Positions 1 to 64,000 of a stretch of DNA of 64,000 bases are shown here, piece after piece (within the stretch, counting starts at the first letter, position 1; each line of letters starts with the position of its first letter). Source of the DNA: an uncultured Candidatus Binatia bacterium (lineage in GTDB: Bacteria; Desulfobacterota; Binatia; UBA9968; JAJDTQ01); contig OZ244070.1 of NCBI GenBank assembly GCA_965215605.1, forward strand, positions 3,232,001 through 3,296,000, in the 5' to 3' direction. A program made the position numbers and the translations under genes. A model generated the notes under the pieces. That model was given only the letters and a program-made list of their open reading frames with translations. It made no database searches and was not told the DNA's origin.

Positions 1-917
1 CGCTCGACATCGCCATCAGGGAGACCGCTGACCGGCCCACGATGCGCATGAACGACCAGGACTTCGGCGCCTGGAGCCCGGGCGAGACGATGCTCGCCGA
101 CCGCTCCGGCCTGCCGCTGGACTGGCTGACCATTGACGACGACGGCGAATCGTTCGCGACGCTCCGGGCGTTGCCGGAGGCGGAGAAGCAGGCGCTTTTC
201 GCGGCCTCGGTGGCGCGCACGGTCAAGGGCCAGTTGGCCTTCGAGCCCCAGGCGCGTCCCGAGCTGGAAGCCACCGTCGCCCGGCTCGACATCGACTTCG
301 CAGGCGAGGTGCGCCCGAGCGCGGACATGCTGTGGTCGCGCATCAACAAGGGGCGCATCCTCGACATCGCCAGGGAGACCTTGGGACCGGCATGGGTCTC
401 GGCGCGGGCCAAGAACAAGAAGGCCGCGTTGGCCAAGGCGATGGAAGAGGCCTTCGCAGCCGGCAGCCCTCCGCTCGGGATCACGGCCGACGCACACGCG
501 GCCGCGCTTGCCTGGACGCCGCCCGGCTTCGCGGCGTTCGACGCGGGCCGCGCGGGCGTCGAGGATGCCGGGGCGGAGACGGCAGCGCCCGCCGAGGCGC
601 CGGATTCCGCGGCCAATCCTGAACCGTCGCCGGAACCGGAAGACGCCGGCATCGAACAGGTGGAACCGGAGAGCGCCGACGCACCCGTCGGTCCGCCACA
701 GCCGGTCTCCGCGGCCGAGAGCATCGAGACCACGGGGGCGGCCGTCGCCGCCAACGGCAACGGCGGCGCTGCGTCCGCGGGTGACGAGGCCGATCCCACG
801 GCCGTCGAGCCTGCCGGCACGCCGACACCCCCAGAGATCACAAGCCATGCCGACAGGGTCAACGGCTACGACCACGGCGACGGGGCCGACATCCCCGAGT
901 TCCTGCGCCGCGTCTGA
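1..917 (+). CDS. ParB/RepB/Spo0J-family partition protein, C-terminal part (5' end outside window)
   Basis: Frame is open from the window edge (LDIAIRETADRPTMRMND...) and closely matches the C-terminal half of the ParB-domain ORF at 31868; acidic, Pro-rich tail ending DIPEFLRRV. Confidence 0.85.
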   Translation, partial: LDIAIRETADRPTMRMNDQDFGAWSPGETMLADRSGLPLDWLTIDDDGESFATLRALPEAEKQALFAASVARTVKGQLAFEPQARPELEATVARLDIDFAGEVRPSADMLWSRINKGRILDIARETLGPAWVSARAKNKKAALAKAMEEAFAAGSPPLGITADAHAAALAWTPPGFAAFDAGRAGVEDAGAETAAPAEAPDSAANPEPSPEPEDAGIEQVEPESADAPVGPPQPVSAAESIETTGAAVAANGNGGAASAGDEADPTAVEPAGTPTPPEITSHADRVNGYDHGDGADIPEFLRRV

Positions 918-932
918 CCCGCCCTCCGGCCC

Positions 933-978
933 GGAAGCGCCCCGCCCCGCACACCGCCGGGCGGGGCGCTTCCGTTTT
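933..978 (+). terminator. Intrinsic terminator-like hairpin
   Basis: GGAAGCGCCCCGCCC...GGGCGGGGCGCTTCC followed by GTTTT, just after the ParB stop. Confidence 0.55.
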
Positions 979-1002
979 CCCATCCAACCATGGAGGCCCC
1001 GC

Positions 1003-2748
1003 ATGACACGCACCGCCAATCCGCCCGCCGCGACCATTCGCGCCCGGGTCCACGACAGCGCACTGGAGCGCGTAACGAGGTTCTTTGCATCCACGCTCTA
1101 CGAAATTTTCGTCGAGACCCTGCAGAACGCCCGCCGGGCCGGCGCCGCCCGCGTCCGCGTCACTGTGGGCACAGCCGTCGGCCAGCCCGCCGACTGCGGG
1201 ACGGAGCCGTCCGAAGCGCGCCTGACCGTAACCGTCACCGACGACGGCGCCGGCATCGAGGATCCCGCCGTCCTGCTGAGCTTCGGCGAGAACGGCTGGA
1301 ACAACGACCTGGTGGCCCGCGAGGACGCCGCCGGAATGGGAATCCTGAGCCTCGCCCACCGCGGCTGCCGGATCACCTCCCGGCCACGTACGCCGGACGG
1401 TCATATCGGGCATGGCTGGTCCGTGGACCTCTTGCCTGAACATTTCACCGGCCACAGCGACGCCCAGGTCCTGTACGACGACAACGCGCCGTATCCATCC
1501 GGCGCCGCCGTGCAGTTCCAGGCCACGGTGTCCGCGGACATGATCCGCTCCGCGATCGCCAGTGCGGCGCGCCACTACCCGCTGCCGGTCACCTTCGAAG
1601 GCGAGACGCTTGAACGCCGGGCCTTCCTCGACGGCGCCGTCCACGCCGAGAGCTGGAACGGGCTCACCTTCGGCGTCTACCGGGACCGCAGTCGCGGCTA
1701 CCTCGAGCCCGACCTCAACTTCTTCGGGCTGACGGTTGCCGTCCGCCTGCCCACGGTCGAGACCGTCCACCGCGGCATCTGGTCCGTCCGCGCCGACGTC
1801 GTGGACTGCCCCGGCCTGGAACTGCAATTGCCCGCGCGCAGGGAAGCCGTCGAGAACGCGTTTCTAGCCGACATGCGCGAGGCGGCGCGCCTGGCGATCT
1901 ACCGCGCCATGGCCGCCGATCCCGAGCCGCGTCCCGCCTTTGTCGACTGGACGCGGGCGCGCGACGCCGGGATCGAGCTTGCGCCGCCGCCGGCGGTCCT
2001 CCGGCCCTGGCGGCCCGGCATCGCCGACGTAGACGACTGGCGGGAACCGCCCAAGCCCGCGCCGGCCGCCCCCGACGCGCTGGTCATGGCCTGCGATCCC
2101 GAGCCGCCAGAGGCACAGGCGCTGTGGCGCGCCGCGGAGCGCACCGCCATGGCCGAGAGGCTCTTCGAGGCCGACAGGCGCCTCGAAGGCTACGGCTGGT
2201 ACGACCGGCTCGACCGCGTCACGGGCATCGACACCGAGGTCACCGGCGGCGACGGCAAGACGTGGCCGCTCCACGGGTATCCCGCGCCCGAGCGGACGGG
2301 AGCCGCCGCCCCGCTGGCGGCCCGTCCTGACGCGATCCGCATGTCGATTGCAATTGAAACCGCCGGTGGCTCCGGCCACACGCTCGACCTCCCCGCCGAT
2401 CTGGCGTTCGCTGGCGAGGCCTGGGACTGGGTCTGCAACGCGCTGCCGCTGGTCACCGCGGACAGCACCCTGGAACCGCGCCGGCTCGCGGAGCTGCTGC
2501 GCCTGAGCTTCTTCTCGGCCTCCGACGATGCGGACGCCGACAGCCGCGAGACCCAGGCCGTGCGGTTCGACGAAGAGGCGCTCCACATCGCCACCAGGCT
2601 CCTGTGCAGCGAGGATTCGGCGCTGGAACTCTCCATCGCCGAGACCGTCCGGCGCGAGCTCTTCTGGCTCGTTCCCAACAACCGCAAGGTGGAGATCTCC
2701 ATCACCCGCCCGGACATCCGGGTCACCCTGGGCGATCCCGCCGAATAG
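1003..2748 (+). CDS. GHKL (HATPase_c)-type ATP-binding protein
   Basis: GGAGG RBS before ATG 1003; Bergerat-fold motifs ETLQNARRAGA, VTDDGAGI and AAGMGILSL. Confidence 0.8.
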   Translation: MTRTANPPAATIRARVHDSALERVTRFFASTLYEIFVETLQNARRAGAARVRVTVGTAVGQPADCGTEPSEARLTVTVTDDGAGIEDPAVLLSFGENGWNNDLVAREDAAGMGILSLAHRGCRITSRPRTPDGHIGHGWSVDLLPEHFTGHSDAQVLYDDNAPYPSGAAVQFQATVSADMIRSAIASAARHYPLPVTFEGETLERRAFLDGAVHAESWNGLTFGVYRDRSRGYLEPDLNFFGLTVAVRLPTVETVHRGIWSVRADVVDCPGLELQLPARREAVENAFLADMREAARLAIYRAMAADPEPRPAFVDWTRARDAGIELAPPPAVLRPWRPGIADVDDWREPPKPAPAAPDALVMACDPEPPEAQALWRAAERTAMAERLFEADRRLEGYGWYDRLDRVTGIDTEVTGGDGKTWPLHGYPAPERTGAAAPLAARPDAIRMSIAIETAGGSGHTLDLPADLAFAGEAWDWVCNALPLVTADSTLEPRRLAELLRLSFFSASDDADADSRETQAVRFDEEALHIATRLLCSEDSALELSIAETVRRELFWLVPNNRKVEISITRPDIRVTLGDPAE

Positions 2749-3063
2749 TGTCAGGGGAACATCCGGGGTTCCGCGGCGGCCGGACGAGACTGCAAGTGCC
2801 GGTCAACTAGCCGTCGGAGCCGCCGCGGTCGGGGCCGTCCTTCACCGCATCCGGCAGATGCGCCATGCCGGGGATCAGCGCGAGAAGTGCGACGATGCCC
2901 GGCATGCGGAATCCATGACCGCGCTCCGGGCGCTGGTCCAGGGGCTCGAACGCCAGGGAGAAGCGCTCCAGCACCAGGGAGGAGCGCTGGAAAAGCAGGG
3001 GGCCGTGCTCGAGCGGCCCTGAAGGCCCGGACCTGGCGCCCGGCGCCGGAAAGGACGGGCGCC

Positions 3064-3336
3064 GTGCAGGAAATCATCATCACCGCCAGGGCGCTCGACA
3101 TCCGGCCATGCGAGGAATGCGGGGACACACGGCCGGCGTTCGAGCTTCAGATCAATGACCGCGGGGACCTCGCCACCTGGAACGTCTGCGAGGACTGCCT
3201 GCGCTCCGAAGCGGCCGCGAACCTGGGAGCCTGGGCCGCGGACAACAGCCAGGTGAGACAACCAATGGCCGCCGCAATCGAGCCGTCCAGCGCCGGGGCC
3301 GTCGCCGGCAAGCTCGCCGCCGCAAGGCAACCATAG
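3064..3336 (+). CDS. Small hypothetical protein with two CxxC motifs (possible Zn-binding)
   Basis: GTG start after AAGGA; CEEC ... CEDC; GC3-rich codons. Confidence 0.45.
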   Translation: MQEIIITARALDIRPCEECGDTRPAFELQINDRGDLATWNVCEDCLRSEAAANLGAWAADNSQVRQPMAAAIEPSSAGAVAGKLAAARQP

Positions 3337-3956
3337 CCCGCCCTCGAACATTTCCATCCGCGCATGCGATTTCGTTCCGACGACTGATCCAACGGAGGCG
3401 CACCCGCGGTGCGGCGATCCGGCCCGACCGGGAGCGACGCGCCACCCTGGGGCGCCCCGGGCGATCGCCCCAGGAACACAACCTGAGCCGGACGGCCGCC
3501 CGCATTCCACGCCTCTCCTGCAGGACTGCCCGCGCGCCGCCCGGAGCCGAGCCCGGCTGTTTCCGGTCGCAGGGCGTCCGGGACGCGGGAGCGGCCGTTC
3601 CGCTCCCCGACATTCATCCCGCCCGCAAGGAGACCGCCCATGGGACTTCTCGCGCCCGAGATGCGCCGGAAGCCGCCCCCGAACGCCCGGAGCCCTGACA
3701 ACGATCGCACACATGTCGTCAAGTTTTAGACCCCGCCGGGCCCTTCCGCCCAAGCATCCCCATCCCCTGCGCGCCTCGCCCCGGCCACCCGGCCAGGGCG
3801 GGGCGCTTTCATTTTCAGCCACATGGAGGTTGCCAATGCCCGCGGCCGCGGCCCCGGCGCCGGGATGCGATTCCCCGGCACTCATTTTGCACTGCCTGAT
3901 CCCGTGACGGGGCCAGAGGCCGGATCGGATGAGCCCGGCCGGGAAGAGAGGACGCC

Positions 3957-4538
3957 ATGGAAGTACGGAACCCGATGGAAGCACTGATCGGAGCGAACGG
4001 GACAGCGAGGATCGCCGGCCTCTCCCTGCTTGGCCTCGATTCGATGACGGTCCGGGAACTGCGGCGCCACGGCCTCACCGCGGCGCAGGCCGGGAGGGTC
4101 AAGGCGGCGTTCGAACTGGGCCGGCAACTGCTCGAAGCCGAATCCTGCGTGCACGAGAACGCTCCGATGGTCAGCAGTCCCGAGGAGGCCTACCGCTACA
4201 TGCGGCCGCGGTACGTGAACGAATACCGCGAACACTTCGATGTCTTGTTGATGACCAACCGGAACAGGCTGATTCGCCGCCATCGGGTTTCCACGGGCAG
4301 CCTTACGGCGTCCGTCGTTCATCCCAGGGAGGTCTTCAACCCGGTCATCCGCGAGTCCGCAGCCGGGGTCATCTTCACCCATAACCACCCCTCGGGCGAT
4401 CCATCGCCTTCGCGCGAGGACGTGGACATCACCCATCGGCTCCGGCAGGTGGCCGAGGTGCTGGGAGTCCGGGTCCACGACCACGTCGTCTGCGGGCACG
4501 ACCGCTTCTTCAGTTTCAACAGGGAGGGCCTCCTATGA
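3957..4538 (+). CDS. radC: RadC-like JAB/MPN domain protein
   Basis: VHPREVF, HNHPSGDPSPSREDVDIT and VHDHVV motifs. Confidence 0.92.
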   Translation: MEVRNPMEALIGANGTARIAGLSLLGLDSMTVRELRRHGLTAAQAGRVKAAFELGRQLLEAESCVHENAPMVSSPEEAYRYMRPRYVNEYREHFDVLLMTNRNRLIRRHRVSTGSLTASVVHPREVFNPVIRESAAGVIFTHNHPSGDPSPSREDVDITHRLRQVAEVLGVRVHDHVVCGHDRFFSFNREGLL

Positions 4539-4855
4539 TGCGTCGACGTTCCACCGGCCCGCCGCCGGCCATGCATCCCATGGACCCGCGCCGCGGCCGG
4601 GACCTCTCGCCGATGTTCTCGGCGTTCCTTTGCTGGCTCCTGAGTATCGAGCCCATGACCAGCCGGGCCATCACCGGCGTCGCCGTTTCCGGCAACGCTG
4701 TGCTGGCCGCGACCGACCAAAACCCGCTGTTCGACCAGCATCTCGGATCGCTGGACGATTTCGAGACGAACATCCGCGGCTGGGGCCAAGCCTGCGGCGC
4801 CGATGCCGGCGTCGTGGAAAGCCTCGTCGCCCGGATGCGGAGGGCGGACCGATGA
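4535..4855 (+). CDS. Hypothetical protein
   Basis: ATGA overlap with the radC stop and with the next ORF; coding-like codon usage. Confidence 0.55.
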   Translation: MMRRRSTGPPPAMHPMDPRRGRDLSPMFSAFLCWLLSIEPMTSRAITGVAVSGNAVLAATDQNPLFDQHLGSLDDFETNIRGWGQACGADAGVVESLVARMRRADR

Positions 4856-5139
4856 GCTTCTTCGACCTCCCCGAAGGCTACGACCGCCATGCGGCCGCCC
4901 TCGCCATCGTCGATCCCGGCGCGTCCAACCCGTCCGGCGTCGCACTCGCCATTCACCAGGCATGCACGCAGGTCATCGGCGAGGGCGGCAATCAGAGCGA
5001 AGACGCCGCGGTCCGCCTCATGACGACGCAACTGGCGTTCCTCGTCCAGGGCGATTCCGATCTCGACTTCGACGAATACCGCCGGCTGATGGACGACTGC
5101 CGCGCCCGCGCGTCCGAACGGCGGAACGCCCGGAACTAG
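4852..5139 (+). CDS. Hypothetical protein
   Basis: GGAGG RBS, ATGA overlap with the upstream ORF; MSFFDLPEGYDRHAAAL... Confidence 0.6.
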   Translation: MSFFDLPEGYDRHAAALAIVDPGASNPSGVALAIHQACTQVIGEGGNQSEDAAVRLMTTQLAFLVQGDSDLDFDEYRRLMDDCRARASERRNARN

Positions 5140-5291
5140 GGATCGCCGATCCCGCGTGATCCCCCGCACGTCTGCTCCCCGCCGCGAGGAGGCCGGGCAG
5201 CCGGTCCGGGGCAGGCCGCAGGCGCCGTGCGGGAGGATTCGTTCCGCACCGCGCCCCGGTACTTTCACGCACTTCCAGGAGGGAGAGATCC

Positions 5292-8200
5292 ATGCTCGAC
5301 GCCCACACGGCGGCGGACGCGTCCGCGCGCCTTCCCGTTCCCCACGCCCTTCCTTCCGTCCCCGCCGCCCCGGGCTCCGAGCCTTCCGCACATGACGCGC
5401 TGTTCACCGCCGCCACAACCCTCCTGCCGGTCCTGGAGGCCGGCCGGCCGCTCGACGCCGCCACCCTGCGGGACGCCATGACACGCGCCTTCGGCGTCGG
5501 CGATGCCGAGGGCGCATGGGTCTGGAAGGACGCCTACGAGGCCGCCGAGGCCGCGGCCGTGCTGTTCATCCGCCGCCACGGCCGGGCCATGCGCCGCCAC
5601 GCCGGGGCCGGTCCGGACGGACCCTCCGTCATGCTCAGGATGCTGGAGGCTGTCGCCGCGCTTGAGCCGTCCCACACGAAGCGCTCGGAAGAGCAGGTCC
5701 GCCTCCAGCAGTTCTCGACGCCCCTGCCGCTGGCCTACGCGGCACTCCAGGCCGCTGCGGTCCGGCCGGGCGACGTCGTGCTGGAGCCGTCCGCGGGCAC
5801 CGGCATACTGGCGGTCATGGCGGAATGCGCGCTCGGGAGCCGCGCCGCCGGGAACCTGCATCTGAACGAGATCGCGGACGTCCGCCGGGCGCTTCTGTGC
5901 CGCCTGTTCCCCGAAACCCTGGTCACCGGCGTGAACGCCGAGAACGCCGCCGACCGCCTGCCGGGCGCCCGGCCCACCGTTGTCATCATGAACCCGCCGT
6001 TCTCGGCCACGCCGGGCGTCCACAGCATCCGCCACGACGCCGACCTCCGGCATGTGCGTTCCGCCTTCTCCATGCTGCCGCCGGGCGGCCGGCTCGTGGC
6101 CGTCACGTCCGCCAACTGCGTTCCCGGCGATTCCGGTTGGAACGGCGCCTTCGGCCGCCTCGATCCGCCCGCCCGCGTCGCGTTCACCATGGCCGTCGAC
6201 GGCCGCGTCTACGCGCGCCGGGGCACGGGCTTCGACACAAGGCTCACCGTGCTCGACCGCACGGGCCGGCCCGGCATCGACGTCGATCCCCACGCCCGCG
6301 CCGCCACTGCCGCGGAGATGCTCGACGCCGTCATCGCCCGGGTTCCGCCCCGCCTGCCCGTGGAACTCCGCGCCGCCCAGGCCACGCAGGGCCGGGACCT
6401 CTTCGGCAACGCGGCCGCGCCGCAGCCGTCCAAGCGAACGGCCACGTCGAAGCCTGCGGCATCCGAACCGGCCCATGACTGGGGAACCGTGTCCGAGCTG
6501 AGCGTCGAGACCGGCCCGGCGGATGCCGGCACGGACCCAGGCAGCGCCACCTCCGGACCCTACGAACCCTGGAGGGCGGGCGCCGCCCGGATTCCGGGCA
6601 CTGTCGTGCATCCAACGCCGCTCGTGCAGTCCGCGGCAATGGCGGCCGTCCCGCATCCGGCCCCGTCCTACCGCCCCATGCTGCCGGAACGCGTCGTTGC
6701 GGACGGCCTCCTGTCGGACGCCCAGCTCGAAAGCGTCGTCCTGGCGGGCCAGGCCCACCAGGGCCATCTCGCGGCAAGCTGCCGGATCGGTTCCGGCTGG
6801 GAGACCGTCCTGCGCTGCGGCGAGAAGGACCAGAGCGGCGTCACCATGACCGACGAAGGCGAGACACTGTCGGCGCCGATCCGCTTCCGCCGGGGCTGGA
6901 TGCTGGGAGACGGCACGGGCTGCGGCAAGGGGCGTCAGGTGGCGGCCGTCATCCTCGACGGTTGGCTCCGCGGACGGAAACGGGCGCTGTGGCTAAGCCA
7001 GTCCGACAAGCTCCTGGAGGACGCACGCCGGGACTGGACCGCGCTGGGCGGGGGCGAGGACGACCTGATCCCGCTCGCAGACTTCCGCCAGGGCCAGGAG
7101 ATCCCGCGCTCCACCGGTATTCTTTTCGCCACCTACGCCACGCTGCGCTCGCCGTCCCGCCAGGGCCGCGCTTCGCGGCTCGACCAGATCATCGGCTGGC
7201 TCGCCGGAGGCCTCGACGAGGACGCCCGCCATGCCTTCGACGGCGCCGTCGTCTTCGACGAGGCCCACGCCATGGCCAACGCCGCGGGAGGGAAGGGCGC
7301 CCGCGGCGACGTGAAGCCGTCGGCCCAGGGGCGCGCCGGGTTGCGGCTCCAGAACGCGCTGCCCGACGCGCGGATCGCCTACGTCTCGGCCACCGGCGCC
7401 ACCACCGTGCAGGGACTTGCCTACGCCAGCCGTCTCGGGCTCTGGGGCGCGGCCGAGACGCCGTTCGAGAGCCGAAGCGATTTCGTCTCCGCTATGGAAG
7501 CCGGCGGGGTCGCCGCCATGGAGGTGGTCGCCAGGGACCTGAAGGCCCTGGGTCTCTACCAGGCCCGCGCGCTGGCCTATGACGGCGTCGAGGTGGACAT
7601 CCTGGTGCACGAGCTCTCGCCGGAGCAGCGGCGCATCTACGACGCCTATGCCGGGGCGTTCAAGATCATCCACGCCAACATCGAGGACGCGCTCGAGGCT
7701 ACGGGCATCATGCAGGGAAAAGCCACCCTCAACAGGAACGCCAAGTCGGCGGCGCTGAGCGCTTTCGAGGGCGCCAAGCAACGCTTCTTCGGGCATCTTC
7801 TGACAGCCATGAAGTGCCCGTCGCTGATCCGCGCGATCGAGGCCGATCTCGACGCCGGCCGGTCCTCCGTCATCCAGCTCGTTTCCACCGGCGAGGCCTT
7901 GATGGAACGCCGTATCGCCGAGATACCGGCCTCGGAGTGGGACGACCTGGGCATCGACCTGACGCCGCGCGAGGCCGTCCTCGACTTCCTCGCCCACGCA
8001 TTTCCCGTGCAGCTGCAGGAACCCTACACGGACGGCGACGGGAACCTCATGAGCCGCCCCGCCACGGACGCCGAGGGCCGGCCGGTCCTGTGCCGGGAGG
8101 CGCTTGCGCAGCGCGACGCGCTGATCGAGAAGCTCGCGTCCCTGCCGCCGGTGCCCTCGGCCCTCGACCAGGTAGTCCAGCACTTCGGCCACGAGGCCGT

Positions 8201-9770
8201 GGCGGAAGTGACGGGCCGGTCCCGCCGCGTGCTCAGGATTACGGATGGAAACAGCGAGCGCCTGGCGCTCCGCGGCCGGCCCGTCTCCGCCAACCTCTCC
8301 GAGACCGCGGCGTTCATGGAAGGAACCAAGCGCATCCTGGTCTTCTCCATGGCCGGGGGCACCGGGCGGAGCTACCACGCCGACCTCTCGTTCGCCAACA
8401 CCCAGCGCCGGGTGCACTACCTGCTGGAGCCCGGCTGGCGCGCCGACCAGGCGATCCAGGGGCTGGGCCGCACCCACCGGACGCACCAGGCCTCGGCGCC
8501 CCTCTTCCGGCCGGTGACCACGGACGTGAAGGGCGAGCGCAGGTTCATCGCCACCATCGCGCGGCGCCTCGACAGCCTGGGCGCGATCACCCGCGGCCAG
8601 CGCGACTCCCAGACCGCCATGGGCGGCTCGGACGCAACGCTCTTCCGCGAGAGCGACAACCTCGAAAGCGTCTACGCCAGGGCGGCCCTGAGGCGGTTCT
8701 ACCTGGCGCTCTCTTGCGGCAACATCCCGGACTGGCCCCTGGGGCGCTTCGAGGACGCCACCGGGCTGAAGCTCACCTGGGCAGGCTCGCTCAAGGAGGA
8801 CCTGCCGCCCATGCCGCGCTTCCTGAACAGGCTCCTGGCCCTGCCCATCGACGAACAGAACGAACTCTTCGCGAAACTCGAAGACCGCATCGCCGCGGGC
8901 ATCGAGCAGGCCATGGAGGCCGGAACCTACGAGGTCGGCGTCGAGACCGTGCGCGCCGATTCCCTGTCCGTTGCCGGCCGGGAGACGCTGTACGAGCATC
9001 CAGGCGCCGGAGCGGCCACCGAACTGGTCGAGATCCTGCGCCGCGACAGGCTGGAACCGACGTCCGCGGACGAGGCCGTCGGTATCGGCACGCAGACGGA
9101 CGGCGGTCCGGTCCTTATGGTCAACGACAGGTCGGACCGCGCAGCGGTCGTGCTTCCGGCGCCGTCCCGCATGTTCGACGACGGCGGCGTGCAGGAGCGC
9201 GTCCGGCTGCTGCGTCCCGCCGTTCGGGATTCCATGACCAGAGCCGAACTCGACGCCTCGAACTGGCGTAGGGCCGCCGAACCCGAGTGGCGCAGGCTCT
9301 GGGACCACGAGATCACGGGCCTCCCGTCCCACCGCGAATCCCGGTTCTGGCTCGCGGCGGGGCTTCTGCTGCCGGTCTGGGACCGCCTGCCCTCCGAAAA
9401 CATGCGGGTGCGGCGTCTCAGGACCGACGACGGCGAGGCGCTGATCGGACGCGTGCTCGACGCCGGACAGGTCCGCGCGGTGCGAACCGCCTTCGGCCTT
9501 GCGGGCGGTATCGCCATGACCGGCGCCGAGGCCTTCGAGGAGGTCATGGGACGGGGCACGGCGCTCGCCCTCGCCAACGGCTGGCGCCTCGCGCGCCGCC
9601 GCATCATGGGCGCCGACCGGATCGAGATCGAGGGACCCACGGATTCCGACACCGGGGTCCTGAAGCGCATGGGCTGCACGGTCGAGATCATCTCCTGGCG
9701 CACCCGCGTCTTCGCCTCCGGCCCCGATCTCCTCGAACGCGTCATCCAACGCTGGCCGCTCGTTGCCTGA
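5292..9770 (+). CDS. Strawberry-notch family SF2 NTPase/helicase with N-terminal DNA methyltransferase domain
   Basis: MTase motifs VLEPSAGTG and MNPPFS; Walker A GDGTGCGKGRQ; FDEAH; SATGAT; helicase-C AGGTGRSYHA and QGLGRTHRT. Confidence 0.92.
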   Translation: MLDAHTAADASARLPVPHALPSVPAAPGSEPSAHDALFTAATTLLPVLEAGRPLDAATLRDAMTRAFGVGDAEGAWVWKDAYEAAEAAAVLFIRRHGRAMRRHAGAGPDGPSVMLRMLEAVAALEPSHTKRSEEQVRLQQFSTPLPLAYAALQAAAVRPGDVVLEPSAGTGILAVMAECALGSRAAGNLHLNEIADVRRALLCRLFPETLVTGVNAENAADRLPGARPTVVIMNPPFSATPGVHSIRHDADLRHVRSAFSMLPPGGRLVAVTSANCVPGDSGWNGAFGRLDPPARVAFTMAVDGRVYARRGTGFDTRLTVLDRTGRPGIDVDPHARAATAAEMLDAVIARVPPRLPVELRAAQATQGRDLFGNAAAPQPSKRTATSKPAASEPAHDWGTVSELSVETGPADAGTDPGSATSGPYEPWRAGAARIPGTVVHPTPLVQSAAMAAVPHPAPSYRPMLPERVVADGLLSDAQLESVVLAGQAHQGHLAASCRIGSGWETVLRCGEKDQSGVTMTDEGETLSAPIRFRRGWMLGDGTGCGKGRQVAAVILDGWLRGRKRALWLSQSDKLLEDARRDWTALGGGEDDLIPLADFRQGQEIPRSTGILFATYATLRSPSRQGRASRLDQIIGWLAGGLDEDARHAFDGAVVFDEAHAMANAAGGKGARGDVKPSAQGRAGLRLQNALPDARIAYVSATGATTVQGLAYASRLGLWGAAETPFESRSDFVSAMEAGGVAAMEVVARDLKALGLYQARALAYDGVEVDILVHELSPEQRRIYDAYAGAFKIIHANIEDALEATGIMQGKATLNRNAKSAALSAFEGAKQRFFGHLLTAMKCPSLIRAIEADLDAGRSSVIQLVSTGEALMERRIAEIPASEWDDLGIDLTPREAVLDFLAHAFPVQLQEPYTDGDGNLMSRPATDAEGRPVLCREALAQRDALIEKLASLPPVPSALDQVVQHFGHEAVAEVTGRSRRVLRITDGNSERLALRGRPVSANLSETAAFMEGTKRILVFSMAGGTGRSYHADLSFANTQRRVHYLLEPGWRADQAIQGLGRTHRTHQASAPLFRPVTTDVKGERRFIATIARRLDSLGAITRGQRDSQTAMGGSDATLFRESDNLESVYARAALRRFYLALSCGNIPDWPLGRFEDATGLKLTWAGSLKEDLPPMPRFLNRLLALPIDEQNELFAKLEDRIAAGIEQAMEAGTYEVGVETVRADSLSVAGRETLYEHPGAGAATELVEILRRDRLEPTSADEAVGIGTQTDGGPVLMVNDRSDRAAVVLPAPSRMFDDGGVQERVRLLRPAVRDSMTRAELDASNWRRAAEPEWRRLWDHEITGLPSHRESRFWLAAGLLLPVWDRLPSENMRVRRLRTDDGEALIGRVLDAGQVRAVRTAFGLAGGIAMTGAEAFEEVMGRGTALALANGWRLARRRIMGADRIEIEGPTDSDTGVLKRMGCTVEIISWRTRVFASGPDLLERVIQRWPLVA

Positions 9771-9914
9771 GCCCGTCGCGTCATCCGTATGGCCGGCCCG
9801 CCGTCCGCAATGCGGGAGGGAGCCGGCCGCCGTCCACGCCCGCTGTCAACTCGTCGGCGTACGTACCGCCGGCCGGCCGCCGGCGGGTTTCACCAACTGA
9901 AGGGGAACATTGCC

Positions 9915-10229
9915 ATGACTGCACAGAACCTGCCCGACGACCCGAACTACGCGTTCTGCCCAAGCTACGACCTGGGCGACGACCCGCAGCAGATCCGCAT
10001 CGTTTTCGAGGGCCTGCAAGGCTACGTGCCGACCGCTCTCGTCGCCTTGACGGTCGACGATGCCGAGCGGTTGTGCGACCGCCTGAACGCCAGGCTCGGA
10101 CATTCAAGAGAAGACTGGACTGCGCTCGCCGCCCGCTCCATGCGCACCGAGGCCCCGGAGAGCGGCCACGAATCCCGGACTGAACCGGACGCGCGCCGGC
10201 GGCTCAACCGGAACGGCAGGACGTGCTAG
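9915..10229 (+). CDS. Hypothetical protein
   Basis: AAGGGG RBS; MTAQNLPDDPNYAFCPSY...; good codon usage. Confidence 0.55.
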   Translation: MTAQNLPDDPNYAFCPSYDLGDDPQQIRIVFEGLQGYVPTALVALTVDDAERLCDRLNARLGHSREDWTALAARSMRTEAPESGHESRTEPDARRRLNRNGRTC

Positions 10230-10294
10230 ACAGGACCTCGGCGGCAACCCCGAGGACATCCTGTTCCTGCCGCCGTCTGCACGAAGGAGGCGCA

Positions 10295-11077
10295 ATGAAT
10301 CGAAGCCGGTTCGTTTTCCGTTGCGTTCTGTTTGCCGGTTGTCTCGATATGGGCGTTGCAGCGCACGGTCCGGGCGCCGAGGAGTGGCGCGGCCTGACGC
10401 TCGCCCCGGAGCACCGCTGTGCTCCGTACCGGTCCAAGGACTATTCCTACCCGCAGGCGGTGGAGCTTCGGATCATCGCTGGAATGGGGGGCAAGGTCTA
10501 CGGCCCGTACACCGGCCGCTACTTCTCCAGCCGCCGCAAGACCGACATCGAGCACATCGTCGCGAGGTCCGAAGCGCACGACAGCGGGCTCTGCCGGGCG
10601 GACTCCGCCACGAAGAGAACCTTTGCCCGCGACCTCCTGAACCTCACTCTCGCGGCGCCGGCGGTGAACCGGTGCGGACGAAAGGGGAAATGCGCTCATG
10701 ACGCCGCCGGGTGGCTGCCGCCGATCAACCGGTGCTGGTTCGCCGGCCGGGTCCTGGACGTCCGGCGCAAATACCGGCTCACCATAGACCGCCGCGAAGC
10801 CGCCGCCCTCGACCGGGTGCTCTCCGGCTGCAACTCCACGGAAATGGTCTTCGCGAACCGGCCGTCCACGCCACACCCTCCGTCCCGGGTGACCCGGCCT
10901 CCTTCCCGGATGAGCCGCCCTCCCTCCCGGGAAGCCCTTCGACGATGGGACGACAACCGCAACGGCCGCATCACCTGCAAGGAAGCGCGCCGCCACGGCA
11001 TCGCCCCGGTCCGCCGCGGCCACCCGGCGTACCCCTTCATGAATGACCGGGACCGCGACGGGACCGTCTGCGAGTAG
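10295..11077 (+). CDS. Secreted HNH endonuclease (DUF1524-like) with C-terminal Excalibur Ca-binding domain
   Basis: AAGGAGG RBS; signal-peptide-like N-terminus; DIEHIVARSEAHDSG...NLTLAAPAVNR; C-terminal CKEARRHGIAPVRRGHPAY...DRDRDGTVCE. Confidence 0.82.
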   Translation: MNRSRFVFRCVLFAGCLDMGVAAHGPGAEEWRGLTLAPEHRCAPYRSKDYSYPQAVELRIIAGMGGKVYGPYTGRYFSSRRKTDIEHIVARSEAHDSGLCRADSATKRTFARDLLNLTLAAPAVNRCGRKGKCAHDAAGWLPPINRCWFAGRVLDVRRKYRLTIDRREAAALDRVLSGCNSTEMVFANRPSTPHPPSRVTRPPSRMSRPPSREALRRWDDNRNGRITCKEARRHGIAPVRRGHPAYPFMNDRDRDGTVCE

Positions 11078-11170
11078 GCGGCAGGCGTCGATTCCAGCCG
11101 ACTCTTGCTGCGCAGCCGGCCGGCCTACGGCTGGATCCACGCCCGGGCGGTTGGCGCAAAAAATACGGTC

Positions 11171-11530
11171 TTACGATGCGTCGCGGCCGTTCACGGAGAC
11201 AATGCGGCACGGACCTCCCCGCGCGTTGCACCGTTCAAGTGCTCTGCCCTTTGCGCGGTCAAGGCTCTCTTGCCCGCCTGACCAAGCCAACTTCCCGTCA
11301 ACTCCAACCGCAAACGCCTTGTGCCCCGCGGTGGCCAGATAACGGAGCCATTGCCATCGGCCCTTCCTCTTCAGGCCTTCGGGAGGGCGCACGAATACGA
11401 CCGCCGCATCGCCCGGATCCCGGTCCCAGCTCGGCGCGCCAATCGCTTTGAGGAAGGCGCTGATGCGTGGACGCCAAAGCTCGCGCCCGCCGACGCGAAT
11501 GAGGCGATGGCCGTCGTCGCCGGCAAGCTG
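11171..11530 (-). pseudogene. 3' fragment of an alpha/beta-hydrolase + DUF4189-like protein
   Basis: DDGHRL...WRPRISAFL then HKAFAVGVDGKLAWSGG...ALERC...PCRIVSVN; no plausible start. Confidence 0.45.
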
Positions 11531-11766
11531 TGCGCCGCCGCGTAGATTACGACGGCCGCCGGGCCCGGCAGCCCGACCGCCAGCGACGGCGAGTCCCCGC
11601 CGCGCCATCAATCCCCGGTCTTCCACATCGCCCGGTCCGAATCCCGGCGCCGTCTCAAGTCCGCCCGGACGTCCTGCCGGCCAGCGTTCGAGGACAGCAG
11701 GAGGCGGGTGAGAGACGCGCCCGGAGAGAGAGGCGCCTCGAACCACCAACCGGGGAGGATCCTGAC

Positions 11767-12300
11767 ATGAGCACATTGACCTATGCCGGCATCGGAGCCC
11801 GCAAGACGCCGCCCTCCGTCCTGACCGCCATGACCGTGATGGCCGGCTGGCTCGCGCGTCAGGGCTGGCATCTGAACAGCGGCGGCGCGGCCGGGGGCGA
11901 CAGTGCGTTTGCCGAAGGCGCGCCGGCCGGCCAACGGACCCTGTACCTGCCCTGGCCCGGCTACAACGGCTGCGCGGGTCCGGACTGCCGGGCGCCGTCG
12001 CCGTCCGAGCTCGAATCCTGCATGGCCATCGCCGCCCGCCTGCATCCCGCCTGGGACCGCTGCTCGCCCGCCGTCCGAAAGCTCCATGCCAGGAACGCAG
12101 CCATCCTCGGAGTCGGTCTCGATCGGCCGGTCGATGCCGTGGTGGCCTGGACGCCGGGGGGAGCGATCACGGGAGGCACCGGAATGGCGATCCGCATGGC
12201 AATGGAGGCCGGCATCCCCGTGCTGAACCTGGGCGCGATGCCGCCGCGTGCGGTCTGCGAGCGCCTCCTGGCCATCCGCCGGCCCCAGTCCTCTCCATAG
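11767..12300 (+). CDS. SLOG-superfamily (DprA/Smf-like, phage-type) protein
   Basis: GGAGG RBS; YAGIGARKTP, LNSGGAAGGDSAF, LHARNA and GGTGMAIRMA motifs. Confidence 0.8.
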   Translation: MSTLTYAGIGARKTPPSVLTAMTVMAGWLARQGWHLNSGGAAGGDSAFAEGAPAGQRTLYLPWPGYNGCAGPDCRAPSPSELESCMAIAARLHPAWDRCSPAVRKLHARNAAILGVGLDRPVDAVVAWTPGGAITGGTGMAIRMAMEAGIPVLNLGAMPPRAVCERLLAIRRPQSSP

Positions 12301-12403
12301 AGCCGGAGAAAGGCGTCCACCGGGGCGAAGGCCCGGTAGGGGAGAGGGAGGCGGTCTCCCTCACGCACTCCGGGCAAGGCAGGCAGCCAAGGAGGACGCA
12401 GAC

Positions 12404-12562
12404 ATGTCTGGCATCGACTTCGACATCGCAGAAGCCCCGACCGGCAGCGACGTGCTGGCCGAGATCGGGCTCGACCCCGGCGCCGTCCAGGACGTCATCG
12501 ACGACGACCTCGCCAGGAGCTGTCCGGACACGTGGAGTGAGAGGAGGGCCTGGGAGGGGTGA
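12404..12562 (+). CDS. Small acidic hypothetical protein (52 aa)
   Basis: AAGGAGG RBS; MSGIDFDIAEAPTGSDVLAEIGLD... Confidence 0.5.
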   Translation: MSGIDFDIAEAPTGSDVLAEIGLDPGAVQDVIDDDLARSCPDTWSERRAWEG

Positions 12563-12646
12563 ACGGAAGGGGGCCGGGGAGGGAGGACTCCGGCCTCTCG
12601 ACGCTCGCAGACCATCGTCACTAACCAGCACAGGAAGGAGAACGTC

Positions 12647-13111
12647 ATGAGCTTCGGACTGAATCGCGTAGAACTGATCGGCCGCCTCGGCGCCGACGTC
12701 ACCGTCAATCACCTGTCCAGCGGAGGCCGCGTCGCCAACCTCAGCATCGCCACCGACGAGTCGTACATCAACAAGACCGGCGAGAAGGTCGACAAGACCG
12801 AATGGCACCGGGTGGTGACCTTCCAGGACGGCCTCGTCAACATGTTCGAGAAGCACGCCCGCAAGGGGCGGCTGGTCTACATCGACGGCAAGCTCCAGAC
12901 CCGGCGCTGGTCCAAGCCCGGCGAGGACAGCGACCGCTACTCCACCGAGATCCTGCTGGTCCCGGGCGGACGGGTGCAGTTCCTCGACAAGCCGAACGGC
13001 AACGGCGCCTCCGCCGCGGCCGACCCGTCGATGGCGGCGGGCGACGCCGCGATGCCCGCCAACGGGACCTCGTCCCAGCCCGCGGACCAGGACGACGACA
13101 TCCCGTTCTAG
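12647..13111 (+). CDS. ssb: Single-stranded DNA-binding protein
   Basis: LNRVELIGRLGAD, TEWHRVV, KGRLVYIDGKLQTRRW and C-terminal DDDIPF. Confidence 0.97.
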   Translation: MSFGLNRVELIGRLGADVTVNHLSSGGRVANLSIATDESYINKTGEKVDKTEWHRVVTFQDGLVNMFEKHARKGRLVYIDGKLQTRRWSKPGEDSDRYSTEILLVPGGRVQFLDKPNGNGASAAADPSMAAGDAAMPANGTSSQPADQDDDIPF

Positions 13112-13136
13112 ACACCTCATCCTTTCCTCCCACCCT

Positions 13137-13170
13137 GGGACCGGCGCCGCGTGCGCCGGTCCCTTTTTTT
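13137..13170 (+). terminator. Intrinsic terminator after ssb
   Basis: GGGACCGGCGC-cgcgt-GCGCCGGTCCC followed by T7. Confidence 0.85.
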
Positions 13171-13275
13171 GCAGCCTGTCCCGAGCAAGCACCCTCCGGG
13201 CGTCGCGCCTCGCTTCGCTCGGCCCGCTCGCCCTCCGGCGCAGCCGGGTGTCCCGTCTTCAAAAGGAGTGCCGCC

Positions 13276-14337
13276 ATGTACAACCATCCCTCGCCGGCAG
13301 CCGCCGTCGCCGCCGCGCTTGGCGCGCGCGCCGAAGACGTCTGCCAGCGCTACCTTCCCCACGGCCGCCGCCAGGGCCGCTACTGGGTCGCGGGCGACCT
13401 GGACGGCGCCCGCGGACGCTCCCTCTTCGTCCGCCTGCACGGCCCCGGCACGCCCGGGAAGTGGACCGATGCGGCCGTGGGCAGCCACGGGGACCTGCTC
13501 GACCTCATTCGCCACCGCACGGGCGCGCCGACGCTCCGCGCGGCGCTCGACGAGGCCCGCGCCTTCCTCGCCCTGCCGGCTTCGCCGGCCGCGGGCGATG
13601 CAGGCGGCTACGACGCCGCCCAGGCAGCGCGCCGCCTGTGGCGCGGATGCCGCGCCGTGGACGGCACCCACGCCGAAGCCTATCTCCGGGCCCGCGGGCT
13701 CGCGCGCTGCCGGTTCCCGGCGCTCCGCTTCCACCCCGAGCTTCGCTACCGCGAAGGCTCCGCCGTCATCCGCCTGCCGGCGCTGGTCGCCGCCGTGACC
13801 GGCGACGACGGCGCCGTCTGCGGCGTGCACCGCACCTGGCTCGATCCCCGCCGCCCCGCCAAGGCGGACGTCGCATCCCCCAGGAAGGCCCTCGGCCGCA
13901 TCTACGGCCTCGCCGTCCGCTTCGGCATGCCCGCCGGCGGCGTCGCTCCGCTCCTCGTCGGCGAAGGCATCGAGACCGTGCTGTCGCTCGTCACCGCGGT
14001 GCCCGAGATCATTGCGGCCGCAGCCCTCTCCGCCGGCAGCCTCGGCGCTTTCTCACCTCCGCCCGCCTGCCGCCGCGTCGTCATCGCCCGCGACAACGAC
14101 TTCGAGGGCGCATGGGCCGCCGAACGCCTCGCCCGGCGCTGCGCGCGGGCGGGCGTCGCGGCCGCGGTCATCGTTCCGGAAGGCGGCGACTTCAACGACG
14201 ACCTCGCTTCGCTCGGCGCCGCCGTCCTCGCCGCAAGGCTCCGCCCGCTCTTCCGCCCGGGAGTCCGGGGAGAGCGGCCCGGAGCGGGCAAAGTCTTGAT
14301 GGAAGGAGAGGGAGTATGGATACCGTCATCAACCTGA
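13276..14337 (+). CDS. TOPRIM-domain primase-like protein (plasmid/ICE type)
   Basis: AAGGAG RBS; YLRARGL, LRFHP, GVHRTWL, VGEGIETVLS, IARDND and DFNDDL motifs. Confidence 0.88.
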   Translation: MYNHPSPAAAVAAALGARAEDVCQRYLPHGRRQGRYWVAGDLDGARGRSLFVRLHGPGTPGKWTDAAVGSHGDLLDLIRHRTGAPTLRAALDEARAFLALPASPAAGDAGGYDAAQAARRLWRGCRAVDGTHAEAYLRARGLARCRFPALRFHPELRYREGSAVIRLPALVAAVTGDDGAVCGVHRTWLDPRRPAKADVASPRKALGRIYGLAVRFGMPAGGVAPLLVGEGIETVLSLVTAVPEIIAAAALSAGSLGAFSPPPACRRVVIARDNDFEGAWAAERLARRCARAGVAAAVIVPEGGDFNDDLASLGAAVLAARLRPLFRPGVRGERPGAGKVLMEGEGVWIPSST

Positions 14338-14675
14338 GGCGCGAACCCGAACTCCACGAGTTGCTCAAACGCGCCCCCACGAACCACAACCTCGGCACCC
14401 GCGTGCAAGACAACGTCGCCCTCATCGATCGCCGCTCCAAGTGGGGCAACCCATTCCGCCTCGGCGCCCATGGAACCCGCGAGGAAATCATCACGCTCTA
14501 CCGTCTCCTTCTCTGGCGGCGCATCCGCATCGGTTCCATTTCCCTCCACGATCTCGCCCAGCTCAACGGCAAGAGCCTCGCCTGCTGGTGCCATCCCTTG
14601 CCCTGCCACGCACAGGTGCTCGCCCGCGCCGCCGCTTGGGCCGCATCCGTCCTGGCCGAAAGGAGGTGTGCATGA
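14316..14675 (+). CDS. DUF4326 domain protein
   Basis: IDRRSKWGNPF and LNGKSLACWCHPLPCHAQVL signatures. Confidence 0.88.
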   Translation: MDTVINLRREPELHELLKRAPTNHNLGTRVQDNVALIDRRSKWGNPFRLGAHGTREEIITLYRLLLWRRIRIGSISLHDLAQLNGKSLACWCHPLPCHAQVLARAAAWAASVLAERRCA

Positions 14676-14902
14676 TGGCCTGCGTCACCTTCAAGCGGCT
14701 CACCCCGCACGAGTCCCGCATCTACGCCGACGGCGACCATGTCGGCGACGTCTACCGCCACGACGACATCCTTGCCCCCGGCCGTGTCTTCTACGTCGTG
14801 CACCTCCATGAAGATCCCCGTGGATCCCGGCGCGTGCACGACCGCAGCAGCATCCGGGACGTCGCCCAGCGCCTCCTCGATTCCCATCCCCTCTGGCCGT
14901 GA
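14672..14902 (+). CDS. Hypothetical protein
   Basis: AAGGAGG RBS; ATGA overlap with the DUF4326 gene. Confidence 0.6.
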   Translation: MMACVTFKRLTPHESRIYADGDHVGDVYRHDDILAPGRVFYVVHLHEDPRGSRRVHDRSSIRDVAQRLLDSHPLWP

Positions 14903-14996
14903 TGGCCGCCGCGGCCTTCTCTCCCGCAGTCAGTTCGCCGTTGGGTCTTCCAAGGAAAGTTTGAGCTTCAAGGGGGACGGCGCCCTATCCAACAAA

Positions 14997-15151
14997 GTCC
15001 TCCCCGACGTGATGTCCCATCTTGTCACACGTGCTCCCTGCGCCAACCCCTGAAGGGGTCCTCCTCTCCGCTTCGCTCCGTTCCGGCCGGGCTACGCCCG
15101 GTGGCTACGCTGCGCGCGCGTGAAAAGAAGGGACATCACTTCGGGGCGGAC
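14997..15151. promoter_or_regulatory. Long imperfect inverted repeat (candidate ssDNA promoter, Frpo/ssi-like)
   Basis: Arm GTCCTCCCCGACGTGATGTCCCATCTTGTCAC pairs with GTGAAAAGAAGGGACATCACTTCGGGGCGGAC; small hairpins in the loop; lies directly upstream of a gene. Confidence 0.6.
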
Positions 15152-15199
15152 GAGCCCCAGTCACGGGCCGCATGGTCCTTAACACGAGAGGAGGTCATC

Positions 15200-16123
15200 A
15201 TGACCAGCATCGACAACATCCCGGATCAGGGTCACTCCATCATGGACATGGCTTGTGAGCATGCTCAGACCTTCGGACTCACTCCCGAACCCGACGAGTT
15301 CGACTCCAGGGACATCTGGGACGAGGACGACGCCATCGACGCCATCCGCGCGGCCTTCGAACTCCTCGCGGACGGCATCGGTCCCGACGGCACTCAGCTC
15401 GCAGACGAGCGCGAAAGCCTGCTCTGGGGCTTCGTCAACATGCTCGACGCCCAGACCCAGCGCCTCGACCGCGCAGCCGACCGCCTCATGCCCGACCTCC
15501 GAGACCTCCAGCGCGAGCAGGACGGCTCCGAGATCAAGTCACGCGAACTCGAACTCATCACCGACCGCGCCCGGAACCTCTCCGCCCGCCGCGACGCCTT
15601 CGAGAAAATGCGCGACGCCGCAGCCCACGACTACCAGCTCCAGACCGGCAACATCTGGCGGCCCCGGAGCGGTTCCCACACCAGCCAGACCGGCAAGCTC
15701 ACCTCCGCTGCCATCAATGCCCGTGACTTCATGCGCGCGCGCAAGGACCGCAAGACCCAGGCCCACCTGCCCGAGGGAACCCTGGTCGCGGTCACCGGAG
15801 GCAAGGACGTGGGCGAGCCCGCCGCGGTCTTCCAGCGCCTCGACAAGGTCCGCGCCAAGTACACCGACATGGTGCTGGTCCACGGCGGCGGCCCCGGCGT
15901 CGAGCGCATCGCGGCGAGTTGGGCCGAGCAACGCGGCGTCCACCAGGTCGTCTGCAAGCCCGACTGGGACCGCCACGGACGGGCCGCTCCCTTCCGCCGC
16001 AACGACGACCTCCTCAACCTCCTGCCCAAGGGCGTGATCGCCTTCCCCGGCAGCGGCATCACCGACAACCTCGTCGACAAGGCAAGGCAGCTCGGCATCC
16101 CGGTCCAGAAGGTGGCTGCCTGA
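15200..16123 (+). CDS. DUF2493 (YspA/SLOG) domain protein
   Basis: GAGGAGG RBS; VAVTGGKD, LVHGGGPGVERIAASWA, AAPFRRND and AFPGSGITDNL motifs. Confidence 0.88.
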   Translation: MTSIDNIPDQGHSIMDMACEHAQTFGLTPEPDEFDSRDIWDEDDAIDAIRAAFELLADGIGPDGTQLADERESLLWGFVNMLDAQTQRLDRAADRLMPDLRDLQREQDGSEIKSRELELITDRARNLSARRDAFEKMRDAAAHDYQLQTGNIWRPRSGSHTSQTGKLTSAAINARDFMRARKDRKTQAHLPEGTLVAVTGGKDVGEPAAVFQRLDKVRAKYTDMVLVHGGGPGVERIAASWAEQRGVHQVVCKPDWDRHGRAAPFRRNDDLLNLLPKGVIAFPGSGITDNLVDKARQLGIPVQKVAA

Positions 16124-16136
16124 GCCGCACACAACA

Positions 16137-16176
16137 GGGGGTCGCGTCGCTTCGGCGGCGCGGCTCCCTTTTTTTG
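16137..16176 (+). terminator. Intrinsic terminator
   Basis: GC-rich hairpin (GGGGGTCGCGTCGC-TTCG-GCGGCGCGGCTCCC) plus T-run after the DUF2493 stop. Confidence 0.7.
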
Positions 16177-16339
16177 TCGGCGCACCCGAACAATACACCA
16201 ACAGCGCTCGCTTCGCGTCGCGCCTCGGGTCGCTGGCGCTCCCTCCGCGCTCCGTCCGCCCACAAAACGGCGTGACCCGTGTTTCATCCAGGCGCGCCAT
16301 GCCTGGCCGCGCATCCGACCCACGACTCGCCGCACCCGT

Positions 16340-17270
16340 GCCGTCCGCCTCCGCGTCGCCGTGCGGGCTTCGCCCGTCGCCGGCTTCCTCTCCCCGCCAT
16401 CCCCGGTGTCCGCACCACTGTGGACACCCCAGTCGACGCCTCCGGCAACGTGCTTCGCACGTATGCCGTCGGCGCCTTCAGCACTGACCGCCACTCGGTC
16501 GCCGCGGCGGTCCGCTGGTTTCCACGTCACCGGCGTTGCCGGTGACGCTACCCTGTCGAGCCGCTGCGCGGTCTCGCGCCTTCGGTCGCTGGCTCCCGGT
16601 GTGCGCACGGCTCGCCGCCTTCGGCGGCATCGCTGCACTCACGCCGTCCGCCTCGCTGCGCTCGCTCCGTCCGGCATTCTCCCAAAGGTTGTGCCGTTCC
16701 CGATTGCCATCGACATGTGCTGCCCTCGGCACGGACCCCCCTCCACGGCCCGTGTCGCCGAGGACCCGCTTCGCGCCTCCCCTGCGCCACTCGGCGACGC
16801 GGGCCTTCCCCCCTCCTCCGGACCGGTCCGTCCTGCCTCCTTCACCTCGCCGGTGCGCGCTGCGGACGCCTCTGCCGGCGCCTTCGGCAACGTGCTTCGC
16901 ACGTGTGCCGTCAGCGCCTTCAGCAGTGACCACCACTCAATCGCCATTGCCGCTGTCGTGACCCTGTCGAACCCGGCTGCGCCAGTTCGCCTATTCAGCA
17001 CGGCATGCCTCGCCGCCTTCGGCAGCATCGCTGCACTCATGCCGTCCGCCTCGCTGTGCTCGTCTTCGGCACACCCCTCCGCATCCGCATCGCCCGTGCC
17101 GGCTCCGCACGTCACCGGCTTCCGCACTCCGCCGTCCTCGCTTTCCTCGCCACTGCGGACGCCACTGCCCGCGCTTCCGGTAGCGTGCTCCGCACGCCTG
17201 CCGGAAGCTCCGTCGACACTGACTTCCACTCAGTCGCCGTGGCGGCTCCCTTCCGCCGGCTTCGCCGGCG
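16340..17270. repeat. Degenerate non-coding direct repeats rich in hairpins
   Basis: ~90-bp core containing CGGCAACGTGCTTCGCACGT..TGCCG at ~16416, ~16858 and (diverged) ~17150; second ~54-bp motif CTCGCCGCCTTCGGC.GCATCGCTGCACTCA.GCCGTCCGCCTCGCTG at 16611 and 17009. Confidence 0.85.
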
Positions 17271-17448
17271 TCGTTCCCCCTTCGCTCATACCTCAGACTT
17301 TCCGTTCCTGACCGCATGGCGCGGGCTCTGATTCTCACACCCCACGCATCCCCGATGCTGGTGGCGCCATTGATGCGAATGCCGTGCCCTTTCAGGTACA
17401 AGTGGCGCCTTTGTCCGCCTGCCTCTTGTTGGACCGAGTGGTTGCTCC

Positions 17449-17565
17449 GTGTAACACGACTACCGTTGCGCCACCGCGCAGCCCTGGCGCCTGCTGTCGC
17501 TACCGTTACACGCTCGCTCCACCGCCGTTACACCGACACAATGCCGCGCTCCACGATCGTTACAC
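17449..17565. promoter_or_regulatory. CGTTACAC repeats (candidate protein-binding sites in putative oriT region)
   Basis: CGTTACAC at 17504, 17526 and 17558; inverted GTGTAAC at 17449; upstream of an RHH/MobC-like gene. Confidence 0.45.
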
Positions 17566-17810
17566 GCTTATCCTCCCCTCCGCTGGCTCACTTCCGCGCC
17601 GGTCCGCCCGAAAATCCTCCCCGTCCCAGCCTCCCCATCGCTTCTCATTAGGATCACTGGCGAACAAAACCGCTTCGAGTTCGCCATGAACTCGCCGATC
17701 TGGTAGCAAAAAAGAGTTGCGAACGCTCGATCCCGGTCCCCCACTACACACCGCGTCCGCACCCCGTACGAGCCCAGAGTCGATCCGCCACCAGGCCCCA
17801 GAGCATTGAC

Positions 17811-18191
17811 ATGACCGCCAACCACCCCGACCCCGAAACCGGCGACGCCCGGGATCAGCAACACCATGCCGCACGCAAGAACCGCGGCGTCCGCTTCTCC
17901 GACTCCGAATGGAAGGAGGTGCGAGAAGCCGCACATACCCATGGCATCACCCCCGCCGAGTTCGTACGGGAGAAAGTCCTCGACCTCGTCCGCAACCCCG
18001 AAAACGCCGCCCCCGTCTCTCTGCCCGCCCATCTCGTGCCCCTGATCGAGCGCACCTTTCGTTACGCTTACATTATTGCAACCAAAATACGCGGCGACAT
18101 GATCGACAATGGAGACCGCGAGCGACTCGAACGCCTGGTCGACGAAGCCCGCAAGCTTCAGAATGCGCTCAAAAACAGCCCGCCCGAATGA
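17811..18191 (+). CDS. Ribbon-helix-helix MobC/NikA-like mobilization accessory protein
   Basis: RKNRGVRFSDSEWKEVREAAHTHGITPAEFVRE matches the RHH beta-alpha-alpha pattern. Confidence 0.7.
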   Translation: MTANHPDPETGDARDQQHHAARKNRGVRFSDSEWKEVREAAHTHGITPAEFVREKVLDLVRNPENAAPVSLPAHLVPLIERTFRYAYIIATKIRGDMIDNGDRERLERLVDEARKLQNALKNSPPE

Positions 18192-18525
18192 ACCTCGCCG
18201 GGACCGGCTGCCGCCACGCAGTACAGCCCGCGACACTTGGATTGGACGTTTATCACGGCAGGCGAATGCTTGCGGGATGGCGAGCGCTGGATTCTGGCTT
18301 TGCAAGACGCTGTGCCGGAAGTCCAGGCGGCGCGGTTGCCGTGCGTTATGGAATGGATTGTCGCCATGTGCGCGTCCGCAATCCCGGGCGAGGAGGAAAC
18401 GCTTCGAGGGCGCCGCTCCGGCGGATTCCTTGACCCATGGCCGCGTGCCATTGCAAAATGTACCATCGGGCTTTGCCCGTCGATGCGACTGGGAAGCAGA
18501 TTTGTCTGAATCCAGAGGAGGCGCG

Positions 18526-38013: not shown

Positions 38014-39109
38014 GTTCGGCCTCCGCGTTGTCTCGCCACAGCAGCCCCACCAATCCTTGAGGCAGCAACAGCGTGATCAGCACGAACAGGGCGCCCAGGA
38101 AGAACAACCAGAACTCGGGCGCCACGCCGGTAAACCAGGTCTTGGCCGCGTTCACCGCCAGTGCTCCGACGATGGCTCCGGTGAGGTAGCCGCGTCCGCC
38201 CACGGCCACCCACACGGCGATCTCGATGGAGTGGGCGGGGGAGAACTCGCTCGGGTTGATGATGCCCACCTGCGGCACGTACAGGGCGCCGGCCAGCCCC
38301 GCCAGCACGCCGGATACGGAAAAGACGAAGAGCTTGGCGTAGGTGACCGAATAGCCGAGGAAGCGCACCCGCGCCTCCGCGTCACGGATGGCCGGGAGCA
38401 GCAGCCCGAGCTTGGAGCGGGTGATGAACCGGCACAGCAGGTAGCTCCCGCCCAGCGCCAGGACCGATGCCAGGTAAAGCCCGATGCGGGTCTCCGGCGC
38501 CTGAAGCGGGAAGCCGAGCACGTCCTTGAAGTCGGTAAGGCCGTTGTTGCCGCCGAATCCCATCTCGTTGCGGAAGAACGCCAGCATGAGCGCGAAGGTC
38601 AGAGCTTGGGTCATGATGGACAGGTAGACGCCGGTGATGCGGGACCGGAAAGCGAACCAGCCGAAGACGAAGGCGAGCAGGCCGGGCACCAGCAGCGCCA
38701 TGATGAGGGCGAAGGCAAAGTGGTCGAAGCCCCACCAGTACCACGGCAACTCGCTCCAGTTGAGAAAGACCATGAAGTCGGGCAGCTCGGCATGGCCGTA
38801 GACCCCGCGTTCGCCGATGGAGCGCATGAGGTACATGCCGAAGGCGTAACCTCCCAGCGCGAAGAACGCGCCGTGGCCCAGGCTGAGGACGCCCACGTAG
38901 CCCCACACCAGGTCGAGGCTCAGGGCCAGGATCGCGTAGCAGATGTACTTGCCGAGCAGAGGCACCCAGTGATCCGGGACATGAAGCAGCGAGCCCGGCT
39001 CCACGCCCAGGTTCAGCGCGGGCACGCCCACGATCAGCGCGAGGCCGGCGGTGACGAGCGCGATGCGGCGTTGGCGCTCCGAAGTCGACAGGTTCATGGC
39101 AGGGCTCAC
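38006..39109 (-). CDS. urtC: Urea ABC transporter permease UrtC
   Basis: LDLVWGY.G.LSLGHG, LPDFMVFL, GVYLSIMTQA, GGNNGLTDF; GTG start overlaps the urtB stop. Confidence 0.95.
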   Translation of the reverse strand: MSPAMNLSTSERQRRIALVTAGLALIVGVPALNLGVEPGSLLHVPDHWVPLLGKYICYAILALSLDLVWGYVGVLSLGHGAFFALGGYAFGMYLMRSIGERGVYGHAELPDFMVFLNWSELPWYWWGFDHFAFALIMALLVPGLLAFVFGWFAFRSRITGVYLSIMTQALTFALMLAFFRNEMGFGGNNGLTDFKDVLGFPLQAPETRIGLYLASVLALGGSYLLCRFITRSKLGLLLPAIRDAEARVRFLGYSVTYAKLFVFSVSGVLAGLAGALYVPQVGIINPSEFSPAHSIEIAVWVAVGGRGYLTGAIVGALAVNAAKTWFTGVAPEFWLFFLGALFVLITLLLPQGLVGLLWRDNAEAEHA

Positions 39110-40743
39110 GTTTCCGCCGCGCGTCCGCGCAGTGCGAACAGTCCCTGGGGACGGCGTTGGATGAACAGGATGATGGCGACCATCACCACCACCTTCCCCA
39201 GCACCGCACCCGCTACGGGTTCGAGAAACTTGTTGACGACGCCCAGGGTCATGGCGCCCACCAGCGTGCCCGAGAGGTTGCCGACGCCGCCGAAGACCAC
39301 GACCATGAACGAATCGACGATATAGAGCTGACCCAGGTTCGGGCTGACGTTGCCTATTTGGCTCAGGGCCACGCCCGCCATGCCCGCGAGGCCCGAGCCG
39401 AGGCCGAAAGTGAGCGAGTCCACCCGGGACGTGGGGATGCCCATGGTGGAGGCCATGGGGCGGTTCTGGGTGACCGCGCGGACGCTCAGGCCGAAGCCCG
39501 TGTAACGCAGAAGCAGCGCCATGGCGCCCAGCACCAGGAAGCAGAAGACGATCAGGTAGAGGCGGTTGTAGGTCAGCACGAACCCGCCCGCGACCTCCAG
39601 CCCGCCGCTCATCCACGAAGGGTTGGCCACTTCCTTGTTGGGCGCACCGAAGATCGAGCGCACCAGTTGCTGGAGGATCAGGCTGATGCCCCACGTGGCC
39701 AGCAGCGTTTCCAGCGGCCGGCCGTAGAGCCAGCGGATCACGCCCTTCTCGAGCACCACGCCGACGATTCCCGCCACCAGGAACGCGGCGGGAATCGCCA
39801 CGGCCAGGTACCAGTCGAACAGCGCCGCGGGGAGGAACGCGCGAAACAGCTCCTGCACCACGAACGTCGAGTAGGCGCCGAGCATGATCATCTCGCCGTG
39901 GGCCATGTTGATGACCCCCATGACCCCGAAGGTGATGGCGAGCCCGAGGGCCGCCAGCAGCAACACCGACCCCAGGCTGATGCCCTGGAACACGTTGAGG
40001 CCAAGGCCCAGGAAGAAGAGCGTGTCCTCGATGCGCTGGATGGCCGCGGCCGCGGCCTTGCGCACGGCTTCGTCCTGTTCCGGGTCGTTGGCAATGGCGC
40101 CCAGCAGCGAGCGCACGTCGGCGGCCGTGGAGTCGGACAGCGCCGCGACGGCGGCCAGCCGCTCCGCCGTGGAGCCGGCCTTGAGGCGGGCGCCCAGCAG
40201 CGCGAACTCCATGGCTTCGCGCACGGCAGCGTCGGTCTCCGCCGAAAGCGCGTTTTCAAGCAGCCCGATCATGCGCCCGGAGCCGTGGCTCAAGGCCGAC
40301 CGGGCCGCCGCCAGGCGCCGGTGGGGATCGCTGCTGAAGAGATCGAGCTGGCTCAACGCCGCCTTGATGGCGCCGCGAACACGGTTGTTGACCCTGATTT
40401 TCTTGACCGCGCGCCGCTTCGCGCCCCCGAGGAGCTCTCCGGACAGGGCGTCGGTCAGGCGGTAGCCTTTGCCGGCCTTCTCGATGATCACCAGCCTGCC
40501 GTCGGTCTTGCGGTGGTACAGCCGTCCGTCCCGCAGGGCTTCCAGCAAAGGGATGACCTTGGGGTCGCCGAGGCTCGCCAGCCTCCCCACGACGTCGGCC
40601 TTCTGCTTGAAACCGCCGGTCTTGAGCTGCGACGCCACGTCGGCTACCTGCGCCGCTCGCACGCCGGCCGAAAGCGCGAGACTCAGGCACGCAAGCACGA
40701 GAAGGACGAGGAGGGGTCGCCGCCCCTTTGGGTCAATGTCCAT
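39106..40743 (-). CDS. urtB: Urea ABC transporter permease UrtB
   Basis: GLAITFGVMGVINMAHGE, LYGRPLETLLATWGISL, RAVTQNR. Confidence 0.95.
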   Translation of the reverse strand: MDIDPKGRRPLLVLLVLACLSLALSAGVRAAQVADVASQLKTGGFKQKADVVGRLASLGDPKVIPLLEALRDGRLYHRKTDGRLVIIEKAGKGYRLTDALSGELLGGAKRRAVKKIRVNNRVRGAIKAALSQLDLFSSDPHRRLAAARSALSHGSGRMIGLLENALSAETDAAVREAMEFALLGARLKAGSTAERLAAVAALSDSTAADVRSLLGAIANDPEQDEAVRKAAAAAIQRIEDTLFFLGLGLNVFQGISLGSVLLLAALGLAITFGVMGVINMAHGEMIMLGAYSTFVVQELFRAFLPAALFDWYLAVAIPAAFLVAGIVGVVLEKGVIRWLYGRPLETLLATWGISLILQQLVRSIFGAPNKEVANPSWMSGGLEVAGGFVLTYNRLYLIVFCFLVLGAMALLLRYTGFGLSVRAVTQNRPMASTMGIPTSRVDSLTFGLGSGLAGMAGVALSQIGNVSPNLGQLYIVDSFMVVVFGGVGNLSGTLVGAMTLGVVNKFLEPVAGAVLGKVVVMVAIILFIQRRPQGLFALRGRAAET

Positions 40744-40816
40744 GGATGGGATCCGTTGACGGTCCGGGCCCGCCACGTGGCGGGCCCGGCGTCATCGAGT
40801 GAATCGACGGCAGCCG

Positions 40817-42118
40817 TCAATTGGTGAACTTCGGGTTCTCGCAGTTGCCGCAGACCCAGGGGTAGGCCCAGTCGGCGGTGAGCTTGGCGCTCTCCGGAAT
40901 GTACGGGCTCCAGGCGTCGGCCTTGATGGGGCCCTCGGTCTCCCACACGACCTCGAACTGTCCGTCGGGCTGGATCTCTCCGATCATCACGGGCTTCGAG
41001 AGGTGGTGGTTGGTGTTCATGACGATGTCGAACCCGCTTGGGGACGTGACGGCCTGGCCGTACATCGCCTGCCGGACCGCGTCCACGTTCGCCGTGCCTG
41101 CCTGCTTCACGGCCTGGCTCCACATGTTGAAGCCGATGGCGGTGGCTTCCATGGGATCGTTGGTGACCCGCTTGGTGTCCTTGATGTAGGCGTGCCACTT
41201 CTCGATGAAGGCCTCGTTCTCGGGCGAGTCCACGGACTGGAAGTAGTTCCACGCCGCGAGATGGCCCACCAAGTTGCTGGTGTCGATGCCGGCCAGCTCT
41301 TCCTCGCCCACGGAGAAGGCCACCACCGGGATGTCGTCCGCGTTGATGCCCTGGTTGGCCAGCTCCTTGTAGAACGGCACGTTGGCGTCGCCGTTGATGG
41401 TCGAGACCACCGCGGTCTTCTTGCCGGCGGAGGCGAACTTCTTGATGTCCGCCACGATGGTCTGCCAGTCCGAGTGACCGAAGGGCGTGTAGTTGATCAT
41501 GATGTCTTCGGACGCGACGCCCTTGGACGTCAGAAAGGCCTCCAGGATCTTGTTGGTGGTGCGTGGGTAGACGTAGTCGGTGCCCGCCAGGACCCAGCGC
41601 TCGACGCTGCCGCCGTCCTCGCTCATGAGGTACTCCACCGCCGGAATGGCTTGCTGGTTCGGCGCCGCGCCGGTGTAGAAGACGTTCCTGGAGCTTTCCT
41701 CGCCTTCGTACTGGACGGGGTAGAACAGCAACCCGTTCAACTCCTCGAAGACCGGAAGCACCGACTTCCGCGACACCGAGGTCCAGCAGCCGAACACCAC
41801 GTCCACCTTGTGCTTGGACAGCAGCTCGCGCGCCTTTTCCGCGAACAGCGGCCAGTTGGAGGCCGGATCCACCACCACCGCCTCCACCTTCTTGCCCAGA
41901 AGGCCGCCTTTCTTGTTGAGGTCGTCCACCATCATCAACACGGTGTCCTTCAGCGTGGTCTCGCTGATGGCCATGGTGCCGGACAGCGAATGCAGCACGC
42001 CGACCTTGATGGTGTCGGCGGCCTGGGCCGCGTGGCTCGCGAGCAGGGCCGCGGCGGCCAGCACCGGCAAGATCCGGTACAAGAATCGAAATGCGGGTTT
42101 GTTCAGAGACTTTCGCAT
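40817..42118 (-). CDS. urtA: Urea ABC transporter substrate-binding protein UrtA
   Basis: Signal peptide; IKVGVLHSLSGTMAISE, FGCWTSVSRKSVLP, YPVQYEG, GAAPNQQ. Confidence 0.97.
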   Translation of the reverse strand: MRKSLNKPAFRFLYRILPVLAAAALLASHAAQAADTIKVGVLHSLSGTMAISETTLKDTVLMMVDDLNKKGGLLGKKVEAVVVDPASNWPLFAEKARELLSKHKVDVVFGCWTSVSRKSVLPVFEELNGLLFYPVQYEGEESSRNVFYTGAAPNQQAIPAVEYLMSEDGGSVERWVLAGTDYVYPRTTNKILEAFLTSKGVASEDIMINYTPFGHSDWQTIVADIKKFASAGKKTAVVSTINGDANVPFYKELANQGINADDIPVVAFSVGEEELAGIDTSNLVGHLAAWNYFQSVDSPENEAFIEKWHAYIKDTKRVTNDPMEATAIGFNMWSQAVKQAGTANVDAVRQAMYGQAVTSPSGFDIVMNTNHHLSKPVMIGEIQPDGQFEVVWETEGPIKADAWSPYIPESAKLTADWAYPWVCGNCENPKFTN

Positions 42119-42157
42119 GGGGTCCTCCCTCGTGTGTGAATTTCTGCAAGGGAATAA

Positions 42158-42174
42158 AGCAACACGCGTGCCAA
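42158..42174 (-). promoter_or_regulatory. Sigma54 (-24/-12) promoter of the urt-ure operon
   Basis: Minus strand TTGGCAC-GCGTG-TTGCT matches the TGGCAC-N5-TTGC consensus, ~40 bp upstream of urtA. Confidence 0.8.
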
Positions 42175-42355
42175 GTGCGGAATTGCCGCGCGCCGGGCGC
42201 TCGAACGGCCGTAAACAGGGGACTTGGTTGAGAAGAGGGGAGTACCGGCTCGCGCGATCTGGAAGCGCGTTCCGCTATCCAGAATCTAGGCAACTGTGCA
42301 GAAGTTGGGCAGGCGGTCGGGGCAGGGCTCAGGACGAACGGGGCAGGGGTTTGCC

Positions 42356-43558
42356 TCAGGGCCGCGCGGGCTCCGGGAGCGGGGCGTCGGGCGAACGGAT
42401 GGCGATGTAGATCATCACGGCCGACGAGAGCAGGATCAGGCTCATGATCTGCAGGAAGCCGTCGTAGGTGCCGTAAACGTCGAAGTAGACGCCCGCCAGG
42501 AAGGGGCCTCCGGCGGAGCCGACCTGGTGGACGATGAAGCTCAGGCCCATGATCAGGCCCGCCAGCCTTGGTCCCACCATCTCGAAGAACATGACGTTCT
42601 GTATCGCAATGGTGCCGAAGGTCGGCCCCATGGCCAGCGCCACCACGATGTAGAAGGCCAACGGGTTCGAGAAGTCGAAGGACATGGCCAGGGTGCCGAA
42701 GCCGCGGAAGAGGTAGCTGAGGGCCAGCATCTGGGAGCGGCCGTAGCGGTCGGACAGCCAGCCGAAGCTGAGGGCGGAGACGGCGGCGGCGATGCCGAAG
42801 ACGGACACGGCGATGGCTCCGATGGCCGGGTCGAAGTCCTTGCTCAGTGCGATGCCCACCAGATGCACGCTCTGGAACAGCGCCACGCCGCAGGAGAACC
42901 GCGCCGCGAACAGCAGCAGCATGGTGCGGTCCCGCAGGTAGGGGAGGCAGCTTCCCCAGGTCGCGGCCTCGCGCCGGCTGCCGGAGGAAGGGGCCGGGTC
43001 GCGCGCGCCGATCCACCCGAACGGAAACGCCACCACCAGGAGCAGCACCCCGCACGCGAAGGCGGCCACCCGCCAGTTGTAGCTGCCGATGAGCAGGTAC
43101 AGCAGCGGCGCCAGGAAGAACGGGCTCAGCGGCGACGCCGTCTGGACGATGCTCACCACGAAGCCGCGGCGGTTGGCATCGTAGTGCTTTGCCACCAGCA
43201 GCGAGATGATCACCAGCCCGCAGGCGCCTTTGGCCATGCCGGTCATGATTCCGAAGGTCAGGCATAGCTGCCACAGGTTCTGCGACAGCCCCATGCCGAA
43301 GAAACCGGCGGCCATGAGGAGAATCCCGCCCAGGATCACCGGACGGGTGCCGAGGTCGTCCGCCTTCTTGCCGAACAGCACCCCGCCGATGCCCCAGCCC
43401 AGCATGGCGAAGACGTAGGGAATCGTCGCGGTGGCGCGGGACCAGCCGAAGGTGTCCTCGATGGGCGTCAGGAACAGGCTGAACGCGTTCATGCTGATGG
43501 ACGTGATGACCACGACCGCAGCGGAGAACAGCACGATGAGGCTACGCGGGAGCTGCAT
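42356..43558 (-). CDS. MFS transporter
   Basis: ~12 hydrophobic segments; G..ADDLG.R and GWLSDRYGR motif-A copies. Confidence 0.92.
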   Translation of the reverse strand: MQLPRSLIVLFSAAVVVITSISMNAFSLFLTPIEDTFGWSRATATIPYVFAMLGWGIGGVLFGKKADDLGTRPVILGGILLMAAGFFGMGLSQNLWQLCLTFGIMTGMAKGACGLVIISLLVAKHYDANRRGFVVSIVQTASPLSPFFLAPLLYLLIGSYNWRVAAFACGVLLLVVAFPFGWIGARDPAPSSGSRREAATWGSCLPYLRDRTMLLLFAARFSCGVALFQSVHLVGIALSKDFDPAIGAIAVSVFGIAAAVSALSFGWLSDRYGRSQMLALSYLFRGFGTLAMSFDFSNPLAFYIVVALAMGPTFGTIAIQNVMFFEMVGPRLAGLIMGLSFIVHQVGSAGGPFLAGVYFDVYGTYDGFLQIMSLILLSSAVMIYIAIRSPDAPLPEPARP

Positions 43559-43645
43559 TTCCAACTCGGGAAGTGACGCCCGCCAACGGGCGGGGCGCCG
43601 GGCACGCGGTTGCTGGCGGCACGAACACGGGGGTCCGCCCGTTAC

Positions 43646-44668
43646 TCATGCGAGGTATCCCCGCTCCCGGTAGAAGCGCCTGGCGCCCGGATGAAGGGGG
43701 ACGTCGTAAGGCGCCTCCTCGTCGTTGGCGCAGAGCTGCGCGATGTCGAGAGGCTTGAAGTTGTCGGTGGGGATGGTCTTCCTGCGGAGTTCGAGGGCTT
43801 CGCAGAGGGCATGGGCCACGTCCTTGTGCATGTCCGCGCGCACCACCATGGGCCAGCCGCTGAAGTCGACGGTGGGCACGTCCTCGGTCATGCCCTTGAA
43901 GTGCGTCTTGGGCAACAACGCGCCGCGGTACCCCATGGCCTTGAGCCGCCGCAGCACCGGCCCGTCGATGGGCAGGTAACGAAAGCCCCGGTCCACCGCG
44001 GTTTGCCCCCAGCTCTTGATCCCCTCGTCGAACACCGCGTTCACCGTGCCGTCCTCGATGGCCGCGCGCCGGTCCGGGTGGCTCGGCCGCGTGACCGATT
44101 GGATCCGGCCGCCCCACTTGCGGATGTCGGCGACCGTCATGCCGGCGGCCCCGAGGATGGAGGCCACGGTGAACGCCACCGGCGTATCCACCAGGCTGCG
44201 CTTGCCGGTGGGGCCGGTGGAGAGGTTCAGCGGGATGCGGTCCCTGGCGATCTGCTGCAACGACGTGATACCGGTGGACTCGTGCACCGCGAAGCCCATG
44301 ACGTCCCAGGACGGGAATACGGCGATGGTCCGCAGGGGCATGCGTCCTTCGAGCGGCCCTTTCCCCCTGTAGGCGAGGGTGACCGATGCCGACGGGTTGA
44401 TCCAGGCCATGGAAATCTTGCCGTCGGCGAGCATTTTGAGCTCGCGGAAACTGTCGGCGCCGAAGGAAAGGGACACGCAGTCGACCTGGCCGCCCCGTGG
44501 CAGCAGCGACAACTGCAGGTAGTAACCGAGCCGGGCGTCGGTCTGGAGCACGCCTTCCGCCGCCCGGCGGGTCTGGTGGGAGAGGGAGGTCTCGTACAGC
44601 CCCGAGGCCACCTCGAGCATGCCCTTCACCCGTTGTATCGCCGCGTTGTAGCGCCGTCTGGTGGCCAT
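43646..44668 (-). CDS. TAXI-like solute-binding protein
   Basis: LRTIAVFPSWD, TGITSL, C-terminal VPLHPGARRFYRERG. Confidence 0.75.
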   Translation of the reverse strand: MATRRRYNAAIQRVKGMLEVASGLYETSLSHQTRRAAEGVLQTDARLGYYLQLSLLPRGGQVDCVSLSFGADSFRELKMLADGKISMAWINPSASVTLAYRGKGPLEGRMPLRTIAVFPSWDVMGFAVHESTGITSLQQIARDRIPLNLSTGPTGKRSLVDTPVAFTVASILGAAGMTVADIRKWGGRIQSVTRPSHPDRRAAIEDGTVNAVFDEGIKSWGQTAVDRGFRYLPIDGPVLRRLKAMGYRGALLPKTHFKGMTEDVPTVDFSGWPMVVRADMHKDVAHALCEALELRRKTIPTDNFKPLDIAQLCANDEEAPYDVPLHPGARRFYRERGYLA

Positions 44669-44677
44669 GGCCCGGTT

Positions 44678-45766
44678 CTAGAGGGCGTAGAGCGCCTTGG
44701 GATTGTGGTACAGGATGTTGTCCTTCCGCTCCTGGCTGATGTCGTCCATCTTCTTCAGGTCCAGGATGGCGTCCATCTCGCTGGACGGGTCCGTGTGGCC
44801 GTAGTCGGTGCCGATGACCAGGTTGCCCTCGCCCGAGTACTTGAGGACGTAGGGGATGTCGTCGTTGGTCTGGCAGGTGACGTAGATGCCGTACTCCGCG
44901 AACAGGTCCTTCGGGAACTCGCGCCCGGCCGCATGGTAGCGGTTCTCGCTCTCCAGGTAGATCCACGGCACCCATTGGGAGGAGGCTTCGATGAAGCTCC
45001 AGCGGAGGTCCGGGAAGACCTGGGGAATCTCGCTCATGATGAGTCCCAGGCACGACGTCACCGTGGGCGCCCGGAACATGGCGAAACGGCCCGCCGTGGT
45101 GGGGCGGTAGGTGTCGCAGTTGCCGGGGTTGCCGTTGGCGATGTGCACCGCGATGGCCAGGTCCAGATCACTGGCCGTCTGGTAGATGGGGTAGAAGTAC
45201 GGGTCGCACATGTCCCGGTCCCCCTCCAGGGGCCGCATGCACACCGCCACCGCGCCGTCCTCCTTGGCCTGCCTGATCTGCGCCGCGGCCTCGTCCAGCG
45301 CCAGCACCGGCACCACGCAGGACCACCGCAGCCGGCCTTCGCTCTGCCGGTAGATGTCGCCCAGCCACCGGTTCCAGCTCCGGCACAACGCCGCCTCCAC
45401 GTCCGGCTTGGTGGTGATCTGCTCGATCCAGAAGGTGTTGTGGAGCACCTGGACGTCCACCCCCAGCTTTTCCATGTGGTCGAGCCGGAGCTGGACGTCG
45501 TCCAGCTCCCGGGCCGCCTGGGGCGACTCGACGTTGCGGCCGAACTGGTCCGACAGGTCCCGCAGTTGCTGTTCGCTATAGGTGGGGAAACGGAACCCGC
45601 GGATTTTCTCGTCGATGACCCAGTACTGGAGGGTGGGCTCCTGGGGCGACGAGAACAGCGTGGGCCGGAACTTCTGCTCCGACGGTTCCAGATAGTCCCA
45701 CGTGTGTTCGGTTTCGATCACATGGGCGTCCGCATCGATGACCGGGAGCTCTTCCTGACTGGACAT
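44678..45766 (-). CDS. Amidohydrolase family protein (Amidohydro_2)
   Basis: IDADAH, AVH, FPDLRWSFIEA, GTDYGHTD, ILYHNP. Confidence 0.92.
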   Translation of the reverse strand: MSSQEELPVIDADAHVIETEHTWDYLEPSEQKFRPTLFSSPQEPTLQYWVIDEKIRGFRFPTYSEQQLRDLSDQFGRNVESPQAARELDDVQLRLDHMEKLGVDVQVLHNTFWIEQITTKPDVEAALCRSWNRWLGDIYRQSEGRLRWSCVVPVLALDEAAAQIRQAKEDGAVAVCMRPLEGDRDMCDPYFYPIYQTASDLDLAIAVHIANGNPGNCDTYRPTTAGRFAMFRAPTVTSCLGLIMSEIPQVFPDLRWSFIEASSQWVPWIYLESENRYHAAGREFPKDLFAEYGIYVTCQTNDDIPYVLKYSGEGNLVIGTDYGHTDPSSEMDAILDLKKMDDISQERKDNILYHNPKALYAL

Positions 45767-45921
45767 GGCGCGACTCCTTGATACGCTACGCGGCCGGGAT
45801 ATCCCGGCCGCAACGGCTATACCCGACGCTCATGGCCGGGCGGTGGGCTTCTCTCTGTTTAATTCGACCAACGGGCCTCGTTTGTCAACCGCTGGACCGG
45901 TCGGCAGGCCCCGGCGGCGGG

Positions 45922-46686
45922 TCAATGCAGGTTGGCGCCGCCGTTCACCAGGATGGACTGGCCGGTGACGAAGGCGCTCATCTCCGACAGCAGGTACAGC
46001 GCGGTCCCCACCACGTCGTCCGGCTTTTCGATGCGTTGCAGCATGCGCTTGGCCGCGGAGCGCTCGTAGTCCTGAAGGGCGTCCTCGGTGGGCTCCGGCT
46101 CGCTGGCGGTGGAGCCCGGGGCCAGCGTGTTCACGCGGATGTTGTCCGGGCCCAGCTCACGCGCGAGCACACGGGTGAAGCCCACCACCGCCGCCTTCGA
46201 CACCACGTAGTGCATCATGCCGCCGCCGCCGTTGTAGGCCATGTTGGAGGCGATGTTCACGATGCTGCCCTGCCGGCGCTCCTGCATGGCCGGCGCCACC
46301 GCGCGGCTGCACAGCCACAGCCCCTTGACGTTCACCGCCATCACCCGGTCCCACTCGTCTTCGGCGATGTCCTGAAACCCGGAGCGCGTGACCGGCACGC
46401 TCATGAAGACCGCGGCGTTGTTCACCAGCCCGTCGATCCTCCCGAACGCTTCCAGGGCGGCCTCGGCCATGGCCTGGCAGCTCGAGAAGTCGGACACGTC
46501 GGTCTGCGCCCCCAGGGCCTGGCCGCCGCTTCGGGCAACCTCCCGGGCCACGGACTCGGCGGCGTCCCCGTCGATATCCGCGGCCACGGGGATGCCCCCC
46601 TCGCGCGCGATGCCCAGACAATAGGCCCGCCCGATGCCGTTGCCTCCTCCGGTGACGATGACGACTTTCCGATCCAGCAGACCCAT
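45922..46686 (-). CDS. SDR family oxidoreductase
   Basis: TGGGNGIG, NNAA, YVVSK, IRVNTLAPG. Confidence 0.95.
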   Translation of the reverse strand: MGLLDRKVVIVTGGGNGIGRAYCLGIAREGGIPVAADIDGDAAESVAREVARSGGQALGAQTDVSDFSSCQAMAEAALEAFGRIDGLVNNAAVFMSVPVTRSGFQDIAEDEWDRVMAVNVKGLWLCSRAVAPAMQERRQGSIVNIASNMAYNGGGGMMHYVVSKAAVVGFTRVLARELGPDNIRVNTLAPGSTASEPEPTEDALQDYERSAAKRMLQRIEKPDDVVGTALYLLSEMSAFVTGQSILVNGGANLH

Positions 46687-46884
46687 GATGGTTCCTTTCT
46701 TGGCGGACACGCGTGGAGAACTCTGCGGCAGGTTGCAACCATCGGGATTCCTTGTCAAGGCGCCTCCCGCCGCCCGGACCTCCCGACCACTCCCGGCCCC
46801 CCGGCCCCGGGTCAAGCCCCGCACACCGTTCGCCGCGTGCGCGGCCCTCTTCTACAACCGGCCCCCGATTGCTACGTTGACCCA

Positions 46885-47334
46885 ATGGACCACCGCGCCA
46901 ACCTCCTGGAACGGGACGACGACATTCAGGACCTGATCGCCTCGGTCCGCCGCATCGCCGTCCTCGGTATCAAGACCGAGGAGCAGGCCTTCCAGCCGGC
47001 GTTCTACGTGCCGCGGTACCTGGACCGGGCGGGCTTCGACGTGATCCCCGTGCCCGTGTACTACCCGGACGTGACGGAGATTCTCGGCAAGCCGGTGTAC
47101 CGCCGGCTGGCGGACATCCCCGGCGCGGTAGACCTGGTGAACGTGTTCCGGCGCCCCCAAGACATCGACCCGCATCTCGACGACATGCTGGCCGCGAAAC
47201 CCGCGGGGGTGTGGTTCCAGTCCGGCATCCGCCATCAGGCCGTGGCCGAGGCGCTGGCGCGGGCGGGCATCAAGGTGGTCCAGGACCGCTGACTCATGGT
47301 GGAGCACCGGTCGCCGGCGGCGACCGTCCCGTAA
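46885..47334 (+). CDS. YccU-like CoA-binding protein with in-frame TGA (candidate selenocysteine) at 47290
   Basis: IAVLG, DLVNVFRR, VWFQSGI, VVQDR-TGA-LMVEHR; the family C-terminus is normally DRC(L/I)..EH; downstream hairpin at 47308-47326. If TGA is a stop, the ORF ends at 47292. Confidence 0.8.
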
Positions 47335-47350
47335 CCGCTTCCGGGTTGCC

Positions 47351-48229
47351 TTACCCGAGGGCGAGGATCCAACACAGTAACACGGCGAGGGCTGCCACGA
47401 CGCCGATCCTGAGCTGCGCGCGCGGGTCCTCCGGACGGTCCACGGTTGCCGCCAGCAAGCCGCCCACGGCTCCGCCCGCGGCAAACCCCCAGAAATGCGC
47501 CCACAGGTCCGTCCGCTGGCCCCCGGTGCCAAGCATGGCGAGGATCGCCAGTCCCGCGGCCAGCGGCACCCAGGCGCGCCGTCCCCGGACGCCGATGCGC
47601 CGCCGACGCGCCACCTGCGTCCCCCCCAGCACGCCGAGCGCGCCGAAGACCGCGGTGGAGGCGCCGACCGAGATGTGGTCGAAGCCGTAGAACCAGGCGT
47701 TGCAGAGGTTCCCCAGCGCGCCTGCGCCCAGCACCAGGGCCGCCCCGACCCCCGGCCCCTCGGAACGGCACACCGCGGTCAGGAAGAACAGCATGGCCAC
47801 GGCGTTGGAGCCCACGTGGGGCAGATCGGCGTGCAGGGTGAGGGCGGTGATCGTGCGCCACAGCTCGCCGTCGAGGATGAGCTCGGCGGCGGCGCCGCCG
47901 CGGGCGACCCAGCGCACCGTCCCGTGGGTCCAGGCGGCGAAGAAGTGGAACGCCAGCAGGCCCGTCGCGACCGCCGCGCCCGTGTAGAGAGGCGCCTTAC
48001 CTGTCCACACCTCCTCTTCCGGATCGGCGGTACGGGTCTCGCTCTCGTAGTCCCAGAGCTCCGTCACCGCCCGCTCCAGGTGTTGCGAGGGCACCGAGAG
48101 GACCCAGCCCCCGGAAGCGCGCGCCAGACGCGGGCGCAGGCCCTCCGCTTCCAGCACCAGGGCCCACTCCTCGGCCATGCGGAGATTCGGCGTCCTGCGT
48201 ACGATGATTTCCCGTCCTGCCTGCGTCAT
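47351..48229 (-). CDS. Rhomboid family intramembrane serine protease
   Basis: WR..TALTLHAD..H...N, VGASTAVFG (catalytic Ser), AHFWGF (catalytic His). Confidence 0.9.
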   Translation of the reverse strand: MTQAGREIIVRRTPNLRMAEEWALVLEAEGLRPRLARASGGWVLSVPSQHLERAVTELWDYESETRTADPEEEVWTGKAPLYTGAAVATGLLAFHFFAAWTHGTVRWVARGGAAAELILDGELWRTITALTLHADLPHVGSNAVAMLFFLTAVCRSEGPGVGAALVLGAGALGNLCNAWFYGFDHISVGASTAVFGALGVLGGTQVARRRRIGVRGRRAWVPLAAGLAILAMLGTGGQRTDLWAHFWGFAAGGAVGGLLAATVDRPEDPRAQLRIGVVAALAVLLCWILALG

Positions 48230-48360
48230 GGGCGTCGCTTCGAATCCGTCATCGATACGAAATGAGTGTCCTGACCCCACGTGTGCAGACATCCGGATAC
48301 TGGCGCATGGGACGTAGATACAAGACACGAATAGCGGCTTCAACTGCCGCCGCCGCGGTC

Positions 48361-49224
48361 TCACCGCCAGGTGATGAGCAGGATCCCGGTGACGATCAGC
48401 ACCGCCCCGGCCGCCACCCGGGCGTTGACGGTCTCCAGGTCCCGCAGGAACAGCGCGCTGAAGAGCACGATGAAGAGCGGGTTGGTGTTGATCAGCGGCA
48501 CCACCACCGACACATCCCCCTCGCTCAGGGCGATGTAGCCCAGCAGTTGAGCAGTGGCCGACACGACGGCCGCGGCGCCGTAGAACGGGAGGCACTTCCG
48601 GTCCCCCTGGAAGGTGGCGCGCAACTGGCCCGTGGCCACCAGGCTGAGCGAGAAGACGATCAGGGAGGTGGTGATGGTGATGGCGGTGGCGACGAACGGG
48701 TTGGGCATGATCAGCAGCCCGGTCTTGCGGAAGTTCTGGGAGATGGCCGTAAGGAAGGCCGCGCCCAGCGGGTACGTCAGGTGAATCGCCTTCCACTCGC
48801 TCTCGCCCTCCCGCCGGCTCGAGGTGAACCAGACCCCGACGACGCTCAGGAACGATCCCAGATAGACCCCCGCGTCGGGCCGTTCTCCCAGGAACGTGAA
48901 CGCCAGGGCGATGGCGAAGAGCGGCGTGACGCTGCGCACCGGGCCGGCGCGGGAGGCGCCCAGGCGGACGATGCCCGTGTAGTGGAGAAAACGGACGATG
49001 GCGGGTTGGATCAGGCCGCTGATGATGAAATACCAGGTTCCCCTGGTGTACAGCAGGCTCATGGGAAAGAAGAGCCAGATGGCGCCCCACAGCGCCACCG
49101 TGCTCAGCACGAACCCCATGAGCGCGGCCAGCGCCACGCTGGCGTAGCGCGAGCCCCGGCGCACCAGGATCGCCTCGGAGCCCCATGCCACCGCGGCTGT
49201 CAGGGCAAGGGACTCGGGGCCCAT
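48361..49224 (-). CDS. DMT/EamA family transporter
   Basis: ~10 TM segments with internal duplication; PLF...FLGE and PLF...FLRD. Confidence 0.9.
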   Translation of the reverse strand: MGPESLALTAAVAWGSEAILVRRGSRYASVALAALMGFVLSTVALWGAIWLFFPMSLLYTRGTWYFIISGLIQPAIVRFLHYTGIVRLGASRAGPVRSVTPLFAIALAFTFLGERPDAGVYLGSFLSVVGVWFTSSRREGESEWKAIHLTYPLGAAFLTAISQNFRKTGLLIMPNPFVATAITITTSLIVFSLSLVATGQLRATFQGDRKCLPFYGAAAVVSATAQLLGYIALSEGDVSVVVPLINTNPLFIVLFSALFLRDLETVNARVAAGAVLIVTGILLITWR

Positions 49225-49249
49225 GACGACCTGTTGTGAGGGGTGAGGC

Positions 49250-50098
49250 TCACTCCAGCACGAGCGGCGTGTCGTCGCGGTTGGCCCATTCGCCCATGGA
49301 ACCGTCGTAGTTGCGCGCCCGCTCGTAGCCCAGCAGTGTCAGGACGAAGACTCCGTGCGCCGCACGGATGCCGCCCTGTCAATAGGTGACCACTTCCTTG
49401 TCCGGCGGAACCCCCGCCTGTTCCAGCAGGCCGCGCAGTTCCCCGGCCTCCTTCAGGGTCTTGTAGGAGTTGTCCTGCAGGAAGTTGAGCCACTCCAGGT
49501 GCACCGCGCCCGGTATGCGGCCCGCGCGCTTGTTGCCGCGGTCGTTGGCGCCCGTCCACTCGCCGTCGGACCGCACGTCCAGGTACACCACGTCCGGATT
49601 GCCGACGTTGGCCGTCCCGTAGTCCAGGGTGCACACGAGGTCCGGGTTGGCCTTGGGGTTGAAGACCGCGCCCTGGGGCTTCGGCACGTCCAGAGTCATG
49701 GGCCGTCCCTCGTCGAACCACTTCTTCCAGCCGCCGTTGAGCACGGTGACATCGTCATGGCCGTAGTAGTTCAGCACCCACCACAGGCGCGCGGCCCACA
49801 GGGAACCGTTGCTGTCGTAGGCCACCACCCGCGTGCCTTCGCCGATGCCCAGGCTCTCCATCACTTCCTTGGCCGTGTCCGGAGGCGCCACCAGGGGATA
49901 CTTCCGGTTGTCCGTGTCGTAGCCCGGCTGCTTGATGTAGTGATGCACGCGAATTCCCGCGGCGCCCTTGATGTGGGCCCGACGGTAGACGTCGAAGGGG
50001 TCGCAGTCCACGATGCGGATGTCCGGGTCATCCAGGTGCTGCTCCAGCCAGTCCGTCTCCACCAGCAGCTCCGGCCGGGCGTAGCCTTCCTCTGTCAT
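49250..50098 (-). CDS. Two-domain rhodanese sulfurtransferase with in-frame TGA (selenocysteine) at the catalytic position
   Basis: HIKGA, AARLWWVL, LNGG, GRIPGA; VVTY-TGA-QGGIRAA...NYDGSMGEW continues in frame to a stop at 49250; hairpin at 49352-49368. Confidence 0.88.
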
Positions 50099-50435
50099 GG
50101 GGGTACCTCCTAGTGTCCCGTCCGGTCAATTCGCACCATAATCTGCTTGTCTTTTTCGCCGTCGGCTGCGTTGCTCTTCCTCGCGTGGTGCCCGCCACTG
50201 CTCGTCATCGCGCCTTGCCGACGACGAAAAATCCCGCGCATCTTATGATGCCAATTAACCAGACAGGACACTAGTCCGGCGCCCGGCGCTCCCGTGGTGG
50301 GAGGGCCGCAAGCGGAGCCGGGCCGACGTGTCGAATCTCTACCAGATGAAACCACGGCGCGCGAGAGCCGCCGGGTTGAATTGCCGCCGCCTCTTGGGCG
50401 AGAATGGCACCCACCCATCAATCGGAGGAAACGAC

Positions 50436-51506
50436 ATGGCCATGTTCATCGACGCCGACGCCCACGTGATCGAGACGGAGCAGACCTGGGAGTTCATGGA
50501 GGAAGAGGACAAGCGCTTCGCGCCCGACCTCCTGGTCTCCCAGCACAGCGGCCTACGCTACTGGCGCATCGACGAGCGGGTGGTGCCCAACACCAACATC
50601 GGCCTCAACACCACCGCCGAGTCCCGGGAACTCGCAGACGTATCGGCGCGCATCGCCCACATGGACGAGCTGTCGGTGGACGTCCAGGTGATCTATCCCA
50701 CGCTGTTCCTGCGGCCCCTGACCGCCCGGGCCGACGTGGAGCGGGCGCTCTGCCGGGGCTACAACCGCTGGCTCGCGGAGATCTGGAAGCAGGGAGGCGG
50801 ACGCATCCGCTGGGTGGTGCTGGCGCCGGTGCGGTCCCTGGACCGCTGCATCGAGGAGATCCGCTTCGGCAAGGCCAACGGTGCCTGCGGGGTCTTCATG
50901 CACGGCTTCGAGGGGGATCGGCTGCTCTCGGACGACACCTTCTTCCCCATTTACCAGGAGTCCAGCGACCTCGACATGCCGGTGTGCATCCACGCCGGCG
51001 GCGGCAACCTGGACCATTACGACCTGTTCGCCCAGGACGTGTTCTCGCGCTTCAAGCTGCCGGCGGTGGGCGCGTTCAACAACCTCATCTACAAGGGCGT
51101 CCCGGACCGGTTCCCGAAGCTCCGCTGGTGCTTCGTGGAGACCACCTCCCAGTGGGTCCCCTACGCGCTGAACGACTTGCAGATCCGCACCACCGCCGAG
51201 CTGGCCTTCCGGCGGAAACACGCCGACAGCCCGTTTGCCGCGGTCCGCGGCGCGCCTCGTGAGCTGGAGGAGGGCAACCTGTTGAGGGACAACCGCATCT
51301 ACGTGGCCTGCCAGACCACCGACGACCTGCCGTACGTCATCGAGCACGCCGGCGAAGACAACATCATCGTCGGCACCGACTACGGCCACGCGGACTACTC
51401 CAACGACATGGAGGCGATTGCCAAGTTGGCGAAGGAGGGCGTGCTCGCCGAAGGGGTGGGGGACAAGATCCTGAGCGACAACCCCAGACGGCTCTATGCT
51501 CTCTAG
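50436..51506 (+). CDS. Amidohydrolase family protein (Amidohydro_2)
   Basis: GGAGG RBS; IDADAHVIE, CIH, FPKLR, GTDYGHAD. Confidence 0.92.
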   Translation: MAMFIDADAHVIETEQTWEFMEEEDKRFAPDLLVSQHSGLRYWRIDERVVPNTNIGLNTTAESRELADVSARIAHMDELSVDVQVIYPTLFLRPLTARADVERALCRGYNRWLAEIWKQGGGRIRWVVLAPVRSLDRCIEEIRFGKANGACGVFMHGFEGDRLLSDDTFFPIYQESSDLDMPVCIHAGGGNLDHYDLFAQDVFSRFKLPAVGAFNNLIYKGVPDRFPKLRWCFVETTSQWVPYALNDLQIRTTAELAFRRKHADSPFAAVRGAPRELEEGNLLRDNRIYVACQTTDDLPYVIEHAGEDNIIVGTDYGHADYSNDMEAIAKLAKEGVLAEGVGDKILSDNPRRLYAL

Positions 51507-51558
51507 GAGGCTGCGCTGCGGTGGACTCCCGTACGCAACCGCATAGTACGAGGCCCCA

Positions 51559-52569
51559 ATGGCGAAACGTTCCTTCGGCGTCGAGATCCACCCCTACTAC
51601 GACGTCCCCGCCCTGATGCAGGAGGTCGCGCTGGCGGAAGAGCTGGGCTACGACCAGGTCTGGTTCGGCGATTCCCAACTCATCTGGCGGGAGATGTACG
51701 TGCTCCTGGGCGCCGCCGCCCAAGCCACCTCCAGCATCCTTCTTGGAACCGGCGTCACGAACCCGGTCACGCGGGTGTCCGCGGTCACGGCCAGCGCGGC
51801 GGCGACGCTGCAGGAGCTTTCCGGCGGCCGGCTGACACTGGGCATCGGCAACGGTTTCACCTCGGTCAACACCATGGGCAGGAAGCCCGCCACCCTGGCC
51901 CGGCTGGAGCGCACCGTCGACGAGATCCGCGCGCTGTGCCGCGGCGACCGCGTGCCGGCGGGTTCCGAGGAAATGAGGCTGATGTTCGGCGCGCCGGAGA
52001 AATGCCCGCCCATCGCGGTGGCGGCCAGCGGACCCAGGATGCTGCGGCTGGCGGGCCGCATCGGCGACGGAGTGATCATGGCCCGGGTTGCCATGGAAGG
52101 GGACATGCTGGCGCGGATGCTGGAATGCATTCACGACGGCCGGCGTGAAGGCGGCCGCGGCGAGATGCCGTTCCAGACCTTTCTCTCGGTATCCGCCGCC
52201 GTGGCGGAGGACGGCTCCAAGGCCGTGGCCGCGGTGCGTCCGCACGTGGCCCAGAGCATTCTCAAACCGTTCTGGGGGTTGAGCGCCGGGGCCGCCGCGG
52301 CGGCAGAGACGATGACCGGCCGCTACGACAACTACCAGCACCTCAACCCCAACGCCGCCCACGCCGACTCCGTCCCCGACGAAGTCGTGCCCGAGTTCGC
52401 GCTGGCCGGTACCCCGGCCCGGTGCATCGACACGGCCCGGCGCATGTTCGACAGCGGCATCGACCAGATCACCATCCGTCCCTACGCAGTGGACGGCCTG
52501 CCCCGGGCCAGCATGATCCGCACCTTCGCCGAGCAGGTCATGCAGCCGATGCTGCGCGATGACCGATGA
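51559..52569 (+). CDS. LLM-class flavin/F420-dependent oxidoreductase
   Basis: AEELGYD.VW.GDS, LGTGVTNP.TR, SGGRLTLGIG, AASGPRML.LAG.IGDG. Confidence 0.92.
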   Translation: MAKRSFGVEIHPYYDVPALMQEVALAEELGYDQVWFGDSQLIWREMYVLLGAAAQATSSILLGTGVTNPVTRVSAVTASAAATLQELSGGRLTLGIGNGFTSVNTMGRKPATLARLERTVDEIRALCRGDRVPAGSEEMRLMFGAPEKCPPIAVAASGPRMLRLAGRIGDGVIMARVAMEGDMLARMLECIHDGRREGGRGEMPFQTFLSVSAAVAEDGSKAVAAVRPHVAQSILKPFWGLSAGAAAAAETMTGRYDNYQHLNPNAAHADSVPDEVVPEFALAGTPARCIDTARRMFDSGIDQITIRPYAVDGLPRASMIRTFAEQVMQPMLRDDR

Positions 52570-52609
52570 ACCTCGTTTTTCTCGGTGCCGCGCATCCGCG
52601 ACTCGATGA

Positions 52610-53287
52610 CTATGACTCGGACGTCGACCAGATAACCGACCAGTGAGCGGGTATGTGGTCGTTGCCAACGTCCACACCATACCAATCCAGAATCAGGTTG
52701 TGCCACTCCGGTTTTGCCAGCGCCAAGCCATACACGGTTGTGTTCGGATTGCGTTCCAAGATCGCAGTGGCGGCCAGGGACAGAGTCTTTCCGGTTGCGA
52801 TGAAGTCATCTACGATGAAGATCGTCTCGGCGTCCGTAAAGGCGGAGCGGTAGTCTGCATCCTCCACCAGCAAACTACGAAACTCAGGATACAATCCCCC
52901 TCTCCCTGTTGGCAGGTGGGCTTCTTTCTGTAACAGCGCCGGTTGAGACCGACAGGCCCCAGCGCAGCGACGCGCACGCACCGCCAGCACGCCATCCGGA
53001 TCCGCGATAGTCTCGGCAGAGCGAAGAGCTGGAGCAAAAACCGTCCGGCTGGGCTCCAGTCCAAGACCACGAACAAGGATACGCGCAGCGTGAGCCATGA
53101 GCCTTGCCGCGCCTTCAGTCGCCGCTTCGTCGGGATCGAATTTGGACTTTGTGAACCGGGCGCTCCAAGTATCCTCAGGTCGGTCTTCGAACCGGTATCC
53201 CACCGTGAAAGCGGCCGCCACGCCGTCGTTGAACGTCAGCGTGTCGTACCGGAGCAGGTTGTGGAAGAGACGAGGGAGGACGGACAT
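52610..53287 (-). CDS. Phosphoribosyltransferase-fold (ComF-like) protein
   Basis: PRPP-binding motif IFIVDDFIATGKTL; start uncertain (53287 or 53353). Confidence 0.65.
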   Translation of the reverse strand: MSVLPRLFHNLLRYDTLTFNDGVAAAFTVGYRFEDRPEDTWSARFTKSKFDPDEAATEGAARLMAHAARILVRGLGLEPSRTVFAPALRSAETIADPDGVLAVRARRCAGACRSQPALLQKEAHLPTGRGGLYPEFRSLLVEDADYRSAFTDAETIFIVDDFIATGKTLSLAATAILERNPNTTVYGLALAKPEWHNLILDWYGVDVGNDHIPAHWSVIWSTSES

Positions 53288-53484
53288 GCCAACTCCGTCA
53301 CCGGGGTTCTTTGGGCCTGGTAACAGAAAGGGTGTGAAAGGGGCGAATTTCACTGATCAAATGGTGAATCCGTACGGGTGCGCTCGGAGAGCGGCGAAGC
53401 GCTTGACCCGCATACCCCATGAAGGGGCATAATGGTTGCGCAGAATGGCGTCATGAAAGAATGAAGGGTTGGCAGGAGGGGACC

Positions 53485-54225
53485 ATGTCGAAGATCATCA
53501 CTCGCGCACTGACACAGGAGCAGGACGGGGTGCCCGGCTTCATCGCGTCGCCGGAACGGTCGGCGCCGGGCCCGGCGCTCCTTATCGTCCATCACCACTA
53601 CGGTGTCACGGGCCACATAAAGCACATGGCCTGCGAGTTCGCCGAGGCCGGGTACACGGCCATGGTGCCCGCCCTCTACGACATGCTGGGCTTCTCCGAC
53701 TTCCACGACGTCCAGAAGAAGACCCCGGACGGTCGCTTCGTGGAGGTCATCGGCCAGGGCTGGCAATATCTCTGCGGGCGCGACGACGTGGACGAGAAGC
53801 GGGTGGCGGTCATGGGCCTGTGCATGGGCGGCCGCATCGGCATCCATTTCGTGGCAGCGACGCCACGGGTTGCGGGGTTCCTGGGCTACTATCCCTCGGT
53901 GCGGGACGAAGGGCCGAGCGAGCTCAGGCCGCGGCATCCCAACGAGGCCGCCCGGGAAATCCATTGTCCGTCGCTGATCCTGTTCGGAGGCCATGACCGG
54001 GTCGCGCCGGTGCAGGTGCAGGAGAGACTTCGGGCGGCGTTCCTGGAAGGCACCCCCGACGTCGAGTGGCATTTCTTCCCGCCCGCCGGCCACGGCTTCG
54101 CTCTGGCCGACGGCGACTCTTACGACCCCGCGCTGGCCAGGCTCGCCTGGCCGCTGTCCATCAACTTCCTGGACCGCGCGCTGGGGAAGGAACCCGTCGC
54201 CACGACGATGCGTTCTGTCGCCTGA
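53485..54225 (+). CDS. Dienelactone hydrolase family protein
   Basis: AGGAGG RBS; GLCMGG nucleophile, FGGHD, AGHGF. Confidence 0.92.
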   Translation: MSKIITRALTQEQDGVPGFIASPERSAPGPALLIVHHHYGVTGHIKHMACEFAEAGYTAMVPALYDMLGFSDFHDVQKKTPDGRFVEVIGQGWQYLCGRDDVDEKRVAVMGLCMGGRIGIHFVAATPRVAGFLGYYPSVRDEGPSELRPRHPNEAAREIHCPSLILFGGHDRVAPVQVQERLRAAFLEGTPDVEWHFFPPAGHGFALADGDSYDPALARLAWPLSINFLDRALGKEPVATTMRSVA

Positions 54226-54316
54226 GTCGGGGAGCGACCAAGCGCCACGGTCGCCGCCGGAAGCCCTGCCGTTGCCGAGGCGCTCGCCGGAAACCCGCGC
54301 GGGGCAGTGTCGGGTG

Positions 54317-55219
54317 TCACTCTGCCAGCGTCCGGGCCACACGGAATCCGAACGTGAGGGCGTCCCTATGGGTACTGATACCGAAGCGGTTGGCGATACG
54401 CAGTGTCCAGGCCGTGCTTCCCCACGAGCCGCCTCGCAGCACACGCCAATCACAGTTCCCCGTAGCCGCAGCGCTACCGTCTGACGGCGCGCCGCGATAG
54501 TCCGGGCGCCAGCAGTCCTCCACCCATTCCCAGGCGTTCCCGTGAACGTCATGAAGCCCCCACGGGTTGGGCTCCTTGCTGGCGACAGGCTGCGCCCGGT
54601 TGCCGCTGTTTGCCGCATACCAGGCCACCTTGTCCAGACACGAAGGATTGTCGCCGCAGAACCAGCGCGTGGTAGTCCCTGCGCGGGCCGCGTATTCCCA
54701 TTCCGCCTCGCTCAGGAGCCGGTAGTGTTGCCCGGTCAGACGGCTGAGCCACCGGACATACGACTTGGCCTGTTTCCAGTCCACGTTCATGAGGGGGGCG
54801 CGGTGCAGGGCCAGGTCTTCCTTTCTCAGCCGATAGTTGCGGACCGATTCCCTGTGAGGAAGCGAGCTACAGCCGCCGGCCTCGACGCATGCCTTCCACT
54901 GCGTGAAGGTCACTTCCAACCGGCCCACCGCAAAGGGTCGCGCAATGCGCACCCGGCGTCGAGGGCCGAGCCGCTTGGTCTTTCCGTCGGCTTCTCCCAT
55001 GATGAACGCGCCCGCTGGCACGATCACCATTTGGGGACACGGAGGACAGTCGACGAAGACCGAGCCGGGCGCCATCACGCCCGGCTGAACCGCGGCGGCG
55101 GCTGCGGCAACGCCCCGGAACGGCAGCGAGGCGTCGCTGGCCACAGCGACGTTGCCTACGCCCAGGCACAAGAGGGCGGCGAAGAGAACAGTCTTGGAAC
55201 GACAAAAAAGGTTAGGCAT
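54317..55219 (-). CDS. Formylglycine-generating-enzyme (FGE/SUMF1)-like domain protein, exported
   Basis: CPQMV.VPAG.F.MG, EVT..QW, YRLLSEAEWEYAARAG, NPWGLHDVHGNAWEW, RVLRGGSW, GFRVAR. Confidence 0.92.
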   Translation of the reverse strand: MPNLFCRSKTVLFAALLCLGVGNVAVASDASLPFRGVAAAAAAVQPGVMAPGSVFVDCPPCPQMVIVPAGAFIMGEADGKTKRLGPRRRVRIARPFAVGRLEVTFTQWKACVEAGGCSSLPHRESVRNYRLRKEDLALHRAPLMNVDWKQAKSYVRWLSRLTGQHYRLLSEAEWEYAARAGTTTRWFCGDNPSCLDKVAWYAANSGNRAQPVASKEPNPWGLHDVHGNAWEWVEDCWRPDYRGAPSDGSAAATGNCDWRVLRGGSWGSTAWTLRIANRFGISTHRDALTFGFRVARTLAE

Positions 55220-55343
55220 TGGCCCCTCCTGGTCCGGAACGATGGCAAGGAAATCGGTCGTGCCGCGAACCCGAAAACGGCTTGCCGCCAACGGCTGTCA
55301 AGCGTCTATACCGGCGGTCTGCTGTTCGACATGTGCGAACGTT

Positions 55344-55871
55344 CTAGCCAGATATGTAAAGCATCCTGAAGTCTCCATTCGCCCAGTAGAAGATCACCCC
55401 AGCCTTGTGGATGAGCATGATGGCGTCGTGTTCCAACTCGACTTCTGCCAGATCGTCCTCATTGCAACCCGACGCATATCCCTTGGCGCAGGCGGAAAGG
55501 TAGATGTCGGGCGGAATCGCATACAGGAACCTTTCAGTCACATAAGGGACTTTATACAGCTTGAACGCCTCCTTGCCGTCGTTCAGGCAAGCTACCAGAT
55601 GGTATTCTCCGGCGCGTTTGCTGAAGAAGGCTTCGTCCCTGCGGCCGTCGCCGTCGAAATCGCCGGCCGCGTATATGGACTCGTTCGAGAACAACCAATG
55701 TGCCTTGCGATCGTGCGGGGTGTCGCGCACCCGGCCGGCGGCGTACTCGGCACAACTCTCCGCCAACAGGGTGGACGGCGCCAGAACCCCCAGCACAAGG
55801 AAGAACAGGAGAATCACTCCAGTCCATGCGTTGGTCACGACTGGGAACGTGCGTACTTTCGGTGACATCAT
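55344..55871 (-). CDS. Exported hypothetical protein with DxDGDGxxD motif
   Basis: Hydrophobic N-terminus; GDFDGDGRRDEA (FG-GAP-like Ca loop); lower GC; start uncertain. Confidence 0.6.
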   Translation of the reverse strand: MMSPKVRTFPVVTNAWTGVILLFFLVLGVLAPSTLLAESCAEYAAGRVRDTPHDRKAHWLFSNESIYAAGDFDGDGRRDEAFFSKRAGEYHLVACLNDGKEAFKLYKVPYVTERFLYAIPPDIYLSACAKGYASGCNEDDLAEVELEHDAIMLIHKAGVIFYWANGDFRMLYISG

Positions 55872-56013
55872 ATTCGATATGAAAGTGATCGTGGGCTTCC
55901 TTGGTTCCATGGTAGTCCTCGAAATCCGGACGGCGGGCGGGCCGATGAGCCCCCACACGGCCAGGTTTCAATCCCGCTGGCGTTCGGTGGGAACCTCGGC
56001 TCGAAGGAGCCGC

Positions 56014-57459
56014 TCAGCCGTCCACCGGCGGCTTGCGCCGGTACCACCCGGCCGCCTGCTCGTAGGCGTGGGCCGAGCGCAGCACCCGTTCCTCCCGGAA
56101 ACGCGGTCCCACGAGTTGGAGCCCGATGGGCAAGCCGCCGGCGGAGAAGCCGCAGTTGACGCTCAGGGCCGGCAATCCGGTGAGGTTGAAGGGCGTGGTG
56201 AAGAGCGAGCGGAAGTTCACGCCCGGGCTTTCCAGCCGGATCTCCTCTCCGTCCACTTCCATGACCGCCCGCTCCGATTCCCCGATGGTGGGCGCGGGCA
56301 CCGCCGCCGTGGGCGCGGCGATGATGTCCACCTGCGCGAATACCTCGTCGAACTCCCGGCACAGCCGGCGCCGGATGCGCTGGGCCGTCACGTAGGCGTC
56401 GGCCGGGATCAGCATGGCGCCGATGTTCTGGCGCAGCAGGCGCGGGCTGTAGTCCCGCGGCCTGGCCGTCAGGTAGGGCAGGTTTTCCACCACGTTCTCC
56501 GGCCGCGTGATGCACGGCCAGACAAGCCTCGTCGTGTCCAGGTGCGGCACCTCAACCTCCACCAGCGTGGCGCCGAGGGACTCAAGCCGGCCCTGCGCCT
56601 CCACGAATGCCTCCCGCACCGCCTTTGTCATGTAGCGGTCGAAGTAGTCCTTGACGATCCCCACCCGCAGACCTTCGACGCCCCCATCCAGGCCGTCCTC
56701 GTAATCCGGCACCGGCTCGGCGGCACTGTTGGGGTCCTTCGGGTCCTGGCCTGCAATTGCCTGCAGGATCAGCGCGCAGTCCCGCACCGTCTTGCTGAAC
56801 ACCCCTACGTGGTTGGTGCTGAAGCCGCCGTCGCCGGGCACATGCCCGAAGCGGCTGACGCGCCCGTAGGTGGGCTTGAGCCCCACGATGCCGCACAGGG
56901 AGGCGGGGTTTCGCACCGAGCCGCCGTTGTCCGTGCCCAGGGAGCCCAGTCCCAGGCTCGTGGTCACTCCCGCTGCGGATCCGCCGCTGGAACCACCGGC
57001 GATCCTCTCCGTGTCCCAGGGATTTCGGGTGGTGCCGTAGAACGGGTTGATGGTGGTGCCGCCGTTGGCCCACTCGTGCATGTTGGTCTTTCCCAGGATC
57101 ACCGCGCCGGCTTCCCTCAGCCGCGCAACCACCGTGGCGTCGTAGTCCGGGACGCAGTCCTCCAGCACCTTGGACCCCGCCGTCGTGCGGATTCCCTTGG
57201 TGGCGATGTTGTCCTTGATGGACAGCGGAATACCGTGCAGCGGTCCGCGATAACCTCCGTCGCGTATCTCCGCCTCCGCCGCCCGAGCGTCCGCCAGCGC
57301 CTCCTCCCGCGCCACCGTCACGTACGCCACCAGCCCCGGGTTCAGGCGGTCGATACGTGCCAGCATGAGCTCGGTCAACTCCACCGGGGATAGTTCCTTG
57401 CCCTTGATCCGTGCCGCCGCATCCGCCAACGTGAGCCCGCTCAGGTCGTGGTCCGTCAT
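56014..57459 (-). CDS. Amidase signature family protein
   Basis: GPLHGIPLSIKD, GKTNMHE, GGSSGGS, GTDNGGSVRNPAS, GLKPTYGRVS. Confidence 0.95.
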   Translation of the reverse strand: MTDHDLSGLTLADAAARIKGKELSPVELTELMLARIDRLNPGLVAYVTVAREEALADARAAEAEIRDGGYRGPLHGIPLSIKDNIATKGIRTTAGSKVLEDCVPDYDATVVARLREAGAVILGKTNMHEWANGGTTINPFYGTTRNPWDTERIAGGSSGGSAAGVTTSLGLGSLGTDNGGSVRNPASLCGIVGLKPTYGRVSRFGHVPGDGGFSTNHVGVFSKTVRDCALILQAIAGQDPKDPNSAAEPVPDYEDGLDGGVEGLRVGIVKDYFDRYMTKAVREAFVEAQGRLESLGATLVEVEVPHLDTTRLVWPCITRPENVVENLPYLTARPRDYSPRLLRQNIGAMLIPADAYVTAQRIRRRLCREFDEVFAQVDIIAAPTAAVPAPTIGESERAVMEVDGEEIRLESPGVNFRSLFTTPFNLTGLPALSVNCGFSAGGLPIGLQLVGPRFREERVLRSAHAYEQAAGWYRRKPPVDG

Positions 57460-57697
57460 CAAGCTTCCTCCTCGGAGAGATTGCAGTCGCCGAAGTCCGG
57501 CTCGGAGTACGGGCAGCCTATGCGCACAGAGGTTGGGGATCAAGGGCGGCGCGCGTGTTTGTGACGCGAGGTTCGAGGGTGTAGTGATGATCGTCTCGTG
57601 ACCGCGGCTCCTTGATGCTGGGCCCCTTTCAGCCGATTACGAACGACACCGGTGGAGTATTCCGGAGTACCGGACCGAACAGAGAGGAAACACTCCT

Positions 57698-58618
57698 ATG
57701 CGCATCGCCGCCGTAGACCTTGTCAGCAACACCTGTTTCCCGGCCCTTGCTGCCCAGGAGCTGGGCTTCTACCGGGAAGAGGGCGCGGACGTGGAGATCG
57801 AGCTGGTGTCCCAGATCGGCGCGACGCGGGCGCTCCGCGAGGGCAACGCGGATGCCATGATCGCGGGGTCGGTGCACGACCTGTTGCGGGAGTTTCCGGG
57901 CTGGATCGGCGCCAAGTTGCTGGTGGCGTTGTCCCAGGGAACGCCGTGGCTCTTGACGGTGCGGGCGGACCTTTCGGTGCAGAGGGGAGACGTCGGCGCG
58001 CTCAAGGGCTTGCGCCTGACCGCGGCGGAGGGGCCGGACTTGGTATTCAAGACGCTCCTGGCTGCCGGGGGGCTGGATCCGGAGCGCGACGTGAACATCG
58101 TGCACCTGCCGGGCTCCGAGGCCCGGGACGTATCGTTCGGCGTCTACGCGGCGCGGGGACTGGAGTCGGGCCAGATCGACGGCTTCTGGTCCAACGCCAT
58201 GGGCAGTGCCACCGCGGTGTCGCTGGGGGTCGGCAAGGTCCACGTGGACGTGCGGCGGGGCGACGATCCCGCGGAAGTCCGCTACTGCACCTTCGCGGGC
58301 CTCGGCACCACGGATGACTTTATCGAGCGGGAGCCCGAGCAGGCGGCGGCCGCCATCCGGGCCATCGTGAAGGCGCAGAAGGCGCTGCGCGCGGATCCGT
58401 CCAGGGCCGCGAAGGTAGGGGCGGGGCTGTTTCCGAAGGATGCGGCCGAGTTGATTACCGGCATCGTGGAGCGGGACGTGCCGTTCTATGAACCGGCCAT
58501 CTCCGAGGTGGCGGTGGCGAAGCTGAACGCGTTCGCCCAGTCGGTGGGCCACCTGCCGGGGCCGGTGGCGTACGAGCAGGTGGCAGCGGTGCAGTTCCGC
58601 GAGTTGTGGGAGCGTTGA
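57698..58618 (+). CDS. NMT1/SsuA-like solute-binding-fold protein
   Basis: GFYREEGADVEI, LKG, GLDPERDVNIV, F..REPE...A.IRAIVKAQ; no signal peptide. Confidence 0.82.
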   Translation: MRIAAVDLVSNTCFPALAAQELGFYREEGADVEIELVSQIGATRALREGNADAMIAGSVHDLLREFPGWIGAKLLVALSQGTPWLLTVRADLSVQRGDVGALKGLRLTAAEGPDLVFKTLLAAGGLDPERDVNIVHLPGSEARDVSFGVYAARGLESGQIDGFWSNAMGSATAVSLGVGKVHVDVRRGDDPAEVRYCTFAGLGTTDDFIEREPEQAAAAIRAIVKAQKALRADPSRAAKVGAGLFPKDAAELITGIVERDVPFYEPAISEVAVAKLNAFAQSVGHLPGPVAYEQVAAVQFRELWER

Positions 58619-58631
58619 GCCGCTTCCGCCC

Positions 58632-59873
58632 TCAGAACCCCGCTGCCGGCTCCAGCGCCCCTTCTGGCGGCGTCCGCGTTTCATAGGCCCACTCGGGCAT
58701 CCGGCTCTCCATGCCGCTGGCTTGCAGCTCGGCTTCGTAGGTCTTTCGGATCTGCGGGTCCTCGTCCATGTAGGCGATGGCGTTGCCGCCGTCCCGGGTG
58801 TCCACCGCTCCCACGTCCTTGGCCTGGGCGCCGGGGGCGCCGCCGCGGCGGAAGCCGGGGCCGTAGGGGCCGTCGAAGATGAGCAGGCGCAGGCCTTCCG
58901 GGTCGGTGCCGAAATGCTGGTGGAACCAGTCGCCGCGCATGGGCGCGGCGCTGATCATGCCCACCGGCTCGTAGGTCTGCTGCTTGACGTCGTCCCCGCG
59001 TCCTTGCTCCCACGGCCGCGTGCCCAACGTGTCCGGCCAGGTGTAGCTGAATCCCTTGCCCTTGATGCAGACCAGGATGGCTCCGGAGCTGTGCTTGTGG
59101 GCCTTGGAGTACTGTCCGGTCTCGTACTCGGCGATCTTCATGTAGAAGTTGGCCCCGGCCATGTGCGGCTCCACCCGGCGGTAGCTGAAGGAGCGCCGGT
59201 TGTCCCGCGGCAGCTCGCAGGTGACGATGTCCGGGATGACGTTGGTGAGACGCATGGCCAGGCCGCGCACCGGGTCCGCGTGGATCTCTTCCACCGGCTT
59301 GAAGTAGTCGTCCTCGCCGGAGAACCGCTTGCTGAACTCGTAGGGGCAGTTCATCACGAACTCGGCGTCCCGGACCAGGTTCAGGATGTTGGGGGCGGTG
59401 GTGGCGGCCAGCAGCATGGCCGGAGAGGAGGCGGCGTTGACCACCCGGTGCCAGGCGTTCAGCGGAATGCCGAACAGCGAGCCCGGGCCCCACTCGAAGG
59501 TCTGCTTCCTGCTCTCGCTCTCGTGCCACACCTCGGTGGTGCCGCGTCCCTCCACCACGTAGTAGGTCTCTTCGTACAGGTGGCGCTCGGCGTTGAGCGC
59601 GCCCGCCCCGGGGACTTCCACCACGTACATGCCCCAGAGGTGCTCGGTGCCCAGAAGCTGGATGCCGGTGCCGCGTCCGCCCAGGCGCTTCCAGGGCGCC
59701 ATGGGCAGGTCCTGGACCTTGTGCACGCCGATGTCCCGGTGAATGGGGACTCCCTGGTCTTCCATGAAGCGGTCGTAGGGCGACTTGGGGTTCATCCACT
59801 TGCCGAAACCGGCCTTGCCGGTGGGCGAAGGTTCATCGAAATCGTACAGTTCCGCGCCGGGTTCCACTCCCAT
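58632..59873 (-). CDS. Cupin domain protein (bicupin-like)
   Basis: ERHLYEE..YVVEGRG.T, IPLNAWH, SKAHKH, WFHQHF. Confidence 0.85.
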   Translation of the reverse strand: MGVEPGAELYDFDEPSPTGKAGFGKWMNPKSPYDRFMEDQGVPIHRDIGVHKVQDLPMAPWKRLGGRGTGIQLLGTEHLWGMYVVEVPGAGALNAERHLYEETYYVVEGRGTTEVWHESESRKQTFEWGPGSLFGIPLNAWHRVVNAASSPAMLLAATTAPNILNLVRDAEFVMNCPYEFSKRFSGEDDYFKPVEEIHADPVRGLAMRLTNVIPDIVTCELPRDNRRSFSYRRVEPHMAGANFYMKIAEYETGQYSKAHKHSSGAILVCIKGKGFSYTWPDTLGTRPWEQGRGDDVKQQTYEPVGMISAAPMRGDWFHQHFGTDPEGLRLLIFDGPYGPGFRRGGAPGAQAKDVGAVDTRDGGNAIAYMDEDPQIRKTYEAELQASGMESRMPEWAYETRTPPEGALEPAAGF

Positions 59874-60115
59874 GATGTCCTCCTTGGTCGGTGTCGGGAG
59901 GATGTTAACCGCGCCCTCCGGCGCGGTCAAGCGCGCCAGTTTGCCTGACGTTCGGCGTACCCTCCGGCGCGTGGATTCAAGCGGTTCCGCCATTTGATAG
60001 GGTAGGGGCTTTGATCTATAGTGGCAGTGCTCCGGCGGACACTGCCGGAACGCTTTCCACGAGTCATGCAAGCTGACGTGGCGGCCCGCCGCCCGTCCGA
60101 GGAAGGAGCAGAGCC

Positions 60116-61249
60116 ATGAAGGACGGATTTCGTGTCATCGATTCGGATCGGCACATCATGGAGCCGTCGGACATGTATGATCGGTACATGCCGAAGAAGT
60201 TCCACGGGCGGGTGAAGATCACCGGACCGAACCAGTCCAACCGCTACGTGGACGGCAAGCCTGTCTCCGACTCCAACAGGCGGCCCGACCGGGAGGTCAC
60301 CGACCATGGCTTCATCTTCGCCAGCAACGAGTCCTGGCGCGAGACTTTCGCCGAGGCCATTTCCACGGGTTTCGACCCCGCGTCCAACCTCCGCGACATG
60401 GACAAGGAGGGCATCGATCTGAGCGTGCTGTTTCCCACCATGGGCCTCTACGTCATGTGGAGCTCGGACATCGACCCCGAACTGAGCCAGGCCATCTGCC
60501 GGGCCTACAACACCTGGCTCGCGGAGTACTGCAGCCACGACGAGTCGCGGCTCCGCGGCGTCATGCTGCTGCCGCTGCAGGACCCGGCCCGGGCGGTGGA
60601 GGAATTACGGCACGCCCGTGAGAAACTCGGCCTCGTGGGGATCTTCTGGCGCCCCAACAAGCTCTGCGGCCGCACCCTGGCGAGCCCGGACTACTATCCC
60701 ATCTACGAGGCGGCCCAGGACCTGGGCGTGACCGTGTGCGTCCACGAAGGCGCGCGCACGGTCCTGGAGCAGGCGGGCGGCGACCGCTACAGCGAGTTCG
60801 GCCGCCACGTGGCCTGTCATCCCATGGAGCAGATGCTGGCCTGCCTGAGCTTCTGTGGCGACGGCGTGCTGGAGAAGTTCCCCACGCTGAAGGTCGCCTA
60901 CCTGGAATCCGGCTGCGGCTGGGTGCCGTTCTGGCTGGAGCGCATGGATGAGCACTGGGAGCACGAGTCCCACGGCTCGGCCAAGACCACCGCGGAGAAG
61001 CCCAGCTTCTACTTCCAACGGCAGTGCTGGGTGAGCTGCGAGGCCGGCGAGGAGCTGGTGCCGAGCTTCGTGGAGCACCTGGGCAACGACCGCCTGACCA
61101 TGGCCACGGACTATCCCCACAGCGACTGCGTCGACAAGTGGCCCGACCTGACCGTGGGCGCGCTCAGCGCCAACGACAAGCTCTCGGAGGAAACCCGCCG
61201 CAAGATCCTGTGGGACAACCCGGCGCAGATGTACGGACTGGGGCAGTAA
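60116..61249 (+). CDS. Amidohydrolase family protein (Amidohydro_2)
   Basis: IDSDRHIMEP, CVHEG, FPTLKVAYLESGCGW, TDYPHSD. Confidence 0.93.
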   Translation: MKDGFRVIDSDRHIMEPSDMYDRYMPKKFHGRVKITGPNQSNRYVDGKPVSDSNRRPDREVTDHGFIFASNESWRETFAEAISTGFDPASNLRDMDKEGIDLSVLFPTMGLYVMWSSDIDPELSQAICRAYNTWLAEYCSHDESRLRGVMLLPLQDPARAVEELRHAREKLGLVGIFWRPNKLCGRTLASPDYYPIYEAAQDLGVTVCVHEGARTVLEQAGGDRYSEFGRHVACHPMEQMLACLSFCGDGVLEKFPTLKVAYLESGCGWVPFWLERMDEHWEHESHGSAKTTAEKPSFYFQRQCWVSCEAGEELVPSFVEHLGNDRLTMATDYPHSDCVDKWPDLTVGALSANDKLSEETRRKILWDNPAQMYGLGQ

Positions 61250-61251
61250 CG

Positions 61252-62277
61252 GTGGCGAAGTTCCGCGTCGTATACTGCGGCAGCAACGACGTCCCCGTCG
61301 ATCTCATCGAGCCCATCCTGCGCGAGGCCGGCGCGGAGATGGTGGTGGCCAGGCCCACCAACGACGAGGAGTTGGCGGAGGCGGGGCGGGGCGCCGACGG
61401 GATGATCTTCCATGGCGCCCTGCCGCTCACCCGCGAGATCATCGAGAAGCTCGACCGCTGCAAGGTCATCTGCCGCACCGGCGTGGGCGTGGACCGGCTG
61501 GACCTGGACGCGGCCAGGGAGCACGGCATCACCGTGTGCAATGCCGCCGGCTGCAACTCCATCGAGGTGTCGGAGCAGATGATCGGCCTCATGATCGCCA
61601 TATCCCGCAAGCTCGTACGCATGAACCAGTACGTGCGCGAGGGCCGCTGGCGCCGCCACACCGCCGAGCTGCACGCCTACCGCGGCCCCGTCTCCCGCAT
61701 CGCCGGTCAGACCCTGGGCCTCGTGGGTCTCGGAAACGTGGGGCGTCAGGTGGCGCCCCGGGCCTTGGGCATGAAGATGAACGTCCAGGCGGTGGACCCC
61801 TACGTGGCTCCGGAACTCGCCGGGGCCATGGGCGTCAAGTTGGTTTCCTTCGATGAGTTGGTGCGCAGCTCGGACGTCATCAGCCTGCACGCGCCGCTGG
61901 TGCCGGCCACCCGCAAGATGTTCGGCAAGGCCCAGTTCGCGGCCATGAAGAACACGGCCTATTTCCTCAACTGCGCCCGCGGCGGTCTGGTGGACACCGA
62001 CGCCCTCCACGAGGCCCTCACCACCAACCAGATCGCCGGCGCCGCCCTCGACGTCACCGACCCCGAGCCCATGCCCGCCGACCACCCGATCCTGACCCTC
62101 CCCAACGTCATCGTCACCTGCCACACCGCCGCCAACTCCAACGAATCCTACGTCGACTGCCAGACCCACGCCGCCCGCGAAGTGGTCCGCGTCCTCCAGG
62201 GCGAGCCCCCCACCACCGAGATCAACGACCCGTGGCTGGTGGGCGAGGTGCAGGATCGGGGGTTCGGCGGGGTGTGA
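61252..62277 (+). CDS. D-isomer-specific 2-hydroxyacid dehydrogenase (CtBP-like)
   Basis: GVGVD, GLVGLGNVG, SLHAPL, NCARGGLVD, ALDV..PEP, TCHTA. Confidence 0.92.
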   Translation: MAKFRVVYCGSNDVPVDLIEPILREAGAEMVVARPTNDEELAEAGRGADGMIFHGALPLTREIIEKLDRCKVICRTGVGVDRLDLDAAREHGITVCNAAGCNSIEVSEQMIGLMIAISRKLVRMNQYVREGRWRRHTAELHAYRGPVSRIAGQTLGLVGLGNVGRQVAPRALGMKMNVQAVDPYVAPELAGAMGVKLVSFDELVRSSDVISLHAPLVPATRKMFGKAQFAAMKNTAYFLNCARGGLVDTDALHEALTTNQIAGAALDVTDPEPMPADHPILTLPNVIVTCHTAANSNESYVDCQTHAAREVVRVLQGEPPTTEINDPWLVGEVQDRGFGGV

Positions 62278-62334
62278 CGCGCCTGGATGCTCCCCGCATC
62301 GCCAGGCTGCAGCTTCACCGATAGGTGACGCAGC

Positions 62335-63258
62335 ATGATCGTGTACAGACGTGCTTTCTGGTACTGGCGGCGTTTGAAGCGTCGGATGAGGCGGGCGGCT
62401 GTGCTCCTGATCCGTGTCGGGTTGGTCGCGGCGGTCTTGCCGTTTGCGTTTTCGCTGCTGACGTCGATATGGCCCGAAGCGGCTGATGAAGCACGTCGGT
62501 TCTTCGCCGTAGTCGAGAACACCGTTCGGCCGGTCAGGGAACGCGTGGCGGATGAGTTGGGAATGAACCGGAGACGGCCCGCTATCCGGTTCGCCGACGG
62601 TGAGGAACCCGTCACGACGCCGGTGCCCAGCGAGGACGGGCCTGTTCAGACACGTCCAGACCGTTATGTCGAAACCCGAGGGCGACCGGAGCGGTCCGGC
62701 CCGAGGGGGGACGGCGCGGGGACCGCGATGTCCAAGACGCCGGAATCCGTTACGGTATTCCGTGGCGACAAGGTTGAAGTGATCCCGAGGCCGGTGAGGG
62801 ACGGGTCGCGTGTACGAGTCTTACGCGGCAGCCATGGAGGCAGCCATGGAATTTCAGGACGGGCGCGGGCCGTGGACGGGGACACTCTTGAAATGAACGG
62901 CATGCGCATCCGTCTGCACGGTATCGACGCTCCCGAGCACGATCAGTCCTGCCGCGTGGCAGGCCGTCGCTGGCCATGTGGTCGCCATGCGACGCAGATG
63001 CTGGCCAGCCAAGTCAACCACACCCCTGTTGTGTGCGAAGTGCGTGATCGGGACAGTTATGGCCGGGTCGTGGCGACGTGCAGCATCGCGGGCCGGGACC
63101 TCAACGCCTGGATGGTTGCGGGAGGATGGGCGTTCGCGTACCGCCGGTACTCCCGTGCGTACGTTGACGAGGAGGCACGGGCGCGGGCCGCGCGGCGCGG
63201 GGTGTGGCTGGGCGAAGTCGTTCGGCCGTGGCGGTGGCGCGCGAGGCAGCGCAGGTGA
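62335..63258 (+). CDS. Thermonuclease (SNase-like) family protein, membrane-anchored
   Basis: VDGDTL, IRLHGIDAPE, DRDSYGR, MVAGGWA, RRGVW. Confidence 0.88.
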   Translation: MIVYRRAFWYWRRLKRRMRRAAVLLIRVGLVAAVLPFAFSLLTSIWPEAADEARRFFAVVENTVRPVRERVADELGMNRRRPAIRFADGEEPVTTPVPSEDGPVQTRPDRYVETRGRPERSGPRGDGAGTAMSKTPESVTVFRGDKVEVIPRPVRDGSRVRVLRGSHGGSHGISGRARAVDGDTLEMNGMRIRLHGIDAPEHDQSCRVAGRRWPCGRHATQMLASQVNHTPVVCEVRDRDSYGRVVATCSIAGRDLNAWMVAGGWAFAYRRYSRAYVDEEARARAARRGVWLGEVVRPWRWRARQRR

Positions 63259-63359
63259 GGGCTGGGGGGTGGTGGGGGCTACCGGTGCTCAAGACGGTGA
63301 CTCTCCAACCCGACGCGGACGCCCGCCCTTGCGGCCGTTTTCTTTCGCGGCTCTCGTTT

Positions 63360-63710
63360 TCACCGATGACCGGCTTCTGCCGCCGGCCCCGCACCCATGA
63401 GTGAAGCCATCCAGCTTCTGGAGCCGAAGACGCCCCGTAGCAGCGCCGGAACAAGCAGGTCGGCATCGAGCCGCGGCCAGTGGAGCCCCAGCCCGGTCGG
63501 GCTAATCTCGATCTCTGCCAGATCATCAGGCGATGCACCGGCCAGTCCCTCTGCCAGCAAAGCGGGAAAAGTCACTTCCACACCGGTGCTAAGTTTCACG
63601 ACCACGCGTCCCCTGCGGCGGTTGTAGCGCGCGGCCTCGACATGGCCAGCCTCACGCTCAGCCAGCGCCCGGGCCGTTGCTTCCTCAAGTTCTGTTTCAG
63701 TAACGACCAT
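63360..63710 (-). CDS. DUF2442 domain protein (putative antitoxin)
   Basis: LAGASPDDLAEIEISPTGLGLHWPRLDADL..PALL.GVFGS. Confidence 0.88.
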   Translation of the reverse strand: MVVTETELEEATARALAEREAGHVEAARYNRRRGRVVVKLSTGVEVTFPALLAEGLAGASPDDLAEIEISPTGLGLHWPRLDADLLVPALLRGVFGSRSWMASLMGAGPAAEAGHR

Positions 63711-63877
63711 CGATCTTCCTCTCGCACAGTGTTAGTTAGCAGAACTCAAGCGCTTGGGGAAAGTCTGGTACGTGTCGCTACCTTGCGGCCAACGACGACT
63801 GTTGGTTGGTCGGTGTTCCTTTCTGTTGATGGAGGCTGGTGGTCGCAGTAACGGCGTCAATCCAGAACTGTCGGCAC
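63694..63877 (-). pseudogene. Degraded DUF4160 toxin gene
   Basis: GGAGG plus GTG-CCG-ACA-GTT-CTG (MPTVL), then frameshifts; residual D-H-Q-P-P and KIDGRY* overlapping the DUF2442 start. Confidence 0.45.
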
Positions 63878-63946
63878 TCCTCCGTGAAATTCTCGTGCTC
63901 CATTCCCTATACCTTTCCCGAAGTTTGTGGTGCAGGATTTTAACGG

Positions 63947-64000
63947 CTATCCGACCCGCGCCTCCCTGATCGCCCGCCACAGCTTCGGCGCCGTGTAGGG
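63947..64000 (-). CDS. 3' end of a CDS, probably a xanthine dehydrogenase-family molybdopterin subunit
   Basis: PYTAPKLWRAIREARVG* resembles the P.TP..(V/L)W.A(I/L) C-terminus of that family; only 17 aa visible. Confidence 0.4.
   Translation of the reverse strand, partial: PYTAPKLWRAIREARVG

Follow-up and report, generated by a model that had tools for sequence, protein, structure and literature searches.

A probable selenoprotein form of YccU/YneT-type CoA-binding proteins with a predicted selenocysteine at the position of a conserved cysteine

Here we describe a gene found in a 64-kb stretch of a genome from an uncultured Binatia lineage (the window, a term used throughout for the whole stretch of DNA that was analysed), in which an in-frame TGA occupies the position of the conserved Cys of a family of CoA-binding proteins. 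As the best explanation overall, we propose that the product of this gene is a YccU/YneT-type CoA-binding protein in selenoprotein form, a reading to which we assign a probability of about 0.85. The comparison of homologous sequences supports both the context for recoding to Sec and the homology of the column, and it makes it highly probable that the gene is a real selenoprotein gene in which the replacement of Cys by Sec is recurrent, and we infer from the same comparison that Sec itself would be inserted at the UGA. The protein would thereby likely add a new family to the prokaryotic selenoproteome, with Sec at the conserved Cys column marking this residue as a reactive redox site in several soil-bacterial lineages.

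A TGA codon at the conserved cysteine position of a CoA-binding protein

The features of the gene and of the hairpin contained in its 3' end are listed below.

46885..47334, + strand: whole gene, predicted to encode a CoA_binding_2 (YccU/YneT-type) protein of 149 residues in which residue 136 would be Sec
ATG at 46885, + strand: start codon
47290-47292, + strand: in-frame TGA, putative U136, at the conserved Cys column (D-R-C) of the YccU/YneT family
47293..47331, + strand: 13 codons following the predicted Sec, encoding LMVEH (conserved family motif) and RSPAATVP (clade-specific tail with the hairpin)
47308..47326, + strand: SECIS-like stem-loop with a perfect 8-bp stem and a GGC triloop
47308-47315, + strand: 5' arm of the stem, CGGTCGCC
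47316-47318, + strand: loop GGC, starting 23 nt after the TGA
47319-47326, + strand: 3' arm of the stem, GGCGACCG
47332-47334, + strand: true stop TAA, read directly from the sequence

The frame of the gene proceeds from ...GIKVVQDR through the TGA to LMVEHRSPAATVP and ends at TAA. A previous sequence-only reading of the window had reported the end of the open reading frame at VVQDR-TGA, its open continuation up to TAA, and at 47308-47326 a hairpin of 8 perfect bp whose GGC loop lies 23 nt after the UGA, and all of these coordinates were recovered on the sequence. Its proposal that Sec replaces the Cys of the conserved DRC motif is supported by the Sec/Cys pairs, the downstream coding sequence, the hairpin and the decoding machinery described in the following sections.

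In a Pfam profile search, the read-through protein matches CoA_binding_2 (PF13380) with an E-value of 3.3e-33 and a score of 115 bits (cut-off 22.8), in an alignment of residues 22-141 that spans the TGA and covers positions 1-115 of the 116 positions of the profile. The C-terminal D-x-C-[LIM] motif of the family is found in this protein with U replacing C. The YccU/YneT family is broad, with 3,314 representative clusters at an E-value of 0.001 or better, and eight relatives of the read-through protein have been solved, the best of them being TT1466 (PDB 1iuk, E 5e-28), where the alignment reaches residue 142. In the three solved homologues with displayed alignments, the TGA column is occupied by Cys. 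Based on this homology, the window protein is predicted to bind CoA.

Public gene calls end at residue 135, and the resulting 135-residue product is contained in a public protein collection without a name. The products of orthologues in such collections equally stop at ...VVQDR. The read-through protein has no match to any NCBIfam model, and no match was obtained with Rfam at gathering thresholds within the 64-kb window. Because gene callers truncate the protein and there is no curated model, the putative Sec form was missed in every annotation of Binatia and Rokubacteria.

Pairs of TGA and cysteine codons among orthologues

When the read-through protein was used as a query against 61 related genomes, 34 orthologues were obtained, in all of which the TGA column was read. 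The codon is TGA in ten of them (five from genus g1 and five from genus g5) and TGC or TGT in the remaining 24. Internal stops that had been flagged in two genomes (G055 and G054) turned out on inspection to be real gene stops. The order comprises 123 genomes, 70 of which match at an E-value of 1e-30 or better, and 20 further orthologues were fetched from this set, 16 with TGA (12 from g5 and four from g271) and four with Cys. For the order, this amounts to 54 orthologues with TGA in 26 (5 g1, 17 g5 and 4 g271) and Cys in 28. Among the 16 matching genomes outside of the 54, 15 show no TGA in the match table and one (G489) does; G489, G472 and G474 are unpublished genomes in this table, on which no claim is based.

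When 401 genomes were sampled across the phylum, 84 contained a match, and among these the TGA was confined to the window's own genome. Two of 109 loci collected in part from this sample, those of the two nearest Binatia MAGs, carry the TGA, and all 107 others, from other genomes and phyla, carry Cys (103 scored by a regular expression and four by eye). We have also scanned a collection of species genomes with a degenerate DNA word for VVQDR-TGA-LMV, which misses loci with other flanking residues, and found 25 TGA loci that are expected to overlap with the order genomes already counted. Three of these have a tail of the g1 type and 20 a tail of the g5/g271 type, and two are new, being contained in MAGs that bear the titles Candidatus Rokuibacteriota and Candidatus Methylomirabilota, to which we jointly refer as Rokubacteria. 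Every homologue examined that does not have the TGA has a Cys at this column, and several of the TGA genomes are complete chromosomes. Pairs of TGA with TGC or TGT at the exact column, for which the sequence-only reading had proposed to look, are hence seen across many genomes, and the TGA extends beyond a single assembly.

In a quick maximum-likelihood tree of 55 orthologues, the TGA forms of g1 are found inside a g1 clade with a starred support of 100 that otherwise contains Cys forms, and those of g5 and g271 inside a separate clade with a starred support of 96. A larger tree of 129 rows (29 TGA and 100 Cys, with one partial row excluded) groups the two TGA forms from Rokubacteria as a pair with a starred support of 98, whose nearest rows are Cys forms from Acidobacteriota. 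This tree needs four state changes, and its starred branches force at least three. The sequences thus point to at least three separate clades and origins of the Sec forms, and the 26 TGA cases reduce to about three events because the TGA genomes are related. The three clades are 60-66% identical to one another and differ in their tails, which read HRSPAAT[VFI]P in g1, HRRFAG... in g5 and g271, and HRQLCR and HRRLRRSGGR in Rokubacteria. A single Sec allele passed between the clades by transfer was ruled out, because their tails and hairpins are not alike and they are separated in the tree.

Within the TGA clade of g5, there is one nested Cys form (G497). It has kept the stem CCGGCG/CGCCGG and contains the loop CUU in place of GUU, with the loop G having disappeared through a synonymous CGG-to-CGC change. 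Its sequence suggests that the codon reverted to Cys and that the loop was relaxed afterwards.

Conservation of coding sequence beyond the TGA codon

The residues LMV[E/D]H follow directly after the TGA in all TGA forms, in line with the conservation of LMVEH required in the sequence-only reading, and LMV[E/D]HR is found in all 34 orthologues of the first sample. The mean pairwise nucleotide identity in different regions is listed below.

15 nt before the TGA: 1.0 within the g1 TGA clade, 0.83 within the g5+g271 TGA clade, 0.82 between them
15 nt after the TGA (LMVxH): 0.95 within g1, 0.95 within g5+g271, 0.81 between them
Beyond the true stop: 0.58 within g1, 0.28 within g5+g271, 0.25 between them

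Among the 21 sequences of g5 and g271, differences at the L, D and G codons are exclusively synonymous. The two singleton replacements found in this clade are both located in the hairpin, where the change of F to S alters loop position 3 and the change of A to V results in a G-U pair at the place of a G-C pair. At one more locus, from the species collection, a change of F to Y again affects loop position 3. In all of these amino-acid changes in the hairpin region, the stem pairing and the GU of the loop are preserved. With nearly all changes in its codons being synonymous, and with an identity that equals the one before the TGA and collapses past the true stop, the LMVxH block varies in the way that coding sequence does.

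A SECIS-like hairpin downstream of the TGA codon

The hairpin in the window begins 15 nt downstream of the UGA and has an energy of -15.6 kcal/mol when the extended stem is included. The bacterial SECIS model presented in a recent review (PMC13188914) describes a loop of 3-9 nt, a stem of 4-16 bp, a minimum free energy at or below -7.5 kcal/mol, a G within the two opening positions of the loop (in most cases G and then G/U) and a distance of 16-37 nt between UGA and loop. The window hairpin and the hairpins of both other clades agree with this model in the form in which it is given there. In g1, the hairpin has 7-8 bp and a GGC loop 23 nt after the TGA, in g5 and g271 it has 6-8 bp and a GU[U/C/A] loop at 20 nt, and in Rokubacteria 7-8 bp and a GCUC loop at 20 nt. 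On its own, the published model is weakly specific in GC-rich DNA.

A stricter pattern, which was set post hoc after seeing the examples, combines a perfect stem of 7 bp or more with a G[G/U]N triloop located 16-37 nt after the TGA. In the window's genome, 11,885 frames with a length of 100 or more codons end in TGA, and the pattern is present in 11 of them, which include five known selenoprotein-family genes (selD not being among them), the candidate gene and five others, namely the genuine stop of an sthA-like gene and four frames with low third-position GC that are probably noncoding. With the stem relaxed to at least 6 bp, the pattern is present in 25 of the 26 TGA forms vs none of the 28 Cys forms among the 54 orthologues, and the sole TGA form that is missed passes once a G-U pair is permitted.

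Folding energies are unexceptional. The 61-nt stretch containing the hairpin folds no better than its shuffles (z 0.17), and the best local hairpin energies of TGA and Cys forms have means of -12.2 vs -11.1 kcal/mol (Mann-Whitney p 0.36). Because these tests gave no signal, stability is not used as evidence. The genomes that were compared are GC-rich. Covariation within the two Binatia TGA clades is almost nil, as their stems barely vary, with one change of G-C to G-U. In the pair of hairpins from Rokubacteria, two of seven base pairs are compensatory, a level that was also reached in 105 of 500 shuffles. Of the assignment as SECIS made in the sequence-only reading, the form of the hairpin and its association with the TGA thus stand and its energy adds nothing, while the covariation sought there is confined to the two compensatory pairs between the Rokubacteria sequences.

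In the nearest Cys forms of g1, which end in ...HRSL-stop, the greater part of the 5' arm is already present in the codons. As judged from these sequences, the SECIS of g1 may have originated when the tail was extended to HRSPAATVP, which would have supplied the 3' arm.

Selenocysteine machinery and other selenoprotein-family genes

The window's genome (4.06 Mb in 8 contigs, 97% complete) encodes SelA (E 7.5e-154), SelB (wing domain match) and a tRNA-Sec (selC, 73 bits, anticodon TCA), and its selD carries its own in-frame TGA within the motif G-U-A-A-K (GUAAK). The genes selD, selB and selA are adjacent. All four sel genes, whose presence the sequence-only reading had left to be confirmed, are therefore found in the genome. 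Similarly, selA was detected in each of the ten genomes with TGA from the initial sample, as well as in the two genomes of Rokubacteria. The hairpins following the UGA in selenoprotein-family genes of the window's genome, which serve as controls, are listed below together with that of the candidate gene.

selD: 8 bp, GUC, loop 33 nt after the UGA
GrdB-family, two genes (TIGR01918, E about 6e-147): 7 bp, GGC, loop 18 nt after the UGA
Two-domain rhodanese-like, U in UQGGIR: 7 bp, GGC, loop 17 nt after the UGA
SQR-III-like, HTIU (best match NF049943, under its cut-off): 8 bp, GGA, loop 18 nt after the UGA
UGSC-family (best match NF041046, under its cut-off): 9 bp, GUG, loop 19 nt after the UGA
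Candidate gene: 8 bp, GGC, loop 23 nt after the UGA

The design of the candidate hairpin is that of the control selenoprotein-family genes in its genome. In five g5 genomes, selD contains the TGA in all five cases. A perfect hairpin with a stem of 7-9 bp and the loop GUG, GUC or GUU at 33 nt comes after it in three of these genomes, and the scan detected no perfect hairpin at the 33-nt position in the remaining two. The GrdB copies of these genomes show 7 bp and a GGC loop at 18 nt. No copy of a Sec-containing FdhA was found in the window's genome. With 1,493 cases among 2,956 likely genes, UGA is the commonest stop in this genome. A general reassignment of TGA was ruled out, as it is the commonest stop and as several orthologues end with TGA few codons past the predicted Sec.

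Proposed role of the selenocysteine residue

Sec substitutes for Cys almost exclusively at reactive, usually redox-active, sites. Counted to six residues past the column, the residue under study is the sole Cys or Sec of the protein in 27 of 29 TGA forms and in 96 of 100 Cys forms. In the absence of an internal resolving Cys, any S-S or Se-S bond must therefore involve another molecule. In a sister subfamily, a C-I-G-C sequence, which constitutes a CxxC arrangement, starts at the column.

The chemistry of the column is illuminated by YneT from Bacillus subtilis, whose Cys126 was identified by LC-MS/MS in spores to be disulfide-linked to CoA (CoAlated), as reported in PMC8127865. We have used the peptide given there to fetch the orthologue from B. 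spizizenii, where the Cys is residue 126 if counting begins at the Met of the 135-residue form. This orthologue aligns with the window protein over 129 residues at 28% identity (E 7e-19), and its MDLC(126)IKVAH falls on QDRU(136)LMVEH. In a preprint from 2025, YneT is counted among the redox proteins whose levels are raised in spores formed at high salinity. Compared to Cys, Sec is described in PMC11431864 to have a lower pKa, a higher nucleophilicity and the capability of reversible oxidation. A redox or catalytic role of the Cys, as it had been suggested in the sequence-only reading, would agree with the CoAlation found in YneT and gains support from it.

In the mechanism that we propose, SelB and tRNA-Sec would decode the UGA at 47290-47292 as selenocysteine under the direction of the 8-bp hairpin with its GGC triloop, and translation would proceed for 13 further codons to end at the TAA, with Sec taking the place of the single conserved Cys of the family. 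CoA would be held in the Rossmann-like pocket of the protein, where its thiol could form a reversible mixed disulfide or selenenylsulfide with Cys or Sec136. The protein might in this way act as carrier, buffer or relay of CoA thiols in CoA redox chemistry, candidate reactions being CoAlation and de-CoAlation or the handling of CoA-disulfide or CoA-persulfide, and Sec would be expected to confer faster exchange and a higher resistance to irreversible over-oxidation. A bond to CoA is our best mechanistic guess because Cys126 of YneT is CoAlated, because the Cys or Sec is alone and because of the chemistry of Sec. We consider the odds that a mixed selenosulfide with CoA is the actual mechanism to lie just short of even.

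Alternative explanations

At odds somewhat below even, Sec could be inserted without engaging in a selenosulfide with CoA. In this case, the residue might carry a persulfide or perselenide in conjunction with sulfurtransferases, act as a selenoester-forming nucleophile in acyl transfer on acyl-CoA, form intermolecular Se-Se or Se-S bonds, be it within a dimer or to another protein as partner, or bind a metal. The external partner that a lone Cys or Sec needs does not have to be CoA, and a predicted Sec-containing rhodanese-like sulfurtransferase is encoded at a distance of 2 kb in the window, with an SQR-III-like selenoprotein found in the genome. However, the rhodanese-like gene is located on the opposite strand, and the neighbourhood of the candidate gene, which is flanked by an amidohydrolase and an SDR (divergent) and by a rhomboid and an EamA transporter (convergent), offers no functional clue, with the SDR alone recurring in 19 of 80 loci. 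Moreover, the domain itself is a CoA-binding fold, and the only chemistry directly known for the column is the CoA disulfide on Cys126 of YneT reported in PMC8127865.

We regard it as improbable that the gene gives rise to two products whose ratio would be set by the supply of selenium, a 135-residue form terminated at the UGA, devoid of the Cys/Sec and the last helix, and the 149-residue form. A release factor would compete at each Sec codon because UGA is the commonest stop (1,493 of 2,956), and the predicted Sec is just 13 codons from the end of the protein. Yet LMVEH is conserved across phyla and is part of the region aligned to solved homologues, and the 135-residue form, in losing this conserved element, is more likely a by-product.

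It is very improbable that the TGA is a real stop, which would define a shortened Cys-free protein followed by an incidental hairpin or a structure at the end of the transcript. Gene callers do terminate at the TGA, and hairpins of like energy, ordinary in both cases, follow the Cys forms too, but the frame is open past the TGA with LMV[E/D]H kept at the amino-acid level in three clades, the Cys is kept in all other homologues examined, and the form of the hairpin tracks the TGA (25/26 vs 0/28) and agrees with that of the SECIS-like hairpins that are found, in the same genomes, downstream of the Sec codons in genes of known selenoprotein families. Finally, a sequencing or assembly error or a pseudogene, in favour of which there is nothing but the stop codon itself, has a negligible probability in view of the same TGA in 26 verified order genomes and 25 loci of the species collection, and of a single change at one column with no frameshifts.

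Relation to known selenoproteins and CoA-binding proteins

The selenoprotein form of the YccU/YneT-type protein can be compared with the 119 prokaryotic families and subfamilies in Table 1 of a review from May 2026 (PMC13188914), which is presented as the most comprehensive inventory. The whole of this table has no entry for PF13380, YccU or YneT, and the term 'CoA' appears in it for three other families only. The term is also absent from the main texts of the papers on deep-Sep (PMC12013277) and BSepDB (PMC13326102), whose supplements might list the family. Our searches of the literature on PF13380, COG1832, CoA_binding_2 or CoA-binding selenoproteins found nothing relevant to selenium, and those on the function of YccU or on PH1109/TT1466 nothing relevant. 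As far as that inventory and NCBIfam extend, the notion of the sequence-only reading that the protein is outside of known selenoprotein families has thus held. The Sec form of PF13380 is probably a new Sec/Cys selenoprotein family, so far undescribed, that employs ordinary bacterial decoding.

Three independent changes from Cys to Sec, combined with the CoAlation of YneT, lead to a testable CoA thiol hypothesis for the YccU/YneT family. In its most far-reaching version, which is speculative and in our view rather unlikely, the protein would be the first selenoprotein with a Sec acting directly on CoA, a small carrier forming a Se-S bond to the CoA thiol; YccU and YneT would constitute a relay of CoA thiols (or persulfides) through which proteins would be CoAlated or de-CoAlated or the CoA pool shielded, and soil Binatia and Rokubacteria would have exchanged Cys for Sec at least three times.

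With respect to other selenoproteins, the rhodanese-like, UGSC and SQR-III families contained in Table 1 of PMC13188914 rest on the same type of evidence and use the same decoding system as the candidate, whose own family PF13380 is absent from that table. The candidate contains no UxxC or CxxU motif, and its Sec would be the sole redox residue. A precedent for Sec acting on the CoA thiol/disulfide couple is provided by the Sec-containing CoA-disulfide reductase (TIGR03385, UGxP) listed in PMC13188914, an enzymatically defined, FAD-dependent pyridine-nucleotide disulfide oxidoreductase, whereas the window protein has an unrelated fold without a flavin domain.

Closer relatives are found among CoA-binding proteins. 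YneT of Bacillus subtilis, a putative CoA-binding protein of 135 residues, shares the Pfam domain with the window protein, but it originates from a Gram-positive spore former, contains Cys and neither has nor needs a SECIS, whereas the window protein is predicted to contain Sec and is 28% identical. The structurally characterized TT1466 (1iuk/1iul), PH1109 (2d59/2d5a/2e6u) and 2duw are related at E-values of 5e-28, 2.5e-15 and 4.1e-16. They share D/N-R-C at the column with Cys in all, as opposed to the Sec predicted for the window protein. TT1466 reads ADRCLMVEHK in this region, and DRCLMVEH is exactly shared with the window protein apart from the exchange of Cys for the predicted Sec.

Selenocysteine machinery and selenoprotein families in the genome

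The genome from which the window derives (G000) encodes a selD-selB-selA cluster outside the window, the selD gene of which itself contains Sec in a GUAAK motif, and it carries further members of selenoprotein families on the same contig (C1). A Sec-containing FdhA was not found in G000.

Sec machinery and selenoprotein-family genes on contig C1
G000:C1:1984272-1988341, selD-selB-selA cluster
G000:C1:1888249-1889559, GrdB-family gene
G000:C1:684558-685892, GrdB-family gene
G000:C1:3828464-3829678, SQR-type-III-like gene, motif HTIU
G000:C1:3130686-3131200, UGSC-family gene

The hairpin pattern (a perfect stem of at least 7 bp with a G[G/U]N triloop, placed 16-37 nt after the TGA) is also found downstream of an sthA-like transhydrogenase gene (G000:C1:1516533-1518128), where an 8-bp hairpin with a GGA triloop follows the terminal TGA at 24 nt. 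A Sec codon was rejected in this case since the TGA lies past the end of the family model; this TGA is thus a genuine stop codon and the match a false positive of the pattern.

In g5, a genus of the same order, the genomes G037, G040, G490, G494 and G495 each contain 4-6 paralogues of GrdB-family selenoprotein B with an in-frame TGA (loci L299-L310 and further tabulated loci), most of which share a near-identical 7-bp hairpin with a GGC triloop 18 nt after the UGA. This complement is unusually large for a soil lineage.

Cysteine forms of the CoA-binding protein

Among orthologues of the CoA-binding gene, one Cys form (L171, G497:C65:81576-83204) is nested in the g5 clade of TGA forms. It has kept the SECIS stem, with a loop that has become CUU by a synonymous change of an Arg codon, and it likely represents a Sec-to-Cys reversion seen soon after the event. 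In the Cys forms L018, L024 and L019 of genus g1 (in G027, G018 and G008), the Cys codon is followed at 26 nt by the GAC loop of an irregular hairpin. This hairpin could be a chance feature of GC-rich sequence, or else the relic or the forerunner of a SECIS element. In a sister subfamily of CoA_binding_2 (P0033, P0080, P0094, P0095, P0124 and P0129 of alignment A1), the equivalent site reads D-C-I-G-C or C-I-L-C, the conserved Cys being the first of a CxxC motif that is followed by a different C-terminal tail.

A rhodanese-like selenoprotein gene in the window

A second selenoprotein gene of the window is located 2 kb away from the CoA-binding gene and encodes a two-domain rhodanese-like sulfurtransferase.

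Features of the rhodanese-like gene
49253-50098, minus strand, whole gene; its U lies in the active-site loop, UQGGIR
49379-49381, minus strand, in-frame TGA
about 49352-49368, minus strand, 7-bp hairpin with GGC triloop, loop starting 17 nt after the UGA

It is the first gene of a minus-strand run that includes an EamA transporter and a rhomboid protein and that converges on the CoA-binding gene. The encoded protein is of the UxxG type, which is an entry in a 2026 inventory of prokaryotic selenoprotein families (PMC13188914).
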